42,202 bases of DNA from a virus (taxonomy: Duplodnaviria; Caudoviricetes): the IMG/VR virus record IMGVR_UViG_3300023283_000016, positions 1 to 42,202 of that record. The stretch is one strand, 5' to 3'. Made by a program: the position numbers and the translations under genes. Below the pieces are notes generated by a model, which was not told the DNA's origin, ran no database searches, and saw only the letters and a list, made by a program, of their open reading frames with translations. Below, piece by piece: positions 1-42,202 of the stretch (positions within the stretch are counted from its first letter, which is position 1; each line of letters opens with the position of its first letter).

Positions 1-13
1 AAAGGACCACAGC

Positions 14-271
14 ATGCAGAAAAGCTATCGCAAAGTGGGCGGAGATGGGGGCGTCCGTCTGATGGAGAAGATCAAAGAGAAAAGCCAGGGCATCGTCAGT
101 GTGGTCACGGATGACACTGATATTTCGCTGGCTCATCTGCTTCAGAAGTACGGCAATGGCGACGTGAAGATCGGCTACTGCTTTGACGGGCGGCGTAACC
201 GCTGGCGTGTCGTCAAGATTCGGGCCAAGCGCATTCGGCGCGTTCAGCATCTTTCGGGGGTCAAAGGATGA
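14..271 (+). CDS. Hypothetical protein, first gene after the RNAP-downstream phage promoter across the circular join
   Basis: 85-aa ORF with AAAGGA RBS; no recognisable motif. Confidence 0.65.
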   Translation: MQKSYRKVGGDGGVRLMEKIKEKSQGIVSVVTDDTDISLAHLLQKYGNGDVKIGYCFDGRRNRWRVVKIRAKRIRRVQHLSGVKG

Positions 272-321
272 TGGATTTCTTTTGATAAAACTTTGATCCG
301 TTACCGGGGGGTGATTACATC

Positions 322-468
322 ATGACTTCCGAGCGGTTTCAGAAACTTACCGAGGCTATGCCTCCCGGATCGGTCATTACAGCAGACGATCTTATTGACC
401 GCAGCGAACAACAGAAACGAAAGGAAACGAAACCCATGAACACCAACACCGAAAGAGACTGGAAATAA
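322..468 (+). CDS. Small hypothetical protein (48 aa, MTSERFQKL...RDWK), not in ORF track
   Basis: ATG at 322 preceded by SD-like GGGGGTGAT; fills the gap before ssb and stops 6 nt before the ssb start. Confidence 0.4.
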   Translation: MTSERFQKLTEAMPPGSVITADDLIDRSEQQKRKETKPMNTNTERDWK

Positions 469-474
469 ACCAAA

Positions 475-1134
475 ATGGCAAAGCGCAAGCCGAAATATCA
501 GAAGGTAACGTCCCCGGCAGGCCGGGCAATCTTCCCGCGACTCAATGAACCCGACACGAAGTTCGACGAAGACGGCGTGTTCAAGGTGGACCTTGCGGTT
601 GACCTGGAAAAGGCCGCTGACTTCATGGAGAAGGTCAGTAATATCGTCAATGACTTCGCGGAAGAGCAGCGAGCCGAGCAGCCGAAGCTGAAACGGTATT
701 CCATTGAGATGCCTTGGGAAGACGAGATGGATGACGACGGCAACGAAACCGGCAATGTCCGCATTCGGTTCAAGCGGAAAGCCGTGGTGCGGCCTAAGGA
801 CAAGGAACCGATTCACTTCACGGTTCCCATCTTTGACGCCAAGCTGAACCAAATGAACGAACAGGTTTGGGGCGGCTCGACTCTCAAGGTCAGTGCGGAG
901 ATCGTTCCGTATGCGATGGCCGCGCTCAAGCAGATCGGAGCCTCGTTGCGTATTCGCGGCGTTCAGGTTCTGGAACTGGTGAGCGGTAGCTACGCCGATC
1001 CTTCGTCCATGTTTGACGAAGAGGAAGGCTTTGAGACCACCGGCGACAGCGGCAACTCCAAGAGCGGCGACAACGAGAATGGCGAAGCGGCGGCGGAAGG
1101 CCAGGATGGCGACGACGCGGACGCGGACTTCTAA
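475..1134 (+). CDS. gp2.5: T7 gp2.5-like single-stranded DNA-binding protein
   Basis: SPAGRAIFPRLNEPDTKF, VWGGSTLKV and SLRIRGVQVLELV motifs; acidic C-terminal tail ending in Phe; position before endonuclease I. Confidence 0.93.
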   Translation: MAKRKPKYQKVTSPAGRAIFPRLNEPDTKFDEDGVFKVDLAVDLEKAADFMEKVSNIVNDFAEEQRAEQPKLKRYSIEMPWEDEMDDDGNETGNVRIRFKRKAVVRPKDKEPIHFTVPIFDAKLNQMNEQVWGGSTLKVSAEIVPYAMAALKQIGASLRIRGVQVLELVSGSYADPSSMFDEEEGFETTGDSGNSKSGDNENGEAAAEGQDGDDADADF

Positions 1135-1507
1135 GCCAAACGGAAAGTACCGCTCCAAGTTTGAAGCGAGGATGGCAGAAAGAATCCGTGAGGCGGGGCT
1201 TCCAGTTCGTTATGAAGTTCCCGCTTCGCGGATTTCTTATACCATCCCGGCGCGGCAAACGCGCTACACCCCTGACTTCCTGTTACCCAACGGGATCGCC
1301 CTTGAAATAAAGGGGCGATTCACGGCGGCGGACCGTAAGAAACACCTGCTGATTCAGCGGGAGCATCCCCATCTTGACATTCGCTTTGTGTTTCAGAACG
1401 CCAACAACAAGCTGTATAAGGGGTCTAAGACTACCTATGCGGCGTGGTGTGAGAAACACGGTTTTGAGTTTGCCCACCGAGATATACCTGATGAATGGTT
1501 GAACTGA
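1106..1507 (+). CDS. gp3: Endonuclease I (Holliday junction resolvase), T7 gp3-like
   Basis: YRSKFE, YTPDFLLPNGIALEIKGRF, DRKKHLLI and LDIRFVFQN motifs. Start moved from 1013 to the in-frame ATG at 1106, which has a purine-rich RBS. Confidence 0.95.
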   Translation: MATTRTRTSKPNGKYRSKFEARMAERIREAGLPVRYEVPASRISYTIPARQTRYTPDFLLPNGIALEIKGRFTAADRKKHLLIQREHPHLDIRFVFQNANNKLYKGSKTTYAAWCEKHGFEFAHRDIPDEWLN

Positions 1508-1510
1508 GAA

Positions 1511-1945
1511 GTGTCCCCACAGAAAACCCGACGCGCGACTGAACTGATCGTCATTCATGCGTCGATGACTCCCCCCGACCTAGATGTTGGACTTGCGTAC
1601 CTTGACAAGCGCCACCGAGCTTTAGGCTTCCTGCGTTGCGGCTATCACTATGTTATTCGCCGTGATGGAAGCGTTGAGGCCGGTCGGCCGGTCGATGATT
1701 GCGGGGCTCACTGCTTTGGCGTGAATGACCGAAGCGTTGCTATCTGCATGGTGGGCGGGGATGACAACGACGGAATGGATGGGTTCACAGCGGAGCAGGT
1801 TGAAGCGCTCCGTGCCTTAGTGACCAACACGCAAGCGCGATACCCCGAAGTTAAGCATATTGTCGGCCACCGTGATCTGGACGGATCGACGCGATGCCCC
1901 TGCTTCGATGTTCGCAATGCGTTGAAAGGAATACTGACCCAATGA
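1511..1945 (+). CDS. gp3.5: N-acetylmuramoyl-L-alanine amidase (T7 lysozyme, gp3.5-like)
   Basis: IVIHAS, GYHYVIRRDG, GRP..GAH, GHRDL and CPCFDV Zn-amidase motifs; syntenic with T7 gene 3.5. Confidence 0.93.
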   Translation: MSPQKTRRATELIVIHASMTPPDLDVGLAYLDKRHRALGFLRCGYHYVIRRDGSVEAGRPVDDCGAHCFGVNDRSVAICMVGGDDNDGMDGFTAEQVEALRALVTNTQARYPEVKHIVGHRDLDGSTRCPCFDVRNALKGILTQ

Positions 1946-2217
1946 GTGCCGCAACTATGACAATGCCTCAGACACAAAACGGGATGGTGATTCAGCATCT
2001 GGAATCAACAGACCCGCAGACCGGCGAGCCGCGCACGATCTCCCCGCTGGAAGCGTTTGCGCTTTACCGCATCTTCCGGCTATCCGCCCGCGTCTATGAC
2101 ATCAACAAGCGGTTCGAGGCGGACGGCGACTCGCGCCGCATCGTGGCCGAACTGAAGTACGACCCGAACGGCAAGCGGTACGCCCGCTACTCGCTAGAGG
2201 AAGATGCCGGTGAGTAA
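1942..2217 (+). CDS. Small winged helix-turn-helix protein (HTH_39-like)
   Basis: ISPLEAFALYRIFRLSARVYDI...YARYSL resembles phage wHTH proteins; the ATG at 1942 overlaps the amidase stop (ATGA). Confidence 0.7.
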   Translation: MSAATMTMPQTQNGMVIQHLESTDPQTGEPRTISPLEAFALYRIFRLSARVYDINKRFEADGDSRRIVAELKYDPNGKRYARYSLEEDAGE

Positions 2218-3877
2218 CGCCGCTGAGTTTGTCGGACACCGGCCGTGTCCTAAGTGCGGCTCGTCGGATGCTCTTGGCGAATACTCAAGCGGCTGGGCGC
2301 ACTGCTTCTCCTGTGACGCGAATATTCCTGTGACTAACGAAGCGGAAGGGGCAGCCCCTGCTGACGGAAGCCCTGGTAGCCGTGATCCTGTGGTTACTTC
2401 TGGTGGCCGCAAACACGGACTGGTCGATATTGGCGAGCCTTCGGCGATTTCCAAGCGAGGACTGACAGACACCACCTGCAAGTTCTGGCGTTATCACGTC
2501 GGCAGCTACAAAGGCCAGCCGGTACAGATAGCCAACTACCTTGACGACCGCCGCCGAGTAGTCGCACAGAAGATTCGCTTCCGCGACAAGGACTTTAAGC
2601 TGCTGGGCGATTCATCGAAGATTGGCCTGTATGGTCAATGGCTCTGGCGGGACCACGGACGGCGTGTGGTTGTCACTGAAGGCGAGATCGATGCGCTGTC
2701 CCTGAGTCAGCTTCAAGGTAACAAATGGCCGGTGGTGTCGGTCCCGCAGGGTGCGCAAAGCGCCAAGCGGTACATTGCTCGCAACCTTGAGTGGCTTGAA
2801 GGTTTCGATGAAGTCGTCTTTCTCTTTGACAACGACGACCCCGGCCGCGCGGCGGCGGAAGAGTGCGCTCAGGTAATCTCCCCCGGCAAGGCCAAGATTG
2901 CCGCGCTGCCGCTTAAGGATGCCAACGAGATGCTGGTTGCGGGGCGGGCCAAGGAACTGCTGGATGCGCCCTGGTCGGCCAAAGTGTATCGACCGGACAG
3001 CATTGTGTGCGGTGACGAGATATGGGAAGACTTGATCTCGGAAGAGGAAGTCGAGTCCATACCGTATCCGTGGCAAGGGCTGAATACCAAGACGCAGGGC
3101 ATACGTCCGCGTGAACTGGTTGTTCTCTGTGCGGGCACAGGAATAGGCAAGTCGACGATATCGCGGGAACTGGCTTACCACCTTCTACAACGTGGCGAAG
3201 GCGTTGGCTACATAGCGCTCGAAGAGAGCTACAGGAAAAGCGCGCTGGGCATCATGGGGCTGCACCTGAATAAGCCCCTGATGATTGACCGGTCCAAGGC
3301 CAGCGAAGATGAAATGAAGGAAGCTTATGGTGCTACAGTTGGCAGCGGTCGCGCCTACTTTTATGACCACTTCGGTTCGCTGGATAGTGAACGTCTGGTG
3401 GGACATATCCGTTATATGGCGAGAGCCTTCGATGTCGGATGGGTGTTCCTCGATCACGTCAGCATTGTCGTGAGCGGCATTGATGACGGCGACGAGCGTC
3501 GAATCCTAGACAACGTAATGACGCGGCTTCGCAGCGTGGTCGAAGAGACAGGCATCGGTCTGTTCGTAATCAGCCATCTGAAGCGCCCGGAAGGAAAAGG
3601 CCACGAAGAGGGAGCAATCACGTCCCTATCACAGCTTCGTGGTTCCCAAGCGATTCCCCAGCTTAGCGACATTGTTCTCGGCTTTGAGCGGGACCAGCAG
3701 GACGCCGACGAGGCGAATGTTCTGGCTGTCCGTGTTCTGAAGAATCGCTTCTCTGGCGACACAGGAATAGCCAACGAGCTTTCCTATTCCAAAGACACAG
3801 GAAGACTAACCGAGTACGGCGGGGACTTTGCGGAAACGCCGAAGTCGGAAGGAAGTGATACCAATGACGATTTTTGA
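2204..3877 (+). CDS. gp4: Primase-helicase, T7 gp4-like
   Basis: N-terminal Zn ribbon (CPKC...HCFSC), TOPRIM motifs (TEGEIDALS, FDNDDPG), Walker A (AGTGIGKS), FLDHVSIVVSG, LRGSQ and VLKNRFSG. Confidence 0.97.
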   Translation: MPVSNAAEFVGHRPCPKCGSSDALGEYSSGWAHCFSCDANIPVTNEAEGAAPADGSPGSRDPVVTSGGRKHGLVDIGEPSAISKRGLTDTTCKFWRYHVGSYKGQPVQIANYLDDRRRVVAQKIRFRDKDFKLLGDSSKIGLYGQWLWRDHGRRVVVTEGEIDALSLSQLQGNKWPVVSVPQGAQSAKRYIARNLEWLEGFDEVVFLFDNDDPGRAAAEECAQVISPGKAKIAALPLKDANEMLVAGRAKELLDAPWSAKVYRPDSIVCGDEIWEDLISEEEVESIPYPWQGLNTKTQGIRPRELVVLCAGTGIGKSTISRELAYHLLQRGEGVGYIALEESYRKSALGIMGLHLNKPLMIDRSKASEDEMKEAYGATVGSGRAYFYDHFGSLDSERLVGHIRYMARAFDVGWVFLDHVSIVVSGIDDGDERRILDNVMTRLRSVVEETGIGLFVISHLKRPEGKGHEEGAITSLSQLRGSQAIPQLSDIVLGFERDQQDADEANVLAVRVLKNRFSGDTGIANELSYSKDTGRLTEYGGDFAETPKSEGSDTNDDF

Positions 3878-4154
3878 TCGACTCCGAAAGCGTCACCAAG
3901 CTTGGCGCAATCGGCTGGCGACACACGTTCATAACGAACAACGAGATCGCCAACAACTGGCCAAGCTGTTTCACCGGCGAGACGCCAAGCGGCGGCGGGC
4001 TTCGGAAGCTTTGCTGACTGGTCAGTACGGTCGCTCGTCCAAGCTGACCCGCGAGGCGCAGACCATTGAACGTAAGATTGGCCTCATTGAGCGCAATCGG
4101 CGCGTGCGGCGGGGGCGGGTGATGGTGTATGTCGAACAGACGTTTCGTGTTTGA
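3864..4154 (+). CDS. Basic hypothetical protein
   Basis: ATG at 3864 with AAGGAAG RBS; overlaps both flanking genes, as expected in a coupled operon. Confidence 0.6.
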   Translation: MTIFDRLRKRHQAWRNRLATHVHNEQRDRQQLAKLFHRRDAKRRRASEALLTGQYGRSSKLTREAQTIERKIGLIERNRRVRRGRVMVYVEQTFRV

Positions 4155-5994
4155 TATCGAAACGGACGGTCTTCTACACCAGCTAACCAAATGCCATTGC
4201 CTTGTGATCGCTGACCTGGACACCGAGCAGGTCTACTCGTTCGCCGACCAAGACGGCTACTCGCCGATATCGGATGGCTTGAAGCTTTTGACTGACGCCG
4301 AATTGCTGGTAGGTCACAACATAATCAAGTTTGACATACCGGCCTTGCGTCTGATGTATCCGGAGTTTTCCACGCAGGCGAAGATTCGGGATACGCTAAC
4401 GCTGTCGTGGTTGATATGGACGGACATAAAGGAACTAGACTTCCGGTTCATGCGTACCAAGTATCCGGACTTTCCTAAGCGGTTGCTTGGGCGGCACAGT
4501 CTGGAAGCTTGGGGCCATCGCGTGGGCGCTCTGAAGGATGACTTCGGAAAGACTACGGATTGGTCAGAGTGGTCCCAAGCGATGCAGGACTACTGCGTGC
4601 AGGACGTAAACGCCAACGTTGCGTTCTGGCGGCTTATCGAATCCAAGCAGTACTCTGAACGAGCGATCCAGCTTGAACACGACTTTCAACAGTGCGTGTG
4701 GCTGCAAGAGCAGCACGGCTGGGCGTTCAATCGGCGGGCTGCCGCTGATCTCTACGCAACGATGGGGCAGCGTCGGCTGGATATTGAGAACCAGCTAAAA
4801 GAGATGGTTCCCCCAAAGCGGCAGGAAATGAAGATGCCGCAGTATTGGGAAGCCCCGGACGGTCAGCAGTTCCGCACCAAGAAAGACGGCCAGCAGGCCG
4901 GGTTTAAGCCGAGTCAACTGGCGCGCGGACCCAACCGCGTCAAAGAGATTCCGTTTAATCCGGCGAGCCGCGATCAGATCGCTGACTTCCTGATTCACGC
5001 AAAAGGGTGGAAGCCCAAGCAATATACAGACGGTGGCAAGCCGCAGGTCGATGAAACGGCGCTGGCTGATTTGCCGTTTGAGGAAGCGGAGCTTCTGACT
5101 GAATACCTGATGCTTAACAAGAGGATCGGGCAGCTTGCTGAAGGGCAGAACGCCTGGCTGAAGTGTGAGCAGAACGGGCGCATCTACGGTGAAGTCACAA
5201 CCAACGGGTGTGTCACCGGACGCTGCACACACAAGCGGCCCAATCTGGCTCAGGTTCCCGGCGTAAAGGATCGCCAAGGAAACGTTCAGCCCTACGGCCG
5301 CGAGTGCCGGGAGCTATTTACGGCGTCGGATGGATTCGTTCTGGTTGGCTGTGACGCTTCGGGCCTAGAACTTCGCTGTCTGTCGCATTACATCGCCCGC
5401 TATGACGGCGGCGAGTACGCCAAGATTCTTCTGGAGGGTGACGTTCACGCGCATAACCAGAAGGCGGCGGGCCTGCCTGAGCGCAACATGGCGAAGACGT
5501 TTATCTACGCTTGGCTCTACGGCGCGGGTGACGCCAAGATCGGCAGCATTGTCGGTAAGGGTCCGAAGGAAGGGAAGCGGCTGAAGAATGAGTTCCTAAA
5601 GGCTAACCCTGCTGTCGCCAAGCTGCTGAAGGCAGTCCAGCACGCGGTAAGTACCCGGAAGCATTTGATCGGCTTGGATGGGCGAGTCCTGCGTATCCGA
5701 TCCCAGCACGCGGCGTTGAACACGCTGCTTCAGTCGGCCGGGGCGGTGATCATGAAGCAGGCACTGGTGAACCTGAAACAGTCACTGGATGCTGATGGAT
5801 GGGTATTCGGCACGGACTATGCCTTTGTCGGCAATATTCACGATGAGATTCAGTCCGAAGTCCTTCCGGAGCAAGCGGACGCGTTCGGCGATAAGGCTGT
5901 CGCGGCGATCCGCCAGGCTGGTGATGATTTCAACTTTCGCTGTCCGCTGGATGGCGAATACCAGATCGGCGAGACGTGGGCGGACACACACTAA
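4129..5994 (+). CDS. gp5: DNA polymerase, family A (T7 gp5-like) with 3'-5' exonuclease domain
   Basis: FDIETDG (Exo I), GHNIIKFD (Exo II), YCVQDV (Exo III), DASGLELR (motif A), RNMAKTFIYAWLYG (motif B), NIHDEIQ (motif C). Confidence 0.97.
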   Translation: MSNRRFVFDIETDGLLHQLTKCHCLVIADLDTEQVYSFADQDGYSPISDGLKLLTDAELLVGHNIIKFDIPALRLMYPEFSTQAKIRDTLTLSWLIWTDIKELDFRFMRTKYPDFPKRLLGRHSLEAWGHRVGALKDDFGKTTDWSEWSQAMQDYCVQDVNANVAFWRLIESKQYSERAIQLEHDFQQCVWLQEQHGWAFNRRAAADLYATMGQRRLDIENQLKEMVPPKRQEMKMPQYWEAPDGQQFRTKKDGQQAGFKPSQLARGPNRVKEIPFNPASRDQIADFLIHAKGWKPKQYTDGGKPQVDETALADLPFEEAELLTEYLMLNKRIGQLAEGQNAWLKCEQNGRIYGEVTTNGCVTGRCTHKRPNLAQVPGVKDRQGNVQPYGRECRELFTASDGFVLVGCDASGLELRCLSHYIARYDGGEYAKILLEGDVHAHNQKAAGLPERNMAKTFIYAWLYGAGDAKIGSIVGKGPKEGKRLKNEFLKANPAVAKLLKAVQHAVSTRKHLIGLDGRVLRIRSQHAALNTLLQSAGAVIMKQALVNLKQSLDADGWVFGTDYAFVGNIHDEIQSEVLPEQADAFGDKAVAAIRQAGDDFNFRCPLDGEYQIGETWADTH

Positions 5995-6365
5995 GTCGGC
6001 ACACGATATATCGACAAAAGAACCCTTCGCTGATGCTATGGCGGGCCGCTAAGCGGCGGGCTGTTCGTCTTGGCGTTCCGTTTAACATCGAAGTCCAAGA
6101 CATTGAGATTCCGCACACCTGCCCGGTCATGGGCATACCCATCGAACATAATTGGGGCGACCACAGAAACAGCGACTACTCGCCTTCTCTGGATCGCCTC
6201 ATTCCGTCTTTGGGCTACACGAAGGGTAATGTTCTGGTTGTGTCGCGGCGATGCAACCGGATCAAGTCGGATGCAACGGTAGCGGAGCTTCGCGCCATTG
6301 CAGACTTCTATGAACGCAACGCCGCCAAGCAACTGATGAGCAACAAAGACCATGAAAGTGATTGA
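5976..6365 (+). CDS. HNH-like endonuclease
   Basis: IPHTCPVMGIP...SPSLDRLIPSLGYTKGNVLVVSRRCNRIK is typical of phage HNH/His-Me finger nucleases. Confidence 0.75.
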   Translation: MGGHTLSRHTIYRQKNPSLMLWRAAKRRAVRLGVPFNIEVQDIEIPHTCPVMGIPIEHNWGDHRNSDYSPSLDRLIPSLGYTKGNVLVVSRRCNRIKSDATVAELRAIADFYERNAAKQLMSNKDHESD

Positions 6366-6630
6366 CCCGCATCCCATCGAACTGTTCACAACCGAAGAGC
6401 TTCTGCGAGAGATCACGAAGCGAACTAAGGGCTTCGTGTTCGTCGGGCTTTGGGCGGACGGTAAGCTTTCTATGTCGGGCGTTGTGGACGTGAGTATTCG
6501 TTCCACGCCGCCGTGGAATGACGAAGAGCGTGCCAAGATTCGCAGCGGACTCCAACGAGAGATGGCTACTCCAAAGTGGGAGTCGAAGAGCAGTGAGTAC
6601 GATCCCAACAGCAAATACAAAGGTAACTAA
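6352..6630 (+). CDS. Hypothetical protein
   Basis: 92-aa ORF coupled to the exonuclease by TAATG overlap. Confidence 0.6.
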   Translation: MKVIDPHPIELFTTEELLREITKRTKGFVFVGLWADGKLSMSGVVDVSIRSTPPWNDEERAKIRSGLQREMATPKWESKSSEYDPNSKYKGN

Positions 6631-7427
6631 TGCGATTCAAACGCTCTATTCTGATCGACGGCGATATTGTTGCCTATCAGTTCGCGGCCCGCGCCGAAGA
6701 GCCGATTGAATGGGACAATGAGATTTGGAGTCTTCACGCCGACTGTGGCGCTGCCAAGGTTCAGGTATCCAACTACATTGACGAGTTGGCTGAGATGCTG
6801 GAAGCGGACAACGTGGTTGTGGCGCTGTCTGATCCTTTGCGGCACTATTTTCGCCATGACATCTATCCGGAAGCGTACAAGCAGAACCGGAAAGAGGCGC
6901 GTCCGCCTATTATCCTCAAGGCGATCAAGGAATACCTTGAGGGCAACTACAATTCCTACATTCGGCCGCGACTGGAAGCCGACGATATCCTCGGCATCTT
7001 GGCCACAAACCCCAAGCTGGAACCGTCCGCTGAAAAGGTAATCGTCAGTCTTGACAAAGACATGCTGACGCTGCCCTGTTTGCTGTTCAATCCGGAGAAG
7101 GCTGACGACGGCATCTGGGAAGTGTCCGAACAGGATGCGGATTGGTATTTCATGTATCAGACGTTGTGCGGCGACCCCACAGACGGCTACCCAGGGTGTC
7201 CGGGTGTTGGCCCAAAGACGGCCGCGAAGCTGCTTAAGGATGCTACAACGTTGAGCCAACAGTGGGCCGTTGTGGTGGACGCGTTTTGTAAGGCCAAGCT
7301 GAGTTACGCGGAAGCGCTTCGTAATGCGCGCATGGCTCGCATACTGCGGGCCTGTGATTACAACTTCAAGAAAAGGGAGCCGAAGCTATGGCAGCCGCCC
7401 AAGACACCGACCACGGATTCCGAGTGA
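6630..7427 (+). CDS. gp6: 5'-3' exonuclease, T7 gp6-like
   Basis: LIDGDIVAY, YKQNRK, LEADDILGI, SLDKDM and GDPTDGYPGCPGVGPKTA motifs. Confidence 0.95.
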   Translation: MRFKRSILIDGDIVAYQFAARAEEPIEWDNEIWSLHADCGAAKVQVSNYIDELAEMLEADNVVVALSDPLRHYFRHDIYPEAYKQNRKEARPPIILKAIKEYLEGNYNSYIRPRLEADDILGILATNPKLEPSAEKVIVSLDKDMLTLPCLLFNPEKADDGIWEVSEQDADWYFMYQTLCGDPTDGYPGCPGVGPKTAAKLLKDATTLSQQWAVVVDAFCKAKLSYAEALRNARMARILRACDYNFKKREPKLWQPPKTPTTDSE

Positions 7428-8326
7428 TGCCTACTGATCCCGCCGAGCGAAAGGGACATCCCATTGTGCGGGGGATGCTAGACTACTTTCCCGATGCGTG
7501 CGCGAAGGTCGCCGAACTGAGCCGCATCGGCAACGATCAACACAATCCCGGCCAGCCTATGCACTGGGCGAGGGACAAGTCGACGGATCATGCGGACTGT
7601 ATTGTTCGCCATTTGATTGATCGTGGGAAGCGGGACTCCGATGGCGTCTTGCACGATGTTAAGGTGGCGTGGCGCGCCCTGGCCAATCTTCAGGTGACAC
7701 TTGAAGAGCAGGATGCCGCGTCTGACGCTGATGGCAGTGCGTCCGCTGCGGCAGGTGACGCTGACCAAGTAAACAAGTCCCAAGAGAAATCGTCACTGGC
7801 ATCGTCGTGTCCTCAATATGTCAATGCGGGCGAGTATAGACCCCCAAAAGCGGGGGAGAACTATCGCAGCCGCTATACCGGAGATGTTTTGTTCGCCGAG
7901 AACGACTGGCCAGATAAGGTAAGCCGCTGCATTGTTCGCCCGCGCCGCGTGTACGTCGCTGGTCCCATGCGGGGATACCGCCTCTGCAACTTCCCGGCGT
8001 TCGACACAGCGGCGGGCAAGCTAAAGCTGGCGGGCTGGGACGTGGTTAATCCGGCTGAGCTAGACCGCGAGGCTGGTATTGATCCGGCCGAAGTTGACCA
8101 GATGGATGAGGCCCAACAGTCCCAGTTTTTGCGGGACTGCATGCGGCGAGATTTGCAGGAAATCTGTTCCTGTGACGCCTTGGCGCTTTTGCCGGGCTGG
8201 GAAGACTCTCATGGGGTCGCTGTGGAACTGCAACTGGCGAAGATGCTTGGACTTATGATTCTGGACGCCCGCACCTTGAGGCCGCTTGATCCGATTAAGT
8301 GCCACTCTAGGACCACGAAAGGCTAA
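7427..8326 (+). CDS. Fusion of a dATP/dGTP diphosphohydrolase-like (DUF5664-like) domain and a DUF4406/nucleoside-deoxyribosyltransferase-like domain
   Basis: N-terminus YFPDA...GNDQHNPG.PMHWARDKSTDHADCIVRHL...AWRALANLQ; C-terminus VYVAGPMRG..NFPAF...NPAELD...CDALALLPGWEDSHG..VE. Start at the TGATG overlap with the exonuclease stop. Confidence 0.75.
   Translation: MPTDPAERKGHPIVRGMLDYFPDACAKVAELSRIGNDQHNPGQPMHWARDKSTDHADCIVRHLIDRGKRDSDGVLHDVKVAWRALANLQVTLEEQDAASDADGSASAAAGDADQVNKSQEKSSLASSCPQYVNAGEYRPPKAGENYRSRYTGDVLFAENDWPDKVSRCIVRPRRVYVAGPMRGYRLCNFPAFDTAAGKLKLAGWDVVNPAELDREAGIDPAEVDQMDEAQQSQFLRDCMRRDLQEICSCDALALLPGWEDSHGVAVELQLAKMLGLMILDARTLRPLDPIKCHSRTTKG
8294..8311 (+). promoter_or_regulatory. 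Phage RNAP promoter at the start of the morphogenesis module
   Basis: ATTAAGTGCCACTCTAGG, one of five near-identical copies; T7-like layout of AT-rich 5' part, core and TAGG start. Confidence 0.85.
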
Positions 8327-8328
8327 CT

Positions 8329-8526
8329 ATGGATCGAGAAGAGCGTTTAATCGAGACTCCGATTCCGTTGGCCTTGCTCCGTGAACTGGATGAGATTTAT
8401 CCGCACCGATGCCCCTCATTGGGTAAATCAGCGGATGAAATCTGGCACTACTCCGGCAAGCGGGCCGTGGTTGATTTTCTGACGACAGCCTATGAACAGC
8501 AACAAGAGCTTGGAGATGTCGAGTAA
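8329..8526 (+). CDS. Conserved small T7-like phage protein upstream of portal
   Basis: LDEIYPHRCP...EIWHYSGKRAVVDFL resembles small proteins found at this position in T7-like phages; AAAGG RBS. Confidence 0.75.
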   Translation: MDREERLIETPIPLALLRELDEIYPHRCPSLGKSADEIWHYSGKRAVVDFLTTAYEQQQELGDVE

Positions 8527-8759
8527 TGTCCTTTTCTTCACCTGATCCGCCCGAACCGCAGGGGCCACCGCCTGAGCCGGATGAGCCTCGACTGACTATC
8601 GGAGACAAGCGGAAGAAACGAAAGCGCAAGAAATCCAAAGGGACGCTCGATCCACGGCGGGGGTTAGATTCCCTGCAAATTGGCCTGAATGTTCCAAGCA
8701 GTAGTCGAAACTCCAGGTCGGGCGGTTCATCCTCTGGCCTGTCACTTCCTCGACGGTAA
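8526..8759 (+). CDS. Putative virion assembly protein (gp6.7/gp7.3 position)
   Basis: Pro-rich N-terminus, basic stretch, ...RRGLDSLQIGLN...SGLSLP; directly before portal. Confidence 0.65.
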   Translation: MSFSSPDPPEPQGPPPEPDEPRLTIGDKRKKRKRKKSKGTLDPRRGLDSLQIGLNVPSSSRNSRSGGSSSGLSLPRR

Positions 8760-8768
8760 TACGACAAC

Positions 8769-10415
8769 GTGACAACTGAAGAGCAGACCGGCGCATCGCC
8801 GCCCACTGCCGCCAAGCGCTACGGGACGCTCGAAGTCGAGCGGCAGCCGTACATTGAGCGCGCAGAAGAGAACGCCAAGTTTACGATTCCGGCACTGATG
8901 CCGCCTCGCGGATCGAACGGTTCGTCGAAAATGTATCAACCGTTCCAGTCGGTCGGCGCTAGAGGCGTCAACAATTTAGCCTCTAAGTTGCTTCTGACTC
9001 TATTGCCTCCCAATTCCCCGTTCTTTCGGCTGGACATTGATGAAGTCGCACTAGAGGAAGCCAAGCAGAACGTTCAAGACCCGGACGAGCGGAACGATCT
9101 ATTGTCCGAGATGCAAGAGGCTCTATCGAAGATCGAAGACCGCATCATGCTGGAAGTCGAATCCAAGCAGATGCGCGTTGCGACCTTTGAGCTTCTCAAG
9201 CAGCTAATTGTGGCCGGAAACGCTCTGGTCCACTTGAAGCCGGACGGCGGCATGCAGGTTTTCACGCTGCCGCAATATGTAGTCAATCGTGATCCGGAAG
9301 GCAACCTTCTGGAAGCGATCATCAAGGAAGAGATTTCCCCACAGATTCTACCGGAGTCTATTCGTCAGTCGGCCATGCAACAGATGGGCAGCGACGGCGA
9401 AAATCCGAAGCAGGACGATTCGGTTGACCTTTACACGCATATCCAGCGAACGGTCAACGACAGCGGAACCGAAAAGTGGACGGTGCATCAGGAAGTTAAT
9501 GGAGAGCGTGTTCCGGAGAGCGAAGGAAGCTACCCGGTTGATCGCCTTCCTTGGCTTTCTCTTACATGGGTCCGCCAGAACGGCGAAGACTATGGCCGCG
9601 CGTTCGTCGAAGAGTATATCGGCGATCTTAAGAGCGCGGAAGGTCTGTCGAAAGCGCTGGTAGAAGGCGGAGCGCTGGCTACGCGCGTCGTCTGGATGGT
9701 GCGTCCTGGTGCTACCACGCGTCCTGCGGCCATCGAGAAAGCCCCGAACGGGGCAGTAATCAAAGGCGACGGGGAAGACCTGTCAACTCTACAGACCGAG
9801 AACGCGGTCGATCTGCGGACGGCCCGCGAGACTCTTCGAGACATCTTGGAGTCTTTGTCCTTCTCGTTTCTGTTGAATACGTCGATCCAGCGCAGCGCTG
9901 AGCGCGTCACCGCCGAAGAGATTCGGTTCATGGCGGGTGAGCTTGAAGATGCCCTGGGCGGCGTATATTCCCGTCTGAGCCAAGAGTTCCAGTTCAGCCT
10001 TGTGAAGATTCTGATGCGTCAGATGTCCAAGGCCAACAAGCTGCCGGACATTCCGGACAGTCTGGTTAAGCCGATAATTACCACCGGACTGGAAGCGCTG
10101 GGCCGCACACACGATCTTCGTAAGCTGGACGTGGCCATTACGCAGCTTGCTTCGGTGCTACCCCCTGAAGTCCTCAACGACTACGTTAAATGGGGTGAGT
10201 ACATACGACGACGGTTCATTGCAGCCGGAGTAGATGACGTGTCGGGTCTTCTCCGAGAAGATGACGAAGTTGAGCAGCTACGCGAGCAACGGCAGGCGCA
10301 GCAGAGCGCCGCTGAACTGACTGGCAAACTAGGTCCGGCTGCTATTAAGGCCGCTCAAGAGCAACAGGACGCTCGGGGCGAAGAATTAGCGGACCAAGCC
10401 CAGCAGCGATCTTAA
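8769..10415 (+). CDS. gp8: Portal (head-tail connector), T7 gp8-like
   Basis: QSVGARGVNNLASKLLLTLLPPNSPFFRL, GEDYGR, ERVTAEEIR and ELEDALGGVYS motifs. Confidence 0.97.
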   Translation: MTTEEQTGASPPTAAKRYGTLEVERQPYIERAEENAKFTIPALMPPRGSNGSSKMYQPFQSVGARGVNNLASKLLLTLLPPNSPFFRLDIDEVALEEAKQNVQDPDERNDLLSEMQEALSKIEDRIMLEVESKQMRVATFELLKQLIVAGNALVHLKPDGGMQVFTLPQYVVNRDPEGNLLEAIIKEEISPQILPESIRQSAMQQMGSDGENPKQDDSVDLYTHIQRTVNDSGTEKWTVHQEVNGERVPESEGSYPVDRLPWLSLTWVRQNGEDYGRAFVEEYIGDLKSAEGLSKALVEGGALATRVVWMVRPGATTRPAAIEKAPNGAVIKGDGEDLSTLQTENAVDLRTARETLRDILESLSFSFLLNTSIQRSAERVTAEEIRFMAGELEDALGGVYSRLSQEFQFSLVKILMRQMSKANKLPDIPDSLVKPIITTGLEALGRTHDLRKLDVAITQLASVLPPEVLNDYVKWGEYIRRRFIAAGVDDVSGLLREDDEVEQLREQRQAQQSAAELTGKLGPAAIKAAQEQQDARGEELADQAQQRS

Positions 10416-10433
10416 ATCCCATAAGGAAACGAC

Positions 10434-10742
10434 ATGAGCAAAGCGAAATCAAACGCATCAGCGGCTAAGCCCGAACCGCAGGTCGAAGTGACTGGCGAAG
10501 CGGGGGCCGAGGATGTCGTCAGTAATGAACCCGAACAGTCGGTGACCGCAGACGGCGGTACGGAAGTCGCGGAAATGCTGGCCGACATGGAAGATCGTCT
10601 GAGCGATCTTGAGGCGAAGCACCGCGAGCTTGATAAGCGCGTGGAGCGAGACAGCGGCCGTCTTCAGCGAGACGCGGCGGCTGCACCGAGCAGTCCTGTG
10701 AACCTCAATCTTCGTAGTGGCAATGTCCGCACGGACAACTAA
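10434..10742 (+). CDS. Hypothetical acidic coiled-coil protein
   Basis: TAAGGA RBS; 102 aa between portal and scaffold. Confidence 0.7.
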   Translation: MSKAKSNASAAKPEPQVEVTGEAGAEDVVSNEPEQSVTADGGTEVAEMLADMEDRLSDLEAKHRELDKRVERDSGRLQRDAAAAPSSPVNLNLRSGNVRTDN

Positions 10743-10747
10743 AAGTT

Positions 10748-11557
10748 ATGTCTGAATCGGTAGAGATTCCCACTGAAGACAGCGGCAATAAGTCTGTCGA
10801 AGATCAAGCCCAAGAGCAGAAGCAGGCGCAAGAGCAGCAGGCTGAAGCATCGCGGAAGGCCGGGGAAGGGCACGACGAGCAGCGACCCGAGTGGCTGCCT
10901 GAGAAGTTTCAGTCGCCCGAAGATATGGCCAAAGCCTATCAAGAGCTAGAGAGAAAGCTGGGCGAGAAGGCGCAATCCGAAGACTCTTCGGCGACGAACC
11001 AAGCTGACGAGAAGGGCGAGGGTTCGGAGGAAGACCAGTCGGATGAACAGGTCGCGAAGTTTGATCTAAGTAAGTACGACCAAGAGTTCCAAGAAACCGG
11101 CGATCTGTCGGATGACAGCCGCGCTGAATTGAAAAAGATGGGGTTCACGAAAGATCGTGTTGACACCTATCTCGCCGGGCTGAAGGCCAGCGACTCGCAG
11201 TATGAAGAGCAGGTAGTTGAAGTTGTTGGCGGGCGCGAGCAGTACGATCAGATGGCACAGTGGGCCAAGAATAATCTAAGCGCCGCTGAGCAGGAAGCCT
11301 ATGACGAAGCCGTGTCCAGCGGAAGCGTTGAGCAGGCCAAGCTGGCTGTCGAGGCGCTGAAGAATCGCTGGCAGGCGTCGGAAGGCGTTGATCCGAGCTT
11401 GATTCGCGGCAAGCCCTCGAACGAGCGAAGTGACGTGTTTAAGTCGTCTGCGCAGATTCGAGAGGCCATGCGCGATCCTCGCTACAAGAACGATCAAGCT
11501 TACCGACAGGCTGTAGACGCCAAGATCGGCCGTTCACCCATCTTTCAACTGAGCTAA
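10748..11557 (+). CDS. gp9: Capsid scaffolding protein, T7 gp9-like
   Basis: RPEWLPEKF..PEDMAKAYQELE, GG.EQY..M..WA and MRDPRYKND.AYR motifs. Confidence 0.93.
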   Translation: MSESVEIPTEDSGNKSVEDQAQEQKQAQEQQAEASRKAGEGHDEQRPEWLPEKFQSPEDMAKAYQELERKLGEKAQSEDSSATNQADEKGEGSEEDQSDEQVAKFDLSKYDQEFQETGDLSDDSRAELKKMGFTKDRVDTYLAGLKASDSQYEEQVVEVVGGREQYDQMAQWAKNNLSAAEQEAYDEAVSSGSVEQAKLAVEALKNRWQASEGVDPSLIRGKPSNERSDVFKSSAQIREAMRDPRYKNDQAYRQAVDAKIGRSPIFQLS

Positions 11558-11559
11558 CC

Positions 11560-11739
11560 ATGTTTGAGTTTTTCTCGGAGAACCGGGAAACTGTCTTGGC
11601 TATTGTCGTGGCCTCGCACGGCCTGGCTCTGGCCATCGTTAATATCACCCCGACTCCCAAAGACAACAAGATTCTCGCCAAGGTTTACCGCATCATTGAG
11701 ATGGTCGCGGGTATTGAAACCCGGCGAGTCAAGGAATAA
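11560..11739 (+). CDS. Putative holin-like membrane protein (59 aa, missed by ORF track)
   Basis: MFEFFSENRETVLAIVVASHGLALAIVNITPTPKDNKILAKVYRIIEMVAG...: hydrophobic helix plus TPTPKD turn, as in small phage holin-like proteins; 2-nt gaps to both neighbours. Confidence 0.65.
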   Translation: MFEFFSENRETVLAIVVASHGLALAIVNITPTPKDNKILAKVYRIIEMVAGIETRRVKE

Positions 11740-11741
11740 TC

Positions 11742-12059
11742 ATGCGAACCATTTTCATTTTGGTCCTGTCGCTGGTGGCTATCGGCTGTGCAAGCAATCA
11801 GCCGCAGCAGGGGCAGGAACAGACGGCGGACAAGATCAACTCGGAGCTTCAGGCGCAGGTGAATGTCTACCTGAATCCGAACGGCGACGGCCCAGCTTCC
11901 GAGAAGATGGCCGAGAGCGTTGACGTAAGCGGCTCCAACATCACTGTTGATTCGTCGGTTCAGGGCAGTTCCGAGCAGTCGGCGAAAGGCGCGACGGCTG
12001 GCAGTGCTGAAGCTGACGGCCAGGTTGACGCGCCGATCAGCGTGACGCCCGGCCCGTAA
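11742..12059 (+). CDS. Lipoprotein (possible spanin or superinfection-exclusion protein)
   Basis: Signal peptide MRTIFILVLSLVAIG followed by Cys (lipobox-like); AAGGA RBS. Confidence 0.7.
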   Translation: MRTIFILVLSLVAIGCASNQPQQGQEQTADKINSELQAQVNVYLNPNGDGPASEKMAESVDVSGSNITVDSSVQGSSEQSAKGATAGSAEADGQVDAPISVTPGP

Positions 12060-12071
12060 TGACGCCCACTC

Positions 12072-12257
12072 ATGCAGCGAAATCTGCGTGTGGGTCGAGG
12101 CTCTATAGCTATCGTCCCGTCATGGTGGGCGGCAACGCTCGGCAATGTCGATGCGAAGGCGGATTCTTCGGTTCTTATCCTTCCTGACGACAAATACACG
12201 CCGGAGCAGCTTATTGAAATGCTCCGGTCCAAAAGTAACGAGAAAACGGAAACCTGA
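12072..12257 (+). CDS. Hypothetical protein
   Basis: 61-aa ORF filling the gap before the ncRNA; weak RBS. Confidence 0.35.
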   Translation: MQRNLRVGRGSIAIVPSWWAATLGNVDAKADSSVLILPDDKYTPEQLIEMLRSKSNEKTET

Positions 12258-12333
12258 AATCGAGGAACACGAACGATCATCGTTTCCTTTCTCCGGCTTT
12301 AGCGTGGTTGAGCCGTAAATCAATCACGCCTCA

Positions 12334-12413
12334 GGGGCGCAGATGGCTTCGCCACTGAAGGAAAACCGCATGCGGTCCTTCGGTGTACCGGGGTTCAATT
12401 CCCCGGCGCTCCA
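12334..12413 (+). ncRNA. tmRNA tRNA-like-domain-only RNA (mini-tmRNA-like, alanine identity elements)
   Basis: Acceptor stem GGGGCGC/GCGCTCC with G3:U70 and discriminator A; stemless D-loop AGATGGCTTCGC; 10-bp helix; T-arm CGGGG-TTCAATT-CCCCG. No tag ORF and no encoded CCA. Confidence 0.8.
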
Positions 12414-12582
12414 TTTCGTTTTGGCTGTTCGGAGTTTGTTGCGACTTCGGCGCAAGCCCATCTTCTCTGTTGGACACCTGCGGGTGTCTGTTGATGGACA
12501 ACTTGATGTTGAAAAGCGGCGGACGAAGACAGCATCTCTCTGTAACACCCCAAAACTCCAAGAGACAACTGAATAGCGAGAA

Positions 12583-13533
12583 GTGGCTAACTACACTCCG
12601 AGTCGTCTTGGTGTAACTGACGCATCCACTGATGGGTCTTTTAGCCAGGACAACGAACTCTTTCTCAAAGTATTCAGCCAGATGGTGCTGACTACCTTTG
12701 AAGAAACAAACGTGATGGGCGCGCTGCATCGCCAGCGGAACATCACCAGCGGTAAGAGCGCCCAGTTCCCCGTCATTGGCACGACCACGGCCGAGTACCA
12801 CTCGCCGGGCGAGGAAATCAAGGGCAACTCGATCAAGCATAACGAGCGCGTGATTAACGTCGATGACAAACTCATCGCCCACGTCTTCGTTGACGAGCTT
12901 GACGAACTCAAGAATCACTACGAAGTACGCGCTGAGTATGCGTCGGTGCTGGGCCGGGCGCTTGCACTGAAGCAGGACAAGCAGCTTATGCAGCTTGTGG
13001 CTCTGGCTGCGCGTGCGTCCGCAACCGTCAACGGCGGCAACGGCGGCACGCAGCTTACCAACGCCAACTTCAAGACGGACGCTTCGACGCTGGCGGCTGG
13101 CCTGTTTGACGCAGCGCAAACGCTGGACGAGAAGGACGTTCCTGGTGAGAACCGTTATGCCGCGCTTCTGCCCGCGCAGTACTACCTGCTGGCGCAGAAC
13201 ACCGACGTGATTAACCGCGATTGGGGCGGCGCTGGTGCGTTCTCCGATGGTACGGTTCTTCGCGTGGCGGGCATCCAGATCGTCAAGAGCAATAACGTTC
13301 CCAGCACGAACGTGTCCGCGACCAGCGGCGAGAACAATACCTATGATGGTGACTTCAGCACCACTGCCGGTATCGTGTGGCATGAGTCCGCAGTCGGCAC
13401 GGTGAACCTGATGAACCTTCGTATGGAAACCGATTACCAAGTGCAGCGTCAGGGTACGCTCATGGTTGCCAAGTTCGCCAAGGGCCACGGCATCCTGCGT
13501 CCCGAGTCGTCTGTTGAACTGAAGACTGCGTAA
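12583..13533 (+). CDS. gp10: Major capsid protein, T7 gp10-like
   Basis: LFLKVFS..VLTTF, RNITSGKSAQFPVIG, NHYEVRAEYA..LGRALA, IVKSNNVP and GHGILRPE motifs. Confidence 0.97.
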   Translation: MANYTPSRLGVTDASTDGSFSQDNELFLKVFSQMVLTTFEETNVMGALHRQRNITSGKSAQFPVIGTTTAEYHSPGEEIKGNSIKHNERVINVDDKLIAHVFVDELDELKNHYEVRAEYASVLGRALALKQDKQLMQLVALAARASATVNGGNGGTQLTNANFKTDASTLAAGLFDAAQTLDEKDVPGENRYAALLPAQYYLLAQNTDVINRDWGGAGAFSDGTVLRVAGIQIVKSNNVPSTNVSATSGENNTYDGDFSTTAGIVWHESAVGTVNLMNLRMETDYQVQRQGTLMVAKFAKGHGILRPESSVELKTA

Positions 13534-13555
13534 TCAGAAAGTGGTGGAATAACTA

Positions 13556-13883
13556 ATGGCTAACGCCCTTACTCCGACTACGCTTCTGTCCGGTCAACAG
13601 TCAAACGGCAACGGTTCTGCGGTCGATCTCAATGGCGCTCTTCAGGGCGACAAGATCGGCATTTTTTGCATACGGTACATGGGACACCGCGACTCTTACG
13701 GTCGAAGTGTTGCATGACGGCACTAACTGGTTCACTCTGGACACGTTTACGGCCGATGGCTACTCGATGAAAGACGTTGTGGCGAATCATATTCGCGCGT
13801 CTGTGTCAAGCGCTGGTGCCTCGACCGACGTGAACTGTGACATCATTGGTGCGGATACCGGCATCAACGCAACCGACAACTAA
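13556..13883 (+). CDS. Putative capsid decoration/accessory protein, split by a +1 frameshift at the T6 run 13662-13667
   Basis: The ATG 13556 frame (MANALTPTTLLSGQQSNGNGSAVDLNGALQGDKIGIF) joins the next frame (AYGTWDTATLTVEV...) if one T is removed, giving 108 aa. Confidence 0.65.
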
Positions 13884-13919
13884 ACCTATTGTTGTTGGAC
13901 AGCAGTAACGACTCTCAAT

Positions 13920-13957
13920 GGGGAGCTTCTGGAACGCCAGAGGCTCCCCTATTTTTT
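13920..13957 (+). terminator. Intrinsic terminator at the T-phi position
   Basis: GGGGAGCTTCTGG-AACG-CCAGAGGCTCCCC hairpin followed by TATTTTTT, after the capsid genes. Confidence 0.9.
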
Positions 13958-13977
13958 AATCCAGCAAGGAAACCACT

Positions 13978-14565
13978 GTGGCTGTTACCTACACAACCAA
14001 ACTAGAGGCGGTCAACGTAATGCTGGCTGGCATTGGCGACTCGCCAGTGAACAGCCTGTCTGGCAGTACCAACGTCAACGTGTCTATGGCGGAAAACACC
14101 TTGGATGCCGTCAGCAAGGAAGTCCAGTTACACGGCTGGTATTTCAACACGGAGCATGACTACGAATTGACTCGCAATAGCAGCGATGAGATTGAAGTTC
14201 CGGCCAATGCCGGGCGAATCCAACTGGATAAGTGGGCATCGGGCAACAGCATTACGGATGCCATCGTCCAGCGAGACATGCGGCTGTATAACAAAGATGA
14301 CCACACGTTCACCTTCGAGGATTCGATAAAGGTGACAGTGGTTTGGCTCTACGACTTCACTGAGCTGCCTGAGCCAACCCGCCAGTACATTATGCGTCGA
14401 GCCACCCGCCGCTTCCAAGAGCAGCAAATCGGCTCCGCTGAGTTGTCGCAGTTCCATCTGCGGGATGAGCTTGAATCTGACGCTATAGCCGGTGAAGACG
14501 ACACGGATCGAGCGGACTACAACGCTCTGCTGGCTCCCGGCGTGCGTGACATTGTTCAAAGGTAA
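13978..14565 (+). CDS. gp11: Tail tubular protein A, T7 gp11-like
   Basis: TKLEAVNVML..IGDSPVNSL, VQLHGWYFN and FTELPEPTRQYI..RATRRFQ motifs. Confidence 0.93.
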   Translation: MAVTYTTKLEAVNVMLAGIGDSPVNSLSGSTNVNVSMAENTLDAVSKEVQLHGWYFNTEHDYELTRNSSDEIEVPANAGRIQLDKWASGNSITDAIVQRDMRLYNKDDHTFTFEDSIKVTVVWLYDFTELPEPTRQYIMRRATRRFQEQQIGSAELSQFHLRDELESDAIAGEDDTDRADYNALLAPGVRDIVQR

Positions 14566-14568
14566 GCG

Positions 14569-16932
14569 ATGCCTCTTGTATCCTCTACGATCCCCAATCT
14601 GATAAATGGGGTATCTCAGCAGGCCGATGCGTTCCGGCTGCCGTCACAGGCCACGCTCCAAGAGAACGCTTACAGTTCGGTGGTAGAGGGACTGAAGAAT
14701 CGTCCTCCGACCGAGCATATCGCCAAGATAGTAAGCGGTGATCCGGGGTCGGTATTCCTGCATACGATCAACCGCGATCCTTCCGAGCGCTACGTTGTTC
14801 TTGTTGAGAACGGTGATCTCCGCGTGTTTGACCTGGCGGGGACGGAACAGACGGTCAACTTTCCGGATGGAAAGGGATATCTCAGCGCCAGTGATCCGTC
14901 CACTGCTTTCCGGGCGACCACGATTAAGGACTTCACCTTTCTGGTCAACACTACAACCACCGCTGCGATGGACTCTACCGCCGACGCGGACCTTGTGCCG
15001 TCAGCCATTGTGTCTATTGATACGGGACACTCCAACCGCGAGTACCGCATCTTCATAAATGGAACCGAGCAGGCGTTTCGGTCGTCCAGCGGCGACACGG
15101 ACACCATTGCGGAAAACTTGCATTCGGACTTAGTGTCCAATCTTGGCACTACGGATTGGACGCTGGAATACGAAACCAACAGTGACACCATCTACATCGC
15201 GAGGGAAGACGGCGCAGACTTCGATATTCGACTCCAAGATGGGGCGGGTGGCGGCTTCACCACTCTGATTAAGAACCGCGCCAATCAGTTCGCCGACTTA
15301 CCCGAACGCGGTTATGTCGATATGCTGGTTGAAATCGAAGGCGACGCTGAGGCCAATGAAGACAACTTTTGGGTCAAGTTCGTTCCGGATGATTCCAATG
15401 ACACCGGCTGGGCTGCTGGTGCATGGGAAGAGACGGCCGCGCCCGGCATTGTAAACAGCTTCGATTCGGCAACCCTGCCGCATCAGTTGGTTCGGGAGTC
15501 CGATGGAACATTCACGTTTGAACAGGTGAATTGGGGCAAGCGAACCGCCGGAGATGCGGATACCGCACCTGATCCATCCTTTATCGGCCAGAAGATATCC
15601 TCCATCTTCTTCTTTCAGAGCCGCCTTGGCCTGACAGCCGGAGAGAATGTTGTGTTCTCTCGAATTGATGAGTTCTTCGATTTCTTTCCGTCGACCGTGA
15701 CGGTGGTTCTGGATGAGAACCCTATTGATTCGGTGGCCAGGCACACCAGGGCCGTGAATATTCACGGCACTGCCGCGATGGATGAAACGCTGGTTCTGTT
15801 CAGCGATCAGACGCAGTTCTTTGTTCGGGGTGAAGACATCCTGACCACAAAGACTATCTCCATAACGCCGAAGACCGAGTACGAGAGCCAGACCACCGCT
15901 GAGCCTATCGCGGTGGGACGGAACCTTTACTTCGCGTTCCCCAACGGTTCCTTTTCGGGCATCAACGAGTACACATTTGATGACCGGGTGGACACCAGTG
16001 ACGCGTTGGACGTTACGGCGAATGTTCCGAAGTACATCAACGGGGACATCACCAAGATCGCCGGGACTACCCTTGAGAGCGCTCTTGTTGTCCTGGCGGA
16101 CGGCGAGAAATCGTCGGCTTGGGTCTACAAGTTTCTCTTTGAAGGCCGTCAGCGCGTACAGTCGTCTTGGAGCAAGTTCAAGTTTCGAGATGATATTCTG
16201 AACGCCGACTTCATTGAGTCCACCTTGTATCTGGTCCTGAAGCGGTCGGACGGGCTGTATCTTGAGTCAATTGACCTGGCCCCTGATGTCACTGATCCCG
16301 GCGCGGAGTACCTGACTCATCTGGATCGACGAATCACGGAGAATGATTGTCAGTCCGTTGCCTACGATTCCGGCGCGGATGAGACGACGTTCACGCTGCC
16401 GTATGCGATTGATGGCGCTGATATGGCCATCGTCGGACGAACCAATGATCCGCAGGGCGATCTCGCTCCCGGCGACGCGCTTACTATTAAGTCGGAAGGC
16501 ACAAACACGCTGGTAGTCAGCGGCGATCACACTGGCGATAACGTTTGGATCGGCCACCGCTATACCATGCGATATCGTCTGTCGACGCTTTACATCCGAG
16601 AGAACCAGCGCCGGGGATCGAGCATCCCCATCACTACCGGAAAGCTTCAGGTTCGCAACGTGACGTTCGACTTGAGTGCTACCGGGCTGGTTAAGGTGGA
16701 AGTCACGCCGACAGGCAGCACCACCTACGAGTATGTCTTCAACGGTAATTCGTTGGGGTCCGGTGGAACGGTAATCGGAAACGTCAACATCGAAGATGGA
16801 ACGTTCCGCGTGCCAATCATGTCCAGCAACACCAACGTCACTATTGACATCGTGAACGACACGTTCCTTCCCTGTCATGTCCTTTCTGCAACCTTCGAGG
16901 CGCTGTTTTTCCGGCGATCTCGCGGAGTCTGA
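14569..16932 (+). CDS. gp12: Tail tubular protein B, T7 gp12-like
   Basis: IPNLINGVSQQ, GLKNRPP, PDPSFIG, FFQSRLG, LFSDQTQF and QSSWSKF motifs. Confidence 0.95.
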   Translation: MPLVSSTIPNLINGVSQQADAFRLPSQATLQENAYSSVVEGLKNRPPTEHIAKIVSGDPGSVFLHTINRDPSERYVVLVENGDLRVFDLAGTEQTVNFPDGKGYLSASDPSTAFRATTIKDFTFLVNTTTTAAMDSTADADLVPSAIVSIDTGHSNREYRIFINGTEQAFRSSSGDTDTIAENLHSDLVSNLGTTDWTLEYETNSDTIYIAREDGADFDIRLQDGAGGGFTTLIKNRANQFADLPERGYVDMLVEIEGDAEANEDNFWVKFVPDDSNDTGWAAGAWEETAAPGIVNSFDSATLPHQLVRESDGTFTFEQVNWGKRTAGDADTAPDPSFIGQKISSIFFFQSRLGLTAGENVVFSRIDEFFDFFPSTVTVVLDENPIDSVARHTRAVNIHGTAAMDETLVLFSDQTQFFVRGEDILTTKTISITPKTEYESQTTAEPIAVGRNLYFAFPNGSFSGINEYTFDDRVDTSDALDVTANVPKYINGDITKIAGTTLESALVVLADGEKSSAWVYKFLFEGRQRVQSSWSKFKFRDDILNADFIESTLYLVLKRSDGLYLESIDLAPDVTDPGAEYLTHLDRRITENDCQSVAYDSGADETTFTLPYAIDGADMAIVGRTNDPQGDLAPGDALTIKSEGTNTLVVSGDHTGDNVWIGHRYTMRYRLSTLYIRENQRRGSSIPITTGKLQVRNVTFDLSATGLVKVEVTPTGSTTYEYVFNGNSLGSGGTVIGNVNIEDGTFRVPIMSSNTNVTIDIVNDTFLPCHVLSATFEALFFRRSRGV

Positions 16933-16936
16933 TCGA

Positions 16937-17461
16937 GTGCAACAGTTAGATATGCGTGTGGCCCAATGCGCGGACGCTTTGGACCTTGACGCTGATCTTC
17001 GAGATTTCGATATCGCCGAAATGAAAGCCACCTACGGCGACCGAGATCGTGTGGGAATTATTGCTCGCGCTATTGTCCAGGCGCGCCCCGCTTATTCGGT
17101 TGTGCGCATCGGCGAAGATAGATGCCTTTTGTTGGCTGGTGTGTCACCGCTAGTGGACGGCCTAGGCGGACTCCCTTGGATGCTGGCGACCAACGACATC
17201 GTTAAGAACCACAGGATAGAGTTGATCCGCCGAAGCCGCCGTTGGCTGCTTAGTCTTCGTAGGGAAGGATATGACTACCTCAGCGGGCTGGTCCCCGCAC
17301 GGCAGACGTTCAGGACGCGATGGATACAGTGGTGCGGCGGGACGCTAGGAAAGCATGTTTCGTGTCCTGACTCACTCGGAAATCCCCAGCGGGAGTTTCA
17401 TATCTATCTCCACCATAATCAATACCTGAATAGGACAACCGATGCCCTTCTCAGCAGCTAA
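16937..17461 (+). CDS. gp13-like protein (internal virion/assembly, possibly acetyltransferase fold)
   Basis: LRDFDIAEM, GLPWMLAT and RWIQWCG patterns plus synteny; GTG start at 16937 with GGAG RBS. Confidence 0.7.
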   Translation: MQQLDMRVAQCADALDLDADLRDFDIAEMKATYGDRDRVGIIARAIVQARPAYSVVRIGEDRCLLLAGVSPLVDGLGGLPWMLATNDIVKNHRIELIRRSRRWLLSLRREGYDYLSGLVPARQTFRTRWIQWCGGTLGKHVSCPDSLGNPQREFHIYLHHNQYLNRTTDALLSS

Positions 17462-17948
17462 CATAGCTTTAGGCTCGCTGCTTCTAAGTGCCGGAACATC
17501 TGCGGCACAGTTTGCTGGCCAGAAACAGAGGGCTGAGGCCAATGCAGCGGCAGCGGAGGCGAACTTCCGCGCTCAGCGCTCCCGAGAGCAGGCCCGATTG
17601 AATCAGCAGGCTGAGCGGGCGACGCAAGAGAGGCTCCAATCGACCAAAGACGCCGCGAAGGCTAGGTCTACAGTAAAGACTTCTGCCGCTACCGCAGGCG
17701 TCGGCGGGCTGTCTGTGGAGTCACTGTTGGCAGACTTTAATCGCCAAGAGGCCACTATCAGTTCTCGAATTGCCCGTCAGCAAGAATTGAATCGTCAGCA
17801 ATCAGGCGCTCGCCTGAACTCGCTGCGCGCTCAGCGCTTCAGCAACAAGAGCCGCGTATCGCAGCCTTCTCGGGCCCGCTTGGGTCTTGGACTCGGCTCA
17901 GCCGCGCTCGGGGCTAAAGCGACCCACCTACGCCTCAAAGACACTTAA
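17442..17948 (+). CDS. Internal virion protein, gp14-like
   Basis: Ala/Gln-rich with hydrophobic N-terminus and AGVGGLSVESLL motif; synteny. Confidence 0.8.
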   Translation: MPFSAANIALGSLLLSAGTSAAQFAGQKQRAEANAAAAEANFRAQRSREQARLNQQAERATQERLQSTKDAAKARSTVKTSAATAGVGGLSVESLLADFNRQEATISSRIARQQELNRQQSGARLNSLRAQRFSNKSRVSQPSRARLGLGLGSAALGAKATHLRLKDT

Positions 17949-17963
17949 TCGAGATACCCAGCA

Positions 17964-19934
17964 ATGGCAGAACAACGAGGACGACGACAGCCGCAAGACC
18001 TTCGCGGGCGGCGGCTGATTCGACCTACCGCTCAGCCGGTGAATCAATTAGCGCGCCCGGGTCGCAATGATCTTCAGCGGCTCGGTGAGGCGCTATCGCA
18101 GTTCAATCCCCGTCTTACCCGGTTCGCGTCGGTGATTGGTCAAGAACAGATCGAAGATGATCTGGAACGCGGGGCATCCTTAGTCGGCCCCGAAGAGGCG
18201 GAGGCGTTCGCGGAAGGGCAAGACGTTTCGGAACTGCTGCCCAACGAAAACCCGGCAGCCATTCGAGGGGCCAAGCGTCGTATTGCGGCGCTCATGGCGA
18301 ATCGAGAGTTCCTTGAGAACAGCCAGAAGCTTCAAGAGGCCAAGGTTGGGTCCGATCCGGATGAGATTCTAGGTTTCCTGCATGAGCAGCATCAGAGCCG
18401 AATGAGCCTGATGGATGACGAGATGCTGGAAGCCTACCGCAACAAGGTCGAAAAGCACGACGCCCAGCTAATCGCGGAGCATCGCGCCCGCCAGGCGGCA
18501 CAGTTTGAAACCCAGCAGAAAGACCTGTTCGGCCGGACCGTCGCCCAAGAGATTGACCAGACCGATGACCTGATTATTCCGGATGATCCATCCAATGTAT
18601 CTCCGGAAGACCTTAAGGGTACTCCGGTGGGCGGGCTGATTGACCGGCTGGAGGCTGAGCTTGATGCGGCCATCGAAGACGGCATGTCGAAAGGCGAGGC
18701 GAATCGCGTCTTCGCAGACGCCATCATTACGACGGCCGAAGAGGAACTGGACGAAGACGTTCTGGTTCTGCTGGATATGATCGACACCGGGCAGGGTCCA
18801 ATCGGCAATATCTCGGACATACGCGCCCGCAAGAACAACGCGGCGCTGCGAATTGAGCGTCGTTTGCGATCCCAAGAGAGCCGAGATTTCATGAAGCGCG
18901 AACGCGAACGTAAGGAACAGACGCAGAAGGTTGTTGATCTGTACTACCAGCGCGTGCGCGGCGGCGAGGCGACCCACAATCCGGAAGACGATATCTTTGA
19001 AGTTGTGCCTGAGCTAGAGGACGCTCCCTTTGAAGCTGTGGGTGCTGTTCGGGGAATCAGAGGCGATCTGCTAGATGCTTCAACGACCGCCCAGCGTCAC
19101 GCGGTGAACGAGCGAGAGCTTACGCGGCGGGTCAATCATGATCCGGAAGCCTTCGCTGAAATTGCCGAACAAATCGACCGACAAGGGCCGGGGTTTTCAC
19201 TTGAGACAATCTCTCAGAAACGCCAGGCCGGTGTGATTACGGGCGACGAAGCTGTGAGACTGACTGACCGCTACCGGGACGCTGAGCGATCCTTCATCGT
19301 GACGCCGGAAGGCCAGATTCGAGACGAGGGGCTTCAGATTCTTCTCAATCAGCAGTTTCCATCGCAGCTTGAGGCGCTGTTTGATACACACCTCGGACGG
19401 AACGTGTATTCCGGAGCCGACCTAAACTCGCAGTATGCAACATCCAAGCGGGCGGTTCTGAACGGGCTGCATGAGTTCGTTAGGAATAATCCCAACATGC
19501 CCAAGCCGGAACTCAAGAACGCAATCAAGGAAGAGGCCCAGCGCCTGATTGATGAGCAACACCTTTCTGTCCAGACCGAATTGGAACAGCAGCGGCGTCG
19601 GCAGACGTTCGATGTTCAGCTTCCTTCTGGCAAAGTACCGAATAAGCCGGACGAGCGCTTCTCCGTGAATCTTAGAGCGGCTTCGGACGAGCGGCTGGAA
19701 CAGTGGAAACAGGAATACATCGAAAACGGGACAGGACGGCTGCGCGCTATCCAAGATTTTCTCGGCCTCACGCTCAATGAACTGAAGCTTCAGCTGGCGG
19801 CCGAATTGAATCGCCGAGAGCAGGAAGCCGCGTCAGTGTCCGTTGAAGATCGAAAAGGCTCGATCCGCAACTTTAGCACTCCGAGTGATCCGAACGAGCC
19901 TTTACTGTTTGCCGTCCCGACAACTAGTGAGTAA
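17964..19934 (+). CDS. Internal virion (ejection) protein, gp15-like
   Basis: 656-aa helical protein with N-terminal IRPTAQPV...LGEALSQFNPRL; position between gp14- and gp16-like genes. Confidence 0.7.
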   Translation: MAEQRGRRQPQDLRGRRLIRPTAQPVNQLARPGRNDLQRLGEALSQFNPRLTRFASVIGQEQIEDDLERGASLVGPEEAEAFAEGQDVSELLPNENPAAIRGAKRRIAALMANREFLENSQKLQEAKVGSDPDEILGFLHEQHQSRMSLMDDEMLEAYRNKVEKHDAQLIAEHRARQAAQFETQQKDLFGRTVAQEIDQTDDLIIPDDPSNVSPEDLKGTPVGGLIDRLEAELDAAIEDGMSKGEANRVFADAIITTAEEELDEDVLVLLDMIDTGQGPIGNISDIRARKNNAALRIERRLRSQESRDFMKRERERKEQTQKVVDLYYQRVRGGEATHNPEDDIFEVVPELEDAPFEAVGAVRGIRGDLLDASTTAQRHAVNERELTRRVNHDPEAFAEIAEQIDRQGPGFSLETISQKRQAGVITGDEAVRLTDRYRDAERSFIVTPEGQIRDEGLQILLNQQFPSQLEALFDTHLGRNVYSGADLNSQYATSKRAVLNGLHEFVRNNPNMPKPELKNAIKEEAQRLIDEQHLSVQTELEQQRRRQTFDVQLPSGKVPNKPDERFSVNLRAASDERLEQWKQEYIENGTGRLRAIQDFLGLTLNELKLQLAAELNRREQEAASVSVEDRKGSIRNFSTPSDPNEPLLFAVPTTSE

Positions 19935-19936
19935 GC

Positions 19937-22900
19937 ATGCCACACCCGAATAATCAAAACGATGAGAGACGACCCGCAGCTAGCGACGAAACACCTAAAG
20001 ATGATGTTTCGCAGCCCAGCGCGCCTCCAACAGGTCCGACGCATCCGACCTTTGGGGAAGACGTTGAACGCCTACAAGTCGCACTCAACAATGACCCCAA
20101 CACCATCCGAAACCTTCAACGAAGTTCCCAACAGCGGCGGCAGCCTTCTCTGATTCCCGACCGAAACGCTGATGATACCGATGACATTGATCCGCTGGAC
20201 TACATAACGGACATCGGCAAAGGCACGATCAACGGCGTGGTGGGCTTCGGAGAAAGCGTGGCCAATCTCCCCGGCGACCTGTTGGAAGGCGTTACGGACG
20301 TGTCAGACGCCGCGCTGGGGACGGATTTCAACTATGACTACAAGGGCATTGACCTGGGCGAACTTGACACCAAGACGTGGGTTGGGGGGCTTACGTCGGG
20401 CGTGGTGCAGTTTGGCCTTGGTTTCGTGTCCGGTAGTGCGTGGCTGACGCGGGCCGGTTGGGTCGCGAGGGCCGGAAGCCGGTCGCTTCAGCTTTCTCGC
20501 GGGGCCACAGCCGGGGCCATCGCCGACTTCGTGAGCTTTGAAGGGCAGGAAGAGCGCCTGTCAGACATGCTGGTGAAGTATCCGGCGCTCCGCAATCCGG
20601 TTACTGAGTACTTGGAAGCCGAAGACGACGACAGCGGAGCGGAAGGCCGCTTCAAGAACGCTCTTGAGGGGCTGGGTCTTGGTGTCGCCACCGATCTTCT
20701 GGTTTCTTCGGTTCGCGGCCTTCGGAACGCACGGCGGGCCACCACGGAAGCCGAGAAGCGGGCTGTTGCGCAGCAGACCGAAGAGGAAATGCTGGCCCAC
20801 CTGGACGGTTTGACGGGGAGAACGGCTCAGCAGTCCGATGAGGCTGCGGAGGCTTCGACTGAGGCCGCTGCGCGGCCCGCTCCCGCCGAGGGGGCGGCTC
20901 AAACTGAAGCCGCTGAGACGGCCGCTCAGAGCCGTAATATCGAAATTGACGAAGACCAGGCGGAACGCTTTCGCGGGCTGCTTCAGCAGGAGCTAGACAA
21001 TCCGGGGACTGTTGATCCGGATGCGATCATGCGACCACTGAATCTCAATCTGGATAAGTTCGTTGCCGAGGGCGACACTGAGACAGCCCTGACGCTGGCG
21101 CGTAATTTCTTCTCGGAGCAGATCGACAGCCTGCGCGGCGGCTCGAAGAAAACCTTTGCGGACATGAAGCAAGAGGCGTTGGACCGCTTGGGTGTCAGCG
21201 TCGCTGAAGATGCCGGGGTGTCAAACGAAGGTATTCCGGGTGTTGTGGCAAGGATGCAAGCTCGCGCCAAGGAAGCCGACGAGATGACGGCCGATCTACT
21301 GGCTGCCAAAGGGCTTCTAAAGGCGTACTCGCAAGAGTTAAACCAGCTTGCTCGGCTTCGCAGCACCACGTCCACAGCCACCGATGAAGTGATTGAACGC
21401 TACGATAAGGTTAATCGAGCGTTTGTTGATCTGCTGGGAAATACTCTTGCTGTCCAGACAGGCGCAGCGAGGACCACTGCCGCAGGCCGAATCAACATTG
21501 ACTTCATGCTGACAGGGGCATCGAAGCAGGAAGCTTTGAACGCGCTGGATGACAGCGGATTTGATGAAGCCCTGCGCAAGCGCACGGCAGACACGCTGAT
21601 GGCGGGCGGTGATCCCAAGAAAACTTCCCGCATCACTCGATCTTTGAACGCCTTTAACGAGTTCCGCATCGCCAATCTTCTGTGGAGTCCTAAGACACAC
21701 GTTGTCAACTTTGTTAGCGGCTCCCTGAAGACCGCAATGCTTCCCGCCGAGCGCATTGTTGGCGGCATGCTGAGCGGAAACCGAAAAGAGTTTGCTGCGG
21801 GCATGCAGACGTTCGCGGCGCTCGGTGATTCCTTCATGGAAGCCTTTCAGTTCGCCAAACAGGCGTACCAGGCAGATCGAAACTTCCTTGATCCGATCAA
21901 GACGCAATTTGACGCCCCGAAGAATGCCATCTCATCGAGAGCGCTGGGGGCCAATTCGGAATCGACTTTTGGAAGTTTCTTGGACTGGTGGGGCAAGGTT
22001 CACGGTATGTCGATGCGCATGCTGATGGCCGAGGATGAGTTCCTGAAGCAGATCAACTTTCGCGCCTATGCGAAGGTTGACGCTATGCAGGATGCAGCGG
22101 CTAAAGGCTTCCAGGCCGGAACACAGGAATATGAAGACCACGTTAGGACTGTCTTCAACGCTTCCTTTAAGCCCGATGGCCGAGGCGGCGACGGTGCGGC
22201 CCTGCGATACGCCAATAAATCAACGTTCACTACCGAACTTGATGGCTTAGCTGGCACGCTGGGCAAAGCCGTGGCCGACCATCCGATTCTCCGGATCGTA
22301 ACGCCGTTCTACCGAGTTCCTTTGAATATCGTTAAGGACGTGTGGGATCGAACGCCGGTTCGGCCGCAGCTGCTTAGCGAAGCCTTTGGACCAAACGTAG
22401 ATGCCGCCACCAAATCGGATGCGATGGGAAGGCTGGCTACGGGCAGCGCCATGTACACCACGGCGGCTATGCTTGCAGCCGGTGGCAAGATCACTGGCCA
22501 AGGCCCGGCTGATCCGACGCTGCGCAAGCAGTGGTTGGACGCTGGAAACAGGCCGTACTCATTCGTGTTTACTGATCCGGACACCGGAACCAAACGGTAC
22601 ATTCAATACAACCGCTTGGACCCGTTCGGCATTTTCTTCGGCATGGTTGCAGACTTCTCTGATCTTCAGTCCGAGATGGACCCAACCACGGAGATGAACA
22701 CAGCAACGATGGCGCTGACGGCCGTGGCCAACAATCTGACCAACAAGACATACCTACAAGGTCTGTCTGAGGCGCTGGCCGCGTTTACCGATCCCAGCGG
22801 GTTTGAGATGGACCAATGGATGCGCAGCTTTGGCGGAAGCCTGCTGCCGTTCTCTACGGCCCTGAACGAGCTTAATCAAGACCCGTTCTTGCGGGAAAGC

Positions 22901-23524
22901 CGTTCGGTTCTTGATGAGTTGGCAGCGCGAACGCCGGGCTTCTCCGACAGCCTTCCGCCGCGACGGAATATCCTTGGCGAACCTGTCAAGGCTCCGGCCG
23001 GATGGCTGCCTTTTAATGAGTCCAGCACGGCCGTGGAACTGGCGGCGAACGAGTTGTCGCCATTCGCGTTCTCAAAGAAACTGGAAGAGCCGGTTAAGGA
23101 TGAGATTGTTCGTCTGAAACATCGGTTCTCCATGCCGAACTCTACGTTGAACGGTCTTGATCTCCGTGAAGTTCAGAATGACTCCGGACGGCAGGCTTAT
23201 GATCGCTGGTTGGAGCTACAAGGGTCGCTGCGTATTAATGGCCGCAACCTGGCGGCAGCTTTGAATCGACTGATTCAGTCCTCTCGATACCAGCGGCTTC
23301 CTGATGTCGACCCAAGCCTGGCGACCGATTTCGATTTCGATAATCCCCGCATCCTAGAGATTCGCAGGGTTATCTCTCGGTATCGTTCGGCGGCGAAACG
23401 CCGGATGATTCAGGAGTTTCCGGAAGTCCGTCAGCATGTCCGGGAGCGCCGTGAAGTGATTCGATCCCAGCGGTTCTCTAAGTTCAACGAAATCTTTTCA
23501 CCCGCCACCAACAACAACAACTAA
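19937..23524 (+). CDS. Large internal virion (ejection) protein, gp16-like
   Basis: 1195 aa; EGRFKNALEG, PFYRVPLNI, YNRLDPFG, NKTYLQGLS and RRNILGEP patterns typical of podophage ejection proteins. Confidence 0.8.
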   Translation: MPHPNNQNDERRPAASDETPKDDVSQPSAPPTGPTHPTFGEDVERLQVALNNDPNTIRNLQRSSQQRRQPSLIPDRNADDTDDIDPLDYITDIGKGTINGVVGFGESVANLPGDLLEGVTDVSDAALGTDFNYDYKGIDLGELDTKTWVGGLTSGVVQFGLGFVSGSAWLTRAGWVARAGSRSLQLSRGATAGAIADFVSFEGQEERLSDMLVKYPALRNPVTEYLEAEDDDSGAEGRFKNALEGLGLGVATDLLVSSVRGLRNARRATTEAEKRAVAQQTEEEMLAHLDGLTGRTAQQSDEAAEASTEAAARPAPAEGAAQTEAAETAAQSRNIEIDEDQAERFRGLLQQELDNPGTVDPDAIMRPLNLNLDKFVAEGDTETALTLARNFFSEQIDSLRGGSKKTFADMKQEALDRLGVSVAEDAGVSNEGIPGVVARMQARAKEADEMTADLLAAKGLLKAYSQELNQLARLRSTTSTATDEVIERYDKVNRAFVDLLGNTLAVQTGAARTTAAGRINIDFMLTGASKQEALNALDDSGFDEALRKRTADTLMAGGDPKKTSRITRSLNAFNEFRIANLLWSPKTHVVNFVSGSLKTAMLPAERIVGGMLSGNRKEFAAGMQTFAALGDSFMEAFQFAKQAYQADRNFLDPIKTQFDAPKNAISSRALGANSESTFGSFLDWWGKVHGMSMRMLMAEDEFLKQINFRAYAKVDAMQDAAAKGFQAGTQEYEDHVRTVFNASFKPDGRGGDGAALRYANKSTFTTELDGLAGTLGKAVADHPILRIVTPFYRVPLNIVKDVWDRTPVRPQLLSEAFGPNVDAATKSDAMGRLATGSAMYTTAAMLAAGGKITGQGPADPTLRKQWLDAGNRPYSFVFTDPDTGTKRYIQYNRLDPFGIFFGMVADFSDLQSEMDPTTEMNTATMALTAVANNLTNKTYLQGLSEALAAFTDPSGFEMDQWMRSFGGSLLPFSTALNELNQDPFLRESRSVLDELAARTPGFSDSLPPRRNILGEPVKAPAGWLPFNESSTAVELAANELSPFAFSKKLEEPVKDEIVRLKHRFSMPNSTLNGLDLREVQNDSGRQAYDRWLELQGSLRINGRNLAAALNRLIQSSRYQRLPDVDPSLATDFDFDNPRILEIRRVISRYRSAAKRRMIQEFPEVRQHVRERREVIRSQRFSKFNEIFSPATNNNN

Positions 23525-23539
23525 TAACGGAGTAATACC

Positions 23540-23821
23540 TTGGCTGTTCAAAAGCTAATTGACGGTGCTACTGGCACGGTTGACGGTTCGACTGTGCAAT
23601 CCTTTCAAGACAAACAGAAGAGTCAGTACGGCGTATTTCAGGCAGAGATTACCGATACAGCCACCGTCAAACTGCAAGGCCGCGTCTCTCCTGGCGCTCC
23701 TTGGGTTGACGTGACTTCGCTGACTGCTAGTGGCGCCGAAGTGGTCACGCTGTTCCCCGAGATGCGGGGTAAGGTCAGCAGTCATAGTGCTGGCACGGTA
23801 AACGCATGGCTGAAGGACTAA
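23540..23821 (+). CDS. Small beta-rich structural protein
   Basis: GGAG RBS with TTG start; TATVKLQG...WVDV pattern resembles the 13556 protein. Confidence 0.7.
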   Translation: MAVQKLIDGATGTVDGSTVQSFQDKQKSQYGVFQAEITDTATVKLQGRVSPGAPWVDVTSLTASGAEVVTLFPEMRGKVSSHSAGTVNAWLKD

Positions 23822-23827
23822 TAGACG

Positions 23828-25276
23828 TTGGCCGACTATACCGTAACGAACGCGGGCACGAGCGCCGCGAATCAAGATTACACGCAATCGGGGACCGATG
23901 GGAACGGGCGTCCGATCTATACCGGTGACACGAATAGTTACATCAAGCTACAGCATGGTGTTAGCCAGGCTACGTTCAGTGAAGCGTGGGTAATTGAGGA
24001 CACTTCGATCGGCGACCAACTGTATTACTCATCGGACTCCACCGCCAGTCTGCCTCCGGAAGAGACATACTCCCCGTGGCTAGGAGCGCCTCCCGGCGCA
24101 GATGTCGCGGCAGCCGATGGCGACACAACCGCTCCCACGCTGTCCAACGCATCCGCCACCAATATCGGCAACACAACCGTCGATGGTCAGGTCGACACTG
24201 ACGAAGGCAACGGAACGCTGTATGGCGTTGTGACTGCCGGCTCCGCGAACCCCAGCCAGGATGATCACACCGGCAGCGCGGATGTTGATTCAGCGTCTAC
24301 AACGGTGAGCAGCGCTGGAACCCAGACGCTGAGCTTCAGCGGGCTGACTGCCGCGACCAACCACTACATTCACTTCGTGCACGAAGACTCGGCTGGGAAT
24401 CAGTCGAACGTGGTTAGTACGTCGCAGTTCACCACCACCGGTGGCGACACAACCGCTCCCACGCTGTCCAACGCATCCGCCACCAATATCGGCAACACAA
24501 CCGTCGATGGTCAGGCCGACACTGACGAAGGCAACGGAACGCTGTTTGGCGTTGTGACTGCCAGTTCCACGAAGCCCAGCAAGGCTGAAGTGAAGGCAGG
24601 CCAAGATTACACCGGCAGCGCGGCTGTTGATTCAGCGTTTACAACGGTGAGCAGCACTGGAACCCAGACGCTGAGCTTCAGCGGGCTGACTGCCGCGACC
24701 AACCACTACATTCACTTCATGCACGAAGACTCGGCTGGGAATCAGTCGAGCGTGGTTAGTACGTCGCAGTTCACCACCACCGGTGGCGACACAACCGCGG
24801 ACGTAAAGGGGAACTCCACGTCTATTACGGATGGTGACTCGACGCCCGAAACCGGCGACGATACCGACTTTGGTACTATCGACAACGACACGACAAAGAC
24901 GCACACTTTCACGATTCATAACACCGGCAGCGGCGATCTAACGCTGTCGGGTTCTCCGAAAGTGGCTATTAGCGGCTCTAGTGCGTTCTCAGTGTCCGCC
25001 CAGCCGTCCTCGCCGGTTACGCCGAGCGGCAGCACGACGTTTGATGTTCAATTTGACCCCAGCGGCAGCAACCTTACTGATGCCACGGCGACCCTGAGCA
25101 TTGCCAACGATGACAGCGACGAAAACCCCTACACGTTTGACGTAAAGGGTTCGTCGGTCGCATCGACCTCTGGGAATCTCAAACACGCCCTGGTTGGTTT
25201 CAATGATTTCCAGAGCAACCTGGCAACGTCGGAGATCGCCGGTCTTAACGCATTTACCACAGCAGGAAAAGGCTAA
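23828..25276 (+). CDS. Putative virion adhesin with two FN3/Ig-like repeats and an ASH/choice-of-anchor-D-like Ig domain
   Basis: Two DTTAPTLS...FSGLTAATNHYIHF.HEDSAGNQS repeats; TDFG...THTFTIHNTGSGDLTL...F.VQFDP...LSIANDDSDENPYTF domain. Confidence 0.75.
   Translation: MADYTVTNAGTSAANQDYTQSGTDGNGRPIYTGDTNSYIKLQHGVSQATFSEAWVIEDTSIGDQLYYSSDSTASLPPEETYSPWLGAPPGADVAAADGDTTAPTLSNASATNIGNTTVDGQVDTDEGNGTLYGVVTAGSANPSQDDHTGSADVDSASTTVSSAGTQTLSFSGLTAATNHYIHFVHEDSAGNQSNVVSTSQFTTTGGDTTAPTLSNASATNIGNTTVDGQADTDEGNGTLFGVVTASSTKPSKAEVKAGQDYTGSAAVDSAFTTVSSTGTQTLSFSGLTAATNHYIHFMHEDSAGNQSSVVSTSQFTTTGGDTTADVKGNSTSITDGDSTPETGDDTDFGTIDNDTTKTHTFTIHNTGSGDLTLSGSPKVAISGSSAFSVSAQPSSPVTPSGSTTFDVQFDPSGSNLTDATATLSIANDDSDENPYTFDVKGSSVASTSGNLKHALVGFNDFQSNLATSEIAGLNAFTTAGKG
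24118..24798 (+). repeat. Near-identical tandem duplication (324 bp + 342 bp + 15-bp start of a third copy)
   Basis: Copies start at 24118, 24442 and 24784 with TGGCGACACAACCGC; the second copy is 18 bp longer. Confidence 0.95.
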
Positions 25277-25282
25277 ACAGTA

Positions 25283-27667
25283 ATGGCCTATTCGTTCGTT
25301 CTCTATGACGGCGACGGAACAACGGACACCTTCACAGTCCCGTTCGGCTTCATTAAGCGGGCCGACGTGGACGTGAAGGTGGCCGGTTCTTCCGTTGGCT
25401 TTTCATGGCTATCCGATACACAGGTCCAGCTAGACAGCGCGCCCGCGTCGGGGACCGACAATGTTCGCGTTGAGCGCACGACCAACCGAAACAACCGAGA
25501 AGTTGACTTCAGCAATGCGGCCACGCTGACGAAAACCGACCTGGATAACTCGGCGCTTCAGATGTTCTATCTGGCGCAGGAAGCGCTGGACACGGCCGAC
25601 GAAGATGCTCAGTTTGCGGACGCCGACACAGTGGATGGGGAGCATGCCTCCGCCTTTGCCGATGCGTCACACACGCATACCGAGTCGGAGATTACCGATC
25701 TCGGTAACTACCTTACCGACATCACTGGTGAGCCAGCGGGCGACCTTAGCGATGTTGTTGTGTCGTCGGTGGGTAACGGCGAAGTTCTGGTCTACGACAA
25801 TGGGACCGGAAACTGGATCAACCAGACGCTTGCAGAAGCTGGCATTGCGGCTACAGGCCACACGCATACTGAATCCGACATCACGGACCTTGGAAACTAC
25901 GCTGTCGTAGGCCACAGCCATGCAACCAGTGACGTGACCAGCGGAACCTTTGCGGACGCTCGTATTGCCGAGTCTAACGTTACTCAGCACGAAGGCGCGC
26001 TGACCGTTACTGAATCGCAAATCAGCGATCTCGGAAGCTATCTGACCGACATTACGGCAGAGCCGATCAGTGACCTTAGTGACGTGGTAATCACCACGGT
26101 TGGCGACGGTGAGATTCTTACATGGGACAACGCTAACAGCCAGTGGATCAATCAGACCCTCTCTGAAGCTGGCATTGCTCCATCTTCCCATACGTCCGAC
26201 ACCAGCAATCCGCACAGTGTTACCGCATCACAAGTGGGCAACACGACAGCCCAATGGAACGCCAATCAAATTAATGGCGTTGATGTTGATACGAGCGGCT
26301 TGGCGGACAACAAGATTCTCAAATACAACTCGGGTACGGGTAAGTTTGAGATTGATGACGATGTTGCGTCGGACGGTTCGGACACTGACCACGGCACGCT
26401 AAGCGGGCTTGGGGATGATGACCATACCCATTACGTCCACAACGACACCGCTCGCACTATCACCGCTGTTCACACGTTCAATCCATCGGCGGCAGGCGCG
26501 CCTTTCAGTCTAGGCGCAAACGCTACGGGTCAGCTTGTGACGGGCTTTAACGCCGACCAGTTGGACGGCAACGATGCGTCCGCCTTTGCCAATTCCAGTC
26601 ACACGCATGCTGCTGGTGACATCGACAGTGGCACGTTGGCCGACGCCCGCGTTGCTCAATCGAACGTGACGCAACACGAAGGCGCTTTGACTATCACCGA
26701 GTCCCAAATCAGCGATCTAGGAAGCTATCTCACTGACATCACTTCCGAAGCTATTGGCGATCTCAGTGACGTTGTTATCAGTACGCCTGCCGATAATGAA
26801 GTGTTGGCGTACAACAGCGGAACCGGAGAGTGGCAGAACCAGACTCCGGCTGAGGCCGGCCTGGCGAGCAATTCACACTCGCACACGCTCAGCGATCTTA
26901 ACAACGTCACGGTGTCCACACCCGCTGATGATGAAGTTCTGGCGTATGACAACGGAACGGGTGATTGGATCAACCAGACGCCTGCGGAGGCTGGACTGGC
27001 TTCTGCATCGCATACACACGCGGCGGGGGACGTTACCAGTGGAACGTTCGCCGATGCACGAGTGGCGGAATCAAATGTTACTCAGCATCAGGCGGCCATC
27101 GACCACAACACGTTGACCAATTACAACGTGGCTGAGCATCGTACTATCAATGATGCGGGTATAGGCACTACCGATCTGTGGAGTGCCGATAAGATTCAAA
27201 GTGAGCTAAATAGCGCCGGGAGCAACGACCATATTATACTTCGCGACGAGAAGGCCAGCGGCACAAATGGAGGAACGCTCACCAACGGCGACTGGCGAAC
27301 ACGCGATCTGAACACGGAAGTGCTGGATGAACCCAACGCTGCTTCCCTGTCGAGCAATCAGATCACCTTAGATTCCGGCACATACGCTGCGTGGATTACC
27401 TGCCCTGCTCATTCGGTCGGCCAGAACCGGGCCAGATTGCAAAACATCACCGATGGAATCACCCTTCTGCTGGGAACGTCGGAAGATGCTGGGACTGCCA
27501 ACCAGACCCTTCGCGGTGCGATTGTAGGCCATTTCACGCTCTCGGCGCAGAAAGTGCTGGAAGTGCAGCAGCAGGCCGAAAATTCACAATCTGACGTAGG
27601 TTTCGGAATCGCCTCCGGCTTCGCAACAGAAGTTTATACCGTCGTACATCTTAGGAAGGTCAACTAA
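25283..27667 (+). CDS. gp17: Tail fibre protein with T7 gp17-type N-terminal adaptor
   Basis: N-terminus YDGDGTTDTFTVPF.F...VRVERTT...VDF.NAATL...DLD...LQMFYLAQE; repeated HxH and DLSDV...GEVLxY..W.N modules. Confidence 0.9.
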   Translation: MAYSFVLYDGDGTTDTFTVPFGFIKRADVDVKVAGSSVGFSWLSDTQVQLDSAPASGTDNVRVERTTNRNNREVDFSNAATLTKTDLDNSALQMFYLAQEALDTADEDAQFADADTVDGEHASAFADASHTHTESEITDLGNYLTDITGEPAGDLSDVVVSSVGNGEVLVYDNGTGNWINQTLAEAGIAATGHTHTESDITDLGNYAVVGHSHATSDVTSGTFADARIAESNVTQHEGALTVTESQISDLGSYLTDITAEPISDLSDVVITTVGDGEILTWDNANSQWINQTLSEAGIAPSSHTSDTSNPHSVTASQVGNTTAQWNANQINGVDVDTSGLADNKILKYNSGTGKFEIDDDVASDGSDTDHGTLSGLGDDDHTHYVHNDTARTITAVHTFNPSAAGAPFSLGANATGQLVTGFNADQLDGNDASAFANSSHTHAAGDIDSGTLADARVAQSNVTQHEGALTITESQISDLGSYLTDITSEAIGDLSDVVISTPADNEVLAYNSGTGEWQNQTPAEAGLASNSHSHTLSDLNNVTVSTPADDEVLAYDNGTGDWINQTPAEAGLASASHTHAAGDVTSGTFADARVAESNVTQHQAAIDHNTLTNYNVAEHRTINDAGIGTTDLWSADKIQSELNSAGSNDHIILRDEKASGTNGGTLTNGDWRTRDLNTEVLDEPNAASLSSNQITLDSGTYAAWITCPAHSVGQNRARLQNITDGITLLLGTSEDAGTANQTLRGAIVGHFTLSAQKVLEVQQQAENSQSDVGFGIASGFATEVYTVVHLRKVN

Positions 27668-27669
27668 CC

Positions 27670-28026
27670 ATGCCCACAGATATGAAACACGTTGATCTGG
27701 CGTGGGTACTGGATGAACTCGTTCCGGAAGCCAAGTATCGCCACTCGCACTCTTACGACGCGCTGGTGGCTACTTGGACGGACGCTCGCCCCGTGCCAAC
27801 CAAAGAACAGATTCTCGATAAATGGGATGAGATTCAGTCCCGCGAAGTTACCCAAGAACCCACTATTCAAGAGAAGGTCGACGCGCTTCTGGACAAGGAA
27901 GACGGCGATCCATCTAAGCTGACTACGGTTCTGGATAAACGTCGAAAACATCGCAACAAAACGAAACGCCAGTCGCCGCCCGGAAAGAACAAAACCAAAC
28001 GACAACCCCCGACCAATGGAACGTAA
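27670..28026 (+). CDS. Putative tail-fibre assembly chaperone (XkdW-like)
   Basis: LVPEAKY....Y..L..W.D..P.PT.EQI pattern; directly after the tail fibre gene. Confidence 0.55.
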   Translation: MPTDMKHVDLAWVLDELVPEAKYRHSHSYDALVATWTDARPVPTKEQILDKWDEIQSREVTQEPTIQEKVDALLDKEDGDPSKLTTVLDKRRKHRNKTKRQSPPGKNKTKRQPPTNGT

Positions 28027-28031
28027 TTCCA

Positions 28032-28226
28032 ATGGCCCCCTTTGAAATTGATGAAGACAGGTATTTGGCTCTTCAGTACTTGCTCCAAGAAACCAACAAG
28101 GACGTTAAAGAGCTTCTAGAGAACGACCGTGATAAGGAAGCACGACTTCGGGGGCTAGAGCGCTCTGTGGCACTGGTGTTTGGGGGCCTGACGGTCGCGG
28201 CTGTAGTCGCACCGTTTGTTCTTTGA
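28032..28226 (+). CDS. Small membrane protein (holin candidate; coiled coil plus C-terminal TM helix)
   Basis: EARLRGLERSVALVFGGLTVAAVVAPFVL; lies at the T7 gene 17.5 position. Confidence 0.6.
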   Translation: MAPFEIDEDRYLALQYLLQETNKDVKELLENDRDKEARLRGLERSVALVFGGLTVAAVVAPFVL

Positions 28227-28230
28227 TGCC

Positions 28231-28503
28231 ATGAGTAAGAATACATCTGCTGATTCCATCCTTAAGGCGCTTCACGCCGTCCTTGCGGACCATCTGAAGA
28301 GCCGCATTGAAAGCGCGGAGTCGCTGGACGCTGTTCCGGCTGCCGTGCTGAAAGAGGCGCGTGAGTTCCTTAAGGACAACGGGATCGACGCTGACGGTAT
28401 GAACAACCAAGACTTAAATGGTCTAGCTGCCAGCCTGCTCGGGAAGGACACCGATGACGACGCGGATCGCATCCCCTTCCCGGTAAACACACAATCCGGC
28501 TAA
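28231..28503 (+). CDS. gp18: Terminase small subunit, T7 gp18-like
   Basis: LKALHAVLADHL...AAVLKEAREFLKDNGIDA motif; directly before the large subunit. Confidence 0.85.
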   Translation: MSKNTSADSILKALHAVLADHLKSRIESAESLDAVPAAVLKEAREFLKDNGIDADGMNNQDLNGLAASLLGKDTDDDADRIPFPVNTQSG

Positions 28504-28512
28504 GCAGGAGTA

Positions 28513-30186
28513 ATGACACAATCGAATAGCAACCCCCTGTGCGACTTTAGGAACTTCCTGTGGCTCGCATGGCGACACCTGAGCCTGCCCAATCCGACGC
28601 CCATTCAGTACGACATTGCCTACTGGCTTCAGAACGGCCCGCGACGCGCCATCCTTGAGGCGTTTCGCGGTGTCGGCAAAAGCTGGATTACGTCGGTGTT
28701 CGTGGCGTGGCTTCTGCTGATGGACCCGCAGGTGAAGATTCTGGTGGTGTCCGCGTCCAAGGAACGCGCCGACAACTTCACCACCTTTACCCAGCGGCTG
28801 ATTCGGGATATGCCGGTGCTTCAGCATCTGACGCCCGGCCCCAATCAGCGCAACTCCAAGGTCAGCTTTGACGTTCGAGGCGCACGCGGCGACCACGCCC
28901 CCAGCGTGAAGAGCGTCGGCATCACCGGCATGCTGTCCGGTTCGCGTGCAGACATCATCATTGCTGACGACGTTGAGATTCCCAACAACTCGCTAACCCA
29001 AACGCTCCGCGACCGGCTGGCCGAGGCCGTCAAAGAGTTCGATGCGATCATTAAGCCGGGCGGACGGATCATCTTCCTTGGGACACCCCAAACGGAAATG
29101 TCCCTCTACAACGTGCTGCCCAAGCGAGGGTACAAGGTGAAGATCTATCCGGCCCGCTATCCGCAGCCCGAGCATGCGCATCCGGAGATGGCGAATCTGC
29201 TGGCGGAAGCGATGGTGTCCACCCCAGAGATCGCCGGGCATCCCACCGACCCCGACCGATTCTCTGACCTGGACCTGCTGGAACGTGAGGCGTCCTACGG
29301 GCGCTCGGGCTTTGCCCTTCAGTTCATGCTGGACACGTCCCTAAGCGACCGCGATATGTTCCCGCTGAAGACGGCGGACATGGTGGTGATGGGACTCAAC
29401 AGTGACGTGGCCCCCGAGAAGGTTGTGTGGGCCAGTAGCCCCGACTTGATCCCCAAGGAACTGCCCAACGTCGGCCTCAACGGCGACAAGTGGTATCGTC
29501 CCATGCAGACGCGGGGCGACTGGATTGACTATGAGAGCAAGATCATGGCCATCGACCCGTCCGGGCGAGGCGCTGACGAGCTTGCTTGGTATGTCCTGGG
29601 CTACCTGAACGGCCAGATATTCGTGATCGACGGCGGCGGAACGGTTGAAGGCTACGCCGACAACGTTCTGAAGCTGCTGGCCAAGAAAGCCCATGAGTTC
29701 CAAGTGGATCGCGTGGTCTATGAGAACAACTTCGGCGACGGCATGTTCGGGAAGATTCTTCAGCCGGTCCTGAATCGGGTGTACCCGGTGACGCTTGAGG
29801 AAGTCCGACACAGCACGCAGAAGGAAAAGCGCATCATCGACACCCTTGAGCCGGTCCTGAACAGCCACCGGCTGGTGGTCAACGACAAGCTGGTGCAGAA
29901 GGACTACGACTCGACCAAGCATATGCCCGAAGAGTCGGCCCACCAGTACATGCTGTTCTACCAGCTTACCCATATCACGCCCGAGCGGGGCGCACTGCGG
30001 CACGATGACCGGGCAGACTGCCTGGCGATGGGCGTCAATCACTTTGTCGAGATCATGAACCGGGACGTTGACGAGGCGATGGAAGACCGCAAGAACGATC
30101 TGTGGGAAGCCGAGTTTGAAGAGTTCTTGGCGGACGCTGGTGCGTCCCCTCGCCGCCCCAAGCAGGCCCAATGGATGCGTCTGTAA
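28513..30186 (+). CDS. gp19: Terminase large subunit, T7 gp19-like
   Basis: EAFRGVGKSWIT, GSRADIIIADDVE, LGTPQ, IDPSGRGADE, QKEKRIIDTLEP and HDDRAD motifs. Confidence 0.97.
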   Translation: MTQSNSNPLCDFRNFLWLAWRHLSLPNPTPIQYDIAYWLQNGPRRAILEAFRGVGKSWITSVFVAWLLLMDPQVKILVVSASKERADNFTTFTQRLIRDMPVLQHLTPGPNQRNSKVSFDVRGARGDHAPSVKSVGITGMLSGSRADIIIADDVEIPNNSLTQTLRDRLAEAVKEFDAIIKPGGRIIFLGTPQTEMSLYNVLPKRGYKVKIYPARYPQPEHAHPEMANLLAEAMVSTPEIAGHPTDPDRFSDLDLLEREASYGRSGFALQFMLDTSLSDRDMFPLKTADMVVMGLNSDVAPEKVVWASSPDLIPKELPNVGLNGDKWYRPMQTRGDWIDYESKIMAIDPSGRGADELAWYVLGYLNGQIFVIDGGGTVEGYADNVLKLLAKKAHEFQVDRVVYENNFGDGMFGKILQPVLNRVYPVTLEEVRHSTQKEKRIIDTLEPVLNSHRLVVNDKLVQKDYDSTKHMPEESAHQYMLFYQLTHITPERGALRHDDRADCLAMGVNHFVEIMNRDVDEAMEDRKNDLWEAEFEEFLADAGASPRRPKQAQWMRL

Positions 30187-30304
30187 GACGGAGCCTTGGA
30201 GCCGCTCTGTGGGTCACTGTGACCGTTTTGTGGCTTGGGGGAGCCTATTCGTGCCAACTCCCCAACTGATCCGCAGTTAGAACAGTGTGCGCCGCTGGCG
30301 GTCA

Positions 30305-30322
30305 ATTAAGTGCCACTCTAGG
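30305..30322 (+). promoter_or_regulatory. Phage RNAP promoter
   Basis: ATTAAGTGCCACTCTAGG, identical to the copy at 8294. Confidence 0.85.
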
Positions 30323-30360
30323 TACAACCCCGTTGTGCCTCCCCTATAGAGACTCATAGA

Positions 30361-30398
30361 GATACCTAAAGGATTCCTTATGACATCCTTTAGGTATC
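30361..30398. repeat. Perfect 14-bp inverted repeat in an AT-rich patch
   Basis: GATACCTAAAGGAT, 10-nt loop, ATCCTTTAGGTATC. Confidence 0.85.
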
Positions 30399-30465
30399 AC
30401 TATGCGGTCCCATAGCAATGTCCTTCTATGTCTACCCCCACTTCCCCACCAAATAGGAAGGCCGA

Positions 30466-30969
30466 TTGAAGACACCGACTACGCGGGGCTTCTATGGCCC
30501 CATCTCGATAAAACGGGTGCAGCGGCTCTCCGAAGAGACGCGGGGCATCCTAGACGGCATGGAACGGATTACGTTCTACCTCGATGACCTGTATCCCAAG
30601 GGTTCATGGGGACGGGACAACGAATGGTGGTGGCTGGCCAAGGACGGCCCGGCGATCATCGCGTTCAGCGGTATGGTCCGCAGTTCGGCGGAACCCACAA
30701 CGGCCTACCTGTGCCGCTGCGGCGTCTTGAAGCCGTGGAGAGGCCGGGGGCTGCAAGGAAGGATGCTCAAGGCCCGTGAACGGCACGCCCGCAAGCTGGG
30801 CTTTAAGTGGCTCGTAGCGGACACAGCCCACCCCACGTCCATAGCCAGCAGCAACAACCTGATTAAAAACGGGTTCCGGTTGTACGACCCGCCTTTCTAT
30901 TGGGGAACGGAAGGTGCGCTGTACTGGCGGAAGCGTCTACGACAAGGACCAAGCAATGAACAAGAGTAA
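30466..30969 (+). CDS. GNAT-family acetyltransferase
   Basis: YLCRCGV...WRGRGLQGRML (acetyl-CoA-binding motif A) and SSNNLIKNGFRLY. Confidence 0.85.
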   Translation: MKTPTTRGFYGPISIKRVQRLSEETRGILDGMERITFYLDDLYPKGSWGRDNEWWWLAKDGPAIIAFSGMVRSSAEPTTAYLCRCGVLKPWRGRGLQGRMLKARERHARKLGFKWLVADTAHPTSIASSNNLIKNGFRLYDPPFYWGTEGALYWRKRLRQGPSNEQE

Positions 30970-31126
30970 CCCCAAGTACCGCCCCAGCCAGCATCGCCGC
31001 GAAGCGGAAATACTGGTTCGCATGGCGGAAATCCAAGATGGACGCCGTATCCACCCGCAGGCTCGGGAAGGCGCGGTGCGCTCGATGGAAGCGCAGATCA
31101 AGCACGACAACGGAGAAGACCACTAA
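30956..31126 (+). CDS. Hypothetical protein
   Basis: ATG with AAGGA RBS; TAATG coupling to the next gene. Confidence 0.55.
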   Translation: MNKSNPKYRPSQHRREAEILVRMAEIQDGRRIHPQAREGAVRSMEAQIKHDNGEDH

Positions 31127-31437
31127 TGACGCTCCAGAAAATGGCCAACGGCCTTCCACTGCCAAAGCCCGACGTGGACAGCAACGCCCGCAGTTCGGTT
31201 CGCTACTGGCTCACCGTCAAACCCCATGCTCTCATTCTCGGCCACAGCCTCAACAGCGGCCGTGTGGCCGTGGATAAGACGCTGTGGGAGAACCTTGACG
31301 GCAACGAACGCTGGTACGTCCGTTACATGATGCAGTTCGACCAAGACCTTCACCAAGAGGGCACGCAGTCTGAACGCAAGGTGATCGCCGTGGTTCCGGT
31401 CAACGCCGCCGAGTTCGTGCTGGCGAATTGGCAGTAA
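31126..31437 (+). CDS. Hypothetical protein
   Basis: 103-aa coupled ORF with GGAG RBS. Confidence 0.65.
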   Translation: MTLQKMANGLPLPKPDVDSNARSSVRYWLTVKPHALILGHSLNSGRVAVDKTLWENLDGNERWYVRYMMQFDQDLHQEGTQSERKVIAVVPVNAAEFVLANWQ

Positions 31438-31443
31438 TACGTT

Positions 31444-31545
31444 ATGCGTCATGATTTCTACATCGACACGCTGTATCAGACGGTGTGCCTGGTGTTCATT
31501 GGCTACATCCTTCTGGTTTTGATTCTGTCGGCGATGGTGGTTTAA
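31444..31545 (+). CDS. 33-aa single-pass membrane peptide (not in ORF track)
   Basis: MRHDFYIDTLYQTVCLVFIGYILLVLILSAMVV; starts 6 nt after the previous stop. Confidence 0.45.
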   Translation: MRHDFYIDTLYQTVCLVFIGYILLVLILSAMVV

Positions 31546-31608
31546 CGCCGCCCACCGACCCCGGCTCGCTGCGCTCGCCGTCGCGGTGGGTTGGTCTAGT
31601 AAACGGCA

Positions 31609-31839
31609 ATGAGGGTTCTGTTAATGATTCCCCGAGTTTGTGCAACATGCCGCCACGGCACGTTCGCAACGCCAAATGAGGCACTGGGCAAGTGCCGACT
31701 CCGAAAGATTCTGGATGAAGAGCGTGACTCCGACACCAAGGAAGTCAAATCGACGCGGGTGTTGAGTTCGTCAACCCTGGCTGATGAAAGCTGTGACCAA
31801 TGGGAAGTGAGGCTGATTGATGCCCTACCGAATGTCTGA
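31609..31839 (+). CDS. Hypothetical Cys-containing protein
   Basis: CATC...GKC...SCDQW pattern, possibly Zn-binding; start uncertain. Confidence 0.55.
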   Translation: MRVLLMIPRVCATCRHGTFATPNEALGKCRLRKILDEERDSDTKEVKSTRVLSSSTLADESCDQWEVRLIDALPNV

Positions 31840-32020
31840 CCGCGAGATCGCGGACCTTCTGGCGTCTCTGGTGAGCCGCACGGCCCGCTCACGGACTCAG
31901 CATGCTGTCCAGCAGTATGTCCTTCGTACGGCAAGCACGATTCCCGGCGAGCCGGTGCACGACAGCGATCTGGCGGATCGGATTCGTCAACGCTTGCAAG
32001 AGAACAATCCGGATGCCTAA
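31832..32020 (+). CDS. Hypothetical protein
   Basis: MSDREIADLL...; overlaps both neighbours. Confidence 0.5.
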   Translation: MSDREIADLLASLVSRTARSRTQHAVQQYVLRTASTIPGEPVHDSDLADRIRQRLQENNPDA

Positions 32021-32942
32021 TACGCCGGCGATACGCCAAGGCGACTGTCTGGAAGTTATGAAGACGCTAGCCAACGACTCCGTTGATCTGGTCTTCACGT
32101 CCCCGCCCTACGAAGACGCCCGCACCTACGGCATCGACTACAAGCTTAAGGATGACGGGTGGGTATCGTGGGCGATCCCCCGCTTTGAAGAGTGCCTGAG
32201 AGTCAGCCGTGGGCTGGTCGCATGGGTAGTCGAAGGGAAGACCCGACGCTACCGCTATTCGCTGACGCCTATGAAGTTGATGCTGGCCCTCAATGAACGG
32301 GGCTACTGCGTCCGCAAGCCCCCGGTCTTTCACCGGGTCGGTATTCCCGGCTCAGGTGGTCCGGATTGGCTGCGGAATGACTATGAGTTCATCGTCTGTG
32401 CGACCCGCGAGCGCGGGCGGCTTCCGTGGTCGGACAATAAGGCGATGGGATCGCCGCCCAAGCACGCTCCGGGTGGGCCTATGTCGCATCGGATGCCGAA
32501 TGGACGCCGGGTGTTGCGAAAGACTACGACGCCCGGCAAGGACGGCTATATGGAACAGGGCTACTCCCCGCCTGCCAAGACCAATCCCGGCAACGTCCTA
32601 AGCCATTCTGTAGGCGGCGGGAAGATGGGCCATCCTCTCGCCCATGAGAACGAAGCCCCGTTCCCGCTTGCCCTGGCCGAGTTCTTTGTCCGCAGCTTCG
32701 CGCCACCCGATGGAACCGTCCTTGATCCTTTTGTCGGCAGTGGGACCACGCTACAGGCGTGCGCGGAAGCCGGACGGAACGGCCTTGGGATTGATCTGAG
32801 GGAGTCTCAGGTTGGTCTGAGTGCGCGTCGGCTGGCCAAAGATGCGTGTCCGTTCTGTGGCTTCGCGTTTAATCATGAATCCCTTGGTAAGTATGGCTGT
32901 CCGAATTGCGAAGGTGACCCGGACGCCGAAAAGGAAGGATGA
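32013..32942 (+). CDS. Amino-DNA methyltransferase (beta class, probably N4-cytosine) with C-terminal Zn ribbon
   Basis: GDCLEVM..L..DSVDLVFTSPPY (motif IV) precedes VLDPFVGSGTT (motif I); C-terminal CPFC...CPNC. Confidence 0.92.
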   Translation: MPNTPAIRQGDCLEVMKTLANDSVDLVFTSPPYEDARTYGIDYKLKDDGWVSWAIPRFEECLRVSRGLVAWVVEGKTRRYRYSLTPMKLMLALNERGYCVRKPPVFHRVGIPGSGGPDWLRNDYEFIVCATRERGRLPWSDNKAMGSPPKHAPGGPMSHRMPNGRRVLRKTTTPGKDGYMEQGYSPPAKTNPGNVLSHSVGGGKMGHPLAHENEAPFPLALAEFFVRSFAPPDGTVLDPFVGSGTTLQACAEAGRNGLGIDLRESQVGLSARRLAKDACPFCGFAFNHESLGKYGCPNCEGDPDAEKEG

Positions 32943-33579
32943 TCGATCCAACATCTACCGTCCTGTCACTGTGCGACCTAACGGGCGTCATGGTGAAACC
33001 TTGGGCGGACGCTGGATATCGGTGCATCTGCGTTGATATTCAAGAGCCGGATGACGACTGTGTTCACCACCCCCAACATTGAACACGTCACGGCCGACAT
33101 TAAGGACTACCTGCCCCCACTGGCCAACTACATGGCAGCCTTTGCGTTCCCACCGTGTACGCATACAGCGGTGTCCGGGGCAAGGTATTTCCAGAGCAAG
33201 GGGCCAGAGAGGGCTGCTGAAGCCTTCGCGGTGATCGCCCGGTGTGATCGCCTGATCCGATGGACAGGCGCACCTGGGTTCTTTGAGCAGCCTGTGTCTA
33301 CTGCTTCAACGTACTGCGGCAAGCCCGACGTTACGTTCAATCCGTGTGACTTTGCCGGGCATCTGTACGATCCATCCTTCGATGCGTACAACAAGAAAAC
33401 CTGTCTATGGACCTACGGAGGCTTCAAGCTGCCGTCCGTGCGGCCCGTTGAGCCGGTATCGGTGTGTAAGCAGGGCAGTTGGGTACAGAAGCTGGGCGGA
33501 AAGAGCGAGAAGACAAAGAGGCTGAGAAGTGCTACTCCGCAGGGGGCTCGCTGAGGCGGTCTTTCGGTCGCTATCGTAA
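32939..33579 (+). pseudogene. Phage C5-cytosine-methyltransferase-like gene with two +1 homopolymer frameshifts
   Basis: N-terminal VLSLCDLTGVMVKPWADAGYRCICVDIQ, catalytic-type FPPCT, FFEQPVS, YNKKTCLW, RSATPQG(LAEAVF). The frame is restored by deleting one C (33070-33074) and one G (33542-33546). Confidence 0.7.
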
Positions 33580-34011
33580 CGCTTCCGGGACGTAATGACA
33601 CCAGATTTCCACTGAGAGCCTTGAGTGGCTCTCTCAGAGCTTCCATTCGTTACCCTGGGGTATCGGTGGGGTAAATCTCAAGGCTCTGAGAGGGCTTCTC
33701 AGGGCTTCTGTGAGGGTGGCGACATTTTGGTGCAGATTTCTCTGCGCCTTATCGCTACTGACCGGAGCGAACTTCCCCCCTTGACGGCCCTGGGCGATCC
33801 GAATGGGCACAGATTCGATCCCAGGGGTACGCTGTGACACAATTTCAGGCACAGCCGATGCCGATTCTGGTATTTTTGTTGCTGTTGCTGTCGGATAGTG
33901 TGTCCGATGGCGCGGATGGTGCGCCCGTTGCTGGCCAATGGCGAGCTTGGATGTGGTGCGATGGTATTGATATTCATTTATCAATTAATCATTTCATCTA
34001 TTTTTGTCGGT

Positions 34012-34040
34012 TTGCGCTTGTCGAAACGATACAGTAGTGT
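34012..34040 (+). promoter_or_regulatory. Putative host sigma70 early promoter
   Basis: TTGCGC-17 nt-TAGTGT with an AT-rich UP-like tract at about 33965-34006, upstream of the first early gene. Confidence 0.45.
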
Positions 34041-34168
34041 TACCATCCGCGACATGAGACACTGCAAACCATCCGCCCGCGATCCGCCACCATCGGCTAC
34101 CCTCTGCGCATACTGCTACCTTCCCGTATCACTACGACACCGAACACACCAACCTGGAGCAATCAACC

Positions 34169-35803
34169 ATGGCCACCATCACTACACACGACTCAACAGC
34201 AATCACGCGGACACACTTTGACGAAGATCGGCTACACCGGCGCGCCGTTGAATCGCTCTGCGACAGTCGCCGCGATGGATGCCGCACTGATTATGTCCCC
34301 GGAATAGATCCCTCGCGCTGGGCGGATGACGCGCTCAAGGCGCACGATGCTCTGTACAGCCTGTTTGGCGGCGCGAGCCGACTTGAGATCGATCTCTCGC
34401 GCATCGGCGATCTGCTCAGCGACGACGACATCAACGCGATCGCATCGTTGGCGCTGCATGGCACAGCGTTCCGGCTTGCCGATGAACTCTATGCGCTGTT
34501 GGTCAGTCGCCCCAGCAGCATCGAATGCCGGCGGCAACAGAAGCATGATCTAGCTCTATCGCCGAGCAGCGCCCAGAACCTCGCGATATACGCGCGTCTG
34601 CGCGAGAATATCCGCTTTGCCGAGCTTAGCGAAGGATATACACCAGAGGCGATCCGCAAGTGTGGCGAACTGGCTAGCGAACTGTTTCCGCACGATGAAG
34701 CACTGACGCGTACCCACATTCAGAACCTGGATTGGCTCTGGTCGGGCATGGTCGGGCGAATGAAGATCGGCCGCAAAGTGTCACGCATGAATCTACCGCA
34801 AGACGTCAAGTTTGCGGCCGAAGATGTCGCGAGATTCGCGCGAACTGTCGACGCGATCCGCGCGTTGTTTCGTAAAGGTTCGCCGCGCTATCGGGTCGCC
34901 ATCAGCGGCGAGCCCCATCGAATGCTGGACTTGGGCGACATGCGATGCGATGCGGGGAGCTGCTACAACGCTGGGCATGAATTCGGCGGCGCGCCTGTTG
35001 TGTTGGCGCAGTCGCCGAACAGCGTTGTGCTGCTGCTGAAAGAATACGATCCAGAGCGTGTCCAGACTTACCACAGCAGCTCGGGACTGCCGTATGAGAG
35101 CGACAACAATCCAGTTGTGGCGCGCGCTTGGGGCTTCGTCGAAGAGGACACCGCAGCGTTTAGTAATGTCTACGCGCGAACTCTGCGCGGAGATAAGCCC
35201 ACCGCGATCGCTGCCTTCTTGGGCGCGCTCAAGGCTGTTCACCAAGATTTGGACCTGACAGCGCCGCGATTCGATTTCCGCGCCCGCGCTCAATACACCA
35301 ACGGCGATGCGATCGTGTTGCGAACGGCAGCAGACGCGCGTTTTTCAGGCTACATCGCGCCGATCAACGATGACGGCGTGGACATGGATGCCGGATCGGT
35401 CATCGCGCACTGTGAAGACTGCGGCGCGGCAATTCACGCCGATGACGTTCACTGTCTAGAAATAGAGGCAGGCGTTCACGTCTGTGAAGCGTGCGGCGAG
35501 TCGTATGTCTATTCTGAAATCGAAGATCGGCATATACCCGATGACGAAGCGGTTGAATATTGGGAATACACGCGCCTCGGGTCGATGCGCTCTGTGATCG
35601 ACTACGCACCAAGCAGCGCGCCGTATATCATCGAGACCTACAACGGCGACTATTGGCTAGAGCGGGACACCCTGGAACTGGCCGACGGCCGCCGCGCGCC
35701 GCAATTCGACGAAGACGTTATCCAACTGACCGACGGAGAACACGCACTGATGGAAGATGCAGTGTTCGATGAGGAACTCGGCGAATATCGCCTTGCATCC
35801 TAA
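34169..35803 (+). CDS. Large early hypothetical protein with C-terminal CxxC/Zn-finger-like and acidic region
   Basis: GGAG RBS, 544 aa; GSCY motif, VARAW, HCEDC...VCEAC. Confidence 0.8.
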   Translation: MATITTHDSTAITRTHFDEDRLHRRAVESLCDSRRDGCRTDYVPGIDPSRWADDALKAHDALYSLFGGASRLEIDLSRIGDLLSDDDINAIASLALHGTAFRLADELYALLVSRPSSIECRRQQKHDLALSPSSAQNLAIYARLRENIRFAELSEGYTPEAIRKCGELASELFPHDEALTRTHIQNLDWLWSGMVGRMKIGRKVSRMNLPQDVKFAAEDVARFARTVDAIRALFRKGSPRYRVAISGEPHRMLDLGDMRCDAGSCYNAGHEFGGAPVVLAQSPNSVVLLLKEYDPERVQTYHSSSGLPYESDNNPVVARAWGFVEEDTAAFSNVYARTLRGDKPTAIAAFLGALKAVHQDLDLTAPRFDFRARAQYTNGDAIVLRTAADARFSGYIAPINDDGVDMDAGSVIAHCEDCGAAIHADDVHCLEIEAGVHVCEACGESYVYSEIEDRHIPDDEAVEYWEYTRLGSMRSVIDYAPSSAPYIIETYNGDYWLERDTLELADGRRAPQFDEDVIQLTDGEHALMEDAVFDEELGEYRLAS

Positions 35804-35879
35804 TCCTAGTAGCATCGGCGGCGCGTCTGCATCATCATCATCATTACTACTAACCACAAACAAAGAGGATAAATTGATT

Positions 35880-36842
35880 ATGAATCTTCCCGATAAATAC
35901 GCGGGGCGCATGCTGCGACACTTCATGACTGAAAGTGAGCGCGGCATCGTTAATCAGTTCGCCAAGCTGCCGCACGCCGAACGTGTCCCATGCGACAGCT
36001 ATACGGGATGTCGGGCCGATGCTGTTTATGTCCCCGGATCGCGCGCGGATCGGGTGTTGCTGGTTGCGCATTACGACACCGTATGGGGCAGATCGAAAAT
36101 CCGATTGCTTCAGCGCGGATACATTCTGTATTCGGGGCGGAAGCGCGTTGGAATCGGCGCGGATGATAGGGCGGGTATCACTGCGCTCTGGCTCTTGCGA
36201 CACCTGGATGGTCACAGCCTATTGATCTTGCCCGCTGAAGAATGCGGATGTTTGGGCGCTCATGCTGTCGCCGATGCGATGCCTGAAGAATTGGCGCGCC
36301 ATCAGTTCGCGATGCAGTTCGACCGACGCGGCGACCGGGATATCGTGACGTATGATTGCGACAATCCTAAGTTTGACTGTTATCTCAAAGAAGCGCTTCC
36401 GGGATACAAGCTAGCGGATGGATCGTTTAGCGACATCTCTGTGTTGTGTCCAGAAGCGCGCATCGCAGGCGCTAACGTGTCTATTGGCTTCGAGCATGAA
36501 CATACACCTTTTGAGCGTTTGGATGTGCTCGATTTTTTTCGCACGGTGCAACTGGTGCGCACTCTGTTAAGGCGGCGCAAACTGAAGCGATGGGCATACG
36601 TCGAGTCGCCGCACAGTTATGGACGTTTCATGCGGCAATTCCGCGCCGCGCCAGCGGACGCCACTAGCGTTGACCCTTGGGATATTGACTGTGAGCCTAA
36701 CGCATCGCCACACTATGACGGTGCAGACAGCCTGTTTCCCCACTGGTGCGACGATTGCGCCATGGCATGGTGCGATGGCGAGTACGAAAAAGACCCGGAC
36801 GGCATCCCGCGATGCCCCGATTGCAACGCGGGATTGATCTAA
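35880..36842 (+). CDS. M28/M20-clan zinc peptidase-like protein with C-terminal Zn ribbon
   Basis: LVAHYDTV, GIGADDRAG, EECGCLGA, FDRRG, GSFSDIS and NVSIGFEHEHT motifs; C-terminal CDDC...CPDC; GAGGA RBS. Confidence 0.85.
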   Translation: MNLPDKYAGRMLRHFMTESERGIVNQFAKLPHAERVPCDSYTGCRADAVYVPGSRADRVLLVAHYDTVWGRSKIRLLQRGYILYSGRKRVGIGADDRAGITALWLLRHLDGHSLLILPAEECGCLGAHAVADAMPEELARHQFAMQFDRRGDRDIVTYDCDNPKFDCYLKEALPGYKLADGSFSDISVLCPEARIAGANVSIGFEHEHTPFERLDVLDFFRTVQLVRTLLRRRKLKRWAYVESPHSYGRFMRQFRAAPADATSVDPWDIDCEPNASPHYDGADSLFPHWCDDCAMAWCDGEYEKDPDGIPRCPDCNAGLI

Positions 36843-37147
36843 ATGGTGTAGCCATGTCGAACCACAATTGAATAGCTATCGCCAGGGCGCTTGAGCATCA
36901 GCTTAAGCGCCCTTTTCAATGCGACTCTGGCGAACTGCCCCCTATCCATGCCTGTCACAGATCGGCCATTGTGTTTCGCCCTAGGCAGACCACAAGCAGA
37001 CCTGGGCGGACGGCTCCCGAGCTGCTTGACCCACAAAGCCACACGAGAGCTTCTCTACGCTTTCGCGTTGTTACCCTACCGATGGGTCGGGTCAATCTGT
37101 AACGCATGCGGCGCAATTCTACGGCAACTGTGAGCAAACCTAAAATC

Positions 37148-37189
37148 TGCCATATTGGCATTGACTGCCATCTTGGCAGCGCCTAGAAT
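37148..37189 (+). promoter_or_regulatory. sigma70 promoter overlapped by two palindromic operator-like sites
   Basis: TTGACT(37161)-17 nt-TAGAAT(37184); TGCCA-N3-TGGCA at 37148-37160 and 37166-37178. Confidence 0.75.
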
Positions 37190-37504
37190 ATTTCAGCGTT
37201 GAGTCTCACTCTCAACGCACCCGGCTCACTAAAGATACCTTCAGGTCTGGTTAGGCAGGGGCCGAGCCGAGCCGACCTTAACCGGCCGAGTCTATGCCAA
37301 GAGCGCCACCAAAAGTGACCATCCGCATCCTCGATAAACGGCGGGTACTCCCTGCTCGCAAATCTACCATTGACATAGACGCCGACCAAGTATTAGGGTG
37401 TCGTTAGGTGTGGAGAAAGGCCAAGCGGAAGGCAAGGCGTCGGCGCTAACCGGAGCCAGCGACACACCCCCCGAAATTGACAGTGAGAAAGAGCAGGTGA
37501 TTCT

Positions 37505-37831
37505 ATGTCCGGACATTGGTGTGTTTTCAAACAGTTGTTTGGTGGACGTGTTGAAATCCATGCGGAAAGGTGGCCCGATGAGCCACCAAGATTTGAGATC
37601 GAGGAACGATACGCCAACGATATTTGGTATAATAGCGTTCAGTGGGTCGGGAAGGTTCGGATAGCCCTAGGCTTTCGGAGAACACCGCGAAGGCCGAAGG
37701 CAACATCAACGGTATTGAGGGAGATAAAGAACGATCATGACGCCGCCCAGGCCGAAAAGGACCGCCAAGCCGCAGCCGAAGCGGCCCATGAAGACCGCAT
37801 GGCGGACTGGCGTAATTCACTCCGCGAATAG
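37505..37831 (+). CDS. Hypothetical protein upstream of integrase
   Basis: AGGTGA RBS, 108 aa. Confidence 0.6.
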   Translation: MSGHWCVFKQLFGGRVEIHAERWPDEPPRFEIEERYANDIWYNSVQWVGKVRIALGFRRTPRRPKATSTVLREIKNDHDAAQAEKDRQAAAEAAHEDRMADWRNSLRE

Positions 37832-37898
37832 GTAATTCTTATTGGCCGATGGGTTTCATCATGCGCGCATTACTCTGCGAAAGGAAGGTTACTGTATT

Positions 37899-38972
37899 AT
37901 GGCGAAACGCCGTGGAAACAAATGGCAGGCCGACATAACGATTGATGGACAGCGGTTCCGCCAGACGTGTGACAGTGAAGACGAAGCGATTCTCAAAGAG
38001 GCCCAAATACTCTCAGATGTTCGTGCTGGTCGCACGCCCGATCTGAACAGCCGACCGGGACCACGAGGAACGATACGGCGCACCGGCAGACGCTCGGCGG
38101 CGACACTCACCGACTTGCTGTGGCTGACTTACCGCACCTGCTGGGCGGGCACTCGCAATGAAGATGACGCCTTCAAGAACGCCAGCGATTGCGTAGAGGC
38201 GCTGGGCGGGGACCGCCATCCGGCGCATATCACCACCGACGATGTTGACGAGATGGTGGCAACGTGGAGCAAGGCCACCACCTGGTCCAACAGCACCATT
38301 AATCGGAAGCTGGCGGCCCTGAGCAAGATGCTGACAATCGCCGAAGAGCGGGGCGTGATACGCCGGAAGCCGGTACTGCGGCGGCGTCGGGAACCCAATC
38401 ATCGCCTGCGGGTTCTGTCGGACGCCGAAGAGCGGCAGTTGCTGGACCATTTGATCGCCACCGGACGCCATGACGTAGCCGACTTGGTTATCATCCTGTT
38501 GGATACCGGGCTGCGGCTGGGCGAGGCTCTGGCGGTCCGATGGGCCGATTACGACGAGGGATGGATTCGCGTGTGGGCCAGCAAGAATGATCGTCCCCGG
38601 TCCATTCCGACCACCAAACGCGCTCGCGTGACTCTTAACCGACGCCAGGCCGAATACGGAAAGGACCATGACGGGCCGTTCACCATGCTGACGCCTTGGG
38701 CCGTCACGCGGGGCTGGAATGATGCCCGAGATGAGCTAGGAATGGACGGAGATAAACAGTTCGTTCCGCATGCCTGTCGGCACACGTTCGCTAGTCGGCT
38801 GGTGAGGCGAGGCGCTCCGCTGGAAACCGTCAAGGAACTGCTGGGCCACCGAAGCATCAGCATGACGCTTCGTTACGCGCACTTAGCGCCAAAGAATCTC
38901 AAGGACGCCACGGCGCTGCTTGACACAATGCCGCAGTTGGTGTCTTATTCCGTGTCCGAAGCCACGTATTGA
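37899..38972 (+). CDS. int: Tyrosine integrase
   Basis: N-terminal arm-binding-like RGNKWQADI; catalytic R (DTGLRLGE), K (SKND), HxxR (HACRH), H (LGH) and Y (RYAH); AAGGAAGG RBS. Confidence 0.96.
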   Translation: MAKRRGNKWQADITIDGQRFRQTCDSEDEAILKEAQILSDVRAGRTPDLNSRPGPRGTIRRTGRRSAATLTDLLWLTYRTCWAGTRNEDDAFKNASDCVEALGGDRHPAHITTDDVDEMVATWSKATTWSNSTINRKLAALSKMLTIAEERGVIRRKPVLRRRREPNHRLRVLSDAEERQLLDHLIATGRHDVADLVIILLDTGLRLGEALAVRWADYDEGWIRVWASKNDRPRSIPTTKRARVTLNRRQAEYGKDHDGPFTMLTPWAVTRGWNDARDELGMDGDKQFVPHACRHTFASRLVRRGAPLETVKELLGHRSISMTLRYAHLAPKNLKDATALLDTMPQLVSYSVSEATY

Positions 38973-38997
38973 GGCACAAATCGGTTCCTCACGACTA

Positions 38998-39037
38998 GCC
39001 GGTGTGGCGGAATTGGCAGACGCGGCGGATTCAAAAT
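38998..39037 (+). other. attP core: 5' half of tRNA-Leu(CAA)
   Basis: GCCGGTGTGGCGGAATTGGCAGACGCGGCGGATTCAAAAT gives the 5' acceptor strand, D arm and anticodon loop with CAA at 39032-39034. The tRNA pattern then stops. It lies 25 nt after the int stop. Confidence 0.88.
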
Positions 39038-39128
39038 GAGTCGGCCGGTCGGCTAAACGCCTACCACCTACGTCCTGTGTCCGATTCTGTGTCCATCGTG
39101 GCCAAACCCCGGCTTCAGCCGCCTCTGG

Positions 39129-39158
39129 TTGACTTCGGGGTTTCCCTTGGCCTAGAAT
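39129..39158 (+). promoter_or_regulatory. sigma70 promoter upstream of the RNAP operon
   Basis: TTGACT-18 nt-TAGAAT, the same hexamers as the 37161 promoter. Confidence 0.65.
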
Positions 39159-39192
39159 GTTACTCAACAGTAACGCTACCTTATCGAAAGGC

Positions 39193-39483
39193 ATGCCTAT
39201 GGCGATCCCATCGCTGGCCAATGACCCGCACGCCCACCCGCCTGTGTCCGTCCGTGAGGACCACCCGCCCTACGTCGTCAAGGTTTACGCGGACTACGAG
39301 AGCCGCCGAGGGACCAGCCCCACCGACCACTTCTACACCATCGAAGGCTGGGACCCCGTCGACCCCAAACAGAGACATAACGAAATCTACGACTCAGAGG
39401 CCCACGGCAAGCGCTGGAAGCGCCAGCGGACGGCTGAGCGCCACGGCCTCCAGCACGCCCGCCGACTGGCCGGGACCAATTAA
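39193..39483 (+). CDS. Hypothetical protein preceding RNAP
   Basis: In-frame ATGs at 39193 and 39199 after GAAAGG; the stop overlaps the first tandem phage promoter. Confidence 0.6.
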   Translation: MPMAIPSLANDPHAHPPVSVREDHPPYVVKVYADYESRRGTSPTDHFYTIEGWDPVDPKQRHNEIYDSEAHGKRWKRQRTAERHGLQHARRLAGTN

Positions 39484-39522
39484 GTGCCCCTCTAAGCCTG
39501 ACCAATTAAGTGCCCCTCTAGG
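39474..39522 (+). promoter_or_regulatory. Tandem pair of phage RNAP promoters
   Basis: GACCAATTAAGTGCCCCTCTA repeated with a 26-bp period; promoter copies at 39479-39496 (ends AAG) and 39505-39522 (ends AGG). Confidence 0.85.
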
Positions 39523-39579
39523 TACATCCCCCTTTGCTCCCCACCTAAAGAGAGCTTTAAGACCACAAAAGGAGTCCTA

Positions 39580-42114
39580 ATGAATCCAGTGGCCACCCCT
39601 TGTGATAACCCCACGCCCTCCCTTCAGGAATCTCTGGAAACCGAGATGCTCAGTGAGGGCATCTCTAAGTACCGCCGTGATGTTCAAGAGATGAAAGAGA
39701 AGGGGAGTGAATCAGAGACTCCCTACGGCATCAAATTGATGCGGCTGGCTATCGAGCCGCTGGCCAAGCGCATCCAAGAGTTCATTGACGACGCCGAGAG
39801 CGGACGCCCCGGACGGCGGCATATTGCTTATCGCTACCTGAAGCAGTTTGACGCCGACGTGTCCGCCTACATTATCTCCCGTACTGTTCTCTCTTCCATC
39901 TCTCAACCTACGCCCCTCACGGAGATGGCTACCAAGGTGGCCAGTAACCTTGAGGATGAGGCCCGGTTCCAAGTGTTCCGAAAGGCCGACAAGAGGAACT
40001 ACGCGAACACGCTCCGCGACCTGAATCGACGGACCACACACGACCGACACCGTAAGGCGGTACTGCGGTACGCCATGAGCCGCCACGACATCGGCTGGGA
40101 GGCTTGGCCGCAGAGTGACTGTATTCACCTGGGGCGGCAGTGCGTGGACCTGTTCGTACAATCCACGGGGTTTGTTGACACCATCCGGCAGAAGGTCGGT
40201 AAGAACAAGACCGCCAACTTCATCGTCGCCACTCAGGCCACGATGGACGCCATACGAGACAAGAACGCCCGGTGTGAGTTGTTCCAGCCGGTTCTACGTC
40301 CGATGGTGGTTCCGCCCGTTGACTGGACAACGCCCACGAACGGCGGCTACCTGACCGAGCATCTGAGCATGCCGCTGGTGAAGACCCGCAACAATCACTA
40401 TCTAGAAGAGCTTCGTAACACGGACATGCCCGAAGTGTACGACTCAATCAACGCTCTTCAGCAGACGCCCTTCCGGATCAAAGAGCCGGTGTTAGAAGTC
40501 ATGCAGCACCTGTGGGACATCGGCTCCGATCTAGGCAATCTGCCGCCTCAAGAGCCGCGCCCGTTGCCGTTGTGTCCGGTGTGTCACCAGTCCGTTGAGA
40601 GCGACAAGGGCAAGCACGCCTGTTTTGCGGACGGTGAAAACAACAAGAACGCTCACTGGAAGTGGAAACGAATGGCGGCGGAAGTGTACAGCCTTCGGAC
40701 CCGCGACTCCAGCCACTGCGTTCAGACGTTCGCAATCATGGAGATGGCGCGCCGTTACTCCAAGTATCCGGCGTTCTACTTTCCCTATCAGCTTGATTTC
40801 CGTTCGCGGGTCTACGCGGTTCCCCGCTATCTCAACCCGCAAGGGCCGGATACGGCCAAAGGGCTTATTGAGTTCGCCAACGGGAAGCCCCTAGGCAGCA
40901 AGATGAGTGTGTTCTGGCTGGCTGCCCACGGTGCGAATTGCTGGGGATATGACAAGGTGAGTCTGGAAGATCGTGTCCGGTGGACTCAGGCCAACTCCGA
41001 CGCCATCATGGCGGTGGCGTCCGACCCCTACGAGAACAAGTGGTGGGCCGACGCGGACGGCGGCGAGAAGGCGTGGCAGTTCCTGTCCTTCTGCTTTGAG
41101 TGGGCCGGGTATCTAACGGACGGCTTGGACTTCGTTACGCGGCTTCCGGTGTCCATTGACGGAAGCTGTAACGGGCTGCAACACTTCAGCGCGCTGCTGC
41201 GGGACGAAGTGGGCGGAAAGGCCGTGAACCTGATGCCCAGCGATGAGCCTGCGGATATCTACCAGTCGGTTGCCGACGAAGCAACGGCTATCCTATGCGC
41301 GCATCGTGACGCTAGCGTAACGGACAGTGACTACGACGGTGATCCCAAGCTTGCTGCACAGTGGTTGGAGTTCGGTGTGGACCGGAAGATCACCAAGCGG
41401 CCGGTCATGATCGTTCCCTACGGCGGCTCTCCGTTCGCTATTCGTCGCTACGTTCTGGATGAGATCAAAGAGCAGATTGAGAGCGGCAAGGCAGAGAACG
41501 TGTTCGGGGAGTCTGATCTGTTCCCGGCTGCGTGCTACCTGTCCAACGTTATCTGGCAGGCTATCGGCAATGTCGTGATAGCTGCCCGGTCGGCGATGGA
41601 CTGGCTTCAGGAAGCGGCGGAAGCTGCCGCTGATGAAGGACTGCCGATCACTTGGTCAACCCCCGCCGACTTCCCGGTGCTTCAGGCGTACCCCGAGACG
41701 CAATCCCGCACGATCAAGACCAAGGCGGGCGACCAGTTTATCAAGATGACGCTGCGGGAAGACACGGATCGGATTGACAAGCGCAAGCAGGCCCAAGGGG
41801 TGTCGCCCAACTTTGTCCACAGCCTGGACGCGGCGGCGCTTCAGATGACTGTGAATGAGGCGAGACGGCGAGGCATTGAATCGTTCGTCATGGTGCATGA
41901 CAGCTACGGCACGCTGGCTACCGACATAGAAGAGCTTGGCGACGTGACGCGCGAAGTGTTCGTGGACCTGTATGAGAACCATGATGTTCTCGCGGAGTTT
42001 CGGGAAGACGTGCTGCCGATCATTGACGATTCCGAGAAGTCACTGCCTCCGATTCCGCCCAAGGGTGATCTGAACATCCGCGAAGTGCTGGATTCGGATT
42101 TTTTCTTTGCATGA
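39580..42114 (+). CDS. gp1: Single-subunit DNA-directed RNA polymerase, T7 gp1-like
   Basis: DFRSRVY, LNPQG, DGSCNGLQH (motif A), RKITKRPVMIVPYG (motif B), PNFVHSLDA, VHDSYG (motif C), C-terminal FFFA. Confidence 0.98.
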   Translation: MNPVATPCDNPTPSLQESLETEMLSEGISKYRRDVQEMKEKGSESETPYGIKLMRLAIEPLAKRIQEFIDDAESGRPGRRHIAYRYLKQFDADVSAYIISRTVLSSISQPTPLTEMATKVASNLEDEARFQVFRKADKRNYANTLRDLNRRTTHDRHRKAVLRYAMSRHDIGWEAWPQSDCIHLGRQCVDLFVQSTGFVDTIRQKVGKNKTANFIVATQATMDAIRDKNARCELFQPVLRPMVVPPVDWTTPTNGGYLTEHLSMPLVKTRNNHYLEELRNTDMPEVYDSINALQQTPFRIKEPVLEVMQHLWDIGSDLGNLPPQEPRPLPLCPVCHQSVESDKGKHACFADGENNKNAHWKWKRMAAEVYSLRTRDSSHCVQTFAIMEMARRYSKYPAFYFPYQLDFRSRVYAVPRYLNPQGPDTAKGLIEFANGKPLGSKMSVFWLAAHGANCWGYDKVSLEDRVRWTQANSDAIMAVASDPYENKWWADADGGEKAWQFLSFCFEWAGYLTDGLDFVTRLPVSIDGSCNGLQHFSALLRDEVGGKAVNLMPSDEPADIYQSVADEATAILCAHRDASVTDSDYDGDPKLAAQWLEFGVDRKITKRPVMIVPYGGSPFAIRRYVLDEIKEQIESGKAENVFGESDLFPAACYLSNVIWQAIGNVVIAARSAMDWLQEAAEAAADEGLPITWSTPADFPVLQAYPETQSRTIKTKAGDQFIKMTLREDTDRIDKRKQAQGVSPNFVHSLDAAALQMTVNEARRRGIESFVMVHDSYGTLATDIEELGDVTREVFVDLYENHDVLAEFREDVLPIIDDSEKSLPPIPPKGDLNIREVLDSDFFFA

Positions 42115-42144
42115 TCGCTACGGTTGCGTAGCGTTACAGAGTCG

Positions 42145-42162
42145 ATTAAGTGCCACCCTAGG
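42145..42162 (+). promoter_or_regulatory. Phage RNAP promoter driving the replication module
   Basis: ATTAAGTGCCACCCTAGG right after the RNAP gene, at the position of T7 phi1.1. Confidence 0.85.
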
Positions 42163-42202
42163 ACTACGCGGTTCTAGCACCACGAGAAAGGACCACTGCA
42201 TG

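Follow-up and report, generated by a model that had tools for sequence, protein, structure and literature searches.

Between the scaffold and capsid genes of a T7-like phage lie 80 nucleotides that resemble tmRNA's tRNA-like domain (TLD) without any mRNA-like domain, and the locus raises the question of whether this is a gene in its own right, a canonical tRNA or a decayed piece of host ssrA, and, if a gene, what a tmRNA, an RNA by which bacteria free stalled ribosomes, could do for a phage without its message. The window, by which we mean the whole stretch of 42,202 nucleotides analysed, is a virus record from IMG/VR whose completeness is rated at 100%, with a T7-like gene set (RNA polymerase, DNA polymerase, primase/helicase, portal, scaffold, capsid and terminase) and an integrase. 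Judged by its sequence and predicted fold, the element at 12334-12413 (Table 1) is a real TLD-only tmRNA gene of the kind carried by Mycobacterium phage DS6A, which is listed as 'TLD only' in passages of Hudson et al. 2014 (PMC4131195). It is as such a further case of a known but little-studied kind and not a new kind; specific to this window are the T7-like carrier, a genomic slot that some relatives use for tRNA genes, and natural base changes at A20 and G333.

Table 1. Positions of the element, its parts and neighbours in the window, and of tRNA genes in the matching slot of related phages
Feature	Position	Strand	Basis or remark
TLD-only (CDS-less) tmRNA gene	12334..12413	+	G1 to discriminator A73; RF00023 49.5 bits; family model R1 69.7 bits, the window sequence being part of the training set of R1
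Acceptor stem, 5' strand, G3 paired with U70	12334..12340	+	sequence, fold
Stemless D-loop, 12 nt	12341..12352	+	numbering check; contacts named in passages of PMC8363625
Helix 2, 10 bp (one G-U), 12353-12362/12376-12385	12353..12385	+	fold, family parse, RNAalifold
AAA bulge closing helix 2	12363-12365	+	sequence, fold
Cap hairpin CCG-CAUG-CGG, in place of pseudoknots and tag ORF	12366-12375	+	common to DS6A and pSt2308
Linker UAC, 3 nt	12386..12388	+	middle A = A334 (SmpB pocket); first base U where G333 is expected
T-arm, 5 bp and 7-nt loop UUCAAUU	12389..12405	+	sequence, fold, numbering check
Acceptor stem, 3' strand (12406-12412), and discriminator A12413	12406..12413	+	sequence, fold
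Head scaffolding/assembly gene, upstream of element	10748..11557	+	phrog_1052, E 8e-57
Small ORF ending 76 nt before element	12072-12257		
Major capsid gene, start 170 nt downstream of element	12583..13533	+	phrog_267, E 1e-78; 59% to Roseobacter CRP phages
17-nt motif, copy nearest upstream of element	8294..8310	+	5 matches in window against 0.13 expected
Integrase	37842-38972		
tRNA-Asn in pre-capsid slot	L242:2140-2215, L247:2170-2243		LUZ100 (OP329100), RHEph21 (MW980070)
tRNA-Met and tRNA-Asn in pre-capsid slot	L009:702-934		related T7-like phage L009

Class assignment and structure

The Rfam check proposed in the first-pass annotation places the element in the standard tmRNA family: RF00023 matches at 12334-12416 with 49.5 bits over a cut-off of 47 (E 7e-18), spanning model positions 1-374 without truncation, and about 294 consensus positions covering the pseudoknot/tag region are missing, a small hairpin standing there instead with 13 nt between the helix strands. 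ARAGORN called 0 genes, gathering-mode cmscan over the whole window missed it, and an Rfam scan of 11000-14000 displayed no separate tRNA-family or permuted-tmRNA row, one lower-scoring overlap of the same clan not being displayed. The complete TLD is present in standard 5'-3' order and matches the tmRNA model, the pseudoknot/tag region is absent with helix 2 closed by a short cap like that of DS6A, and the alanine identity elements G3:U70 and A73 are in place. Other class assignments were tried and rejected. A standard tmRNA capable of trans-translation would need a resume codon, tag frame, stop and pseudoknots, and none is present where the 294 model positions are missing. In a permuted two-piece tmRNA a CCA-ended acceptor piece is followed by an intervening sequence and a coding piece, and the element has standard order and closes on itself. 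A canonical tRNA, a match to which had been named beforehand as a sign of a decayed remnant, was found neither by ARAGORN nor in the fold, which has no D-stem and no 5-bp/7-nt anticodon arm. An attP fragment of ssrA was set aside on the presence of the whole TLD and the distance to the integrase.

All structural parts named in the first-pass annotation are found at the positions it gave, and the TLD-only identity that it proposed is borne out by the Rfam match, by covariation in the family and by G3:U70; its quoted consensus, GGxUUCGA...GAC, has to be corrected, since the element reads GGCUUCGC...UAC. The 83-nt stretch from 12334 folds with a minimum free energy (MFE) of -40.3 kcal/mol (z -3.51), and none of 200 shuffles was equally stable, which is more than chance would give. 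In the single-sequence MFE structure the D-loop closes into a 3-bp hairpin; in the register of the family, with one unpaired base past UUCG and a 3-nt linker, pairing reaches 94%, as against at most 49% off the diagonal, and the stemless D-loop originally described is therefore favoured. CCA is not encoded, UUU following directly after A12413, so that it would have to be added to the RNA. A misassembly deletion as the origin of the short form was also considered: in run X1 a single contig covers 12054-13309, and thus spans the element, with zero differences from the window, and this was taken to reject it, with the qualification that the run may come from the source sample and so is not independent support.

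The SmpB contacts named in passages of PMC8363625 are A15, U17, C18, G19 and A334, and a TLD fragment similar in size to the element, of 25 + 34 nt, has been crystallised with SmpB (PMC3985003, passages, which also set out how trans-translation proceeds). With position numbering checked on the commonest 360-nt tmRNA of the full-length band, taken as the E. coli type, U12349, C12350 and G12351 correspond to U17, C18 and G19, and A334 is kept as well. Position 15, an SmpB pocket base, is C in the element, as in 17 of 100 full-length tmRNAs, among which this position varies too. The departures are at A20 and G333, which have become C and U: A20 occurs in 100/100 full-length tmRNAs vs 81/94 short forms (mini-tmRNAs), and the C20/U333 combination in 2/94 of the latter, in which A334, left unconstrained by the search pattern, is kept in 92/94. 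Because C20/U333 is rare among the minis and A20 universal in the full-length sample, SmpB may bind the element more weakly.

A covarying family in viruses and bacteria

A search of 31 of the 64 parts of IMG/VR with a pattern requiring two conserved tmRNA ends 22-52 nt apart returned 120 loci, from which about 250 are estimated overall. With the window included, 96 distinct mini sequences of 62-92 nt were obtained, with peaks at 63-67 and 75-81 nt, and the next spacing band (53-83 nt apart) gave 21 matches across the whole of IMG/VR, a few of them tRNA artefacts; the lengths form a discrete class. One full-length band (295-325) is estimated to hold some 960 matches, many near contig ends, and these are probably host ssrA at prophage borders. 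Longer members of 95-123 nt (L390-L410) have the same frame with varied inner arms, and loci L416-L421 score 59-80 bits in the family model. The cap resembles a motif at nt 55-95 in 25/100 full-length tmRNAs.

The three helices of the family covary. When 99 family rows, window included, were parsed by sequence anchors alone, all five pairs of the T-stem were paired in 99/99 rows, acceptor pairs 5-7 in 99% against a shuffle maximum of 68%, and helix-2 pairs 2-7 in 91% against a shuffle maximum of 51%, the shuffles taking no account of the relatedness of the sequences; most free helix positions have at least 4 pair types. When RNAalifold was applied to the 73 sequences that are 75-85 nt long, 10/15 pairs showed changes on both sides. 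Position 70 is U in 95/96 distinct copies though the pattern permitted C. The search pattern itself required GGGG, UUCG and the T-loop, whose conservation is as such not evidence.

Gene contexts in the family vary widely, and include replication genes, methylases and tRNA arrays, with a few carriers in head modules (L069, L073, L102, L112, L213). The 98 neighbour proteins, one of them an integrase, revealed no conserved partner. Separate tRNA genes lie nearby in 20/80 flanked viral loci and CCA is encoded in 39/96 distinct copies, and tRNA-type processing therefore fits the family. No smpB was found in the window, in the 50 larger carrier records chosen from the 120, or in the 16 of those that are at least 90% complete, so that any SmpB partner would be that of the host. 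Unannotated copies scoring 66-73 bits are present in the Streptomyces phages pSt2308, Shaeky, BRock and LuckySocke and in Stenotrophomonas virus Jojan60; the cultured-phage copies (L238, L411, L412, L413 and L414) lie mostly within tRNA arrays, as in Shaeky, BRock, LuckySocke and pSt2308. In PA_L9 there was a partial match of 26 bits only. The DS6A element (tmRNA Website tmID 11587; JN698994, L239:1979-2058) is 80 nt long and scores 56 bits in a family model that was not trained on DS6A.

In 185,579 GTDB genomes the same pattern matched 57 stretches, among which two Microvirga matches proved to be acceptor pieces of permuted tmRNA genes, and so false, and were removed; 35 of the 57 reach 44 bits or more where the pattern matched and are credible, and the remaining 20 stay below this and are for the most part tRNAs. 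Many of these short forms are on small MAG contigs and several are beside phage genes or tRNA arrays, a separate full-length tmRNA is present in 25/35 of the genomes, and two cultured isolates carry full-length ssrA on a different contig. In one Saccharibacteria MAG a TLD-only tmRNA of 70 nt, whose gene includes the CCA (L194:3324-3393; G057:C12), lies in a housekeeping neighbourhood, about 580 nt from smpB; no full-length tmRNA was found in this incomplete 0.5-Mb MAG, and one is present in 17/20 relatives. Elsewhere, a 69-nt form lies beside an Obg GTPase gene (L182, G051), and in genome G090 the only form is one of 79 nt at a contig end. A chromosomal tag-less tmRNA in CPR bacteria is possible.

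Genomic setting and T7-like relatives

A 17-nt motif occurs in five plus-strand copies in the window, at 8294, 30305, 39479, 39505 and 42145, two of them in tandem directly ahead of the polymerase gene. It is probably a promoter for the phage RNA polymerase and would as such drive the late operon. No copy adjoins the element or lies directly before the capsid gene. A strong terminator-like hairpin is found at 13920-13949 in a scan of 11500-14000, an interval in which sigma-70 and terminator matches are at chance level; with no motif copy beside the element and sigma-70 matches at this level, a promoter dedicated to it was rejected. With the nearest motif copy at 8294 and the hairpin beyond the capsid gene, the RNA of the element would accordingly be released from the longer late transcript. 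The leader at 12414-12600 downstream of the element has no clear structure (z -1.74). The RNA polymerase is nearest to those of Ralstonia and Desulfovibrio phages (41%) and the integrase to that of LUZ100 (36%); looking up a host by att site with one short motif gave no fragment of the T-loop type. Elsewhere in the window there are long direct repeats at 24114-24798 in a 482-aa ORF and at 25620-27087 in the tail fibre gene (94-97% and ~70% identity), two DNA methyltransferase-like ORFs, and a dATP/dGTP diphosphohydrolase-like domain fused to DUF4406 in another ORF (31902-33554, 7388-8326).

The first-pass annotation had also called for a comparison of scaffold-capsid intervals from related phages, and the outcome is divided: covarying homologs exist across phages, but none was found in the related loci compared. 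Scored with the family model, 59 viral loci related by capsid, 8 cultured relatives and 80 metagenome loci related by portal gave no copy (0/147); they are only 39-59% identical to the window at the protein level. In 117 of the 147 the sequence shows where the capsid gene starts together with 500 nt or more upstream, and ARAGORN found no tRNA in the slot of 114 of these, with real tRNA genes in the remaining three (Table 1). In RHEph21, a Rhizobium phage, the tRNA-Asn is followed by a second tRNA-like element (L247:2246-2315), which is unannotated, has an odd anticodon loop and is missed by ARAGORN. T7-like core genes were found at none of the flanked carrier loci of the mini-tmRNA family, and the window phage is the only T7-like carrier found in a sample of these loci and the 147 relatives, in line with the remark on T7-like phages in the first-pass annotation. 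Absence from the related loci indicates that the element is dispensable for the lineage; it is an accessory gene of sporadic occurrence, and its slot tolerates RNAs of the tRNA type.

Possible roles and comparison with known systems

There is about an even chance, in our estimate, that the element acts as a chargeable, SmpB-binding competitor of host tmRNA which would reduce degradation tagging during infection. Structure and conservation are observed, and from them we infer every functional step. The element would be transcribed within the late operon, its 5' end cut by host RNase P, its 3' end trimmed and CCA added; AlaRS would charge the RNA via G3:U70, and it would then bind host SmpB and EF-Tu. 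SmpB would thereby be titrated, or non-stop ribosomes would be entered and the nascent chain taken, or both. With no reading frame to resume, no tag would be added and release would be left to drop-off or backup factors, and the net effect would be fewer tagged proteins from truncated phage mRNA, or a blunted tmRNA-dependent host response. Published work speaks to such inhibition: according to passages of PMC4131195, citing Mao et al. 2009, a molecule similar to that of DS6A strongly inhibits tmRNA whether chargeable or not, perhaps via SmpB titration, and passages of Nawrocki et al. 2025 (PMC11915505), citing the same work, describe inhibition of endogenous tmRNA in E. coli for the form from DS6A. 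In view of this precedent the first-pass annotation overstated the novelty. Against the competitor reading stand the C20/U333 change and the C at position 15 of the element, as well as its absence from the 147 related loci. Since the reported inhibition was independent of charging, pure titration leaves the conserved G3:U70 unexplained, and this conservation fits productive tag-free rescue too.

In such productive rescue, which we consider rather unlikely, alanyl-mini-tmRNA and host SmpB would free non-stop ribosomes while leaving the protein unmarked, and late translation capacity would be kept, as proposed for CDS-less organellar tmRNAs. G3:U70 in 95/96 copies speaks for charging and for entry into the ribosome, CDS-less tmRNAs and SmpB co-occur in mitochondria (PMC11915505, passages), and the element lies directly upstream of the capsid gene. 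Without a stop codon, however, the peptidyl-RNA needs another route of release, a limit raised in passages of PMC11915505 as well, and the DS6A-type RNA is reported as an inhibitor. The Saccharibacteria case, with its short form near a chromosomal smpB, is easier to reconcile with rescue than with inhibition, but it is one incomplete MAG whose relatives mostly have full-length tmRNA. The SmpB/EF-Tu decoy and the tag-less rescue suggested in the first-pass annotation are the best supported of its four roles, and they would probably overlap. Its proposal of a decoy for defence nucleases, in which the RNA would absorb or substitute against host nucleases or sensors of tRNA or tmRNA like other phage tRNA genes, we regard as improbable. 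Frequent placement in tRNA arrays and the tRNAs in the pre-capsid slot of LUZ100, RHEph21 and L009 are in keeping with it, and the patchy distribution would be typical of accessory counter-defence genes; no partner gene is conserved among the neighbours, however, and the anticodon loop, the usual target of tRNases, is missing from the element. SmpB-like domains have been predicted in CoCoNuT systems (PMC11090510, passages). In the literature covered, no defence system is shown to target the TLD.

Even less probable is that the element is an attP site, or what is left of host ssrA after deletion and decay, without function as RNA. The phage does have an integrase, ssrA 3' ends are common att sites, and the element departs from A20/G333. 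The integrase is far off, however, and insertion at the element would split the late operon; both halves of the TLD are present, paired and compensated family-wide with discrete lengths, 1/98 neighbours is an integrase, two cultured isolates have full-length ssrA on a separate contig, and the cap is common to DS6A and Streptomyces phages, so that for the family this reading is largely refuted. Least probable of all is a purely cis-acting processing signal, in which RNase P and 3' trimming would part the capsid mRNA from the late transcript lying upstream, the RNA itself having no role in trans. The short distance to the capsid start, the tRNAs in the same slot of three relatives and the few other carriers in head modules would suit such a signal, but any tRNA would serve, which leaves the kept G3:U70 and A334 unexplained, and the slot is without an ARAGORN tRNA in nearly all relatives in which it is visible. 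Because gene contexts vary widely, most of them being unrelated, the capsid-mRNA punctuation proposed in the first-pass annotation is weak as a family function; processing of the capsid mRNA may be a side effect of the element.

A single strict pattern leads to an estimate of about 250 IMG/VR stretches, which puts the size of the family far above that of the curated record, where 9 'standard, no CDS' entries stand beside 72 permuted no-CDS entries among 97,179 tmRNA sequences (PMC11915505, passages). Its members escape ARAGORN and whole-window gathering-mode cmscan, and no description of a large phage mini-tmRNA family was found in titles and abstract openings, a search in which most subscription journals are outside coverage. 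The organellar and DS6A cases pose the question of whether a message-less tmRNA rescues ribosomes or merely blocks rescue, which is directly testable because LuckySocke (Streptomyces lividans) is among the cultured carriers, and the family touches on the wider question of why phages carry tmRNA. A bolder view, which we hold as tentative and somewhat unlikely, is that phage mini-tmRNAs would be widespread, overlooked viral RNA effectors that hijack host SmpB for tag-free rescue and shield phage proteins from proteolysis, serving perhaps as the sole tmRNA in some small-genome bacteria, with the window extending the class to T7-like phages.

The closest known system is DS6A, whose element shares with ours the length of 80 nt, the standard order, G3:U70, the stemless D-loop, the T-arm, the lack of encoded CCA and a helix 2 closed by an AAAA-CCG-CAYG-CGG cap. 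The helix sequences differ, C20/U333 belongs to our element, and the DS6A element is just upstream of a gene annotated as DNA polymerase III, in contrast to the scaffold-capsid interval of a T7-like podophage with an integrase. The tRNA-Asn genes of LUZ100 and RHEph21 occupy the same slot in related T7-like phages, also with integrases; they are canonical cloverleaves with an anticodon, whereas the element has neither D-stem nor anticodon arm and is uncalled by ARAGORN. With standard bacterial tmRNA (RF00023) it has in common the acceptor stem, G3:U70, A73, the UUCG D-loop, helix 2a, A334 and the T-arm, but it is without pseudoknots, resume codon, tag ORF and stop, is 80 rather than ~360 nt long, and is altered at A20/G333. 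CDS-less organellar tmRNAs, described in passages of PMC11915505 from jakobid and oomycete mitochondria (RF02544) and, at ~65 nt, from Mallomonadaceae plastids, likewise consist of a TLD without a tag frame. They are the organelle's own tmRNA, with targeted SmpB in mitochondria, and most no-CDS entries are permuted (same passages); unlike these, the element is viral, in standard order and presumably extra to the tmRNA of its host.
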